64,000 bases of DNA from Callorhinchus milii (Eukaryota). The notes beneath the pieces were generated by a model. It did no database searches. It was not told the origin of the DNA and worked only from the letters and a program-made list of their open reading frames with translations. Each line of letters opens with the position of its first letter. Position 1 is the stretch's first letter. Of this stretch, positions 1 through 64,000 are shown piece by piece. The position numbers and the translations under genes are program-made. The stretch covers positions 6,388,001-6,452,000 of the forward strand of contig NW_024704742.1 of the NCBI RefSeq assembly GCF_018977255.1, written 5' to 3'.

Positions 1-51
1 TAGATTGAATGGGACTCTCCCCCCACTTCCCCCTTCCCCCATCCTCATACG

Positions 52-485
52 AGTGCACGTGCACACACACACGCAGATACGCACACACAGATACTCACAC
101 ACACACACAGATATGCACACACAGATACTTACACACACACACACACACACAGATACGCACACACAGATACGCGCACACACACACACGCAGATACGCACAC
201 ACGCACAAATACGCGCACACACACATACACACACACAGATACGCGCACACACACACACATACACACACACAGAGATACGCACACACACACAGATACGCAC
301 ACACACACATACACACACACAGATACGTACACACACACAGATACGCACACACACACAGATATGCACACACACACAGATACGCACACACACACAGATACGC
401 ACACACACAGATACTCACACACACAGATATGCACACACACACAGATACTCACACACACAGATATGCACACACACACACACACACT
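52..485. repeat. CA-rich compound mini/microsatellite, (CA)n interleaved with CAGATACG/CAGATATG/CAGATACT
   Basis: Direct reading; explains the HT/CV-rich pseudo-ORFs at 5-654. Confidence 0.95.
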
Positions 486-1169
486 TGCTATTGAACAGGC
501 ATGGTTCCTCTCAAAGTCTAACAAATCAGTCGTCGGTAACTTTGTTCCTTGTTTGGCAGATGTTTCACCTTTATTGAGCTCAGCAGCAATACGGCCTGTC
601 ACAGCGTTTAATTGCTCAAGTAGAATGGAAATGCAATCACTCAGCTGCTTCTAACAATTTTCTTTTTTTTAAACCAATGCAAAAGAACAGCACAGAACAA
701 CCTCTGGAATAAAACGGTAAAATTTGACTGTTATCTTCTGTGGTTCAAAGCAGGGTCGTATGAGGCTTCAGGAAACCAATCACTGTTGTGGTTTGAGGTA
801 CATCCCATACTCTGAAAATAGCAGCAGATAGCGTTGAAGAGATTGTACTGTATTGTGCACAGTTGGCAAGGCCCATTTGTACCAATTAATTTAACCTAGA
901 GTTCTTGATATTGCCAGATTACAATGTGTAATGGAGCATACAGCGCGCGCACACACACAGACACACACACGCCAGCACAATTTCCATCTAAGCAGGCATG
1001 GCAAATCTAAGGTTGTCCCACATTGCAGTCCTATTTTGAATAGCTTGAAGCCTTGTTGCTGTAATATTGAGGAAATCCTCCTTGTGGCATTAATTGCACT
1101 TTGTAATATTGGGGAGTGTTAGGGCGAATGCAGCACATGTTATCCTCACTGGTTATTATAAGCACTTTG

Positions 1170-1276
1170 TAATAATAATAATCCTTACATTTGATATAGT
1201 GCCTTAATATGTTGTTGCGACGTCTCAAAGCGCTTCAACGAATGTACTGTAAAGTGAACTGACTGTATATTTTGTA
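1170..1276 (-). mobile_element. 3' fragment of young Deu-type SINE
   Basis: Reverse complement of the SINE 3' end and (TTA)n tail seen at 1940-2020. Confidence 0.8.
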
Positions 1277-1464
1277 CACTTCAACCAAACATTGAGTCAA
1301 AGACAGTCAATAATATTAACACTCCTTGAATTTGGCGTAGCGCCCTTATAGCATCTTCAAGACTTCCCAAAGTGCTCCACAGAATATACTGTGAAGTGAA
1401 ACAAAACCAGAAGTCGCTGGGAAAACTCAGCAGGTCAGGCAGCATCTATGGAGGAGGGAAAGCG

Positions 1465-1501
1465 AGTCAACATTTCGGGTCCACGACTCTTCGTCAGAAC
1501 T
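1465..1501 (-). ncRNA. Minimal type I hammerhead ribozyme-like motif (Penelope-associated)
   Basis: Minus strand reads AGTT CTGACGA A GAGTC GTG GACCC GAAA TGTT GACT: stem I, CUGANGA core, stem II with one mismatch, GAAA, GUU triplet. Confidence 0.6.
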
Positions 1502-1695
1502 GGGGCCGGTTGGTCGTTAGCTTTAGCCCTCTGGACTCAATATCGATTTCAGCCACTTCAGAACATAACAGCTCACCTTCCCACCCACCCCCTCCTCTTT
1601 CTGTTACCAGCAGAGTTATCTTCTGTTATCATTACAATCATTTGGTTGTACAAACCCCCCCTTTTGTTTTACGCCACTATCACCTCTTTATCCCT

Positions 1696-2020
1696 GGAGT
1701 CCTGTAGCTCAGTGGTTAGAGCACTCGCTTTGCAAGTGAGAGACCTGAGTTCAATTCCAGGCAGAGGGCGAAACCTTGGACAAGTTTCCTTACTCCACAC
1801 AGAGCCTAATAATAATCCCTCCAAAACCAAAAACAATAATAAATTGGTCATTTTCAATCTACGACTGTTTGTGGGACATTGCTGCGCGCAATTGGCTGCC
1901 GCGTTTGCCCACAAATGTACAGTCAATTCACTGTACAGTGTGTTCTGTGAAGCGCTTTGGGATGTCCTCCCGACGTGAAAAGCGCTATATCAAATGCAAG
2001 GATTATTATTATTATTATTA
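1696..2020 (+). mobile_element. Full-length young tRNA-Ala-derived Deu-domain SINE, short variant
   Basis: A box TAGCTCAGTGG, TGC loop, B box GAGTTCAATTCC, core CTGTTTGTGGGACATTGCTG..CAATTGGCTGCCGCG, L2-like tail plus (TTA)n; near-identical to 46734-47076 and 58179-58512. Confidence 0.95.
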
Positions 2021-2180
2021 ATCCGTCAACTAACGCATTCTCTACATTCTCTCCTCTGTCTTCTTTTTCGCCTTCTTTGTCGTCCTTGACCTGCCTCCCC
2101 TTCTCAACTTGCCCTTAAAAACCTCTCCCTCCCAACATGCCCCAGTTCTGGGGTTGTGGACCTGAAACATTGACTCGCTT

Positions 2181-2285
2181 AGAGTGTCAGCCTGGACGAG
2201 GAGCCCACACTTCTGAGGAGGTGGGGCCATCAATTCACAACCTGCTGATTGAGAGGTGAGAGTGCTACCAATTGAGCCAAACCAG
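2181..2285 (-). mobile_element. Head of older Deu-SINE; its 3' end probably lies at ~1330-1400
   Basis: Reverse complement of TTGGCTCAATTGGTAGCACTCTCACCTC.., shared with the heads at 22555, 55705 and 57426. Confidence 0.7.
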
Positions 2286-3180
2286 CAGGAGTCACTCTCA
2301 CCCGAGATGTCAACGAGCATGTGTAAATCTGTGGCAGTCTGACACCTGTCTTCGACAGGATTCAATAAATATATACTCACCACGGGAGAGGGTGTGTGTG
2401 TGGGTGTCTAAAGGTCTAACTTACAGCATATCTTAATTGGGGCCTTTAGTAAGAAATCTGAGTTGGGGCAATCCAATGGTGAGGATGGGGATTTCTTGCG
2501 GAAACCGGAAACGCATCAGACGTGGAATATTTTTTGGAGTGGAGTGTTTGGGGTTGACGGGAATCCTAACGGGATTCCTTAATAAGCTTGCATGCCTTCT
2601 CCATATATAAGCGGCTGGAGGTTTAAACCCCCCGTAGAGCCATGAAGGGTGAAAGCAGATGAACATGTGGACTTTGGGTGGGAGAGGTGGGGTTTGGGGG
2701 TTGGGGTGAGTGGGAGAGAACGAAAGAAAATTATTATTTTTGAGTATACAAATTGACCTGACTGTACTGGCTGGCACGCTGTCAAACCAGGATCCACATG
2801 CAACTGGCTATGTAGAGTCTAACAAGCCATTACTGGTTGGTTGCATGTGTATGATTAAATAGCTCATTAGCACATTGCAGTTTGTCAGCCAGCCAAGAGA
2901 TCTGGAAAACCCAGCTAGTAAGGGGGTGAATAAAATGCACCCCCCGAATAGGTCAATCATACATCTTTGATGTGTTTTCCTTCGCAAAGTGATTTGTTAC
3001 GTTCTTACTTTCCCCATGTGAAGAAACACAACACGGCAGTATGACTTTAATTAATCGCACAAAGCAACTCATTTAGAGCGCTGTGTGTGTGGAACATGGC
3101 AAACCTGCCTAGAAGGGGGATGCCAGATGTGAACTATTTTGCTTATTATTAATTCCTCCGTTGCTTGAGATGCGCAGCAC

Positions 3181-3198
3181 AGCGTCACCTGGTGGACG
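3181..3198 (-). promoter_or_regulatory. Candidate CTCF site
   Basis: Minus strand CGTCCACCAGGTGACGCT versus consensus CCASYAGRKGGCRC, one core mismatch, in locally CpG-rich sequence. Confidence 0.4.
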
Positions 3199-3649
3199 CA
3201 CCAGGAAGCAGTGGATTTTTATTGTGCCTTATCAGGTCAACATTTTGCAACGTGCTTTACAGCAACCACTGTCAAACGCGGTGACGGTGCCCAACAGTCC
3301 CCCCAATAAATACAGCCATTCACGACACGGCTGTTTGCGGGACATTGCTGGTTGCGTGCAGGTTAGCTGCTGCATTCGCCTGCGCGATTCACACACTCCC
3401 TGCGTTTGTAGTATATCCTCCTAATGCGAAAGGTGCTAAAGCAAATGTAACGATTGTTAATATCATATGAAATGGTATACCTTAAAAAAGGCTATTCACA
3501 AAAGTACCAGGCGAGAGACTCGTTTTACAAAGGCACTTTGAAATGTTCTCCTGATGTGAAAAATGGTAATAAATGGCTGTGTGCAGCAGGAGTTTTGCCA
3601 CCCAAACATTCATGGAGTTGAACGATCGAGCTATCGGAAAGATTGGTTA

Positions 3650-3910
3650 TACTTTTAGGTTGTTTCAATGCTTCAAATGATTTACTGCATAATGTAGTGA
3701 CTGCATTTTGTAGGTAAACCCAGCAGCCGATTTGCACACAGCAATATCCCACAAGCAGCCGTGAAGTGAATGGCCAATTGTATTGGGGGATTGTTGGCTG
3801 GAGAAACTTCCTTCTCTTCTTGAACAGTGACATAAGAATTTGAACGTCCACCTGGGCAGGTAGATAGGATCTTAGTTTTGTTTCTCATCCGAAGGACAGC
3901 ACTTTGTGGA
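3650..3910 (-). mobile_element. Older Deu-SINE fragment
   Basis: Reverse complement of Deu core (..GTGGGATATTGCTGTGTGCAAATCGGCTGC..). Confidence 0.75.
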
Positions 3911-3954
3911 ATAAACGCCACACCAAGGAGAAAATGTATTCAAGTCCAGGCTTC

Positions 3955-4500
3955 ATCATGTCCAGGGTTGAGCATTTTAACTCCCTGTTTGCCAGACTTC
4001 CCAACTTCCCTCCACAAGATGCAGATTATTCCGAACTCAATGGCTTGTGTCCTTTCCCGCACCAAGCTCCGTGAGCCTATCACCCAATTCCTCTCTAGGC
4101 TTCCCAACCCCAGAGGATGGAATTCGAGATCCTCTTACTCACTTTTAAAGCCCTCCATGGTCTTGCGCCTTATTAGATGCTAATCCCATATTGACCCGTC
4201 TGCTCCTTCCGTTCAGCAGGCTCCAGCCTACTCCCTACCATCGGTGGTCAGGCCTTCAGCCTCTTTGCTCCCACCCTCTAGAACTCTATCCCACAGTCCC
4301 TTCACCTCGCCCCCTCCCTTGCCTCCTTCAAGGCATATTTCAAGACCCTCTTCTTCGACCGTGTTTTTGGTCACCCTCCTACCCATACCCTCCCTATCCT
4401 TCTGATCCCAACCACCTGCTCTGGTCCAAATCCTTGACTGTCCAGTGCCTTGGGACGTCCTCCCAACGTGAAAGATGCTATACGATTGTAATTTGTTTGT
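3955..4500 (+). mobile_element. L2 LINE 3' fragment
   Basis: Degenerate LHKMQIIPNS.A.VLSRTK C-terminus; similar to 29560-30128; 3' end GGGACGTCCTCCCAACGTGAAAG. Confidence 0.85.
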
Positions 4501-4504
4501 TTGT

Positions 4505-4871
4505 TTGCTCCTTCCTACATCTGTGTAAAACTTTACCAACCCCCACGCAACCTCTGCTCGGCGGACTTTGGCCTACTCCATGTCGCCTGCTTTCCCTTCC
4601 CCACCATCGGCAGTTGGGCCTTGAGCCTTTCTGCGCCTACCCTCTGGATCTCCATCCTGGAGTTCTTCCACCCACCCCTCCCTTATCTCTTTCGTGGCCT
4701 GTCTCAAAACCTTCTTTCTTGTGCCATTGGTCATCCTCCCACCCCTAGTTCTCTTGCCCTCCACCCCTCTTGATTCCAACCCTCAGCTCGCTTACAAACG
4801 CTTGACTGTTCAGTGTATTAGAAAGTCCTCCCGACTCAAAAGGCACTATGTATATATTTGTTGCGGTTGTT
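4505..4871 (+). mobile_element. Second, tandem L2 3' fragment
   Basis: Repeats the motifs of 4170-4490 and ends in a GTT-like tail. Confidence 0.75.
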
Positions 4872-5010
4872 CATAGAATCATAGAATAGAATTATACAAC
4901 ACACAAGGAGGCCATTTGGCCCATCATGCCTGTACCGGCTCTTTGAAAAGAGTTATCCAATTCAATCCCACTCCTCTGCTCTCTCCCCATAGCCCTGCAG
5001 ACTTGTCCTC
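4872..5010 (-). mobile_element. CR1 LINE 3' end
   Basis: Reverse complement of ..GATGGGCCAAATGGCCTCCTTG.. with TTCTATGA-type tail; matches 20560-20632 and 57800-57900. Confidence 0.85.
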
Positions 5011-5629
5011 CCCTTCTTGTTGTTGCCCCAGACCACTTCTCTCTTTAAATAGCAATGTAGGATCTTTAACATCCACCTGAAGAAAAGGTACCCATAGTTT
5101 TAATGTCTCAACCGAAAGGCAACATCCCCAACATTGCAGGGCTCCCTCACTACTGCACAAGAGCGTCGTTCTAGATTGTCAGCTCGAGTCCCAATGAGAT
5201 CTAAACCCATTGAAAACATTATCTTTTCCACTCCAACAACTTCTGCAAGCCTCCACCTTGGGTTTCACGTCATCTCTGATAAAGCACTTCCCAGCACTGG
5301 AAATGTCAAACAGACTATGAGCTTGTGCAACTTGTTATTGTTGGCAGTGGTGATGTTTGAACCCACAACTTCTGACCTAGAAGTGAGAATGTTACCAGCT
5401 GAGCAAAGCTGACACCTTAAAATGGATTTCAGAAAGGCCGGTGAATTTAGTGATGTGGATTTTAAGGTTGAAGCTATGGAAAGCAAATACATATCATATT
5501 ATAATTCTTTAAGGAGGAGTGTTAAAATTGGAAAACTTCTCCCCAGTGTCCCCGTGGAAACCTAATTAGTTCTGAGGTGTTTTGCACAAGTGCTAGTCAG
5601 AAGTGGAGCCACAGCGCACTGTTTGAAAG

Positions 5630-6815
5630 GAATCAAGTGGGAAAACCTGCCCTTCCTGGCCAAAGTGTTGGAACGCGATGTTGCAAATCAACTTTGCTCA
5701 CACCTCTCCCTCCACTCCCTCCTCGAACTCCTCCAGTCCGATTTTCGCCCTGCCCACAGCGATCGTCAAAGAAACAAATGAGTTCCTCTCTCTCTGTGAC
5801 CAGGGTTCCCTCGGCCTCCTCGTCCTCCTGGATCTCTCCGCTACGTTCGACACAGTCGATCAATCCATCCTCATTCTCCTCCACCACCTCTCCTCTTCTC
5901 TCATCCAACCTTAGTGGGATCGCGCTCACATGGTTGGAGTCCTACTTAACTAACCGCCAACAATACATCTTGGCAAATGGTTTCTCTTCCCACCCCGCTC
6001 AGTCACCTGCGGGGTACCCCAGGGCTCCATCCTTGGGCCCCTTCTTTTCCTTATCTATATGTTCCTTCTCGGCGATGTCAGCCACAGACATGGGGTCAAC
6101 TTCCACATGTATGCGGATGACACACAAATCTACTTCTCCTCCAGCTCCAACTCCCAGTCTGCTGATTTCCTGTCAGCTTGTTTGGCGGACATCAAACCCT
6201 GGATGGACACAAGTTTCCTGCAGCTGAATATCGGCAAGACGGAAGCTATAATCTTTGGCTCCCGTCAACGTCTTCTCTCCTGCAGGTCTGAACTCTTCAA
6301 CCTCCCCATGCTCTCCCTCAGACTCACCGAAACTGTGCGCAATCTAGGCATCAGTTTTGATCCCTGGCTTTCCTTTCTGGCACACATCCGTTCCCTGACC
6401 AGGACCATTTTTTTCCACCTCTGTCACATTGCCTGCCTCCGAAAGGACTATCCCAATGTCTTTCCTTCCCAGCTCCACCGTACACAAAATTCAACTGGGT
6501 TCAAAACTCAAATCAAAGGTTATCAAATCGCTTCATGCCCTCATACCTCCCTACGTATCCGATTTGCTTCCCCCACATTGGTGGCCGTGCCTTCAGCCAT
6601 TATGCCCCAAACCTCTGAAACTCTTTCCCTCAATCCTTTCACTTTGCTCCCTCCCTCCCTTCACATTCCACCTAAAGACCTTTTTTGATGGTGCTTTCAG
6701 TCACCTCCCCATTCCCTCTCCCCCTGGCTCATTGTCAGACTCCGGCACTGTCAAGCACTCCGGGATGCTATCCCGAGTGAAGAGGGCTATATGAATGCGA
6801 GTTATTGCTGTTGTT
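5630..6815 (+). mobile_element. L2 LINE fragment, frameshifted reverse transcriptase with 3' end
   Basis: [62 protein letters not shown] across frames. Confidence 0.95.
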
Positions 6816-8249
6816 GAATATGATATATTACAATTTGTATTTGTATAGTGCCTTTCATGTTCAAAGGGTGCCTTGAAGCCCTTCACATAGCTGTTTGGGC
6901 ACCTGAACATTAGCTGTGAAGATGGAGTGGGGGAAGATAACCGAAAGTCCAGTTGAACAGATAAATCTTAATGCAGGTTATAAAAGTGAGAAATCCATAA
7001 AATCTCGGGCTAATGGGATGTTTGAACTCACCATATTTATTATTTTAATATATATGCCAGAAAACCCTCAGTTTCAAGTGAAGGCCTCTTTTGTATCTAA
7101 TGGTGAAATTGGTGACCATTGACGGGCCTCAGTGAACCAGATGTAGCATTTTGACAAAATTAAAGTCTATCCTTCAAATATCACACCGAGAGTAATGGAA
7201 ACTGGGTAAGAAATGCGTGGTAGCAATTACACCGATGGGCCCATCAATTCTGAGAATGAGAGTGAGTTTTTTCCAGTCACTCTTTAAACCTTGCCGTTAG
7301 ATTTTGTCCCTGGAATCACTCTGCAGTGCCTGCTAATGTTTATTACGTGCAATCGTACCACTGAGCAGTTGATGAAGGTGAACCATCTTGCAAAATATTT
7401 TAGCGCAAATTGAGAAAGCAGGGATTTTTACAACATACTGATTTAAATTACCCTCACGTGTAAATCCTTTCTCTCACCTCCTAACACCCCACTCCTCTGC
7501 CTGGTCCCTGCAATTAGCTGACACAGGTCATTCACCCCACCCCCCCACCCCACCCCTAACCCCTGAAACTCTCTTCCTCTCTCTCTCTTTGTCTATCTTC
7601 AAATCCCATTCTAAACCTACCTCTTCGACCGTGCCACGGGAAATGTATTTTACATCCTGAGCCTCGATTTATCTGCCGTTGTCCTCACGAGAGCTTTTTC
7701 AGCCCCGTTGTCTATCAAAACATTTCCCCATTTTATAACGAGGAAATTCTTAAGTTAAGTTGTAAGTTCAGAGGATGCAACTGTAAAGACTGTGTATTTG
7801 TGGGCAAACACACCAGCCAATTTCTGCACCGTAATGTCTCACAAACAGTCATGTAGTGAGTGATTAATTGTACTTGGGAGATTGTTGGTCAGGACACAGG
7901 AAAACCTCCCTTCCCTAAATATGTTTTTCATGATACAAAATAACACTGTATGTCATTCATGTTTTTATTTTCTACTGTCCCTTTTCTGAAGTGCGAGCCT
8001 TCTTTTGCTGTACAGTTGTACAGCAACCAGGTGCCCTCCTCCTCTCCGTAAGATGTTTGACTCCTGTTTGCTTCCTTTGGCAAAGTTCCATGTCTGTCGT
8101 GATTATTATGCACATGTTTGCTGTCCCAACAACTGACTGCCGGCAGAGAATTCCACATTACTACCATTCTCTGTCTAATATCTCCTAATCTCTGTGCAAA
8201 ATACAAATTGGTAAATCCATGGAGTGAACATACAATTTATAGTACAATA

Positions 8250-8705
8250 CAATTTACATTTATATTTATAGAGCGCCTTTCACATCGGGAGTATGTCTCA
8301 AAGTGCTTAACACGTCTGGCTGGGCACACAATTTGGGTGTGGTAGCTGAATGGGATGAGGATAGGAAAGATGACCAAAGGAGATGTATCTTGAGACAAAG
8401 CTTGAATGAAGTTAGGCAGGGATCGAGTCAGAGGGACTCAGGGATGGACTTCCAGAGAGCAGGGGGCAAAATGGCTAAAAGACTGCCCGCTGATGAAGAC
8501 TGGGGTGGATAGGACCTGAAGCCGGCTAAGCAAAGGGAGTGGCTGGTTCAGTGGGGTTAAAGGAGGTCAAGGAAGTAGTGTGAATCGAGATGATGGAGGA
8601 ATTTGAAGTTGAGAATGAGGAATCTTCGATTCGATCTCCTGGGGGAATGGGGAGCCAGTGGAGCTTAGCAAGGATGGGAGTGACAGGCTCACGGAGCCTG
8701 GTGTT
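8250..8705 (-). mobile_element. Degraded L2 3' fragment
   Basis: Reverse complement similarity to L2 3' region including the CTCCACTGGCTCCCC motif and tail. Confidence 0.7.
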
Positions 8706-10300
8706 GAAGGGGACATGGAAGTTACGCGCATATAGAACAGCTGGAAGCTGTTACAAAAGCTGTGGTCTATACAACAGGACAGTGTTGAGGTTTGGACATC
8801 CTTGCTGAATAATCTTGCCTAATAAACTGAATTTGTTTTTAGAACTCGGTGGCTCTAGCACTGGGATTTTGTTTGACTAGCTCACAGTTTGCGGTTGGAA
8901 CTTGAGTTTCTGGACAGAAGCAATTCTGTTTCACTTGGCACGTCATGTAACTAACTCCCTTCGAAGTTCGTGCTAGCTTATTTTATCGTGTGACATGAAC
9001 GTGAATTTTTCAAGAGCTGGGACCCTACTGCTACCTGGAGTAGGGCAAATCTTAACAAAAGCACTGTTTTGTTATTGGGGGAGATTTGAGTGTGTCTCCA
9101 TATCAATTTTATAACAATGAAATTGCTGTATTTAATTATAGTGCCTTTCACCTCAAGAGGATAGCGCAAAGCTTTCACAGGATTCATTGTAAAGTTAAGT
9201 TGTAAGTTGAGAGTATTCTCTGTAAAGATGAGATGCCATGGTGACAACAACTACTTTAACTCTTTACTCTGTGCCGCAACCACTTTAACTCTTTACACAT
9301 TGCTTTCCTCTGATTTGTAGCAAAAAAGGTAGTGGAAAGTACTGAACAGGCACAAATGTAGGATGAACACCTGAGGAAATCCATCTCCAACTGGATCTCT
9401 AACGGAGTCCTTAGTAATGGTAACAGTTTGCTTCAACTGTTCACATATTTTCCATAATTAAGACTGCAGGTAGATCAATGTCTTTTAGCCGAATAGGGTG
9501 ATGTGAAGGTAAATGGAAATTAAATAAACAAGTACTGTACGCGTTTTGATAATTGTTTGCGAGACCTCTCAATGCTCTTTCACCATTATCCTGTTTGGGG
9601 ATCTAGAGGGACTAAACATTTCCTTTGCACACGTACTCCTTTTGGGGGTGGTTGAGGGGCGGGGGTGGGTGGGTTCCCATGAATAACCACGGGCTAGCAG
9701 AGAACTAGATTGAAGTTGATTTTGTTTCAACTCTGTTCTCGTTAATGTAGAGACAGAAGATCAATTTCCACATTTCCTGAAGTTCTTCTACTTTGCAGAA
9801 AAGTAAAGGGAAAGAATGAAAGTAGAAAGCTGTGATATGACCCATCACCTGCATTCAAAATCTGCAGAACTGCTAGCTCCAGAGGGGGTAGATGTAGTAG
9901 CCAACAATTGACCATTCATTTCTTGTCTGTTGGGAACAATGCTGTGCAAAATTGGCTAATTCACTTTACAGTGTATCCCGTGAAGCGCTTTGAGACGTCT
10001 CGAAAATGTGATGAATCACTACATCAAATGCAAGGATTATTATTATCATCATCATCTTCATCAAAAAATGCTCTGGTGGAAAGAAGAAATGCCACACAAA
10101 AGCATGCAACCTCAAAGGGCAATATGGCTATAACATTTAGTATAAGAACAGATACATTGTGGGAGGCTGGAAGTGGTTGCAAGTCAGTTTGGCAAGCACA
10201 TATGAGTGTAGGAAATTATGTTGGAGAACACAGAGTAAGTAACACATGATCCTGTGCTTTTTCCATTGGCAAAAACATTCTGATGTTCATTGCATACCAA

Positions 10301-10355
10301 CCCTAACCCTAATCCTAACCCTAACCCCTAACCCTAACCCTAACCCTAACCCTAA
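10301..10355. repeat. Interstitial telomeric repeat, 9 CCCTAA units (2 variant)
   Basis: Direct reading. Confidence 0.9.
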
Positions 10356-10965
10356 GCTGCTCAGCCTTTTGACCCTGCATTCAGAGAAGAAGATTAAAAG
10401 GCACGGAATACGAACGTGGACAGGAAAAAAAAGTATCTTGAATCTGACTGACAAAACATTAAAGAAAGGATTGGGATATTTCAGCAGATCTCTACATCAA
10501 ATAGATACATTAGATATCGCTAAACTTACCACGACACACTGATGGTCAGTATTCAACAGGCTGGATCATATTACTTGGTTCATCTTCAAAAATACAGTCA
10601 TTATACTTTATAGTAAAACCCTGTGAAGGCCATTGAGTCACACGGATACACATATACCCAATGTGAAAGATGCTGTATCAAATACAATGGTTATTATCAA
10701 TTATTATCACAATAAGCATGTGGAGACATCGAACAAGAATGTTCAGCTTAGAAAGTGAGATCAAACATGTAGGATTTGTAATTAAATTCTTTAATAAGTC
10801 CAGTTACCAGAAAGCATCAAATTACTGCACACTAGACTGTGTTATTACTTGATATGTCAGGCACTGGAGGTGTGAAGGTGTTTGGTTTCCACTTCATCAA
10901 GTAATTCAAACTCAATTGTTTGCCAAATTGACCCAGTGCAAATGATCCCATTTCAGATCATTTGA

Positions 10966-11108
10966 GAAAAATAAAAGGCAAAATATTGCAGATGCTGGAA
11001 ATTTGAAAGAAAAACAAAAGTCGCTGGATAAACTCAACGGGTCAGGCAGCATCTATGGAGAGAGGAAAGTGAGTTAACGTTTCAGGTCGATGACCTTTTG
11101 TCACAACT
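10966..11108 (-). mobile_element. Solo Penelope-like 3' terminal repeat with degenerate hammerhead motif
   Basis: Similar to 1401-1501; minus strand AGTT GTGACAA A AGGTC ATC GACCT GAAA CGTT AACT. Confidence 0.75.
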
Positions 11109-11124
11109 CACCTCTCATACAGCT

Positions 11125-11215
11125 TCCAATTGTCAAATTAGGATGTCACCTCATCAAAAACAGGTTTGGTACAGAAGATCTGTCCCTTGTGAAGCCATGT
11201 TGGTATCACTTTATT
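11125..11215 (-). mobile_element. Old CR1 RT fragment
   Basis: Minus strand QHGFTRDRSSVPNL then FDEVT after a frameshift, resembling CR1 QHGFxKGRSCLTNL..FFEEVT. Confidence 0.6.
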
Positions 11216-12949
11216 TGTGTTTCTAACGGTTAATTCAATTTGTTTTCGAATTCGCTCCGAGACGCTATACACAGCAAACTTCTGATTGCTCATCCCTCCA
11301 AGGGATAAGGGAGCAGTGTTGAATTATCTGGAATGACAAGTTGGGCATATGTATAGATATATAAATAACATTGATATTGAGAGCATGATGACGTAAGTGA
11401 TTGTGACCTGGCTCGAGCTATCAGGTACTATAAATGCAAGTTGTAGTAGTTGTTGTTGAACTATTAAGGTCAGGCTAATGAGTCGGCAGAAGCCAGGTAT
11501 TGCTTTGTCATTTTTCTTAGAACCACATTTGCTTGCTTCCAGCCTGTTTCCCCGCAGACTCCCTCAACACGCCTGTCAATGCTTAACAAATCTTCGGAGT
11601 GTTTCTCTCAGTAATTCCCTATGCAGTTCACCTGTCTCAGGAGAGCTATCTGGAATCTCAGTCTCAGCCTGTATCGGATGACCTGCTTTTAATGTTCTTT
11701 CTGGTAAAAATAAATACCCTCAAGGAAGTAAACATTTAATATCTTTACTATCTTTCACGCGCAGTGATGATCTATGGTCCTCAGTCAATTCACAGATAGG
11801 CTTTACCACATCAAAGTACATTTGTTATAATTTATACTGATGCTAGTGTCTGACATGAAAAACATTTAGTACAAGTCACCCTTTGTTCCGCTTAAAGCTG
11901 ATACAAAGGGAAGCCAGAAATTGGTGTAATTTCATCCACGGTTAACAGGCCTGTGACTATTTTTCTTCATAGTGATTTAATATTTGTTGAGCAATCTTAG
12001 ATATTACTGTAATAATAATTGTTGCATTTGATATAGCGCTTTATCACATCACAAGATGTCTTGAAGCATGAGGAGTGCTATATAAATGCAAGTTACATTC
12101 ATTTAAGCCTTTTGATCCAACTTATACTACGGGGGTATAATATTATAATCTTATATTTATACCTGTCACTAAATCTCTGATTTAACATATTACAATAAAA
12201 TGTTACGTATTTGCATAAATTCATAACACAAATGTGCACAATGACTTTAAATAGGGACCTGCACAGTACTGTACGTAAGGAATATTGGGGACAAAAGCGA
12301 GGTGTTTCACAAAATCCTCTAATAGGGATTTAACGATACTTAAGGGGAATTATAGCAGCAACCAGCACTATCGTCACAGCCAACACATAGGATCTCTGCT
12401 CCAAAGTGCTGACAGTGGTTCATAGGGCTCTTCATGAGTTGGTTGTGACCTATTGCCTGATACCAGCAGGACTCGCTGTAAGCTCTAAATTGTTATTAAC
12501 AAACCCTGTTGTGATCCCTTGATTTTTAAACCTGATATCTCTTAAAAAGCTTCAACCTGCCCAATGTGGATCCAAAAGAAGGAAGTTGTATCCTTGTGCT
12601 TGTGGGAAGAATGCAATAAAGAAGACACATTTCTGTTTCATTCAAATCTTTACAGCCTTAATGAGTCTCACACAGCTATGAATGCAAGTCAGCTGTGTAA
12701 CAAACTGTTAACATGCAATAGTTTGGAGAACGTGAGGCTGAGGTTGTTGTGTGGCACAAGGAGCAATTAGAAAAGTCGTCCCCGTTTCTTACAGCTGAGT
12801 AAACTGCAACAAAACCAGGTGAGGTGCCTAAATGAAAGCCACATGTGTGAAACTCGAAAAGGTAGCTCACATTTGTGTGACATGTGAGATGAAATGCAAT
12901 TTACCTAATATATGATAATAATATGCAATACAATTTATATTTTGAGCGG

Positions 12950-13170
12950 ATGTCTTAACACTGCCGGCTGGGAACCTGAGTCGGGGGTTGAAGCTAAAGT
13001 GTGTGGGTGGGGTAGGGTGAAGATGGCCAAAAGTGTGATTAAAGAGGTACATCTTGGGAAACACCTTGAATGAGCTGATGGTGGGAATGAGTTGGAAGGA
13101 CTCTGGGATGGAGTCCCAGGGAGCAGGGGCAAAAAGGTTGATGGTGAAATGAATAGGCTGGGGGAAGAAT
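12950..13170 (-). mobile_element. L2 3' fragment
   Basis: APAPWDSIPES..FKVFPKMYLF remnant of L2 ORF2 C-terminus. Confidence 0.7.
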
Positions 13171-15667
13171 GTCCACCCAACCAACACATGCTCAACACAC
13201 AAACAAAGCTCGCAGTGTGCAACATTCACTAGTTTTCCCATGAGTAACATAGAGACCAAAACCCATATGTTTGTAACATACAAATCTAGTCCATACTTGT
13301 GCAATACATATATATCCGCTGGATGTGTCAATCGGTAGTCATGGAATGAAGTGTCTTCACCAAGCCTATCAGTAGTTGAACAGTCATAAAGTACAAACTG
13401 AACTCAATACTTAGTTTTCACCATTAGGAAAGTTAAACAGATCTATTGCTGAGATCCTAATGGAGGTGATATCACATGATCGCATGATCTAAGCTCTCCA
13501 TTTTGTTTCGCCCACAAAATATACAGTCAATTCACTTTACAGTATATTCTGTGAAGGGCTTTGAGACGTCTCGAAGACTCGATAAGGCACTATGTCAAAT
13601 GCAAGGATTACTATTATCATGATGATTGGTTGTTGGACCACCAATACTACCTTTACTGACATGCTTCAGTGATTTACAGACCAACTTCTATTTCTCAGGA
13701 GTCTGAGCAATAAATGTCTTCTATTCGACCTCGGCACTTAACCTCAAGGCATGGAACCATTTATCGCTGAGGATGTTGGTGACAAATGGTGATCACATCT
13801 GCGGTGTTAGCTTTAACTGTGAAGTGTTAGCAGGTCGAGAAGCATTGGAAATCCTGCCCCGGATAATTCAGCGCTGAAATAGCTTGACCAAGCTTTCAAA
13901 GATAACTCAGGACAGGGTTTTGAACCGCTCTATTGTTTAGCTTTTAACACAATGAATGCTGCTCAATTACTGTTCTAATGTTTCATGAGAAGTTCTCCCT
14001 ATTAAAAATAGTTGAGGTGCTGCCTTGGTGCACTGTCAAAATAGAATTAATAGAGCAGTGTGATATTGTGTCTTGCTGCATAGTTACAGGAAAGGGAGTG
14101 GGTCATTAAGTCCATCAAACCAGTTCTGTGTTATTTCCAGCGGAACACCCTCCACCTCAACACACACTCACACCCACACACCCACACCCACACATACACA
14201 CAACGTTCTCAGTTTTCAGTGTTGGTTTGTGGAGAAGCTTCAAATCAATAGCATTCAGGTTGCTCATTTGACCATGGCTTTTGACTGTCGGTTCTGAGCA
14301 ACATTGACAGAGGTCTGGGAACAAGTCACCTTCTGCTGGGCTCATGGTACAAAGAAACCAGTATAGATATAAATCAGTGTGCAGGCAAAATCATACAGCT
14401 TTCACTACCTACAGCCCAATAACCCCATTTACTTTACACAACATATTTATTCTCTGTAAAGTTTAAAAAATGGCGCCATGACAGATTAAATCCTTCTTCA
14501 TTATTTCACCCTCCAGGTAGTAAATGAGTCTGACCTAAGTTACTTTTTACTAAAAATCACACCAGGGACCAATGATTCAATCTAGTTTTATTGAAAATTA
14601 GCAGCACCGAGTAGATCTTATTCTATTTTCTACCCCCAAAAAATCCATCCACAGCAAATCTTTCATTTCAAGCGTCCAGAGCAGATTCATTACCCAAAAT
14701 CCTGGCACTCGGGCATAATAAGTTGCATTAGTCATGCTGAGAGAGCACGGGTTTCCTCCAAAAGGGCAACAAGTGAACAACTAAGAAAGGTTTGTCCTCT
14801 GGGATTCTATGTAAAGAGAAAGCGCATTAGAGAGATGATGTAATAATCATTTCCACTCATCACTTTTCATTGTTTTGACTAATACTTACTGACTGGCTTT
14901 CAGCAGTAACCAAATGACCACAGAACACAAGGTTGGTACCTTTTAACCCTTTGTCCTCACTCTAACTGGGTCAAATCTTTCCCCCAATCCCTCTGTCTCT
15001 CTCTCTGCCTTCCAAACCCTGCTGAAAGATCTACCTCTTTAACCGTGTCTGCAGTCACGTTTCCCTATACCCTTTTCTCTATCTTGCTCAGTGATCCACA
15101 CTGTTTAGTGTTTTGAGGTATTCTCCGTCTAGATATCTAGATGTTGTTGCTGTTGCTGGGGCGAAGGAGATCCTTGCTTGATTAAAATCCAGTGTCACCT
15201 TCTTTGCTGTTAACCGGGCAGAGAGATGAAGTTAGGAAATCAAAAAAATACCAGGGTCTGTCCAATCAGTGTTGGCCCATCATTGGAAGCCAAATCTCTT
15301 CCACAACAGAACTCCAACCTCCTTTGAGGGAGAGGTAGAGGGGGGAGAGGGAGAAGTAAAGGGGGGGGGGGGGGGAGAGAGTGTGGAAATTAGCCTAAAA
15401 AGGGATGGGATAGTCCATAGAAATAACAATAACAATCTTTGCATTTCACATCAGATGGAAGTCTCACAAGGTATAACATGTAATGTAGTCTTCATGGGAT
15501 TATGTTTCAATGGGGTACAAACTGCACCAGTTATGTGGTGCATTTTTCACCCCAGATTTGCATTGCGCATTTTGGCGAGCTGATAGTTATCACCAGTGGC
15601 AATAGTCAGCTATGATATTTGTCGCATGGCTGAAAAGTGCAATCCAAATTTGTCTAGGTAGAGATTT

Positions 15668-15990
15668 CACATTCACAAGATCACAAGATTGGTCTGGATG
15701 AAGCAGGCCCTTCTGCCCATCCGATCTCATCGCTCACATCCCCCCATCACTACATCAAGCTGCTTTTGAAATAAGTCCAGTGTCCTGGCCTCTACCATTT
15801 CTCCTGGCAGCCCGTTCCAATTGTTAATTACCCTCTGCGTAAAGAAATACTTCCTAGTGCCTGTGTCCTGAACTTGCCATTTCCAACCCTAAATCTACGT
15901 CCTCTTCTTCTGCTGTCATGATTCATCGTAAAGTGTTGATATCTGGGTTTACCTTTTCAATTCCATTTAAACTTTTCTACACCTGGTTAG
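15668..15990 (-). mobile_element. CR1 3' fragment, (TCTTGTGA)n-tail family
   Basis: CACAAGATCACAAGATTGGTCTGGATG shared with 23395-23500, 45270-45370 and 51470-51645; CR1-type C-terminal remnant. Confidence 0.8.
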
Positions 15991-18900
15991 AATAACTTCT
16001 TCAATATGATATTGTCCGTTTGGCTTTGGACTACAAATTGATTTAGAAAATCACTTTGGAAAAGGTATCAACTAATTGGTCAAATGCATCATTTCATGCC
16101 ACCAAGTGGACTAATTTTGAACCATTTGGAAACTCGGTACAGATTTGTTCCTTACTCAAAAGATGAGATGGAACTGAGAGAAGGCTGAAAAGGGTCGATG
16201 GTGCCTCAAAGTATTTTTCAGTTCTCTCTGTAATCATCTAGACTCCATGCCTGCCACTTTCAATGCAGTCAGCATGCTCTGATACTAACTGCTATACTCT
16301 CTTTGCTGAAGTATAACTTATTACTGTACACTCCTCAGAAGAAAAGTGCCTTTAAGCATATACTGTAACAATTCAGTTCCTGTATGTTATAAAATTCTCA
16401 TAGGGGCACAGCAAGAGGGGCTTTGACTAAATGAATCATTAAGCTTGGTTTCTGTGAAGTACAGAATAATTTCTCCATCAAAATCTATCTATGTTGCTGC
16501 TTTATTTCACTTCATTAATAAAATTGTACTGCATATTACCACACCCTTGTTCACCACTACAAAGCCAATAGGGAGCATTTTGACTGATCACCATCAAAGC
16601 TGTAGTAGGATGTATAATTTGTCACTTTCAAGCTGATTTCCTTTTCTTTTTCCTAAGGCAATCCACAATACGACATATTCCCAAATAAAACAAAGCATTT
16701 GTCAGCATGGCTGTTCTTTCTGGTGATCCAGCTATTATTATATACTTTTTACCCACAAAATATACACTCAATTCACTTTACAATATATTGCGTGATGTGC
16801 TTGGAGATGTCTCAAAGACATGATAAGGCACCATATCATTTGCAAAGATTATTATTACTTTTAGTCTGCAACACCCATGTTAGCTTTCAATGAGGCGTTT
16901 CACAAAACACCTCCTGTGGACCAAAATGCCAATGAAGGCAATCTGGAGATCAATCTGACTGAAATAGGAACCAAATAGCTGTTCTCACACTGAAATTTCA
17001 TTCAGCACAATGTGTATTTAGTGGTTACATTTAAAGTAAATACGAATAAAGTATAGCATAAAAAATGAAAGGGTTTTAAAATAAGTCATTAAAATAAGTC
17101 ATGAATCAGCAAACCCACATAAAACTGCGCCTTTACAATAATAATAATTCTTGCATTTGATATAGTACCTTATCACCTCTTCGAGACGTCTCAAAGCGCT
17201 TCACAGAATATACTATGAAGTAAATTAACTGTATATTTTGTGGGCGAAAGTCCTGAGTATTTAGCGATCTCCACACAAGAGTAAGCTGACAATGTAGTGC
17301 AGTACATGGAGCAGTACTGCACCAGGGTTAGAGATTGGGTTAGGGATGTCAGACATGCTGACTTCACTGGATATTTAATGAGACATTAATGCTTGATCCT
17401 GAATGTCTGTGCAGGTCGAGAAGTTAAAAATCCCATGGCACTATTTGAAGGGAGTTCCTCCCGGTGTCCTGGTCAACAACAAACAACCCCCTCCCACCAC
17501 CACCATCACCAGATAAAATTGGCCATTGACTTGATGCCTGTTTGTGGGACACTGCTGTGTTACATTCACCTCGAAGCATACCATCACAATCCTTCAAGGA
17601 AAAATGTGCTTTGAAACCACTGTATAAAGTGCAAGAATTATTATGATTTATACCAAGGATAAGCAACAAATCACAAAGCAGACAAAAAAATCCCTTTGCA
17701 GACACTTTTCAACACATTGTTAGTATCACCACCCACCTCGCCTCCCATCCCATCTCAAGTTCTCATCCAGAACTCTGAAGTGCTTTGAGACATCCTCTCT
17801 CAATCCCTCTGTAAAAGTAATTTGTACTGTATATAGTTCCGTTGGCATGCTTTAATTGGGTAGTTACTCCATCATAAGCAAAGGAAAAAATTCTTCCTTT
17901 TGCCTCTGCTCATTGCTCTATTCCATCAACTATTTGACAGTCATCAGGCAAAATGTTCCATTCTGTCCGCAAAGTCAGCAAACGTTTGCTGTGATGGACC
18001 ATGTAAGTTAACACAGCTGCTAAAGAAATGAAGCAGAGGTGTCGGAATACATTTTTTTGCAGGTGTAACTTGTGGAGACCTGGTAAAGAAATCAGACTTT
18101 CCATGCATAGCCGTAGCATAATGAGTCATTTATTCAGAGGCCCTCATACTGTGCTCCCTCTTCGAGCCACTGCAAACTTGTACCAGTACATTAGTGCACT
18201 CATTGTTCTGCAGAACTCTGTAAAACATGCCAAAAGGGTTTGAGAAGTAACGTTTCAATAAACAGCACATGACAATAATTTCAATTTCATATGAATTATG
18301 TTGTGTAATGGAGGAAATTAGATTGAATCTTTACGTAGCATACATCAAAAGAAATAATGTAGGTTGATAAATATACGTGCTTGAGTGCAGAAGACTATAT
18401 TAGTGGTTCCAATCAGCAACTGGCATAACATTAATACAAAGTTATAAAAACACAAATTCTTATTATTCAGGAACTACAAAGCAGTATCTCTATCATACTG
18501 TCTATTAAAGAATCCAATGGCACTATCTGAAAAGCGAAGGGAGTTTCTCCTGATGTCCTGGCCAACAATCCCCCAGATAAAATTGACCATTTACTTCATG
18601 ACATTGCTGTGCACAAATTGGCTGCCACCGTTCTCCCACAAAACACAGTAATTGCGCTTTGCAGTAAATTCCCCTGCGGAGTTTGAGATGTTGTGCTTAC
18701 GTGTAAGGCGCTCTTATCAAAATTAAGGATTGTTATATCATTTCAATAACACTCCCAGTTTCGTATTTACTAAAATAACCATTTACATTCATAGAGTGCC
18801 CTTAACATAGGCAAAGACTGGGTCACAGCCTCCCCCAAATCTGTCTAGGTATTTACATCTAGCTCTCTCGCTCCTCCCCCGACTCAGCATCGACACCTGC

Positions 18901-19684
18901 CCACTTCTGGTCTGGTGGGCTGCTCCCTGGGATGTCCTCACCTCTGCTTGCCGGATGGACCTGTCAGTCAACCCAACGACTCACCTGTCTTAAAGGGGAC
19001 ACACCACAACACCAAATTACACCCGTACAGCGCCCTGAACGTCGGACAGACATCCCAGGGCGCCTGTTCCAGAGACCAACCCTTTAACTCTCCGCACCCC
19101 CACAAAAAAAATTTTTCGCCTCTCTCACCTATAATGAACGAATAAATACAAGATTGATTTAAAAGGTTTAGCTCTTTTGAGGTTCAGCACCCCGACAGGA
19201 TCAGAGCCCAAATCTCTAAATCGGATGACGTAACCTACTTGATAAGGATTTAGATCCATTTGAAATGTAACTTTCTTGAAACTTTCTAGAGGAACCCAAT
19301 GATAACGCCTGTCACTCAAGTCTCCTGCAGAGGAATTTGGGGAGTTATAGGTTTCTTTTTTTTGTTGGGGGAGGAAGTAGGGGCCATATGATCCTTGTGC
19401 TGTGTGTACATACCTGCACGAGGCCAACACCAGGCACGGACCCCACACCTCACCCTGCATGGCCCAAAGGGGAGCGTTTGGCCAGTGCCAAACCTCAGGC
19501 CTCGTTCTTCCCACTTTCCCTGTGCTGCAGTTGGCTGCACTACCAGGAGAGCAATGGTGGCGGCTCCAGCCTCAGCGGCACTGGGTTAGCCCAAAGGCAC
19601 AGCGAAGGGGAGGCAAATCCATTGCATTTTACAGCAACTGCACCTAAGTCACAATGGGAGATGCATTACCTTGGACTACACTGT

Positions 19685-20060
19685 GGAGTCGTGCAGCTTA
19701 ATGGTTAGAGCACTTGCCTCGCAAACGAGTGGACCCGGGTTTGATTCCCGGGAATTGCGAAACCTTAGGCAAGTTTCTTTCCTCCACACGCCTCTGTTTA
19801 CCTCGCAGTAAGCAGGAACCCAGTTGTTAGTTGATTAACGGATTTCTTTTCCGGGGGTATTAATTCCTTCAAAATAATAATAATTTGGTCACTCAATCCA
19901 TGACTGTTTGTGGGTCACTGCTGTGCGCAATTGGCTGCCGGGTTTCATCCATAAAATGAACAGTCAATTCACTTTACAGTATATCCTGTGAAGATCTTTG
20001 AGACAGTTCAAAGATGTGATGAGGCACTACATCAAATGCAAGGATTATTATTATTATTAT
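19685..20060 (+). mobile_element. Full-length young SINE, long variant
   Basis: tRNA head with CGC loop, extra ~80 bp block, Deu core, (TTA)n. Confidence 0.9.
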
Positions 20061-20079
20061 AACTCAGTGAGCACTGCAA

Positions 20080-20410
20080 GCTGTGAAAAAGTGAGTGTGA
20101 GAGGGAGCGAGAGGACAGTGAGGATGAAAAGAAAGTCAGCATGAGAACACAGGGAGAATGTACGATGTGTGAAAAATTGAGTGTGGCAGAGAGCGAGTGT
20201 GATAGAGAACAAATATGAGAGACCGAGTGTGAGAGTGAATGTGGGTGAAAAAGAAAACGAGTGAGAGACCGCGGGAGAGAGTGAAAGAAGTAAGAAAGGG
20301 AGAGTATGTGAGAAGTGAGAGTGAGTATGAAAGGTGTGAGAAAGTGAATACGAGAGAGAGGTGAGAGTTATAAGAAGTGACAAAAAGCGGAAGTAGGTAG
20401 GGAGAGTGAA
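20080..20410. repeat. GA/GT-rich low-complexity tract
   Basis: Direct reading. Confidence 0.8.
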
Positions 20411-20459
20411 CCCTCCCTATCGCTTGCCCTGAATATGATATTTCTCACGAGTATAACAT

Positions 20460-20632
20460 CATTTTAGTTACACAGAGAGTTGTTACGATCTGGAAAGCAT
20501 TGAGTGAAAGGACGGAGGAAACAGATTCAATAACAACTTTCAAAAGGGAATTGGATAGGTACTGATTGGGTAGCCGGTACAGGCACGATGGGCCGAATGG
20601 CCTCCTTCTGTGCTGTAATATTCTACGATTCA
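20460..20632 (+). mobile_element. CR1 3' end
   Basis: TQRVVTIWKAL remnant and GATGGGCCGAATGGCCTCCTTCTGTGCTG terminus. Confidence 0.85.
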
Positions 20633-22554
20633 AGAGTGTTTAAAGGATGGTGCCCAAGGAATCAGTCGGTAAGGTTGAAAAAATTCAAACACATTTAAAT
20701 AAATAAAATATATCAGTTTCCTGACTGGAAACATTATAGCTCTGTTGTAATACATTTGATTGACAGCACATTCTGTACATTTCAAGGGGCAACTAATTCT
20801 TGAAGTGGAGAATGCTGAAAAATCCACATTTATATTAGATCACCCTCAGCAGATTGTGTGGGAAATAGAAATCAACTGATTAAACATAGCATTAGGAAAA
20901 TATCCACAGTCCATTCATCTTTCAATGTGCTGAATACTCTAACCCCAGATAACTTACGAGTCTTCAACTACAATGCAATGCAATACCAATTTACATTTGT
21001 ATAGCGCCTTTAAAGTCAGGAGGATGTCCCATGTCACTTAATAATCCTGGCTTGGATCCCGAGCTGGGATTGGGAGCTGAGTGGGTGGCAAAGGGAAAGA
21101 TGAAGTTGCATTCAAAGAGGTAGGTCTTGAGACAGACCATATACAGAATAACAGAGAGAGCAAGTCAGAGGGTCTCTGGGATGGGGTTCCCGAGATTGTG
21201 GGCTGATAGGCTGAAAGCCTGACCACAGTGCTTTTAACCGTATCAGATATTTTCGTTACGTTACCGTTCGAAAACTTGCGGTGAACTTATACGAGCCACG
21301 TAAAATAAATAGATAAAATCTTACTTTCACTCTAAGTGAACAGACAAATGCAATCCTTAGGCAGTACTGCATAAGTAAAGCTGGCACCAAGAAGATGGTT
21401 AACTTCTTGGACACGGTGCAGATCAGCGAGCTGTCATTCTGCATTAGGGGTTTTCAGGTTAAGTTTCAGCGCTCCAAGGCGCATGCAGGGGGCCATGTAA
21501 ATGCAAGTTGTTGTTGTTGTTGTTGCTGAAGAACGCAGCTTGTGTGGAGAAACCAAATGGTGACCACCACTCTGTATGACATTCTGAACACCCCCCGCAA
21601 TCCTGCTCTCAGCAAAAAGTGCAAGGAATCCTTAATGTCAGCCAAACCAACACAAAAATGCTAGCAAAGAACTCCAGACGTAACGCGGATTGTATTTCAG
21701 CACCTAGACCACGAAAGCCAATAATGGGAGCGGATTCCAGACTAGCCCACGTGTCAGTTACATGCTGGTTACGCTGCTGTACACGTGATTGTTCCCAGCA
21801 GCCGAATCGTGGACTGAATGCCCAACATGTGAAAATTCCAACAATTGTGCAACTGTATTAAGGAGCCTTTTGCATGCCAATATTCACCACAACTTCTGAA
21901 ATGAACACATCATTGTGGACGTTAAAATACAGTTATTCTATGCATTGACGGAAGGAGCCAATAGATCTCTAAAAGCTTTCTTTATGTAGTGTTGATGCAG
22001 CTTGTTCCTTAATATAGGGGCAAGGGGATTTATTCTCATATCTTCTTTAATCCTACCCAATGGTGCCTTCATTTCATTTGTTCTGAAAGGAAGTCAGCAC
22101 ATGCACAGGCACTGTATAAATGAAAATTGTGTTATATTGCATGTCCTGTAATGTGAAATCCATTAACCGCACACATCAGCAAAGTGCACGTGATGTATTC
22201 GTTAATGTGTCATACATCTCTATTTAAATTCACCAATTGACCACTGACCTAATTGTTATTGTGATCCCGCTGGAGTATTTTGTGTCAATTCAATTGATAA
22301 AGACTCCACATTAAATACAACTTTGTTTTACTACTTTTGCATCTAAAAAAAAGTATTAGGTGCAAATAGGTAAAGGACGTGCTTCTCAGATTTGGTGATA
22401 TTGTAGTTATACTGTCATGATCTCAGTCGCACAATGGAGAAAGAAACGTGTAGGAATATTCATCGCTGCTAACTCTAGGCTAGGCCTTTTCTGGTAGTTT
22501 AACCTCCTAGCTGCAGTTGAACGTGATGCACCAGCAATGTGTGTCAACTTAGTT

Positions 22555-22985
22555 TAATTTAGTTGGTAGTGCTCTAGCCTCAGAGTCGGAAGATTGTTGT
22601 CCAAGCCCCAAGTCGGTACTTTGAGCTCACAGTCTCAGCTCACTGTATGGGCTGACACTCCCCATACAGTGGAGTGAAGCATTCCTGCAGTAGTGTTCCA
22701 TTGCCAGAGTTGGTGACCTTCAAATGAGACCTTAAACAGTTCCCATCTGCCTGTTCTAGTTAGACGTTAAAGATCTCTTGAGACTGTTTGAAAAGAGAAA
22801 GCAGTTTTTCCTTGTTTCCTGACCAATAATTCCCTCCAGACAAAATAAGTCATTCACTTCATGGCTGTTTGTGGTTGTTGTATGTAAATTGGCTGTTGCA
22901 TCTGTCTACAAATACACAATCACTACTCTTCACTGTAAAATCCTGTGAAGCTCTTTGATTACAAAGATTATTATATTATTAGTAG
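22555..22985 (+). mobile_element. Older Deu-SINE (SacSINE1-like), near full length
   Basis: AGTTGGTAGTGCTCT..GAGTCGGAAG head, central Deu domain, degraded tail. Confidence 0.8.
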
Positions 22986-23394
22986 TAGTTTTCTTTGACT
23001 TTGAAACATTATTAGAATGCTTCCTAAAATCAATTCAGTAATGTTTTGTTCTGGAGATCATTTTATTAGCTCAGTTATCTCATCCATGCTTTTCTTTGTT
23101 TTAAGGAGTTGAGTGGTTAATGGAGTTTGAAAAATATTACTCACATTCAATACTTCATACACCATATTTGATACATTTTGGTTGGAGATGGGACAGGGTG
23201 ATAGATGCACAGATTCATGAATCTGGAGTCCAGGTAACACCTTCCAATTCCTGTCATCCCAAGCCTCAGAGCTTTCTCATCAGCTATTTGATGAACATAA
23301 CAGGACTGCTTGTGATCTGCCAGCCATTGGGATGTAAATTGAGAAATTCACAAAGGGATCTGCAAGTAATAAATCTCAACTGTGTCATGGCTGA

Positions 23395-23500
23395 CCTCAT
23401 GGAACTCTTCTTAGACACTGAAGAGGGCTGGGTGTTCTGGAGTGATGCGATCGGATGGGCCTAAGGGCCTTCTTCATCCAGACCAATCTTGTGATCTTGT
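23395..23500 (+). mobile_element. CR1 3' end, (TCTTGTGA)n-tail family
   Basis: Reverse complement match to 15668-15740. Confidence 0.75.
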
Positions 23501-24419
23501 CAAATCGGATCTGACATTTGCAGCTGGATAGAGTTCCAGAAGATCAGCCGTGACACATCTGTGATTCACTATTTATAAATCCACCTGTGAATGTAAAGCT
23601 CCATTGTCTATTCTTCTCATCATCGTATAATAATAATAATCCTTGCTCCTGATTAAGGCTGCAATCCTGTAAATCAAGGCTTGATGCATTGGACCAGTCA
23701 TATAAAGAAAATGTGACAACATACATCATTTAATCTAAGAATAAAAAGTAAATCACCACTAAGTAGAAAATGAAATTTAATGTCCTTTGGTATCTGGCTT
23801 CAGAATTTTAAAAAAATTGTCTGTTAGCGAAATTAATTTAGAGCTTTAAAGAACATGAACCAAATTGCCAATTAATAATGTCTATGTAGATTTTATAAGT
23901 AACATGATGAGATGCTTCATGATGACATGGACACAACTTTCCATTTCACTGTTACAGGACAGAAGAATAGATACTGACACTCGCTTGTCCAGCCTGCCAA
24001 AAATGCCAGGAAAATAAACAGATGTTCACCCCAAAAAGAACAAGAAATTGGATAATGGTATCCTAATCAACTGGACAGTTTGCAATCATTAAATAATTCA
24101 ACATTCCACCACTAAACCAAATGGGATTAACTCATCCCCCAGGTAAACTTTGCTTCTGTGGCTCAATTCATAATTCACTTCAAATGGACACTATAACATG
24201 CTCAGAGCGCAAGATTGGAGAGAATACGGATAAAACACTCCAAGACCCAACCTGAAGGGTGCTACATAAGTGCAAGTTCTTTTTGTTGCTGCAGACAGAA
24301 AAGAAAGTTAGAGCATGATGTAAAAACTGGATATTTATATTTCTGGTATGTGCCATGGCTGTGTTCTGGTACACGGTGTTTTTTTATTTGAATGATGCAC
24401 CAACATGGGAATTGAAATT

Positions 24420-24505
24420 AGATGATGGCACTCTTGCCTCTGAGTCAGAAGGCTGTGGATTCAAGCCCCACAGTGGGATTTTGGGATAACAGGCTAGGCT
24501 GGCAT

Positions 24506-24601
<96 letters not shown>

Positions 24602-25110
24602 CCTTGCATTTGATAGAGCGCTTTTCACGTCGGGAGGACGTCCCAAAGCGTTTCACAGAACACACTGGAAAGTGAACTGACTATATTTGTGGGCGAACGC
24701 GGCAGCCAATTGCGCACTGCAGTGTCCCACAAACAGTCGTAGATTGAAAATGACCAATTTTATTATTGTTTTTGGTTTTGAGGGATTATTATATAGCCTC
24801 GTGCTGAAAAATTGCTACATTATTGGAAGTGCCAACCCTCGGGTTTGATGTTACACTGAGATCTGTTCAGGCGGATGTTAAAAATCCTATGGTATTATTG
24901 AAAAAGAGAAGAGAGTTTCTCTCTCCTGTTTCCTGATCCACATTTACCCAGATTAAATTGATCATTCACTTCATAGTTGTTTTGGAAGAATGCATTTGTA
25001 AAAACTGGCTGCCTTGCTCACCTACATAATGCAGTCACCACACTGTTAATTGCTTTCAGATGTCTCAATGACGTGATAAGGCTCTATATCACATGCTAGG
25101 ATTATTGTTA
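24420..25110 (+). mobile_element. Older Deu-SINE split by a young SINE insertion
   Basis: Head at 24420-24505, remainder at ~24795-25110. Confidence 0.75.
24508..24791 (-). mobile_element. 5'-truncated young SINE (short variant) with ~31-unit TAA tail
   Basis: Near-identical to reverse complement of 1808-2020. Confidence 0.92.
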
Positions 25111-26796
25111 TCCGTATTTTCATCTGCATTCATGAACAATACATGCCAATTCATAGAAAAGGGATCAGTTCAGCTCATAAATCTGTTCAGATCTTATCCA
25201 TAACTCCATACTTACCATAAAATCAATATTTTTACAAATGATCCCTTTGAACAAATATGTTGATGCCACAAAGGCAGATATTAAGATGAGAGAGAAAGAT
25301 ATGACGGAAGATTATAATTTTTTATATTTCTGAACGAGATTCTTTGATAAGGATTTCAAGCTGTGCAAAACGTGGAATCCAATTGTACAGAGAAAGGAAT
25401 TCCCTTCTGATGTAATCTGCTTTAGAAAGAGAGTTCTCAACACAATGATAGATTCTAGTTACCAAAATACAAATTGCAATCTATAGGTCTTTGAAAGGGA
25501 GATAGACGATAGGGAGTAAATAGACAGAGAGCAGAATCGAAAAGGATGCAAATGCTGAGAAACAGAGAGGTTGAGAAAAGGTGATTCATAATGTGACTGA
25601 GGAGGAAACAGAGAATTAGAGGGAGAAAAAAGCGGCAAAGAAAACAAAAGGGGCTCAGAGAGAATAGATAGAGCGAAAGAGTGACAGATGATGATATTAC
25701 AAAAAAGAGAAGGGTTGTAAAACACAAATAGAGAATATGCATAAATTAGTAGCAGGAGATATTTGACTGAAAGAAAACATCTGTTAGTAAAACTCCAAAT
25801 AACCTGGTAATCGGATAACTTGTTAATTTAGCAATATTCCCGAAACATCGGCTACTAATGGATCCCTGTAACAGCAGTGCACCCCTGTATGATCCTTGAC
25901 ACTGACTTTCCCAAATTAAAACCATCCGATTTAACAACCTTGGTGGAGTGTATGTACTCGCTTCATGTTTTCCTCATTTCATGTTGTTCTCGATGACATT
26001 AGCTTAAGGTCCGAGTACAGAACCTGACCATTTTAATGGTGAATACTGCAGTTCATTTACACTTTCTAATTCTGTAGGGAGACTCAAGAATTGACTGAAT
26101 ACTACACTAATATGAGCTCCTGTTTGATGGTACAAATGTAAACTAGGCACTTTTCATAAGAATGCTTGAAGATTTAAGGTGTAACTGACTGCAATTAATC
26201 TTTTGTTTTTTTTGAAAGCTATTGGTCTGATTATACGCTATGTCAAACTTACACATGAACTGCCTCGGCTGGTATCATTAACTTAATTTATAGCCGTCAT
26301 GTTTTTAATTTCGTTATTTTTGCATTGAATCACATTTTACAGGATAACACCTGTTTTCTATTAAAATAATTCTGACAATCTGTCATCGTGAAATGAAGGC
26401 TATTAGTAAACTAAGACTAAGAATTCGTGCAAGGATATCAAGTTTATTATCTCCACATGGGGCGGAATGATTTTTATTGCGTTGCTCTTCTCAGGCATTC
26501 TCTTCAATATCCTATGAAGAGCAGGTTTTAGTGAAGAGATAGTGCTCTTTCATGGCTGGGATCTGGTCTGAATCAAGGCTGGATAGATGCAATTAAATCG
26601 CTCTCTTTTTCACTCATTCTCTCATGCTCATTGATAACAGAGCAGAAACATATTAACCTTGAGATAACACACGTATTTGGATATGCTTACAACAGTTCAA
26701 TATGTTCGAAATATGAGCTCATCAGACATTACAATTCTTTAAAGCCCTTTGCTTTAAACATTCACATTTGCCATAATATTTTTTTCATTGCTAGCA

Positions 26797-27075
26797 GCCT
26801 GGTTTAGTTGGTAATGTTCTTGTTTCTAAGTCAGAAGATTGTGGGTTCAAGCCCCAAATCAGGACTTTGAACTCATGTAGTCTTGGCTGATTCCAATGCC
26901 GTGCCGGGTATTGTATTGTTAGAAGTGCCATTGGATGAGACGTTAAAACCACAGTCCCACCTTTGTGGGCATTCTAGATTCCATGGCACTATTTGAAAAG
27001 AGAAGGGAATTTCCTGGTGTCCTAACCAACAATCCCTCAGATACAATTGGTCATTTATTTCATGGCTAATTGTGC
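26797..27075 (+). mobile_element. Older Deu-SINE fragment
   Basis: Head and 5' part of core as at 22555 and 57426. Confidence 0.75.
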
Positions 27076-28676
27076 CCAAACCTGTTGCAGATTGATACTG
27101 ATACAGATTCTTCAAGTAAGGTAATGTGAATTCATTCGTTACCAAGCAATCCATAAGGCAAGGCTATTTGTCCATTCATAGCAATATTCACAGCACAGTT
27201 GAGCACTTAAATAAATTCATGGATCAAAGACAAAAGATATTCAAGGATGCCTCTTTGATCTGACTTTTGCTATCACAGGTAGAGTAACGGGATTGAGTCC
27301 AACAGTTTGTACATCTGGATCATTCAACACACAGATCTTTGATAGCCTTCCTGGTCTATGTGAACCTTCTCACATACTGTTTTCAAAGAGGCCAAGTGAT
27401 TCATCATTAGCTCCGAAATATTTATACCTAAGTTTTTACCTGGGCAGAATGCAGCGGGTGATAATATCACCCATGACGATATGACCCTTTAAGAAATTAA
27501 GAAGGAGCTGCTGTAAAGAAAGCCATTGTGCTCACCTGCCTCTCAATATCATTGAAAATACCTTTAAGATCCTCACTAATCATTGGGGTTATTTTACGCT
27601 AGCCTGTAATGCATAGCAATACATTTATCATATAGTTCGTTAATGTAAAATCAAATCCAAAGATTTAACAAAAAACATTGCTGTTATTAATGATTAGTAT
27701 AATTCACCTCTCTCCTTCCTGAGCATCAAGCTCATTACTGTTTGCCCACAAAACACTCAGTCACTGTACTTTACAATATATGCTGTGAAGTCCTTTGAGA
27801 CATCCTCCCGACATGAAAGGCAATACCAAATGCAAGGATTATTAATATTATGCGCTATTCAAGGAACTTGCCCATTTCCTTTTGATTTTTGCAATCAAAT
27901 CCCACATTAAGGTACCAGTCCATTCCATAAGATAACAGTTCTTAAGGGTGAATGAATTGCTTTCACTTCTGTTTAGTTTGTTTTTGTAAGACCCAGATCT
28001 TGTCGGGTTCAACAGAAATAACTTTCAAATCCCTTCACAGCCTCACCCCGATCCAGCTCTGTGACTTCCTGCCGCGCTCTCCTCTCAGTGAACATGTCCC
28101 CTGCCTAATCCATCTCACCATCTGTGGGTGAGCTTTCAGCCATGCTGCTCGCATAGATTTTATAGGAGGTACAGCACAGAAGCGGGCCCTTCAGCTCATC
28201 CACTATCAGCTGATGCTTATACTCCACACAAGTGCCCATCCTGGGTCCTATCCCTAGTCCTGGTCTTTTCCCCATATTCCTCAATGTTATTCTCTCTTAA
28301 TCATTTTTAAATGCGCACATAGTTGACACCCCAACAACTGACGAGCAGAGAATTCTACGCTCCCATGTGAAGCTGGTTGAAATGTTCCTGTTGTTACAGA
28401 TGCTGTATCAAATGTAAGAATTATTATTATTACCTATCCTTCTGCTATATTTGAATAATCTCTCTCTGTTGTGTACGTCCTGCTTTCCCTGCTTAGGATG
28501 ATCTACAAATTTAAACGTTGTTGTCAAGGTGGCGATACACTTGAAATGTATCACACTGAATATAGCCGAACACTTCCCCCTTACCTCACAGCATTGCCCG
28601 TCTTTGATCTGTTCTCCCCCTTGTTTCTGATTGCAGGGCCCTCAGTCCATTCATCTGACATGTTTGATGCCTTTGA

Positions 28677-28884
28677 TAATAATAAAGTAATAATAATAAT
28701 CCTTGCATTTGATACAGTGCTTTATCACATCTTCGAGACATCTCAAAGCGCTTCACACAATATACTGTAAAGTGAATTGACTATATTTTGTGGACTTAAC
28801 GCAACAGCCAATTGTGCACAGCAGCGTCCCACAAACAGTTGTGGATTGAGTGACTAAATTATTATTATTTTAAATTATTATTGC
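28677..28884 (-). mobile_element. Long-variant SINE, 3' half (5' half at 30129-30322)
   Basis: Tail and Deu core ending at the AT-rich spacer where an L2 begins. Confidence 0.85.
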
Positions 28885-30128
28885 GACATCCTCTCTATCT
28901 GTGACCAGGGCTCCCTCTGCCTCCTTGTCCTCCTGGACCTCTCTGCCGCGTTCGACACAGTCGATCACTCCATCCTCCTCCACCGCCTTTCCTCCATCAT
29001 CTACCTCAGTGGGACCGCACTCGCCTGGTTCGAGTCCTACCTCACAAATCGCCAGCAGTACATCTGCGCAAACGGCTTCTCACCCGGTTACCTGCGGGGT
29101 ACCCCAAGGATCCATCCTTGGCCCCCTCCTCTTTCTGATCCACATGCTCCCTCTTGGGGATGTCATCCGCAGACATGGGGTACACTTCCATGTGTATGTG
29201 GACGACACCCAACTCTATTTTTTCACCTCTCTTTGCGATCCCCAGTCCCCTGATGTTCTGTCAGCTGCCTGTCATACCTCAGGGGCTGGATAAGCGCAAA
29301 TTTCCTTCAGCTGATTGTTGACAAGACGGAAGCCATACTCTTTGGCTCATCTCAACATCTAAAATCTCAGTTCTCACCTCCTTCACCTACCCGACTTCTC
29401 ACTAAAACTTTCCAAACCGGTACGCAACCTGGGCATCAGGTACGACCCCCAATTATCCTTCCTCCCCCACATCCGGTCTCTCACCAGCACCGCTTTCTTC
29501 CACCTCCAACGCATCGCCCGTCTCCGCCAATACCTCTCTCCGAAAGCCGCTGAAACCCTGGTCCATGCCTTTGTCACCTCTTGGCTGGACTACTAATGCC
29601 CTCCTCACCAGTCTCTCCTTCACTACCATGCACAAAATCCAGATTATGCAAAACTCTGCCGCCCACATTCTCACCCGCACCAAACTCCGCTCCCCGAACA
29701 CCCCAGTCCTTGCCAGACTGCACTGGCTGCCTGTCCCAGAGAGGATCGACTTCAAGATTCTCACCCTTGTCTTCAAATCCTTCCACTCCTCTTCACCCCC
29801 GACCTCTCTGACCTCCTCTCTCCTCAAAACTGTGCTCGTTGCCTTCGATCCTCCGGGTCTGGCCTCCTCCTCGTCCCCTGAGTCCTCCGCTCCACCCTCA
29901 GCGGCCGTGCCTTCAGCCACTATACCCCGCGGCTCTGGAACTCCCTTCCTCACTCCCTTCGCCTCGCCCCCTCTCTTCCTATTTTCAGGTCTCGGCTGAA
30001 GACCTTTCTTTTCGATCGCACCTTTGATCACCTTCCTCCCCCTCCCCCTGGCTCGGCCCCGGGATCCTTTACTGTAAAGCGCTCTGAGACGCCATCAGAC
30101 GCTATGTAAATCCAAGTTGTTGTTGTTG
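28885..30128 (+). mobile_element. 5'-truncated L2 LINE, RT C-terminal half with intact 3' end and (GTT)n tail
   Basis: [68 protein letters not shown]; several frameshifts. Confidence 0.96.
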
Positions 30129-30322
30129 TATTTTTTCCAAAGGTATTATTATCCCCCGAAAAGCGATCTGCCAATCAACTAACAAACAGTTTCTTACTTA
30201 CTGTTAGGTAAACAGAGGCATGTGGAGTAAGGAAACTGGCCCAAGGTTTCACCCTGCTGGGAATTGAACCCAGGTCTCTCACTTGCAAGGCGAGTGCTCC
30301 AACCATTGAGCTGCAGGACTCC
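30129..30322 (-). mobile_element. Long-variant SINE, 5' half
   Basis: Reverse complement of tRNA head plus long-variant block. Confidence 0.88.
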
Positions 30323-32059
30323 GAGCTACATTGAGCTACATAAATCCTGTGAAGCCCTTTTTGAGACGTCCTCCCGACATGCAAGGCATTAAATTGAAGG
30401 CAAGGATTGTTATTTTATCTGAATGTGCAGGCAGTGAGCACCTGTTGCTTTTTGATTCATGCCTAAGAGAGACATTATGAAATACTTTGGGAAAAATAAA
30501 ATATATAATACTGAGTCCATCACCTTACACCCATCTATTAAATCTTACATCGAAAGAATTCCCATAAACCTGTTTGCCGCAACCTGCATTTCATAAACCT
30601 GTATTGCCTTAGATTTATTGTCTTCACAGTAAGCAGATTCTTTCCACTTCAGATCTGCAGCTAACATTCTTTTAATTCCTCGGATCATGTTTTCCGATTT
30701 TTTTTAAACAAAAGGATTGTGCATCTCCCTCTGATATTGCCCCAGCGGCCAATTTTCCTCACAGCATTTTTATAAGTGTCCCCTTGCCTTACGCCCTCAT
30801 TTCATTCACGAATGCATTTGATCCTGGTGCGTTATAAAGCTGTAGATGCTTCAGTTTCTCAATGATCCTTCCATTGATAATCATTGGTCTCTCACAAGAC
30901 TGAGATGTGTGGTCTAACATTTAAATTATGCACTTGACAAATCTACTGATGTCATCTACAGTGAAAACCAATACAACAACAATTACAACTTGCATTTATA
31001 AAGAACCCTTCACGCTGGATAACGTCTCAAATGTGTTTGTTCAATACTGACGAAAGAAACAAAAGCTCCCAATGGAGCAGCCGTGTCATTGACTGACGGC
31101 ATTGTATTTATCAATGATATGCTAATTATCACCTGAAAAAATGAAGCGATCACACATTGGACTTTTCTCCCCACTAGCAGATGTGCCATGGACTCGTACA
31201 ACAGTAACGACTTGCATTTATATAGCACCCTTCATGTAGGGTAGTGTTTCAGAGCATTTATTTATTTAGCTAATTAATTATCAAATGCAAGGATTATTAT
31301 TATTATATTATTAGGACTGGTATAAACCTGCTGATCGGAATCTTCAACAGGAGAATTGTCTGGGCTTGAAGCAGGTCTTATTTGAGCACGTCAACACTTT
31401 TGAATACTTAATAAATTCATTTGACGTTCTTTCAGGCACAGCAATTAAATAGTTTGATGAGAATGTTGCTTTGGGAAGGAACGGTACATTAGTGAACCAT
31501 GCACCCATTTCACACTGTGCGTACTACAAAAACAACAACTATTTTGCACTTATACAGTACCCCTCACTCCGGTCAGTGTCCCAGAGCACTTACTAAAATA
31601 TAAATATATATATATAAAATGACTATATCAAATAACCGCTTGAGGTATCTATAGCAATGGGAAGCCACTTCCATATCATCCAGGGCCTTGGGACGTTCTC
31701 CCGACGAGAAAGGCACTATACAAATGTAATTCTGTATTGTATTGAAATATATATTTTTATAAAAGACTGGAATGTTGGCCATAAACATTGAGTTAGTTGG
31801 ATTATGTTAACCCATTTTACTGTCATTTTGTGCTTCCACACACAGTCAAAAGCAAATTCAGCTGACACCAAATAATAGCTAGTTGTTACGAAAAAATGGT
31901 TTCTTCTCAATGAGTTAACTAAGGGAGGAGGTTAATTATTGAACGGGACTTTCTGTACTTAACCTGTAATTTCATAGTCAAGCCCATTAATTGAAACCAG
32001 AGTGTGGACAAAAGAAAATGCCATAATTTGTCTCTTCCAATATCAAGCCCTCCTTGTTG

Positions 32060-32527
32060 GACTCCACAACTGCACAAGTTTCAGACTAAGCAGATTTTTG
32101 CAGCCTGTGTCCTCTCCTACATCAAGTTCCCTGAGACCATCACCGCCATCCTCATCAGCTCCACTGACTTCCCATCTGCCAGCAGATCAAGTTCAACATT
32201 CTCGTCCTTACCTTTGTAGGCATCCATGGCCTCAGCTCTCCTACCTCTGTGACCTCCTGTGATACTGCTGCCTTGGTCACTTCCTCCATTCACACTACAC
32301 TACACCCCCTCTCTCGCTCATTCAAAATCCGAATGGAGTCCGCTCTCTTCAACTTGGCACTTTTGGCCACTTTCTGCTGCAGACCCCCCCACCCCCACAC
32401 CCCCTTAACTTGGGGTTCCAGCCAATTGTGCGAAGCACTAGAAGCCATTCTCCCAATGTGACAGGCAGTTCCGAGATGCTACCCTATGTGAAGGGTGTGA
32501 CATGAATGCAAGTTGCTGCTGTTGTTG
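32060..32527 (+). mobile_element. Degraded L2 3' fragment
   Basis: Similarity to 29620-30128; tail ATGCAAGTTGCTGCTGTTGTTG. Confidence 0.65.
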
Positions 32528-33517
32528 CACCAAGAATGATTATTGCCGTTTGAGAGTTAACCGGGAACTCAGCAAGTTGATTCTCATATCTCCTCCATTT
32601 CCTTCCTCCAATTTATTGTATGTAATGCATTATTCATCTCAGTGTTAGTTTGTTTGCACACACAATCCTCCACAATAAAGAATCTGCAAAGAACAAAGCC
32701 ATTGTTGAATCTTGCTGTATTTCCTGATCACTTCCGCCAAAATCTGAAGATGAATCACATATATCGGGAGAAATGTGAATACTATGGAAAGCTGCAACAA
32801 CAATGCCCACCTCCCAGGTCAATGCTTGGGGTAGGTTAGCATTGAGAAGACCACAAATTCCATTTAATACAATAGAATCAAAGGAAACAAGTCTGTTTGT
32901 GTACCTTATTTAACCTCGAACAATTGGCTCCTTAACCCTACTTGTAATTGATTGTTTGTAGATGTTTGTGTATGAGCGCACAATAGTCTCAGAAACAATC
33001 TCAACAGTGCGTGCCTGACAAATCTTTTGTGAGACGGATCTGTAGTTGGTGTCCAATTTTCTCTTCTCAAGTAGAAGATCTGATTGACTTAGAAGAAGTC
33101 AATTTGGTTCTTGTCGTTTTCATATTGGGGTGGGTGTTAATGTTGGATTATCTCCTGACTCTGACCCTGTGCAGAATGACTGACCAATGTATTTTCTGAC
33201 CTTTTAACTGAAATTTAGACTGAGAACAATGGTTCATATTCATTGCCAGTGCGCTGTTAAAGCACTGTGGCTTGGCAGCAAGTGTTAGTCATATTTGAAC
33301 CACATGTATATATTGGAAAAAATCAAAAGATGGCAATCTGGCATATTATTCCTTCAGCTTCAGGAGTCTTGGTTTTGGGGCCAGATATGGAAATAATTAA
33401 AAGCAGGGTTGTGAGATTTATAGAAACATGATGAGGAAAATGATCAGAAAATGTGTGCAAATATAATGTACTAACAGTGTCGAACAGTGCTGTTTATTAT
33501 CACCCGAAGTTCTTTAG

Positions 33518-33653
33518 TGTGCAGTGCGTGTGTATGCATATGCGTGCGTATGTGTTTGTGCATATGCGTCTATGTGCATATGCGTGTGTGTACGGGTGCG
33601 TGTGTGTGTGTGTGTATGTGCATATGCACATGTGTGTGTGTGTGCCTGTGCGC
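33518..33653. repeat. Alternating purine-pyrimidine (TG/CATATG) microsatellite
   Basis: Direct reading. Confidence 0.85.
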
Positions 33654-35399
33654 TTGCTTTTTAATGAGTCGGACTTTTTCAAATACATTTTCCAAAAACC
33701 GAAATGACGGAAAGAATTTGCTTTGGACATTGTAGATGCAGCTTTTACATGTACATACAGGGTTATGTGGTGCTTGACGGCAAAATGGTGTGGACCCCAA
33801 CATCCAATAGCTTGGGTACTGGTGCTCATCAATTGCAACTTTACATCACTAGCTATTTTGGGAACGTTTAAAGTGCTGTGAGTTCTGCCCTAATTATAGT
33901 TCCGAATGCTTTCAATGACGTACCATGCCATTACTCACAAGTAACCAATGTGAAATGCACAGCAATTACCTTTAAGTGTGGTTCCCTATAAAAAGGTACA
34001 ACTTATAACTTACATCTTCTTTGTTAGGATCTCGATTTATGTGATAAGAGTTCTGTTTCCATTTCACTCAGCTAAAAGGACTGAATTAAACAAGTGTGTA
34101 AACGGATAAGTATCAAATCGACGGTATTAAAAATTTTCTTGTTTGGCAACCACAGCTGGCGATTGTGTCAGCAGCGAGGATTGAAAAATACATTGTTAAT
34201 ATTTTAGTCGTTCATGGAGCATTTAATCACAGACGTCATAAAAACCAACGACTTTCCATTCCTGTATTGAAGTGGTCCAAAAGAGCTAGAAGGGAGTCTT
34301 ATTGACAGATAATATAGAAGAGATGAGGACCAACCTGTGACTTCATATCAAAAGAATTAAACATCTCAGGAGCAGCCAAAACTCATCAACTACTAATTAT
34401 AAGCAAAAACTAATTTGCTTATAATATAAGCAACATCTCAAAATTGCACTCCTACTGCACTAGCGTGATATTTCTCTTTACAATAGAATCATCCTTACAG
34501 CCTCTCTGAGTGCTCGCCCAGTTAGTCCCATTTTATCACAAGTTTCACAGACTTTGGGCTACAAGTAATAGATCCAGGGCACCCAAACTAATTTTGTGTA
34601 GGATGCTGAAGCCAACAGGGAGAGAAACAGAACGCGAAGATGAAAGAATCATGTGCTAACCCACTCTGCTAACCAATATTTCTAACGTTGAGTTTCTTTT
34701 CTACCTGCTTCAGGATTCTTCTCTTTCCATGAGTTGTTTCACCAGTCAGCAACCTGCTTTCTATCCCAATGTCATGTTGATTCTTTCAGTCAGCGGAACA
34801 TTATAGAGGTGATTGACCCAGAAGTCTGACATCCCTTTCTTTTGGACAGTGACTGTCTAGCTTTCATATTATAGACAGATTTCATTTGTGCGAAGCTCCA
34901 TCAAACGGCTTCAAAACAATGTCTTTAGCTCCTGTGGTAAAACAATTGAGGCCAATAAGAAAATGGACTACCACTAACATATGTTAAACATAATGTAAAA
35001 ATGTTGTCATTTTTTCTCTTAATTTTGTTACGTTTTATGACTACAGTATTTTTTTAACCCACGTGCCTACACTCAAGTCTGAATGCAACATAGTCAAAAC
35101 AGTAACCTAGAACTTTCTATATTTTTTCCCAAATTGAGGGGGTTTTGTACCCATAAAGATTACTGAGGGAAACAATGACAAATGAGTTCCACAAACCACT
35201 ATTCATGCTAATAATTCATATGGAGACCAAGGAGGAAGATAATCAATAATCTTAGAATATATGGGATGTATTGCCCATGGAATGCAAAATTGTGACATTT
35301 CACAACAATAATTATCACAATTCATCCTTTCTGAAATTTAATTTTTTCCCCTATGAGTATGACCTGATATGGTATTCACCTGGCACTTACAATTATTAA

Positions 35400-35812
35400 A
35401 CCTTGCAATTGATTAACTGCCTTATGTCATCGGAAATCTCATCAACGACAAATTACACTTGCAATCAAAGTGCTTCACAAGATTGATAGATGATAGTGAC
35501 TGTATATTGCTGGCAAACTCTGGTATGGCAATTTGTGCGCAGCAATATTCCACAACATGGGTAAGTTGTTGGCCAAGATCCTGAGAGAAACTTCCTTCCC
35601 TTTCTCAATAGTTCTATGGGATCTATAATATCCACCTGAATAGGCAAACAGGACATCACCGTAACATTACATCTGAAGGACAGCACCTCTGTCAACACAG
35701 CACACCTCCAACACTGGATTGAAGTACCAACCCACACTGATTTCAGAATCTCGACCCCTAGGACTTGTACCAAACCTTATGACTCAGAGGCAAGAGTGAG
35801 CCAGGCTGACGC
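35400..35812 (-). mobile_element. Older Deu-SINE
   Basis: Reverse complement of head, core and tail. Confidence 0.75.
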
Positions 35813-36492
35813 CTATTTGACTTAATAATACAGATGTTTCAGTAAATAATGTTTAGTGCAGCTGTTGTTCTGCACCCTGGCATGCTGCCCGGTGTGGAGA
35901 GCGCTATATAAATAAAAGTTGTTGCTGCTGTTGTGCACTGTGTGCCACTGTTCTAGATATTTTGCTTAGCAAACTCAGTTTCCTTCAATGTCATATTGAT
36001 TCCTGATTCTTATCTGGTGGGGAGGGGGGGTGATAGAGGGATTTGTAGATTATAGGTTTCTTCTTCCACTTTTCGCTAAGCATTTGTGGTTCTCTCAAGT
36101 CGGGGCTCATTCGGGTTTGATTCTGTAAATATTTCTTTATATATCTGTTTAGTCATTATAATTCAGTCAACATGTTTCTGATATTAGGAACAAAGTGCCC
36201 ATAATGAGGTCCAAAATATGATGGTCATGATAGAAACTCTTCACGAATCGAGACTTCTGCTAGTAATTGGAAATAGGTCACACTTAACTCTTCTTTTACA
36301 CAAGACACTTCTGGAATGCTGTTCTCACAGGTTGGTATCTCGCACTTCGCAGCTTCCTGATACAAATACCACATTGTCACTCCCGATACAGATACAATTC
36401 AAGAAACATTTTAACATACCGTACTTATAAAATATTTCAACAGTATTCAACTGGAAATACCTTGAACCTTTTTTGAACTCTCTTTGAATGTT

Positions 36493-36810
36493 TGGCTCAG
36501 TTGGAAGCCCCATTTTGGGATTTCGAGACTAGATGTTAAACAGTGTCTGTTCAGGTAGATGTTAAAGATCCATGGCACTATTTGAAAAAAAATCAGAGAA
36601 GGGAGATTTTACCAGTATCCTGGCCAACAATCCTCCAAATAAAATTGCTCATTCACTTCAGTGCTTGTTTATATGACATTACTGGATGCAAATTGGCTGC
36701 TTCGTTCATCTACAAAATACATTCACCATTCACAACACTGTACAATAAATCCTGTGAATGATTTCAAGACATCTTCCTGATGTGATGGCACTATATCAAG
36801 TGCGAGGATT
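36493..36810 (+). mobile_element. Older Deu-SINE with internal deletion
   Basis: TGTCTGTTCAGGTAGATGTTAAAGATCCATGGCACTATTTG core. Confidence 0.75.
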
Positions 36811-38724
36811 GAAGGGAAAATAAAAGTTGTGATTGTGTACTTGGACCACGATGGGGAAAAGGAAGTTACAGGTCATTTGATAAAATAATAATCAGCAAAA
36901 CACAGAAAAAACTTTGAACGGTATCTTCACTTCAAAACCTGTAATAAAGCAATGAATGAACCCAAGGAGTCACAGCTGGTGGCAAAGAAATATAACAGGA
37001 GTTGAATCTGTGAAATAAAAATGGCAATTCGACATTGTCTGGAATTGATATAATAGACAGATCTTGTTTGTGGAAAGTTCTGTTGAGCAGTTTCAAACCA
37101 AATGGTTTGAGTATGCGGTGAATGATTCAGGCCAACATAAGAAAATAGACGATGACAAACATGTTTTGCACAAAATGTCAAAATGTTTTAATATCCAGTG
37201 CCCTTTACTCTGGCGATTTTTTTAAAATGACGTTTCTACACATGCAGAACACATTTATTTTAAAAAAAGTTGGCAAATCAACGTTTATGTTTGTACACAA
37301 CATGTCCTGCATTAACCTAGAGTCCTGCTTAAACTGCTGTGAACTTCCTCTATCCCTCCACCTTGCGCCTTTCTTCGCCGTCTTCAGGTCAAGCCCGAAG
37401 ACCTCCCTCTTCGACTGTGCCTATGGTCACCTCTTGCCCCTCGCCCCACCCCTGGCTCGGTGTTCATACTCCACCACTGTTAATTGCTCTGGGACTCTAC
37501 CCTGCGTAAGGAGCGCTATATAAATGCAAGTTGTTGTTGTTGTGATGCCAGATTCTGGGGGGGGGGAGGAAAGAGAGGAAAGTCTGACTCTATGTGACAG
37601 CTCTTCATTTAATGGTTAAAATTCCTCCCGTCTTTAAAATTATTTTTGCCAAATATCCGAATTTAGCATACTTTGGCAAAGATTGGAGTTATCCCAAAAA
37701 GAGTCAGGATTTAGCTAAGTTTGGGTGAGGAATTAATTTTCTTCTTCCTTGATCTTTCATTGTCCCACCCTTGCCTCATAAATCACGATGAACGAGTTCA
37801 ACATTCGTATCACTGATGGCGGAGTAGGACATGGTTCAAAATGTTATGTATCTTGTTTAAAAAAAAACTTGCTTCAAGATGTCTTTGAAATAAATAAAAT
37901 GATTGAGTATCGGGCGGGGGGGAACGGGGGGCGGGGGGGAAACGGGGGAGGGGTTTCTCAGGAAGCTTATGTTGTTACACAGCTCGTGTTCCCAATCATT
38001 ATGCCTCTTACCTCCAGCTTTCCATCACACACAGTTGTAGGAATCAAAACAGTTTGTTAACATTATCATACAGCTCTTTAATAGACAGTTTATGTATTGT
38101 ATGATACAAAAAAGTATCTTAACACATTACAGATGCACATTCTCGAGCAGACCTCTCACACGTGACAATTGTATGGATGGGGCCTCTCTACATTCTGTTA
38201 GGTTTTCCAAAGTGAACAAATCCAAGGTTACGTTTATACACTATATTACACTTCTCAAGCTATCGATTTTGATTCAATCCCACCCACTCACCCACCCACC
38301 CACCCACCCACCAACCCAGCAGGGATTTTACAAGCTGCAGAAGAATCAGAAAGGTCCAAGTATCAGACATCATTGGAATGAAGTTCAAGTGTCTTTATGA
38401 ATCCCACATGATTCTTTTTCTCCAAATGGCAGTCACCATCAGATGCTCTAAGACTGGAAACAGAACCTCAATGGCCTGCCTATCTAAACAGCAAACAGTA
38501 GTCTCAATTCTCACCACAGTTAACGTGTATTTGCATGAGGCAAATCTAAACAGACCAAAATACTCGTGTAGTAATCTTCACACAATGGCAGATGTAAATA
38601 GCCCAAGTGAATGGTAACGTACTTCAACTAATTAAGTTTTTAAAGACAAACAGAAATTGTTTAAATTTTTTTAAATTACCATAATCCTCCGCATCTGGTT
38701 TCCCCAGTCTTCTTACGTTCCATG

Positions 38725-39088
38725 GGGACTCCTGTAGCTCAATGGTTAGAGCACCCGCCTCGCAAGCGAGAGACCCGGGTTTGATTCCTGACAGGGCAAA
38801 ATGTTGGGCAAGTTTCCGTACTCCACACCCCTCTGTTTACCTATCAGTAAGTAGGAACCCGGTTGTTAGTCGATTGGCGGATCACTTTTCCGGGGGTAAT
38901 AATTCCTTCAAAAAATAAAAGAATAAATTGGTCACTTCAATCAACGACTGTCTGTGGGACGTTGCTGTGTGCAATTGGCTGCCGTGTTTTGCCCACAAAA
39001 TATAATCAATTCACTTTACAGTATATTCTGTGAAGTGCGTTGAGACGTCTCGAAGATGCGATAAGACGTTATGTCAAATGCAAGGATA

Positions 39089-39127
<39 letters not shown>
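38725..39127 (+). mobile_element. Full-length young SINE, long variant
   Basis: Head, long block, Deu core, long (TTA)n tail. Confidence 0.93.
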
Positions 39128-39129
<2 letters not shown>

Positions 39130-39130
<1 letters not shown>

Positions 39131-39850
39131 GGGTGCAGCTCCAAGGCCACTGGCTGTCCTGCCGAAGTGTCCCATGGTTCATGTGTGAGGCTTGGCAGAG
39201 TGGCAGCAGACTGCTCCACAATAGAGCACGTCACAGTCAAGCCTCAGCCGGTTGTCACAACAACAACAAGATTCCATTTATAGAGCGCCTTTCACGTCGG
39301 GAGGACATCCCAAGGAGCTGTACAGTTGGATCAGGACCCGAGCATTGGGGGGAAATGGTCAGGGTGAGGGGAGGGAAGGGAGGGAGCGAGGAGGGGGTAG
39401 AGCGTCGAGAGGGGAGCTGAAGGCTCGGTCAAAGAGAAAGGTCTTGAGACCACCGGCCTTGAAGGAGGAAAGGGAGGAGGCGGCGAAGGCATTGGGGGAT
39501 GGAGTTCCAGAGCCTCGGGGCTGAGAGGCTGAAGGCCCGGCCACCGATGGTAGGGTGGTTGGGGCGGGGGACGTGGAGCAGACCGGAGCCAGAAGAACAG
39601 AGGGTTCGGGCAGGTAGGTAGGGGGATAGTAGGTCGGAGAGGTAGGAGGGAGCAAGGCACATGACCGTCAGAGAGTGCCGAAGAGGGAGCAGGACAAGTA
39701 AACCCATCTTATTTTAACTTCCCTAATCCTGGGGAGGCTGGGCTCAGTCTAGCTGCCCACTCCCAAATTTAGAACAACAAACTGGGCACAGACTAGGATT
39801 CTAATTAGAGAGCTGCAGCTATATCCATCGCACTGACTCTGAACATTATA
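39130..39850 (-). mobile_element. Ancient SINE (AmnSINE2/UCON3-like by recall) split by an L2
   Basis: Reverse complements of 39130-39245 and 39690-39850 are colinear with 56240-56590. Confidence 0.5.
39247..39675 (-). mobile_element. L2 3' fragment, relatively young
   Basis: APSYLSDLLSPYLPARTLCSS..GGRAFSLSAPRLWNSIP; retained CpGs; (GTT)n tail. Confidence 0.92.
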
Positions 39851-40034
39851 CGTATTGCTTTAGCATCGACGTTGAATCATTGACCACAACCACTGCATTT
39901 TAATCCTCAACAGTCCCTTGCATTTGATTTTAGTACCTTATTACGTCAAGATATCTCAATGCTGAGTGATTTTTTTTTCCTGTAAACGTGTAGTGACTAT
40001 TCGTAGGCAAGCTCGGCAGTTATGCTTCATGTAC

Positions 40035-40370
40035 AATACAAAATGACATTCGTATAGTGCCTTTCACATCGGGAAGACGTCCAAGGTGCTGGACCAGTTC
40101 GGGATTTGGACCCGAGCAGAGAGGTTGGGATCGGGGCCAGCGGAGGGCAGGGAGGGTAGAAGGGTGGCTGAAGGCACAGTCGAAGAGGAGACGTGCCTTA
40201 AAGAGGGAGGGATTGTGGGATGGAGTTCCAAAGGGTGGGGACAGAGAGGCTGACAGTGGGGCAGGCCAGGTGGGGCATGTGGAGCAGCTGAGCAGTGGGA
40301 AGAGGACAGGTTGATTATGGGGTTAGCAGGTCACAGAGGTAAAAAGGATCAAGGCCGTGGAGGACTCCAT
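40035..40370 (-). mobile_element. L2 3' fragment
   Basis: Similar to 39270-39660. Confidence 0.75.
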
Positions 40371-40540
40371 TATTTTTCAAATTGTGCCATAGGATCTTTA
40401 GCATCATCTGAACAGACAGACAGGACCTCGTTTTGACCGTTCATTCATTGAACATCTCAAAATCCCAAATGTGCAGCTTGAACTCACAACCTTCTGACTG
40501 AGACGCGAGAGAAAGTGTTACCAACTGAACCAGGCTGACG
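40371..40540 (-). mobile_element. Older Deu-SINE 5' part
   Basis: Reverse complement head and core start. Confidence 0.65.
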
Positions 40541-42164
40541 CGTCAAAGCAAGTTGCTGCACATTATTAAACAGATAGCAAGTATACCTAAAAGATAACCA
40601 CTGATAGTCAAGATAATTTATCTCAACACATCACTAAGCCAGGTCTTTAGTTCCCAAGCAGTGTACCATTACGCCAGAGGATGGTTGTGTACATGGGAAT
40701 GCCTGGGAACCATGCACACACATTATTAGAGCCAATAATGAAAACAAACCAATTTCCTTGGAAAATATTTTAAAAATATGAAACTCTCGTTGCTGTTGGT
40801 TACCGTAACTTTTGAGAATCTGAAATGGACTCACTCGACCCAAACCCTTGTGAGTGAGTAAAGGCCCAGACATTCTCTTTCACCTCTCCTTCGTGTCTCT
40901 TTTGCCGGTCTGAGCTCAGCATTTCCCTTCTTCGCTTGCTTCCTTCTTGCTCTCGATACTCTTAATTGTACTCAGGTAGTGCAACTGGGAACGATTCTAA
41001 CTGCAATGGTGCACAATGGAAACATATGGATTCAGCAGAGTGACAAATAAGTTCAGGAAAGTACAAAGCATCTGCCCAGAGAAGTAACAGTTCATTAATG
41101 GATTGCTCCCAGACGTGTAAAGCTGATTAAGATCCCTGTTATATACCAGTGAGTTGTGAGGAGTGCTGTAGCTCTGGTGCTGTAGGGAGACCCCAGGGGC
41201 ACTGCATTGTGTTCTTTGTTGCTCTGTGTAATACTTTTTCTCTCATCAGAACATGTCCAGAGCTTTAACAACCGAAGAAAATCATCAGTGATCCAGCTCG
41301 ATATTGCTCTCACAACACCATTACAATGTAAAAATAAACCTTGTGGTTGATATAGCGCTTTTCACGTCTTCGAGACGTCTCAAAGCGCTTCACAGAAAAT
41401 ACCGTAAAGTGAATTAATTGTATATTTGTGGGCGAAACGCAGCAGCCAATATCTCAAGAGTACGACAACAACTTGCATTTATACGGCCCCCTTCATGTGG
41501 GGTAGCTTCCCGGAGCACTTCACAGTGGTGGAGTCTGACCCCGAGCCAGGGGTAGAGGGAGGTTACCGCGAGCACGATCAAAATGGAAGGTCTTTATCCG
41601 GGATTGGAAAGTGGGCAAGGCGGAGGAATTGAGGGAGAGAGAGAGAAAGAGAGAAGAACACCCCCCACTGCGCAAAATAACTTTAATTCAAGCAAACCAG
41701 CAGTAAAGTATATTATTTCTTCAAGGCTTCTGTTCTGGCAAGAGTTCTTTCCTATAACTTTATAGGATTAAAATTAAATCCGGTGATTTTTTCTGGAGCA
41801 AATTCATGCTACGAAGATTGACAAGAATGTCGTGTTGACTATGTAATGTCACAGTGGAAATGAACAAATGAACAAAATACCCGTAGCCGATAATGGCGTA
41901 CCTATCTATAAATCGCCCCGATGAAAGCATATAATCATAAGTATTCATCTAATTCCCTTTTAAATGAAATTACAGATTTAAGTTCAGCACACACTGCGGT
42001 TAGATATCCACAATATATTACCCCTCTGTGTAAAAAATTATTTTCACTTTTTTTCCTTATGATGATGATTTCCTTTAACCCGGTTGGTATAATAGTGAGC
42101 AGCACTAATAATAACCATTGTTATTAATACTAATAATTTTTACAGCGTGGGAATAATAATAATT

Positions 42165-42416
42165 TTTAGGGTGATGAATGTATGGAACTCACTATCCCAA
42201 AGGGCTGTTGACGCTCAGTCCTTGAACATATTCAAGACTGAGATAGATTTCTTATTGCAAAAGGTATTAAGGGATATGGAGATAAGGCAGGGTTAGGTTA
42301 TTAGCTGGAGTTAGATTAGAAGATCAGCCATGATTGAATGGTGGGGCAGGCTCGAAGGGCCGAATGGCCTACTCCTGCTCCTACATGTTATGTTATGTTT
42401 TATGTTATGTTATGTT
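42165..42416 (+). mobile_element. CR1 3' end with (TTATG)n tail
   Basis: RVMNVWNSLSQRAV remnant; GGCTCGAAGGGCCGAATGGCCTACTCCTGCTCCT terminus. Confidence 0.88.
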
Positions 42417-42920
42417 AAAGTGGTCATATATCTGTCATCATAATCTGTGCTTTGCAAGCTCCCACGCTCGAGCTATCTACTCGAATCTTATTCACCAGCA
42501 TTTTTCCTGCACCCTTCAATACTGTTGTTAATAACAATAATAATAATAATAATCCTCACATTTTATATAGTGGCTTTCACATCAGGCGGATGTCTCAAAG
42601 CACTTCACACGATATATTGTAAAGTGTTGTGCAGTGATTGTGTATTTTGTGGGTAAACACGTCACATAGCAATGTTCCACAATGGCAGACTGTTCGAGCC
42701 AGACTGATACTGCACAACCACACACGCAGCCACACACGCAGCCACGCACGCACGCACAAACATGGTTTATTGATGCAGGGAGAAATCACAGCACCCTCCA
42801 GCGTTCCTAGCAAGGATGCTGCTGAGAATGATACCCCAGTGTTAGGTGAATGAGCGATGAGCAACAATTCGACAAGCTGGGGCTCCTCAGACTTGAGAGA
42901 AGCCAACTCAGATTTTTGTA

Positions 42921-43028
42921 CAACTCATAGAGGTGTACAACGTTTTATATGGGATTGACAAGGTAAACCCAGATCAAATCTTTAGGATGTATCAAAACAG
43001 TAGAACAAGAGGACATAGGTTTAGACTA
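42921..43028 (+). mobile_element. CR1 ORF2 C-terminal fragment
   Basis: QLIEVYNVLYGIDKVNPDQIFRMYQNSRTRGHRFRL. Confidence 0.75.
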
Positions 43029-44330
43029 CGCCATTGTTAAGGTCTGGTAAAATAATATGAGCTTGGCTTTGACAGATAATTGTGCTAAATGATATATAAC
43101 CTTCTGTGTAAAATAATTTCTTCTGACCTTTTTCTTCTCATGCCCTGAAGTTGCTCACTTGTTGATCAGAGAAAATAATCTTTCCCTGTTCTACTAGATT
43201 CATTCATAGTTTGGAAAACTTCTATAGATTCTCCCTAAAAAAAATGCACAAACGTGAAACATTGCAATAACTCCTATGACAGGCTTTGAGACATCCTCCT
43301 GACAGAGGCACCATATCAAATGTAAGTATTATTGTTATCATCATCATCCGTTATTATCATCATCCATTATTATATTAACATTTTATTATTTCATCGCAAA
43401 CATTCACAATTTTTCTCATCTCTCTACATAACTACATGCGTGTGAATTTCCGCAGTGCTCTCTCCTTGACTGTCATACCGGTTGGAAATAAAGTGGCCTT
43501 TTTTCCGGCTAAGCCTTAACAAATATGAAAATGGGATTGTTCGCTACATGAGTTGAATAAAGGATAGACAGTGTGCCAAACTGTTATTTAAACTCTGTTT
43601 TTAAGGTTCTGCCAATGGGTAGGAAGCTGTGGAATTTACACTCTGTTCTGGAATTTTAATCATTCTTTGAGTGACCAGCGTTAGAGTCCAGAATGGAGCA
43701 ATTTATTACAACAAAAAGAAACGTATTCTCAAGCCCTTCATTTGTATTTTATTTTTAAAAGCTAATTGCTTTCATAAAATATTAAAGAATCATTTATAAT
43801 GCTAGTCTTCACTATTAAGCATGACCAGATGTACCAGAAGTTCTCACAGTTATTGATAATTGGAGTGGGTCGATTTTGTGAGTTTCTTAACTTAGAAACT
43901 CAGATGTTCATCATGTTGACACATGGCAACGCTCCAATGTGATCTATTTTCAGACCCCAGAATCTGTGCACAATCAGTGATGTACTTCCTCATTCAGATT
44001 TCTTAAGAACAATACAATATAAGTTACATTTATATAGTTCCTTTCACATCGGGAGGATGTCTGAAAGTGCTCAACACTGTTGGCTGGGCCAACGATAAGA
44101 GCTATATCACGTCTCTGAGACACGTCAACTCACTTCACAGAAATTACTGTTAAGTGTAGTGACCGTGCAATTTGTAGACACAAATGCCGCATCCAATTCG
44201 AGCACAACAATGTCCCACAAACAACCATGGATTTTATTTTGGAGGATTGTTGATCTGGACACCAAGAGAAACTCCCTTCTCTTTTTCGCCAACAGACAAA
44301 ACCGAAAAAAAAAGTGTCTCAAGAGATGTA

Positions 44331-44696
44331 ATGATAATAATAATCCTTGCATTTGATATAGTGCCTTATCACATTTTGGAGACATTTCGAAGCGCTTCAC
44401 AGAATATACTGTAAAGTGAATTGACTGTATATTTTGTGGGCAAAACGAGGCAGCCAATTGCGCAGATCGTGTCTCACAAACAGTGGTGGATTGAGTAACC
44501 ACATTTTTTTTGAGAAGGATTATTATCCCTGGAAAAGCTATCCGCTAATCAACTAACAACTGGGTTCCTACTTACTGCGAGGTAAACAGAGGCGTGTGGA
44601 GTAAGGAAGCTTGCCCAACGTTTCGCCCTGCCGGGAATTGAACCCAGGTCTCTCGCTTGCGAGGCGAGTGCTCTAACCAATGAGCTACAGGACTCC
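44331..44696 (-). mobile_element. Full-length young SINE, long variant
   Basis: Reverse complement of the 38725-39127 type. Confidence 0.92.
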
Positions 44697-44984
44697 ACGT
44701 ACTGTACTTTGGAGGCACAGGTTTTACAGGGAAAAAATGGTGTGTTTGATTTTGGAAAGTCTGACAAGGGTGCTGGTAGCAATCTCAGCCTAGAAGGAGA
44801 GGAAAACAATCCTATTGCATAACATGGAATTTGCTGATCAGCTCCTAGAAGGTCATGATCCAGCTCTGCTCTGGTGGACAGCTTGCCAATATCAACGCTG
44901 CCCTTTGTATAATGAATGTATTTGGCATGATCTGCCTCCCCCACAAGCCCGCACTGGTGTGGAATTACACCATTTACATCTCTC

Positions 44985-45125
44985 GAATGTTCTTGAATTT
45001 ATAATGGCCTCCGATATTTTTCCTAATGCGGATGTTGAGGTAACAGGCCTATAATTCCCAGGATTATGCTTCAGCATTTCTTTTATAGAATAAAACATCA
45101 TCCATTTTCTCATCTTCGGTAGCAC
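44985..45125 (-). mobile_element. CR1 RT N-terminal fragment
   Basis: NPGNYRPVTSTSALGKISEAII, resembling CR1 PGNYRPVSLTSVVGKLLE. Confidence 0.7.
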
Positions 45126-46609
45126 TCTGAATTTAACCTCATTAAAATGAGTTAATGGGGATATATGTGTCGCAGTTTATAACAGATGCAAAGACGTTGA
45201 ATCTGATGCTAATACACCTACAAAGTACACAGTCACTGGACATCACAGCAAATTCATTTACAAAACAACTTGATGCTGTGATGGGGCAACGGTAAGGTGG
45301 GTGTTCTGGAAGGATGAGATCAGGTGGGCGGAAAGGCCGTCTTCATCGAAACCAATCTTGTGAGCTTGTGAAACCTGTGACATGTTTTGAGGCATCCTCC
45401 AGACATGAAAGGGGCATTATCGAGTGCAAGATCAGTATTAATATAATAATTATCACTTTGGATCTGGCGATCATAATAAACCCACTGAAGTGGAAAAATT
45501 CCAGTGTAACATTTGTAGAGTTAATGACAAAATTGTGAGATTAAAATATCTTAACTAAGGGGCAAAAAATACAAAATGACTGATCGAAGGCTGACTTATG
45601 GACTAGCGTCACTTTACTCTGTGCATTCTATTGTTATAAAGTGATATAAAGGGTTATGAATATGAAAGAATGGTACTGTTGCTTCTCACTCTGATAATCC
45701 ATAAGAAGCCACTTTTAAGGAAAGTTGCTTCAAACAAAGATAAGATCTTCAAGAGAACCTCCTCTTAAAGAGTTCCCACCACCACCACACTCTCAAGACA
45801 CTCTAGGGGTGAGCAATAATTGTTTGCCTTGTCAGCATGTCTGCATCTTAAGATGGAGTAAAGAAAACCAAGCGACCGTTGTCTACAAATACTGATATAA
45901 GTCGGTGTATTGCAGAGGTCAGCAGAATGGCAGCTCATTGAAAAGACTCGAAGAGGGCCTAGAAGTGGTTCTCAGATAAACGGAAAGATTTCTGAAGCGT
46001 TACTGTTGGTGTAGGCTGTAGTTGGCACAATGCTTGTACTTTACAGTACCTTTGAAGAATTAGGTTACATGGCAGCCAAGAGATAGTTGCGGCATATTTG
46101 AAAGAGATTTGAAAGCCCTTGGATGAGATTTTAATAGGACGCTTATATAAAAAAAATCCACTCTAGTTGAAGGAAACAGCGTAAACCAGTTGAGCGGTTA
46201 CAGAGGTTTGCATGTGAACCTTTATCTGAAAATAATATTCTTCTTAATTAATGTGAAATCGCATTTGTGGAACCACAATTGCATTCTTCCACTCCCTCAT
46301 GCTATGTTCAGTGTTATCTGCACTCAAGTTGGTTTTATGTTGATTTATTCATTCCAAGTATTGATACAGTATTACCTCTGACCAACAAAGAGATAATCAT
46401 TTCCCATCTGAAGGACACAGCTTTTTAACTGTGGTAAACCAGCTCTTCAAGATAAAGTATAGAAAACAACCACAAAAACTAATCAAAATCTCCACAGCCT
46501 TTATTCTGTTTAATAGAATACGCAGCCCAGCTCAGAAGTCTAGGCAGCAGTGTCTAGCACTTTAAGACATCCTCTCAAATAGAAAGTCAGCCTTCAAACT
46601 TAAACTTTC

Positions 46610-46733
46610 TCCCACAAAATAAACAGTCAATTCACTTTACAGTATATTCTGTGAAGCACTTTGAGACGTCTCGAAAATGTGATAAGGAGCCATATCAAAT
46701 GCAAGGATTATTATTATTATTATTATTATTATT
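46610..46733 (+). mobile_element. ~120 bp 3' fragment of long-variant SINE
   Basis: CCCACAAAA..GAGACGTCTCGAAAATGTGATAAGG..(TTA)n. Confidence 0.88.
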
Positions 46734-47039
46734 GGAGTCCTGTAGCTCAGTGGTTAGAGCACTCGCTTTGCAAGCGAGAGACCTGAGTTCAATTCCAGGC
46801 ACAGGGCGAAACCTCGGGCAAGTTTCCTTACTCCACACAGAGCCAAATAATAATCCCTCCAAAACCCAAAACAATAATAAATTGGTCATTTTCAATCCAC
46901 GACTGTTTGTGGGACATTGCTGTGCGCAATTGGCTGCCGCGTTCGCCCACAAATATACAGTCAATTCACTTTACAGTGTGTTCTGTGAAGCGCTTTGGGA
47001 TGTCCTCCCGACGTGAAAAGCGCTATATCAAATGCAAGG

Positions 47040-47076
<37 letters not shown>
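46734..47076 (+). mobile_element. Full-length young SINE, short variant
   Basis: Near-identical to 1696-2020. Confidence 0.95.
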
Positions 47077-47789
47077 GTGTCCCTCATAACAGGATCCTCA
47101 AGATTCATCTTTGCCTAGCTCCACTGGCCGCCAGTACCCCATGGATTGACTCAAAGATCCTGAGATCGGAAGATCCCAGGGAACGTACAGATGAAGAAGG
47201 ACATTTGAACTGACCCTGCTATCTTCCCATTACAGCATCACAATCCTTGTCTTGATCTTCAAATTTTTCCATGATCTCACCCCTTCCCTAACGGGGCAAT
47301 TTCTTCTAGTTCTACTCCACGTTCTTTGCCCCCTGCTCTCCTCAATCTGGTCTGTTGCTTATTTATCACCTCCTCCTATCTCACCATTGGTGGCTGAGCC
47401 TTCAGCCACAACATCCTATCCTCTGAAATTTTCTTCCAAACTCTATTCCTTTTGCTTCCTCTCTCCTTGATTTCAAAACCTTCTTAAACACAACATATTT
47501 ATTTTTATTAACCATGATTTTGGTTAATATCTTTAGATTCTACTTACTTTCTCCTCGGTGTGGGCTCCCCGTCGCAATCTGTTCAGAAGGAATATCAAAT
47601 GCAAGGATTATTATGAATGCTTCAAGATGCTTCTGCTGGTGAAAACTGGTATATAAGTGCAAGTTATTGTTGCAGAAAATGAATGAGAAGCTTCAGTGGC
47701 ATCATACAATACAATTTATCTTTATGTAAGCCTTTCTATTCGAGAGCATGTCTAGCTCCTGACTAGCTCCTAAGCTGGGCTGTGCCCAT

Positions 47790-48257
47790 GTCCTCTCTGT
47801 ACCCTTATTACCCCATCCTTGCCCAGCTCCACTGGCTCCCTATCACTCAGAGGATCCTGGTCCTCACCTCAAAGCCCTCCATGGCCTTGCTCTTCCCTAT
47901 CTCTGTGACCTCCTAACCCGCTACCAACCTATCCGCTGCCTCTGCTCAGCGGGCTCCAGCCTGCTTCACATCCCTGCCTTGCCCACCCCACCATTGATGG
48001 GTGGGTCTTCAGCCTCTCTGGAATTCCATCCCACAGTCCCTCCATCTCGCCCCCTTCCTTGCCTCCTTCAAAACTCATTTCAAGCTCCTCCTCTTCGCCG
48101 TGCCTTTGGTCATCCTCCTACCTCTACCCTCCCATCTCTCCACCTCTCCCTGATCCCAACCACCAACTCGGTTGCAGATCCCTGACTGTCCAGCACCTTG
48201 GGACATCCTCCTGACGTGAAAGGCACTATGCAAATGTAATTTGTTACTGTTGTTATT
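47790..48257 (+). mobile_element. L2 3' fragment
   Basis: CTCCACTGGCTCCC motif, similarity to 4070-4490. Confidence 0.82.
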
Positions 48258-50059
48258 AAACAGTAGCTTTTAAATACTTGTCTCAACATTTGTACATTGG
48301 AAGCTATTTAGCATCATAAAGCATTTTTTTTCCCACAGAGTTTGGTGTTGAGTTGTTAGAGATTTAATACATTGTAATACATCTATAAGGAGTTCTATTA
48401 GTTTTGAGAAAAGTTGCTTGACTCCTTTTACGTGTTAGAGATATGATGGAGTCTTGAGATATCAACTCTACAGCGAGTTTTTGTTAATGTATCTCATAAG
48501 CTTTTACAGAAAAACGTCTCATCACAAACCAAATGGTCAGCTAAATTCCAATAAACTAAACTTAACTGCAGTTGATTGAGAGATAAAACGTTATGATTTT
48601 TATCTGTAAGGGATCAAAGCCAAGGAACAATGTTTGAAACCAATAAACAGGAGAAAGCACAAATCTCTGGCATTACTGAAAGATAATTCTGGGCTTTGAT
48701 ATGTGCGTGTGCGTGAGGGTGAAATGTTCTGCGAAGCCTAAAAATGAGCCTTCTTTTTATTTTGTTGATCAATCTCTGCATTTCATGCATAACTCAGTAA
48801 CATAAGCTGTGAGTTTGTGGTCGGGTGATATTTATTTTTCTATCAGAAACAAATGCATCATCGTACATTTCTCATACTTTAGCTCTGAGATCGGTCCATT
48901 GTGAAGGATTGTTGACAGCTGAGCTGCTAACACCAGATGAAAACTTTCTCTGCCTGACAGTTCTGGATGAAAGCCCAAAGCTTTTTATTTAAAAATTTAC
49001 CAGAAAGAGTCAGCCAATTTTGCTCCTCTCTTTCCCTCTTTCTCTCTCACCACTACCATTCCTTGAACAACAGAACAGAGGGAGGGGAGCGAGGGTTTGT
49101 TGAACAAGTTGTACATTTACTGGAGTAAGAGTACTGCACAATTATAGGCCGACAGACATAGAGCGTTAGACCAGAAATGCACATTCACTTGTTCTATTCT
49201 CAATTGCTTAACAATATTGGCTGGTCCCCAGAGCTAGGGTGGGAGTGGAAGCCAAGGGGCGTGGGGAGGAGAAACAGGTTGATCTTGAGATGGACTTTGA
49301 ACAAGGTGAGGTAAGAGCGAGTTGGAGGAACTCTGAGATAGAGTTCCAGGCAGTAGGTGAAGACTGGCAATTATAGTTTAGTAATCATCCATCAAGCTGT
49401 CTCTGAATAGACAGCGCTTAAAGACAGAATCACATGTCCCTGCATTTCGAGAAGGCAAGCGAACAGCTTTGTGTTCCTTACTTTCCCGATTCCTCCTGTT
49501 CAATTCTTTGCTCATGAACCAAAGCAAAAACAAGAGAGAATCTGGAAGCCCAGCATCATACGGAATTAGTGGTTCATCATTGCTTCAAATCATGTTTAGA
49601 GCAAAGCTAGGTATATTACATTCCAGAGGATGAGGTTAACCACAGGACTACTTGAAAATATGGAACCCATCACTAGAGCAGTTCCAGTCATACTCTGTGG
49701 TGCAACAGATTTCAGCGTTGGCATTCCTTCACTTCGTTTTCGTTCCAAATTGTTTGACAGCCTTTAGCGAGCATTTTGTTCAGCAATCTGCCAGTCCATC
49801 CATAAAAGACTCTCAGGGTTATTTTTCTATCAGATGCAAAAATGTGCGTGAATGGCAGTTACTTAAAGACCTTCCTTTTTGATCATGTTTATGGTCACCT
49901 CTGCCCTCCCTCTCGCCTTGGCTCATTGTCACACTCCGCTACTGTGAAGCGCTCTGGAATGCTACGCTGCATGAAGTGCAATAAATGCTCTTGTTTGTTT
50001 GGTTCTGGATATTGCTTTTCTTTTTAATCCTTTTTGGGGGATGCCAGACTGTACTTGTG

Positions 50060-50485
50060 TCAGCCTGATTCAACTGCCATCACTCTCACCTCTGAGTCAG
50101 AAGCTTGAGGGTTCAAGTCCCTCGTCTTTGCTGACTATCTTTTCACATAAAAGACTGCAAAGAGTTGCCATCTTTCAAGATGAGATGTTAAACCTGTCTG
50201 TGTCTGTTCAGGTGGACATTAAAGATCCCGTAACGCTGTTCAAAAAGAGAAGTGGGTTTCTCCCAGTGTCCTGGCCGATCAGTCCCACAGATAAAAATGA
50301 GTCGTTCATTTCATGGCTGTTTGTGGGATATTCGTCGCTGCGTGAAAATTGGCGGCTCTATTCACCTGCAAAATACAGACTCACTACAATTCATAGTAAG
50401 ATTCTATCAAGCACTTTAAGGCATCCTCCAGATAGGAAAGACATCCTCCTGATAACGAATGCAAGGGTTATTATTAATATTATTT
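50060..50485 (+). mobile_element. Older Deu-SINE
   Basis: Head, core and tail motifs. Confidence 0.78.
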
Positions 50486-51086
50486 GTTATGTTTTCCACT
50501 CCTGTTTGTATTATTCTCCCCAGTTAATAGTTTATTTGTTTCACTGTTGAAAATGAAGCTGCAAGGGGAAATGTAGTGTGTGATGGTGATGATCGATTCA
50601 CCACAACGGATTTTGTCCCTTTTTTGGATAAAACGAGGCAGTGAAGGACATGCGTTTCAAGCCACCGAATGGTCTTTCCAAAGCTTGACTTTTCTTATGT
50701 TTTCATGACTGGATCATTGCCAATTTTGTGCCTTATTGATTCAATAAATAACAGAGAGCTTCCTGTCACTGTTCTTGTTGCCTTTTTAGATGTCAAGCTG
50801 TAAACATGATCAAACGAGGAGAGTAACTGCTTGAAATGAAGTTGTGAAACTTGGTGCAGTGGAGAATTACAACAGCATTGTCTGGGCAGCTGTCTGAGCC
50901 GGGAAATCCCTCCAACAAAACTACCCAAAATACCAAAGGTTTACCAGACACAATTACTGTACTCATGGTTCTTTGTTAAAAGAAAGAGCTGGAAGGAAAG
51001 AGGAAGACCTCCACTATTTATCAATGCTACAAGGCGGTTTTCAAACTGAGGTACAGAGATTAAAATCAAAAATAGATAACAAAGGT

Positions 51087-51463
51087 GGAGTCCTATATCT
51101 CAGTGGTTAGAGCACTCGCCTCGCAAGCGAGAGGTCTGGGTTGGATTCCCAGCAGGGCGAAACGTTGGGCAAGTTCCCTTACTCCACGTACCTCTGTTTA
51201 CCCAGCAGTAAGGAGGAACCCGGTTGTTAGTCGATTGGCGGATCGCTTTTCCGGGGGTAATAATTCCTTCAAAAAACTAATAATAATAAATTGGTCACTT
51301 CAATCCATGACTGTTTGTGGGACGCTGCTGCATGCAATTGGCTGTCGCGTTTCGCCCACAAAATATACATTCAATTCACTTTACAGTATATTCTGTGAAT
51401 TACTTGAAGGCGTCTCGAAGATGTGATAAGGGGCTATATCAAATGCAAGGATTATTATTATTA
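51087..51463 (+). mobile_element. Full-length young SINE, long variant
   Basis: Head with CGC loop, long block, tail. Confidence 0.93.
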
Positions 51464-51469
51464 CATTTA

Positions 51470-51645
51470 CATTCACAAGATCACAAGATTAGTTTGGATA
51501 AAGAAGGCCCTTCAGCACATCCAATTTCATCCCTCCAGAACTTCCACCTTACAGTTCCCCATCACAGCATCAAGTTGTTTTGTAAATGAATCCTGGCCAC
51601 TACCGCCTTTCATGGCAAGCTGTTTTTAAATCATTGATTGCCCTC
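51470..51645 (-). mobile_element. CR1 3' end, (TCTTGTGA)n-tail family
   Basis: Match to 15668-15835. Confidence 0.75.
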
Positions 51646-52301
51646 TAAAGGGTGTGGGATATCAACATCTCTCTGTACTGGCGTTTTTCACTATTAGAGA
51701 ATCTTTCCATCGCTGCAGCCTTGATAGCACAATGAGAAATACTGCTTATATCATGGTGAAGTAACAAAAAAACACTAATGTGCTTAAAATAGATCTTAGA
51801 CGTGAAAAGCGCTATATCAAATGCAAGGATTATTATTATTATTATTATTATTATTATAAATTGCCCAGCACATCACCAAAACCTAAAAAAAAAGGAGGTA
51901 CCAAAATATGCATTTACTTCTTCGAATGTTTTAAGAAAGGATTCCAACTTTGTGCATTAGCTTTGTGGAAACGGGTCACTGGAAAATGCAAGTTTTAACT
52001 TTAATTGAACTATTTTGGCATTTCAAACCATATACCATATTAAAATAATAATAATAATAATCCTTGCACTTAAATAGAGCCTTATCATATTGTAGAGACA
52101 TCACAAAGCACTACACAGGATATGCTGTAAATGAGTGTGACTCTGGATTTTGTGGGAGAACGTGATAGCCAATTTGTACACAGAAATGTCCCACCAACAG
52201 CCATGTCTGCGTGAACAATTTTATTTTGGGGATTGTTGACGAGAAACTGCATTCACTTTTCGATTGGGATATTTAATGTTCATTTGGACATGAAGACAGG
52301 A

Positions 52302-52589
52302 TGGGGTGAAACCTTAGGCAAGTTTCTTTACTCCACACGCCTCTATGTACCCAGTAGTAAGTAGGAACCCGGTTGTTAGTCGATTGGCGGATCGCTTTGC
52401 CGGGCGTAAAAATACCAATTTGGTCACTCAATCCACGACTGTTTGTGGGACATTGCTGTGCGCAATTGGCCATAATTCACCCACAAAATATACTGTCAAT
52501 TCTCTTTACAGTCTATTCTGTGAAGCGCTTTGAGATGTTTCAATGACGTGATAAGGCACTATATCAAATGCAAGGATTATTATTATTAT
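52302..52589 (+). mobile_element. Long-variant SINE lacking tRNA head
   Basis: Begins at GGGTGAAACCTTAGGCAAG. Confidence 0.88.
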
Positions 52590-53138
52590 GCATGGTCACA
52601 TGCACCATTTCATTCTTTGTCTATTGATCTAAGTTGAAGTTGGAAAACAAAGGCCAGTTAGATGTTACCAAGGATCTTTGATCATTCAGGTGCTGTTCAC
52701 CTTCTTAAAATTGAGTTGCAATTGCCATTTAAGCCACAATACAACAAAAAACAACTTGCATTTATATAGCGCTTTTCATACAACGTAACATCTTGGAGTG
52801 TTTCACAGTGTCTGGGCAGGACATATAATATCATACTTTATGGTACCGTATAAAGTGGAGAAATTTCAACGTCTAGATTGACTCTGTTTTCTTAGCATTT
52901 CAGACCATGCAAAACTTGGCAAATTGTTGAATTCAGCCTTAACTTTCAAGTTTGCTTTCTGCAGTTAATAAAAAGTATTTACAGAAAACCAGTTTCAAAT
53001 TTTAAGCCTGTATTTATGAATTTTACAATTCTAGACACACTGAACTACTACATAAATAGTGTATATCTAGACCCAGGTGGAATTTCTAACCCAGAGGATC
53101 AATTGCACAACATTGCTCCAAAATTCCACCTAATTGTA

Positions 53139-53330
53139 GGCTTTAAGATTATGTTGGCCAAAAATATAAGATTCTGCAAATCTGTGGAAAATTCTTAAAT
53201 TTAGTTTTAATTTGGAAACATATTTTCCACTATTCTTAAGGAAAACACCTTTCCAAATTAAGGTGGAGTTGAAGAATTTTCCACAAATCTGCAGGACCTT
53301 AAATTTTAAGAAAAAATGGTCTTACAGGCC
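53139..53330. repeat. Degenerate ~190 bp palindrome, possible MITE
   Basis: 53167-53228 aligns without gaps to the reverse complement of 53240-53301; weaker symmetry extends outward. Confidence 0.75.
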
Positions 53331-54636
53331 AAAGTGAGGTAAATTCTTGGGCCTTAAAGCCACTAGGGAAACTCATTTAAAAGTTATGCCTTGAGTGTCA
53401 CAAATCATCAGCACACTTCAAACCATGAAAATACCAGTGCAAAACGCTAAAGATATCAAAGAAATGTAAGTGTATTTTAAATGTATTTTTGTATGTAATT
53501 AAAACGAAATGAGTTTTGGTATCAAGTAAAGCCGCTTTTCATGCAATTTGCTTTTTGAACGAGATGATGTATGCTTTGCGGAAGGTTAATATTTTCTTTT
53601 CCTTCAACAGCATGTGGTAACTATAATGTAATTTACCTACCTACAAGCTACTTCTCATTATGTGCACTCCATAATCAGACCAGTGCCTAAGCTCCTTTCA
53701 GATTGTGGGGAAATATTTAGCATGTGCGTGCATAACCTTCAGTAAGCACACTGGGAGTTTAAGATAAAGATCCAGTCTCTATTAAGTGAACAGTGACATG
53801 GAGAATGCAGGTGTGCAGACTGTAGTCCAGCTCCAATACTAAAAATAATCTCTACTGTTTTTGTACAAGGTTTGAGTGGTTTAAGTCAGACAGTCTCCAA
53901 ACAGTGCTGTGTATCAATTATATAAATAGATGTTGTGTTGTAACACTGAAATACTTCCCTTCTAGACATTGCATATGCTCACTGGAAAGAAAGCAAACAT
54001 TAACACTTAACTTTGCTGCAATTAGTAAGTCGCCTTTACTTGAAAACGATAAACTGGAGAAATTTAGACCACCCAGAATGTTTTTTCTCATTACTTTTTA
54101 ATGATTTGGATTGAAAACAAATTAATGCAGTTACCAGGCAATTGATGGTAGGAAGTATTGTGTAATGAGGGACATATGTACGTACTGTAACTTGGAAAAT
54201 CCCTTTCGTTGCCACAAAATTATATTTAGATTTGAACAGAGTGCTTCTGGTGTTATATTAATGTGTCTCCTTAGGAAGGCTTATCTGCATTCAGGCTGAT
54301 CCAGGTTTCTTTAGAATTTCAGCACAATACATCCTACGACAATCTGGTAAAGCAATGTCTTGATCAGCTCAAGACAGACTAACGAAACTCAGGTCACAGC
54401 AGGTAATCCGGTGCTGAGAGAGAGAAAAAGAAAGGAAGAAAGAAAATGATTTGTTATCCCCGAGAACTTTTCATTAATGAATAATTTTTAGCATTACATA
54501 GAGTTACATACAATGATACAGCAAGAAAACAGGCCATTCGGCCCAATTAGTCCATGGCATTTCACATGAGCCTTCACGCCTCCTTATATCCCTTAGAATC
54601 CCATCTAATCCCTTCTCCCCCATGTATGCATCATAA

Positions 54637-54962
54637 CGTTGGGCAAGTTTCCTTACTCCACATGCCTCTGTTTACCTAGCAGTAAGTAGAAACCCGGTCA
54701 TTAGTTGATTGGTGGATCGCTTTTCTGGTGGGGGTGATAATGCCTTCAAAGAAAATTAATAATAATAAATTGGCCACTCAATCCACGACTGTTTGTGGAG
54801 ACGCTGCTGTGCGAAATTGGCTGCTGCGTTTCGCCCACAAAATATACAGTCAATTCACTTCACAGTATATTCTGTGAAGCGCTTTGAGACGTCTCGATGA
54901 CGTGATAAGGCGCTGCATCAAATGAAAGAATTATTATTATAATTTATTATTATTATTATTAT
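54637..54962 (+). mobile_element. Long-variant SINE lacking tRNA head
   Basis: Begins at ACGTTGGGCAAGTTTCC; preceded by a minus-strand CR1 end at ~54500-54630. Confidence 0.9.
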
Positions 54963-55704
54963 CTGGAGGATTGTTAGTCAGAACATCAAGAGAAACTCCC
55001 TTCCATTTTTGAATCGTGTCAATTATATCCACCTGAACAGGAATCATCCCCCAAGGGGTGGATAGGGTTGACTTATGAAGGAAAGAGGTCATTGACGTGC
55101 AGAATGAATTAAATGGAAGAGAGAACGGAGCCCTGGGGAGTCAACGGAAACAATCTGTAGCCAGACCACCAACTACAAAACAGACTGAGTGATTTGAGAG
55201 GAATCTTAACAGTCCCCAAAAATATATACTTTTGATGGAAACCTCAGCAGGAATCTTATGGTAGCACTACTATCATAAACTCGTGTTTGTTTGTATCAGG
55301 CTATCTGCGTGCTTCAAATATGGTCACAAAGAAGGCACAATGTTTTCTTCAAAAGGCTTCAGGGCAGCCATAAAGTTTCAGGTAACTGTAGAGCATCGTT
55401 ATAAGATGACCTGAGGGAATAATACGAGAAACATGTTGTAAAGGGCTGCTTTATAAAAGCCATATTTTATTTGGATTTTCCATAGCATAGCAGGAGAGCC
55501 ATAAACGGTGTGTTTGGAATATTTTAAACAGGTACATGACATAATTTAGAATTTTGACAGTCCTCATGTTCATCCGCTCAGGTCAATAAAAGGGACACTG
55601 CCTGCTAAACTCTCACGTGCCAGTTCTGGTCATTCGGATTCACAGCTAGGATGCCGTATTAGTTTATGAAAGCATACTAAATTGCCATACTTAATTTGGT
55701 GTAA

Positions 55705-56120
55705 GCTTAGCTCAGCTGTTAGCACTCTCGTCCCTGAGTCAGGTTCAAGCCCTGGATCAGCGAATTTGAGCTCACAATCTGGGCTGACACTCCAAGTGCA
55801 GTGTTGGAGACACTGTCACGTTGTCAGAGGTCTTGTCCTTTGGATGCAGCATTAAAACAAGGCCCTGTTTGTCTGTTGAGGTGGATGTCAAAGGGCTCCT
55901 GGCACTGCTCAAAAAGAGAAGGGAGTTAATTATCATGTCCTGGCCAACAATCCCCCAAATAAAATTGTTCATTCTTTGCAGGACTTTTCTACGTGCAAAA
56001 TGACTGTCATGTTTGCTACAAAATACAATTCACCACAAAATCCTGTAAAGCAAACACTTTGAGGCATCCTCATAACATGAAAGGCACGATATCAAATGCA
56101 GGGATTACAACAATTATTAC
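55705..56120 (+). mobile_element. Older Deu-SINE, near full length
   Basis: Head, core and tail motifs. Confidence 0.8.
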
Positions 56121-56239
56121 TAACACTGCGGTTAATAAGGGCATGTAATTAATGGACCATCGTTCAAATGTACATTTTGGACAATGAGTTATTGGGCAAC
56201 AAGAGTTCAAACCATTGAGTGTATCCCCATGGCCATATG

Positions 56240-56590
56240 AATAAAGACACCACTAATGTGATACAGCATTAGGCCATACAGATTGGAAGTTCACGGGTTC
56301 GAATCCCGTTCTTTCTGGTAATAACTTATTTCAGATGGAGTAACAGTTGTAGCGAGGTACATTTGGCCTCTCGGTTAGATCTGAGAATCAGCCTGCGTTC
56401 CAATTCCTTACTGCTGTCCAGAGACCAATTCTGGAAGGTGCACATGTGTGCGAATGTCAGGTAAGGATAGGGCCAAACTGGGCTGTTTTACCCTGTATAG
56501 TTAAATAGCCTGATGACTCTGACTGTCAAAGCTCACATGTGAATAATGTGATGAGGGCCAGGCATGTGTAGAAGAGTTTCCCAGCAGAAG
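56240..56590 (+). mobile_element. Ancient tRNA-derived SINE (AmnSINE2/UCON3-like by recall)
   Basis: B box GGTTCGAATCCC at ~56296; body unrelated to the Deu SINEs but colinear with 39130-39850. Confidence 0.5.
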
Positions 56591-57425
56591 GAAGGGAAGG
56601 AAAAAAAGAAAATTTGGGCAGAAAAATTGATCACAATAAACAGAAAACAGTAATAAAGTAACAATTAATAAAATAATAAACAGTGCATTTCACTGAGTGC
56701 AAATTATTAAATTCAATTTACCTTGAAAATTATTAGATTCAATTTACCTTGAAGGTCCTTAACAGAACGTAAAGAAAAGCGACCTTGAAAATGAAGATTG
56801 TACCAAGAACTTATGAATTCTGGACCCTCTGAAATTCTATGAAAATAGATTAGATCTAGACCCAGGTAGAGTTTCTTTCCCGACTGAGCTTTCCAAGAAC
56901 CTATGATTACACACAAATGTTGGTCATGCTATATTCGTTGGAAGATATAGAACTCTACTCCAAATAAGATTAGCTGCTGTTTCTCAGTTTGTTTTGATAC
57001 TGAATTTAACTACTTTGCTGGGATAGCTGTTAAAATGTATCGAGCTGAGCGTAACCTGTATGCATAGAAAAGTTTTCCAGTTTTGGACAAAAGCCTAAAA
57101 TACCATGGAATGGCATAACTGGAGGATTTATACAGCTGCCTAAATAAGATGTTTATTGATATAAGGCAGTGCACCAAGTTCACCAAGGGAGATGTATAAT
57201 TGAGAATGGAACTAAGAAGCATAGGTCACACACCAGGTAATTGTATTGTATTGGGGAAGAGTGAGCAGGGAGTAAACTGTTTTCATGGTCATGATATGTA
57301 CCATCCATTTAACAAGCCAAAGGACATGTTTTGACCTTGTCTGAACAGATAGCGGATTGCCTAAGTGGCTATTCTCATTGCAGTTTCATTCGGGTTATTG
57401 CGACAGTCACATAACGATGTCAACT

Positions 57426-57790
57426 CGGCTTAGTTGGTAGCATTGCCTCTGAGTCAGAAGGTTATTCACTCATGTTGGGACTTTGAACTCAGGTAGGCTA
57501 GGGTGACCCTCCAGTGCAGTATGGACATCTGTTGCATTGATGGAAGTGCTGTCCTTCGGATGAGACATTAAACCCCGTCCGCCTGTTTAGGTGGACATGA
57601 AAGATGCCATGACACTATTTGACAAGAGAAGGGAGTTCCTCCCAGTGTCCTGGCCAACAATCCCTCAAATAAAATTGTTCATTCACTTCATGGCTATTTG
57701 TGGAACACTGTTTTGTGTACATTGCTTGCCACATTTGCCCACAAGTATACAGTCATTACACTTTAAAGTGCAGCTCTAGAAACGTAAAAG
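57426..57790 (+). mobile_element. Older Deu-SINE
   Basis: Head, core motifs. Confidence 0.82.
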
Positions 57791-57799
57791 GCACAATTG

Positions 57800-58625
57800 T
57801 AGAATCATAGAATCTTACAGCACAGCAAGAGGCCATTCAGTCCATCGTGCCTGTGCCAACTAGTCCCACTCCCTCGCTCTTACCCCATAGCCCTGCAAAT
57901 GTTCTTTTTCAAGTACCTATCCTATTCAGAAAGCAATTGTTGAATCTTCTTCCACCACCCTTTCAGTTAGTGCATTCCAGACAATAACAACTCTCTGGGT
58001 GAAAAAAATTCTCCTTGTCTCTCCTCTGGTTCTTTTGCCAATTATCTTAAATCTGTGTCCTCCAGTTACTGACACACCCACCAATGGAAACAGTTTCTTC
58101 CTATCTAATCTATCAAAACCTCTCATAATTTTGAACACTTCTACTGAATCCCCCCCTCAACCTTAATCCCTGGCTGGGAATAATAATAATAATAATCTTT
58201 AATAATCTTCTTTGCATTTGATATAGCGCTTTTCACGTCGGGAGGACGTCCCAAAGCGCTTCACAGAACACACTGTAAAGTGAATTGACTGTATATTTGT
58301 GGGCGAACGCGGCAGCCAATTGCGCACAGCAATGTCCCACAAACAGTCGTAGATTGAAAATGACCAATTTATTATTGTTTTGTTTTGGAGGATTATTATT
58401 GGGCTCTGTGTGGAGTAAGGAAACTTGCCCAAGGTTTCGCCCTCTGCCTGGAATTGAACTCAGGTCTCTCACTTGCAAAGCGAGTGCTCTAACTACTGAG
58501 CTACAGGACTCCACAGTTACAGAATAATCCCAGTCTCTCTTATCTCTCCACATAATTGTAGTCCCTCATCACTGGCATCATTCTTGTAAATCTCCTCTGC
58601 ACCCTCTCCAAAGCCCTGATGTCCT
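57800..58625 (-). mobile_element. CR1 3' fragment interrupted by young SINE
   Basis: FKIMRGFDRLDRKKLFPL..GHRFKI..FFTQRVVIVWNAL; continues at 58520-58625. Confidence 0.93.
58179..58512 (-). mobile_element. Full-length young SINE, short variant
   Basis: Reverse complement near-identical to 1696-2020. Confidence 0.95.
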
Positions 58626-59309
58626 GCCACCTTCAAAGATTTTATGTACGTTTGATAACATTTTGTGTAATTCAGCATTCGCATTTGTATTCGAGAACAA
58701 AGGCCAAAACGTTCCTCCGAGGTTGACTTTAGAGAGCAATAAACAATGATTAATGTTCTCTGAATCCACATTACCATAAGAGCATTGGCCTCAGAGGTAC
58801 TTCAAGCCATTGATTGAATATGTAATAATTATTATCCATGGGGATAATAAAATGTATGGTGCAGTCACTCTATATTTTGATATTAGTGCTAAAATATTTT
58901 GTTTGTTGGTTTAGGATTAATGTTCACTGTGTTGCCTCTGGTTCTGGACACTGTCGTGCATGATTGCTTCCTCTCCTAACCTTTTGAACAATATTCATGT
59001 GTTAATATTGTCTTCGGCAGAGGTTAGATTTGTGTGGTTAAATGTTGACTGTTTTGTGTCTGATGGTCTGTGTCATAGATTTCCTGGTGCAGGTAGGACC
59101 AAAATCCAAGATGCTTGCTATTAGTGGGGAAGGGAACGCTGTGCTCAAGATCCTTGCAACAGTGGTGGTAATACAATATACTTCAAATTTAGATTTATAT
59201 AATGCCTTGCATGTCAGGAGGACGTCCCAAGGTGTTGGACAGTTTAAAGTTGCACCCGAGCTGGTGCATACAAAAATAATAATCCTTATGTTTGGTATCA
59301 GCACCTTTC

Positions 59310-59580
59310 ACGTCAGGAGGATGTTGCAAAGTACTTCATAGGATATACTATAAGGTGCATTAATTGTATGTGCTTTTTGCAGCAGACAATTTCCATACAT
59401 GAATATCCCACAAACAACCAGGACACCAGAAGGAACTCCCTTCCCTTTATTAATTGCGTCACAGGATCTTTAACATCCACCTGAACAGGCAGACAGGGCC
59501 TCAGTTTCACGTCTCATCCGAAGGACAGTACCTCCAGCAATGCAGGACACTCCCATGACTACATTGGAGTCAGCTTGGAC
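59310..59580 (-). mobile_element. Older Deu-SINE fragment
   Basis: Reverse complement core. Confidence 0.75.
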
Positions 59581-59693
59581 TATATAAGGCCGGGTCTGTT
59601 GCATCCTGTAACCAGAAAATAACGTGTTGCGTCTTTTCTTCTGCAACAGGTTTGATGCTGTCTGAGATAAGCCTAAATATACATCAATAAATA

Positions 59694-60002
59694 TAATAAT
59701 AATAATAATAATAATAATCCTTGCATTTGATATAGCGCTTTTCACGTCGGGAGGACGTCCCAAAGCGCTTCACAGAACACACTGTAAAGTGAATTGATTG
59801 TATATTTGTGGGCAAACGCGGCAGCCAATTGCGCACAGCAATGTCCCACAAACAGTCGTAGATTGAATATGACCAATTAATTAGTGTTTTTTGTTTTGGA
59901 GGGATTATTATTAGGTGTGTGGAGTAAGGAAACTTGCCCAAGGTTTCGCCCTGCCTGGAATTGAACTCAGGTCTCTCGCTTTCAAAGCGAGTGCTCTAAC
60001 CA
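59694..60002 (-). mobile_element. Young SINE, short variant, missing the first ~18 nt
   Basis: Reverse complement near-identical to 1714-2020. Confidence 0.93.
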
Positions 60003-60319
60003 ATATATATTTTGTTAAAAAAATTCAATGCAAAAATGAGGATGAGTTGGGATGGGAGTTATTGGAGAACATGATTCAGGTCTTTATAATGCTTAGAGCC
60101 TGAGATGATGTAGCAGAATATTTGTAAACTGGATGGAATTCAGTGCAGTGTCTTAGCAACTCGCTGAATACGTTCACTCTTCCATCTTTATAACACCAGC
60201 ATTGTTAAATACAATGAAGGTTGCAATGAAGAAAGAAAAGTCAAAGGCCAGAGGAGAGAATTGGCTGAAATGAAGAGAGATGGGTCAAAGCTCGGAAATT
60301 ACAATTCCAAGATGATTGA

Positions 60320-60762
60320 CATCTCAAAGCGCTTCATAGAATATACTGTGAAGTGAATTGGCTGTGGATTTTGTGGGCAAAACACGGTACCAATTGTGCA
60401 CAGCAGTGTTCCACAAACAGTCGTGAGTGACCAAATGATTATTATTATTTTCGCCCGCAAAACATACAATCAATTCACTTACAGTGTATCCTGTGAAGCG
60501 CTTTTGAGGGGTCTCAAAGACATGATAAGGCATTATATCAAAATGTAAGGATTATTATTATTTTATTTATTTGTTTATTTTTGAAAGGATTATTGCTTAA
60601 GCGAACCAACAATCGACTAACAATCGGGTTCCTACTTACTGCTAGGTAAACAGAGGCATGTGGAGTAAGGAAACTTTCCTAAGGTTTTGCCTCATCAGGG
60701 AATCGAACCCGGGTCCTCTCGCTTGTAAGGCGAGTGGCCTAACCAATACGCTACAGGACTCT
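60320..60762 (-). mobile_element. Long-variant SINE with an opposite-strand SINE 3' fragment (~60449-60562) inside it
   Basis: Minus core 60320-60448, plus-strand tail fragment, minus head 60575-60762. Confidence 0.82.
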
Positions 60763-61412
60763 GGAGCTCCGTATAATGCGATACCAATAGAGATTTGTAC
60801 TTCTGCCCTGGTTTAATGCATAGCCTGAAATATTTTTTTTTTGACATGTTGGCAACTCTTTCTCCAGTAGAAACATTCTTCAGAAGATCCTATTACTTTG
60901 TGCGCTTGTGAAGTGTAATATTGTGAGGTAGCAGAATGACAGGGCTGGGGATTTGGTAGCGCACAGTTAGTGGAATGAAAGTGCAGCAGTCTGGGGACTT
61001 TTGAATCATTATTATTCATAGTTAATGTAAAACTCCAAAAAAAATTGTACTGTTAAGGTTCAATGGCCATTTAATAATTCCAGTAATTGAAGATGGAAAG
61101 TCATTTCTGCCTTATTCAGCGATTGCAGTGGGATTGTGTTTGGTTGCAGTTCCAGCTGGATAAAGTAACTGGATCAGCAGCAGCAGCAGTATAAAATCCC
61201 AGTAGCAGGCAAGTGACCTCAAATTAAATAAATATTGCCGGAGTCCTGTCTCCAAAGTCAAACAGTGAGCTTTATTTTTAAATAAAACAACGTGATTGAA
61301 ATAGTGTTCCATAAATTCAGTCCAAATTGTATTCTTTTAGTCAGCGAATAAAGATCACCTGCTGCGGACGGAATAAAGGTTGGTGACTTGTTCAATACAA
61401 TTGAACATTAGA

Positions 61413-61532
61413 ATGGTAAGCAGAGGTGTGTGGAGTGAGGAAACTTGCCTAACATTTTACCCTGCCCGGGAATCAAACCCAGGTCCTCTCGCTTGCGAGG
61501 CGAGTGCTCTAACCACTGAGCCACAGGACTCC
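61413..61532 (-). mobile_element. Head-only fragment of long-variant SINE
   Basis: Reverse complement of tRNA head. Confidence 0.85.
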
Positions 61533-62289
61533 AATATGTTTTGGTGACAGCCATCAGTTACACTTTGCAACTTAATTTATAGTGAACAGGAATAAAAAAA
61601 AAGGAGCCTAGCCAATTTGATTACCACCAAAATCACCTTTCATAAAACTGGCACATCTATTTTTTTAGATAACAATCACAACAACTTACATTGATATAGT
61701 GCCTCTCAAGTAGGGTAGCATCTTCAGCGCTTTCGATCACAACAACAACTTGCACTTACATGGCACCTTTCACAATGGGATAGCATCTTGGAATGCTTAA
61801 CAGTAGCGAAGTTTCTAAAGAAAAATATATTTTTTTACTGGAATTAAGTAAGCAGGATGCATCCTTCCTTTTAGAGAGTGCGCATTCCATGACAGACACA
61901 AGGTAATTTCCATGTGTGAGCGACACGCGTATGTGGAACTGTCAGCCTGGTTTGACCCCTCTTGAGCACGGTGATGGGTTTCTACATGTGCCAGACACCA
62001 GGCAGATCAAATAAAAATTGGAGCCAGCTCAGAACCAAGGCAACCCAGCTTGTGTTCCTCTGCCCACCACCACGGTATAGCCATTTGACATCTGATAAGC
62101 ACAGGTTTGAGCCCTCGTTAGCTGGATGGCACCAGAAACTCCTTGTGAATTTTTTCGTGAACAGCATACGTCAGCATGTAATGTGTGAGAGCATGTCATC
62201 TTCTTGCCTACTGATCCAGTGTACATCCCTTCCCATTGAGCAATGGTTGCACCAGTTGTAGGTGCAGAGGCTGAGCAGCAGACACTTAC

Positions 62290-62511
62290 CTCTCCGAATA
62301 CCAATTAAGGTAGTTACCAAGCCCCGGATTATCCAAAATGTTTTCATGAATGAAACCTAACACCTTCCAGCAGCTGTCATCCCAAGCCTTAGTTTCCTCA
62401 TCAGTTATTTGATGTAGATCTGCCTTCAGTATGATGGGAGGCCCTTTAATAGGACATCTTGTGATGTGCCAGCCACCTTAATGTTCCAATCTTACTCTCT
62501 TTCTCCTCTCT
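62290..62511 (-). other. Candidate 222-nt spliced exon, probably non-coding
   Basis: Acceptor CTTTCTCTTTCTGTCTCACTTTTTTCAG and donor GAG|GTAAGT; stops in all three frames near the 5' end. Confidence 0.35.
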
Positions 62512-62581
62512 CTGAAAAAAGTGAGACAGAAAGAGAAAGTCAGAGAGAGAGAGAGAATATCAGAGAGAGAGAGTTAAGAGA

Positions 62582-62837
62582 AGGGCGAAACCTTGGGCAA
62601 GTTTCCTTACTCCACACGCCTAATAATAATCCCTCCAAAAAAAAAAAAACAATAATTAAATTGGTCATTTTCAATCTACGACTGTTTGTGGGACATTGCT
62701 GTGCGCAATTGGCTGCCGCGTTCGGCCACAAATATACAGTCAATTCACTTTACAGTGTGTTCTGTGAAGCGCTTTGGGACGTCCTCCCGACGTGAAAAGC
62801 GCTATACCAAATGCAAGGATTATTATTATTATTATTA
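62582..62837 (+). mobile_element. Short-variant SINE lacking tRNA head
   Basis: Begins at AGGGCGAAACCTTGGGCAAG. Confidence 0.92.
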
Positions 62838-63837
62838 AGGTCAGAAAGGAAGAAGTAATGAGCGAGGAACTCAAGAGCCTGAGAAAGAGAGCGAGAAGAG
62901 AGAGAGAGAGAGAGGGAGGGATTGGCACAGTGTGGTATTACAGTGGTACAATAACTCCTGATGAAAGTAGTTCTTGGTTAGCTCTGTAGCCGACATATTT
63001 TGGGTGATGGACAATCATTCACACTGTTTCCTTATCCACAATGGGTCTGGTCCCAATTACTGGAGAGAATCATCTCTCTATTGCACGTGACGTTTTAATG
63101 GCACTGGGGGAAAAAAAAACAATTCAGAGATTCAATTTCTTGGTAAACATTTTGAAATTTGTTTGAAAAAAACATCAGTTTTAAGTAGATCTGATTAAGA
63201 AAACATACGCTTCTGGCAAAAGGGACAATGTGCGTGCACACACTATGGGCTATTCTCCCCGCTAGACGTAGAATGAAGTGAGATATCTGGTGAAAAGCTT
63301 TTCATTTTTGACATTCATTACCTGCTTCTAAAAAGATTCACAGTTGTTTTTCATACTGAAGCTACTGGAGACGTTCACTATTTTCAAAAATTCTTTTAAT
63401 TGTGGATATTCAGCTGTTCGATAGCTCCACTGGACAGAACGGGCGAGCTTAGCGCAGAGATTAGTGGCCAGTCCACACCCAGAGCAGCGATTTTCTTTCC
63501 CTGATAAGCGGGTCCCCTGGGGGAGGATTGTAGGAGCAACGTGCCACTATTTTAATTTAAACAGCTCCACATAATGGCCCTCTCATTAAGAGAAAGCTCT
63601 TATGCTTCAGTATTTCCACTGCCGTGATGTGAACACAATGAAATTCTCCAACTTTCCACATGTTTGTTGCCATCACACGTTGGGTGGAAACTACTGCTCA
63701 GAGTTTAAACTCTGGGTTTTAAACTCAATTTTATATAATTGCCAAAAATGCAATGGTTTCTGATGTAATTCTTTAATAGTGAGTTTGAGGCTCTTCCAAT
63801 AATGTAGGGAATTAACTTCCTGCCACAGACCAATGCA

Positions 63838-64000
63838 ATACCTCACAGTAAGTAGGAACCCGGCTGTTAGTCGATTGGCAGATCACTTTTCCGGGGGTAA
63901 TAATCCCTTCAGAAATATATAAATAATAATTTGGTTACTCAATCCATGACTATTTGTGCGACACTCCTGTGCATAATTGGCTGCTGGTTTTCGCACACAA
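63838..64000 (+). mobile_element. Long-variant SINE fragment running off the window end
   Basis: CAGTAAGTAGGAACCCGG.. block and Deu core. Confidence 0.85.

Follow-up and report, generated by a model that had tools for sequence, protein, structure and literature searches.

Head-to-head, 5'-truncated copies of a Penelope-like element family that carries a minimal hammerhead motif

We believe that positions 1397-2180 of the window (the whole 64,000-nucleotide stretch of DNA that was analysed) are very probably the dead debris of an endonuclease-bearing Penelope-like element (PLE) family, in the form of two 5'-truncated copies lying head to head, as is usual for insertions of this family. A minimal type I hammerhead motif is found, slightly damaged, in the left copy and in a disabled version in the right, and nothing suggests that either copy has a function at this locus. 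The locus is of a known kind, in which a PLE minimal hammerhead is found together with inverted insertions (Cervera and de la Pena 2014; Craig 2021), and it is a correct but ordinary example of that kind. The preliminary description of this DNA had proposed a truncated PLE with inverted termini around such a ribozyme. Its assignment to a truncated PLE family holds, given a repeat with thousands of candidate places in the genome whose longer copies reach an open reading frame (ORF) for reverse transcriptase (RT) and GIY-YIG nuclease. The inverted copies are likewise real, but they are not the termini of one element; they are two truncated copies that face each other with their 5' ends.

A repeat search recovered both arms, pairing 1460-1487 with 2153-2180 (28 nt, 86% complementary) and 1495-1513 with 2132-2150 (19 nt, 89%), with a 5-nt gap between the two blocks in the right copy. 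Copy 1 occupies 1397-1513 on the minus strand and comprises the terminal ~117 nt of the element, that is, the hammerhead region and the 3' end. It was aligned with 29 loci, and the alignment describes a repeat with a common end that comes in two forms, with or without an extension of ~33 nt. Copy 1 has the short form, its tail is of the subfamily 'a' type, and it is 5'-truncated at 1513; the tail extension, 30-40 bp long, is found in 21 of 57 copies. In the genome that was searched (991 Mb, 1762 contigs), a first look with window 1401-1520 gave 3008 candidates; the 40 that were scored, its own place included, are 88-100% identical, and nearly all of these matches span query positions 1-113. 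Copy 1 is 88-93% identical to the 39 other scored places.

Between the 5' ends of the two copies, which are 7-11 nt apart, lies a junction at 1514-1520 that is unaligned to the PLE family, the BLAST matches ending at 1513 and beginning again at 1521-1525. Copy 2 runs on the plus strand in two parts. The first (1521-1692) contains the final 13 codons of the RT/GIY-YIG ORF with their stop (1527-1568), followed by the start of the 3' UTR, and a stretch at about 1641-1654 is missing in comparison with its relatives. The segment 1525-1641 is 87-91% identical to other scored places (40 scored of 596 first-look candidates), and both 1525-1641 and 1654-1694 match places just upstream of the right-arm relatives at the same loci. 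Copy 2 is then interrupted by a tRNA-derived SINE (1693-2020, plus strand) with a tRNA-like head at 1702-1764, an ATT-rich end and an Rfam tRNA match of 40.2 bits; full-length copies of this SINE, 70-97% identical, are present in six loci. Subfamily-B sequence picks up again at about 2018-2021, after the SINE. The interval between the two arms is thus not foreign to the family: its outer segments match PLE loci, and 1693-2020 is a SINE inside copy 2.

The second part of copy 2 (2021-2180, plus strand) is 3' UTR with the disabled hammerhead at 2144-2175. It belongs to a second subfamily, B, which is about 80% similar to the first over the part that precedes the hammerhead, and it ends at 2180, about 75-110 nt before the family's 3' end. 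Among the right-arm relatives (window 2040-2180, 1543 first-look candidates) none has a match beyond 2180. Adjoining copy 2 is the head of another tRNA-derived SINE (2181-2290, minus strand), with matches of 73-95% to 39 other places, and four retrieved copies of it run on for about 190 nt of body that is missing here; this SINE head is the probable insertion target. A SINE-tail-like segment (1308-1400, minus strand) adjoins copy 1 and matches the SINE tails in L005, L006, L007, L012, L016 and L029 at 76-78%. It may be the remainder of the target SINE, a weak link given that for 1280-1400 BLAST gave no match to the four copies retrieved for the SINE head. The two flanks resemble a SINE head and a tail-like piece in the same direction, less the body.

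Longer copies of the family support its connection with a reverse TRANSCRIPTASE and a GIY-YIG nuclease, as far as homology and motifs can indicate. Those loci that contain the 1525-1641 segment continue upstream of it for over 1.8 kb, with 5' ends that vary, and their ORF pieces, although broken in frame, read LYLLPKIH..PGRPIVS, RYIDDC, YKPTNSHSYLDYTSSHP, GTFPCQRRRCNTC and VVYCI.CSRCGLLYIGETKRRL.DRFAEHL. The domains themselves come from these longer copies, and the window keeps only the ORF end, where 1527-1568 (plus strand) encodes PSGLNIDFSHFRT followed by a stop, with two in-frame stops before it. This translation agrees with the preliminary description, which had placed the peptide between the arms; it is encoded there, but as part of the ORF end of the right copy. 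We assign PSGLNIDFSHFRT to the C-terminus of the RT/GIY-YIG ORF since the ORF pieces of longer copies terminate in LGTLQPSGLNIDFSQFRP and a stop, and the C-terminus of P0004, a 798-aa protein, is matched as well.

It is P0004 that ties the pieces together. The RT piece (L072, 292 aa, LYLLPKIH...PGRPIVS...RYIDDC) is 52% identical to its residues 216-506 (E 5e-101), and the endonuclease (EN) pieces (L073, L074) are 52% identical to its residues 620-797 (E 5e-54), which bears out the link to an RT and GIY-YIG ORF on which the preliminary description depended. P0004 has 1989 first-look candidates in this genome, and its own Pfam scores are 24.1 bits for RVT_1, below the cut-off, and 22.6 bits for GIY-YIG, at the cut-off. 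Both domains are matched in P0004, P0002, P0009 and P0011, RVT_1 with E values of 1e-5 to 1.5e-4 and 21.9-25.6 bits against a Pfam cut-off of 29.6; GIY-YIG reaches 22.6-26.4 bits, at or above its cut-off, in these four and in P0008. Eleven ORF pieces of this genome's copies gave no Pfam match at E<=0.01, and at E<=10 only GIY-YIG appeared, with 12.9 bits and E 0.14 (L073, L074). With Pfam near-silent on the pieces themselves, the RT and EN assignment rests on the homologues. A protein search with the EN piece returned ten proteins, P0004 among them; the best matches, 61-62% identical, are to unnamed proteins from three cartilaginous fishes. The Atlas neighbours that bear on the RT assignment are RT clusters scoring 0.97, and the C-x4-C-x2-C linker is invariant. 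That the RT is probably of PLE type follows from domain order and motifs. A full-length copy with an upstream hammerhead was sought in this genome, where the longer copy L104 is likewise 5'-truncated and has the motif downstream of the ORF only.

In the family the hammerhead lies on the sense strand, about 330 nt past the stop codon, with about 70-105 nt between it and the insertion end. In the left copy of the window it spans 1465-1501 on the minus strand, as defined by the descriptor pattern and the family alignment: stem I is formed by 1498-1501 with 1465-1468, CUGACGA lies at 1491-1497 and is followed by a bulged A at 1490, stem II is formed by 1485-1489 with 1477-1481 around a loop at 1482-1484, GAAA lies at 1473-1476, the 15.1-16.1 stretch AUGU occupies 1470-1473, and the predicted cleavage site falls between 1469 and 1468. 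The minus strand over 1454-1509 accordingly reads ...CCCCAGTT CTGACGA A GAGTC GTG GACCC GAAA TGTT GACT CGC..., just as the preliminary description had written the motif. In comparison with the family the left copy carries G>A at 10.2, which gives an A.C mismatch and leaves stem II with four of five pairs, and C>U at 15.2; the resulting ATGT in place of ACGT is CpG decay that would still allow G.U pairing in a dimer. When the 64-kb window is searched for a pattern of hammerhead type (CTGANGA, a spacer of 9-26 nt and GAAANNTNGAC), there is a single match, at 1466-1497 (minus strand), and no match across 100 dinucleotide-preserving shuffles.

The right copy (2144-2175, plus strand) has lost 5 nt of the core, from A6 to the bulged A, as had been noticed before; it reads CTG-----GGGTT where its relatives have CTGACGAAGGGTC, and it carries three CpG-type changes. 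The 5-nt loss is seen in none of its 19 nearest genomic relatives (L032-L050). The catalytic boxes CUGANGA and GAAA are thus intact in the left copy and broken in the right, and both motifs are decayed, the left by a stem II mismatch and a weakened palindrome and the right by the absence of A6-A9.

The family as a whole gives a fuller picture of the motif. Among 65 distinct genomic instances gathered from the loci and the window, CUGANGA is present in 59, GAAA in 57, the bulged A in 64 and U17 in all 65; all four stem I pairs are formed in 61, all five stem II pairs in 43, ACGT stands at 15.1-16.1 in 31, and 30 instances satisfy every criterion of the descriptor. The core conservation on which the preliminary description hinged is therefore observed. 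Variation within the motif sits mostly at four CpG sites, and conservation among copies is 0.94 for the motif against 0.93 and 0.97 for its flanks. As the motif is kept no better than its surroundings, the genomic copies are decaying neutrally and are uninformative on selection.

Comparison between lineages is more telling. A scan of metagenome contigs by protein alignment yielded 25 PLE loci (72,894 nt), in which a motif descriptor modelled on the published one has eight matches on the ORF strand and one on the other, with none in 50 shuffles of the same loci. A covariance model, R1, was built on an alignment of ten sequences that includes the window's left arm, and it found further motifs behind the ORF end in L081, L091, L092 and L093, all on the ORF strand. 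Paired cells make up 98.9% of this alignment, and sliding the partner lowers the share to 13-48%. Between two lineages, this genome's family and a metagenome PLE lineage, both sides have changed in six of nine pairs (stem I 4/4, stem II 2/5), so that the covariation which the earlier hammerhead claim called for is present, on the basis of few independent lineages. The 10.1-11.1 pair is G-C in nine of the ten aligned sequences and G-U in one. In L091 and L093, a third lineage, the stems are different again and the CUGA box is mutated. The three Penelope-like lineages, taken from this genome and the metagenome contigs, have in common the core, the bulged A, the ACGU palindrome and G10.1-C11.1. 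In one metagenome locus (L079) an intact 964-aa ORF lies between two direct repeats of 201 nt that stand 3066 nt apart, are 92% alike and each hold the motif, and the cleavage site overlaps the start codon.

The search with Rfam Hammerhead_1 that had been suggested earlier proved unworkable, in that it has no match even in intact copies. None of the Rfam hammerhead families (type I/III, HH9, HH10, II) reaches its gathering score in the window, and even at E<=10 there is no Rfam hammerhead in 1101-2600 or in the intact copies of L009, L079 and L083. Presumably these models expect the stem III that PLE motifs lack, and we take the silence of Rfam as a limit of its models and not as evidence against the motif. 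Energy folding gives stems I and II in the L009 and L079 monomers and not in the window's copies. The minimum-free-energy dimers are domain-swapped duplexes and not the stem III dimer, from folding that models neither this dimer nor the core.

Without a stem III of its own, the motif can pair ACGU at 15.1-16.1 only with a second copy, and any self-cleavage would therefore need a dimer and probably the help of protein. We infer that the hammerhead would cleave itself in this dimeric form. Lunse, Weinberg and Breaker are said to have worked on dimeric PLE hammerheads. A review also summarises the dimer idea.

In these features the motif closely follows the minimal hammerheads defined by Cervera and de la Pena (2014), whose traits are CUGANGA, GAAA, an unpaired nucleotide between 9 and 10.1, G10.1-C11.1 and a palindrome (PMC4209133). 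Like them it is of type I without its own stem III and has the boxes, the bulge, G10.1-C11.1, a stem I of 4 bp and a palindrome at 15.2-16.2, and single motifs in truncated copies are very numerous; in that study most motifs are single, probably in truncated elements, and opposite-strand pairs lie 100-700 bp apart (PMC4209133). Stem II is different, having 5 bp and a 3-nt loop here as against 7-8 bp in Schistosoma and 6 bp in D. virilis (PMC4209133). The main text of that paper contains no statement that this family or host group was analysed.

The arrangement of the window's two copies is also that of the family. Head to head, 5' end to 5' end, is its usual layout: among 142 unit hits in 107 sources, a few of whose loci overlap, neighbours within 150 nt are head to head in 21 cases and head to tail or tail to tail in none. 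No direct-order pseudo-LTR pair is found among these 21 close neighbour pairs in this genome's sample. Of 39 copies picked solely because the 70-nt tail after the cleavage site is complete, 21 are faced by an antisense partner no more than 60 nt away. Among the contigs of four sequencing runs many hold the repeat, some join opposite strands inside it, and the tail extension shows up as loose ends. The pair in the window is atypical in several respects, having a long, tail-less right arm, mixed subfamilies, arms that are 78% alike and SINE-like flanks.

The 5' ends of the 39 tail-selected copies are not spread evenly. In 25 of them the copy opens with the first bases of stem I, 29-37 nt upstream of the cleavage site, and is about 105-135 nt long; three begin at the cleavage site, six run past the 150 nt that were fetched and five begin elsewhere. 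A pile-up of 5' ends at the cleavage site, considered as a footprint of self-cleavage, was rejected on these figures. The scarcity of copies beginning there suggests that cleaved RNA is rarely the template, a reading that agrees with the in vitro finding that cleavage is dispensable for insertion (PMC11167929).

At the hammerhead's 5' edge the sequence CCAGTTC fits the pattern YYANWYY, and a TATA-like, A/T-rich box lies about 29-36 nt upstream of the edge, both in the family and in two metagenome lineages. YYANWYY is an initiator-type start pattern. It is tempting, if rather speculative, to regard the sharp edge as the 5' end of the element RNA, so that PLE transcripts would begin with the hammerhead, the short stubs would be run-off cDNAs and the pairs would be the footprints of dimeric particles. 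Were this true, the stubs of ~105-135 nt would arise when reverse transcription begins at the copy of the internal start site that lies nearer the 5' end, the head-to-head pairs would reflect a dimeric particle that primes both strands, and the two-subfamily pair of the window would stem from two different template RNAs in a single event.

For the layout in general, we propose a pathway in which the GIY-YIG nuclease of the element would cut both DNA strands, element RNA would be copied into cDNA from an internal start site close to its 3' end, with both DNA 3' ends as primers, and the two cDNAs would converge and be joined to give head-to-head copies; in the window, the SINE later split copy 2. 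A parallel is offered by L1 'twin priming', where a single insertion comes to have its 5' part inverted as both nicked strands prime cDNA. The likeness lies in the inversion within a single insertion by both-strand priming. Inversion is a minority outcome in L1, whereas the head-to-head form is here the majority (21/39), and both arms usually derive from the same internal site.

Priming on both strands is proposed on account of in vitro work on a lizard PLE (PMC11167929) together with the genomic pattern set out above. With that element, PAc (Poseidon of Anolis carolinensis; Frangieh et al. 2024), both strands were cut and extended in vitro, two adjacent internal start sites explain the tail, and hammerhead cleavage was assisted by protein (PMC11167929). 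Similarly, two start sites would account for the copies with and without a tail in the present family, and cutting of both strands fits the head-to-head pairs. The distance from hammerhead to start sites is about 85-92 nt in PAc (PMC11167929) and about 70 and 103 nt here, and unlike PAc this family is known from sequence alone.

Compared with canonical EN+ PLEs, as they are portrayed by Craig et al. 2021 (PMC8557442), the family has the same order of RT and C-terminal GIY-YIG with a Cys linker of the CX2-5CxxC type, the same strong 5' truncation, a second, inverted and likewise 5'-truncated copy adjoining the 5' end, an optional tail (~33 nt here, 30-40 bp there) and a hammerhead near the 3' end. 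It differs from that portrayal in that the sample here is inverted only, and direct-order partial tandems (pseudo-LTRs) were not seen in it.

Whether the two arms in the window stem from one event or from two is a question with about even odds. Two independent insertions, in which a subfamily-B copy came first and a subfamily-A copy later went in beside or inside it in the opposite direction, with nesting and later deletion, have only a little less than an even chance of being the explanation. This account draws on the diagnostic bases of different subfamilies in the two arms, the 'a' tail of the left and the 'B' upstream part of the right; of 39 classifiable copies, 19 are A-a, 18 are B-b and none is B-a, while the two scored A-b look B-like by eye. 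It also draws on an arm-to-arm identity of 78%, gap counted, against 90-100% in other pairs (L013, L016, L070, L035, L034), but the lower value is not unique, given 83-86% in the pairs of L062 and L036. The right arm is without the tail that both arms retain in typical pairs, and the loss of about 190 nt of the presumed target SINE counts against one event. PLEs are, moreover, said in PMC6765202 to insert into or next to older copies. At the same time, the 5' ends abut as closely as those of the family's typical pairs, both arms differ from the family majority by about 8-9% (an eye count on the alignments), and both share a rare G in GACTCGCTT that is found in only three of the 65 instances (the window, L012 and L058), all of which favours a single event. 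The orientation counts, 21 head to head against none of either other kind, make chance nesting unlikely as a general source of such pairs.

It is improbable that the left arm instead belongs to a separate non-autonomous family, a retrozyme-like or SINE-like 'stub' with a ribozyme end, mobilised in trans by PLE proteins. Such a family would account for the 25 of 39 tail-selected copies that begin at the hammerhead's 5' edge, and a 2026 preprint (Li et al.) derives animal non-LTR retrozymes from PLE pseudo-LTRs. The window's left arm, however, begins 15 nt upstream of the hammerhead edge and is therefore not a canonical stub, and the stub sequence is the same as the 3' end of long ORF-bearing copies. 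The present copies resemble animal non-LTR retrozymes, as presented by Cervera and de la Pena 2020 (PMC7229834) and Li et al. 2026, in being short non-coding units with a type I hammerhead that are related to PLE pseudo-LTRs; those, however, are tandem arrays that give circular RNAs, and such head-to-tail arrays, the hallmark of retrozymes, are represented here by none of 21 close neighbours. The remaining suggestion, that the motif is a chance hammerhead-like string or that the arms are the terminal inverted repeats of a DNA transposon or MITE, could appeal to arms that are inverted and short and to the silence of Rfam, but can safely be dismissed: the pattern is expected 0.00 times by chance according to the shuffles, the arms are unequal pieces of a retroelement with homology to an RT/GIY-YIG ORF, the motif recurs in distant relatives with compensatory changes, and neither a target-site duplication nor a transposase is present.

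If PLE debris in head-to-head copies is what the window holds, then the locus itself matters little, since its copies are dead and both the retroelement and the ribozyme motif are of types already known. What it does show is that motifs of this kind can be recognised directly from the letters of the DNA, and that, Rfam models being blind to PLE motifs, a descriptor or a custom model is needed for the purpose. The family behind it, moreover, is a clean data set for two questions, the role of the hammerhead and the cause of inverted-pair insertions: it offers thousands of copies in two subfamilies, a head-to-head majority, a 3' end with two states, and 5' ends that pile up at the edge of the ribozyme and not at its cleavage site (3/39). 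Within the window, R1 scores the left arm, itself part of the model, at 58.8 bits and the right arm at 27.5 bits, and it finds two further matches on the minus strand, at 11061-11116 with 28.9 bits and at 60666-60710 with 16.9 bits (E 0.05).

Short, hammerhead-headed copies dominate this Penelope-like element family in C. milii: among 39 genomic copies (L105-L143), picked only by the presence of the whole 70-nt tail that follows the cleavage site, stubs of about 105-135 nt form the majority. Of the 39, 25 have their 5' end where hammerhead stem I starts, at its first bases, against only three that begin at the cleavage site itself. A TATA-like box is found about 29-36 nt upstream of the stem I 5' edge, both in the C. 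milii family and in two metagenome lineages of Penelope-like elements. The window holds a stub of the family type at 11024-11116 on the minus strand, its hammerhead core mutated, and a weak match to the hammerhead covariance model at 60666-60710, also on the minus strand (16.9 bits, E 0.05), may be a further decayed copy.

An apparently intact Penelope-like element is provided by the metagenome contig L079, in which an ORF of 964 aa with RVT_1 and GIY-YIG matches is flanked by two 201-nt direct repeats (ORF and motif segments at 1024-1061, 1057-3951 and 4090-4127). Here the hammerhead cleavage site (A17|UG) overlaps the ATG of the ORF, and the predicted cleavage would therefore take the start codon off the ORF.

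The longer inverted repeat that surrounds the Penelope-like pair (1170-1272 and 1913-2014, with one block of 54 nt at 81% and another of 36 nt at 92%) has no tie to the Penelope-like arms; it is formed by the 3' tails of two oppositely directed SINEs. Such elements are scattered through the window, where nine very similar tRNA-like matches of 36-64 bits, at 1702-1764, 19693-19759, 30249-30320, 38731-38795, 44623-44694, 46741-46801, 51089-51160, 58444-58506 and 61458-61529, are not tRNA genes; they are the heads of one tRNA-derived SINE family. A second SINE family, with another type of head, is represented at 2181-2290 on the minus strand. The longer family copy L104 (C2:42.55 Mb), whose ORF pieces span from about residue 67 of the 798-aa RT/GIY-YIG homologue P0004 to its C-terminus, has its RT split by a tRNA-derived SINE at 1859-2150, and this insertion shows that nesting of SINEs into Penelope-like copies occurred repeatedly.

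Two further C. milii loci, L054 (C1:68.60 Mb) and L059 (C34:0.92 Mb), each 3.1 kb and on different contigs, are 99.45% identical end to end, suggesting either that the segment was duplicated recently in the genome or that the assembly contains it twice. Finally, two database proteins with transporter names, P0007 and P0010, contain Penelope-like endonuclease sequence: a brittle-star 'sodium-dependent transporter' (46% identity across 99% of the endonuclease query) and a chimaera-fish ABCB4 (80% identity across 16% of that query). In both cases retroelement sequence has probably been drawn into the gene model as a contaminant.
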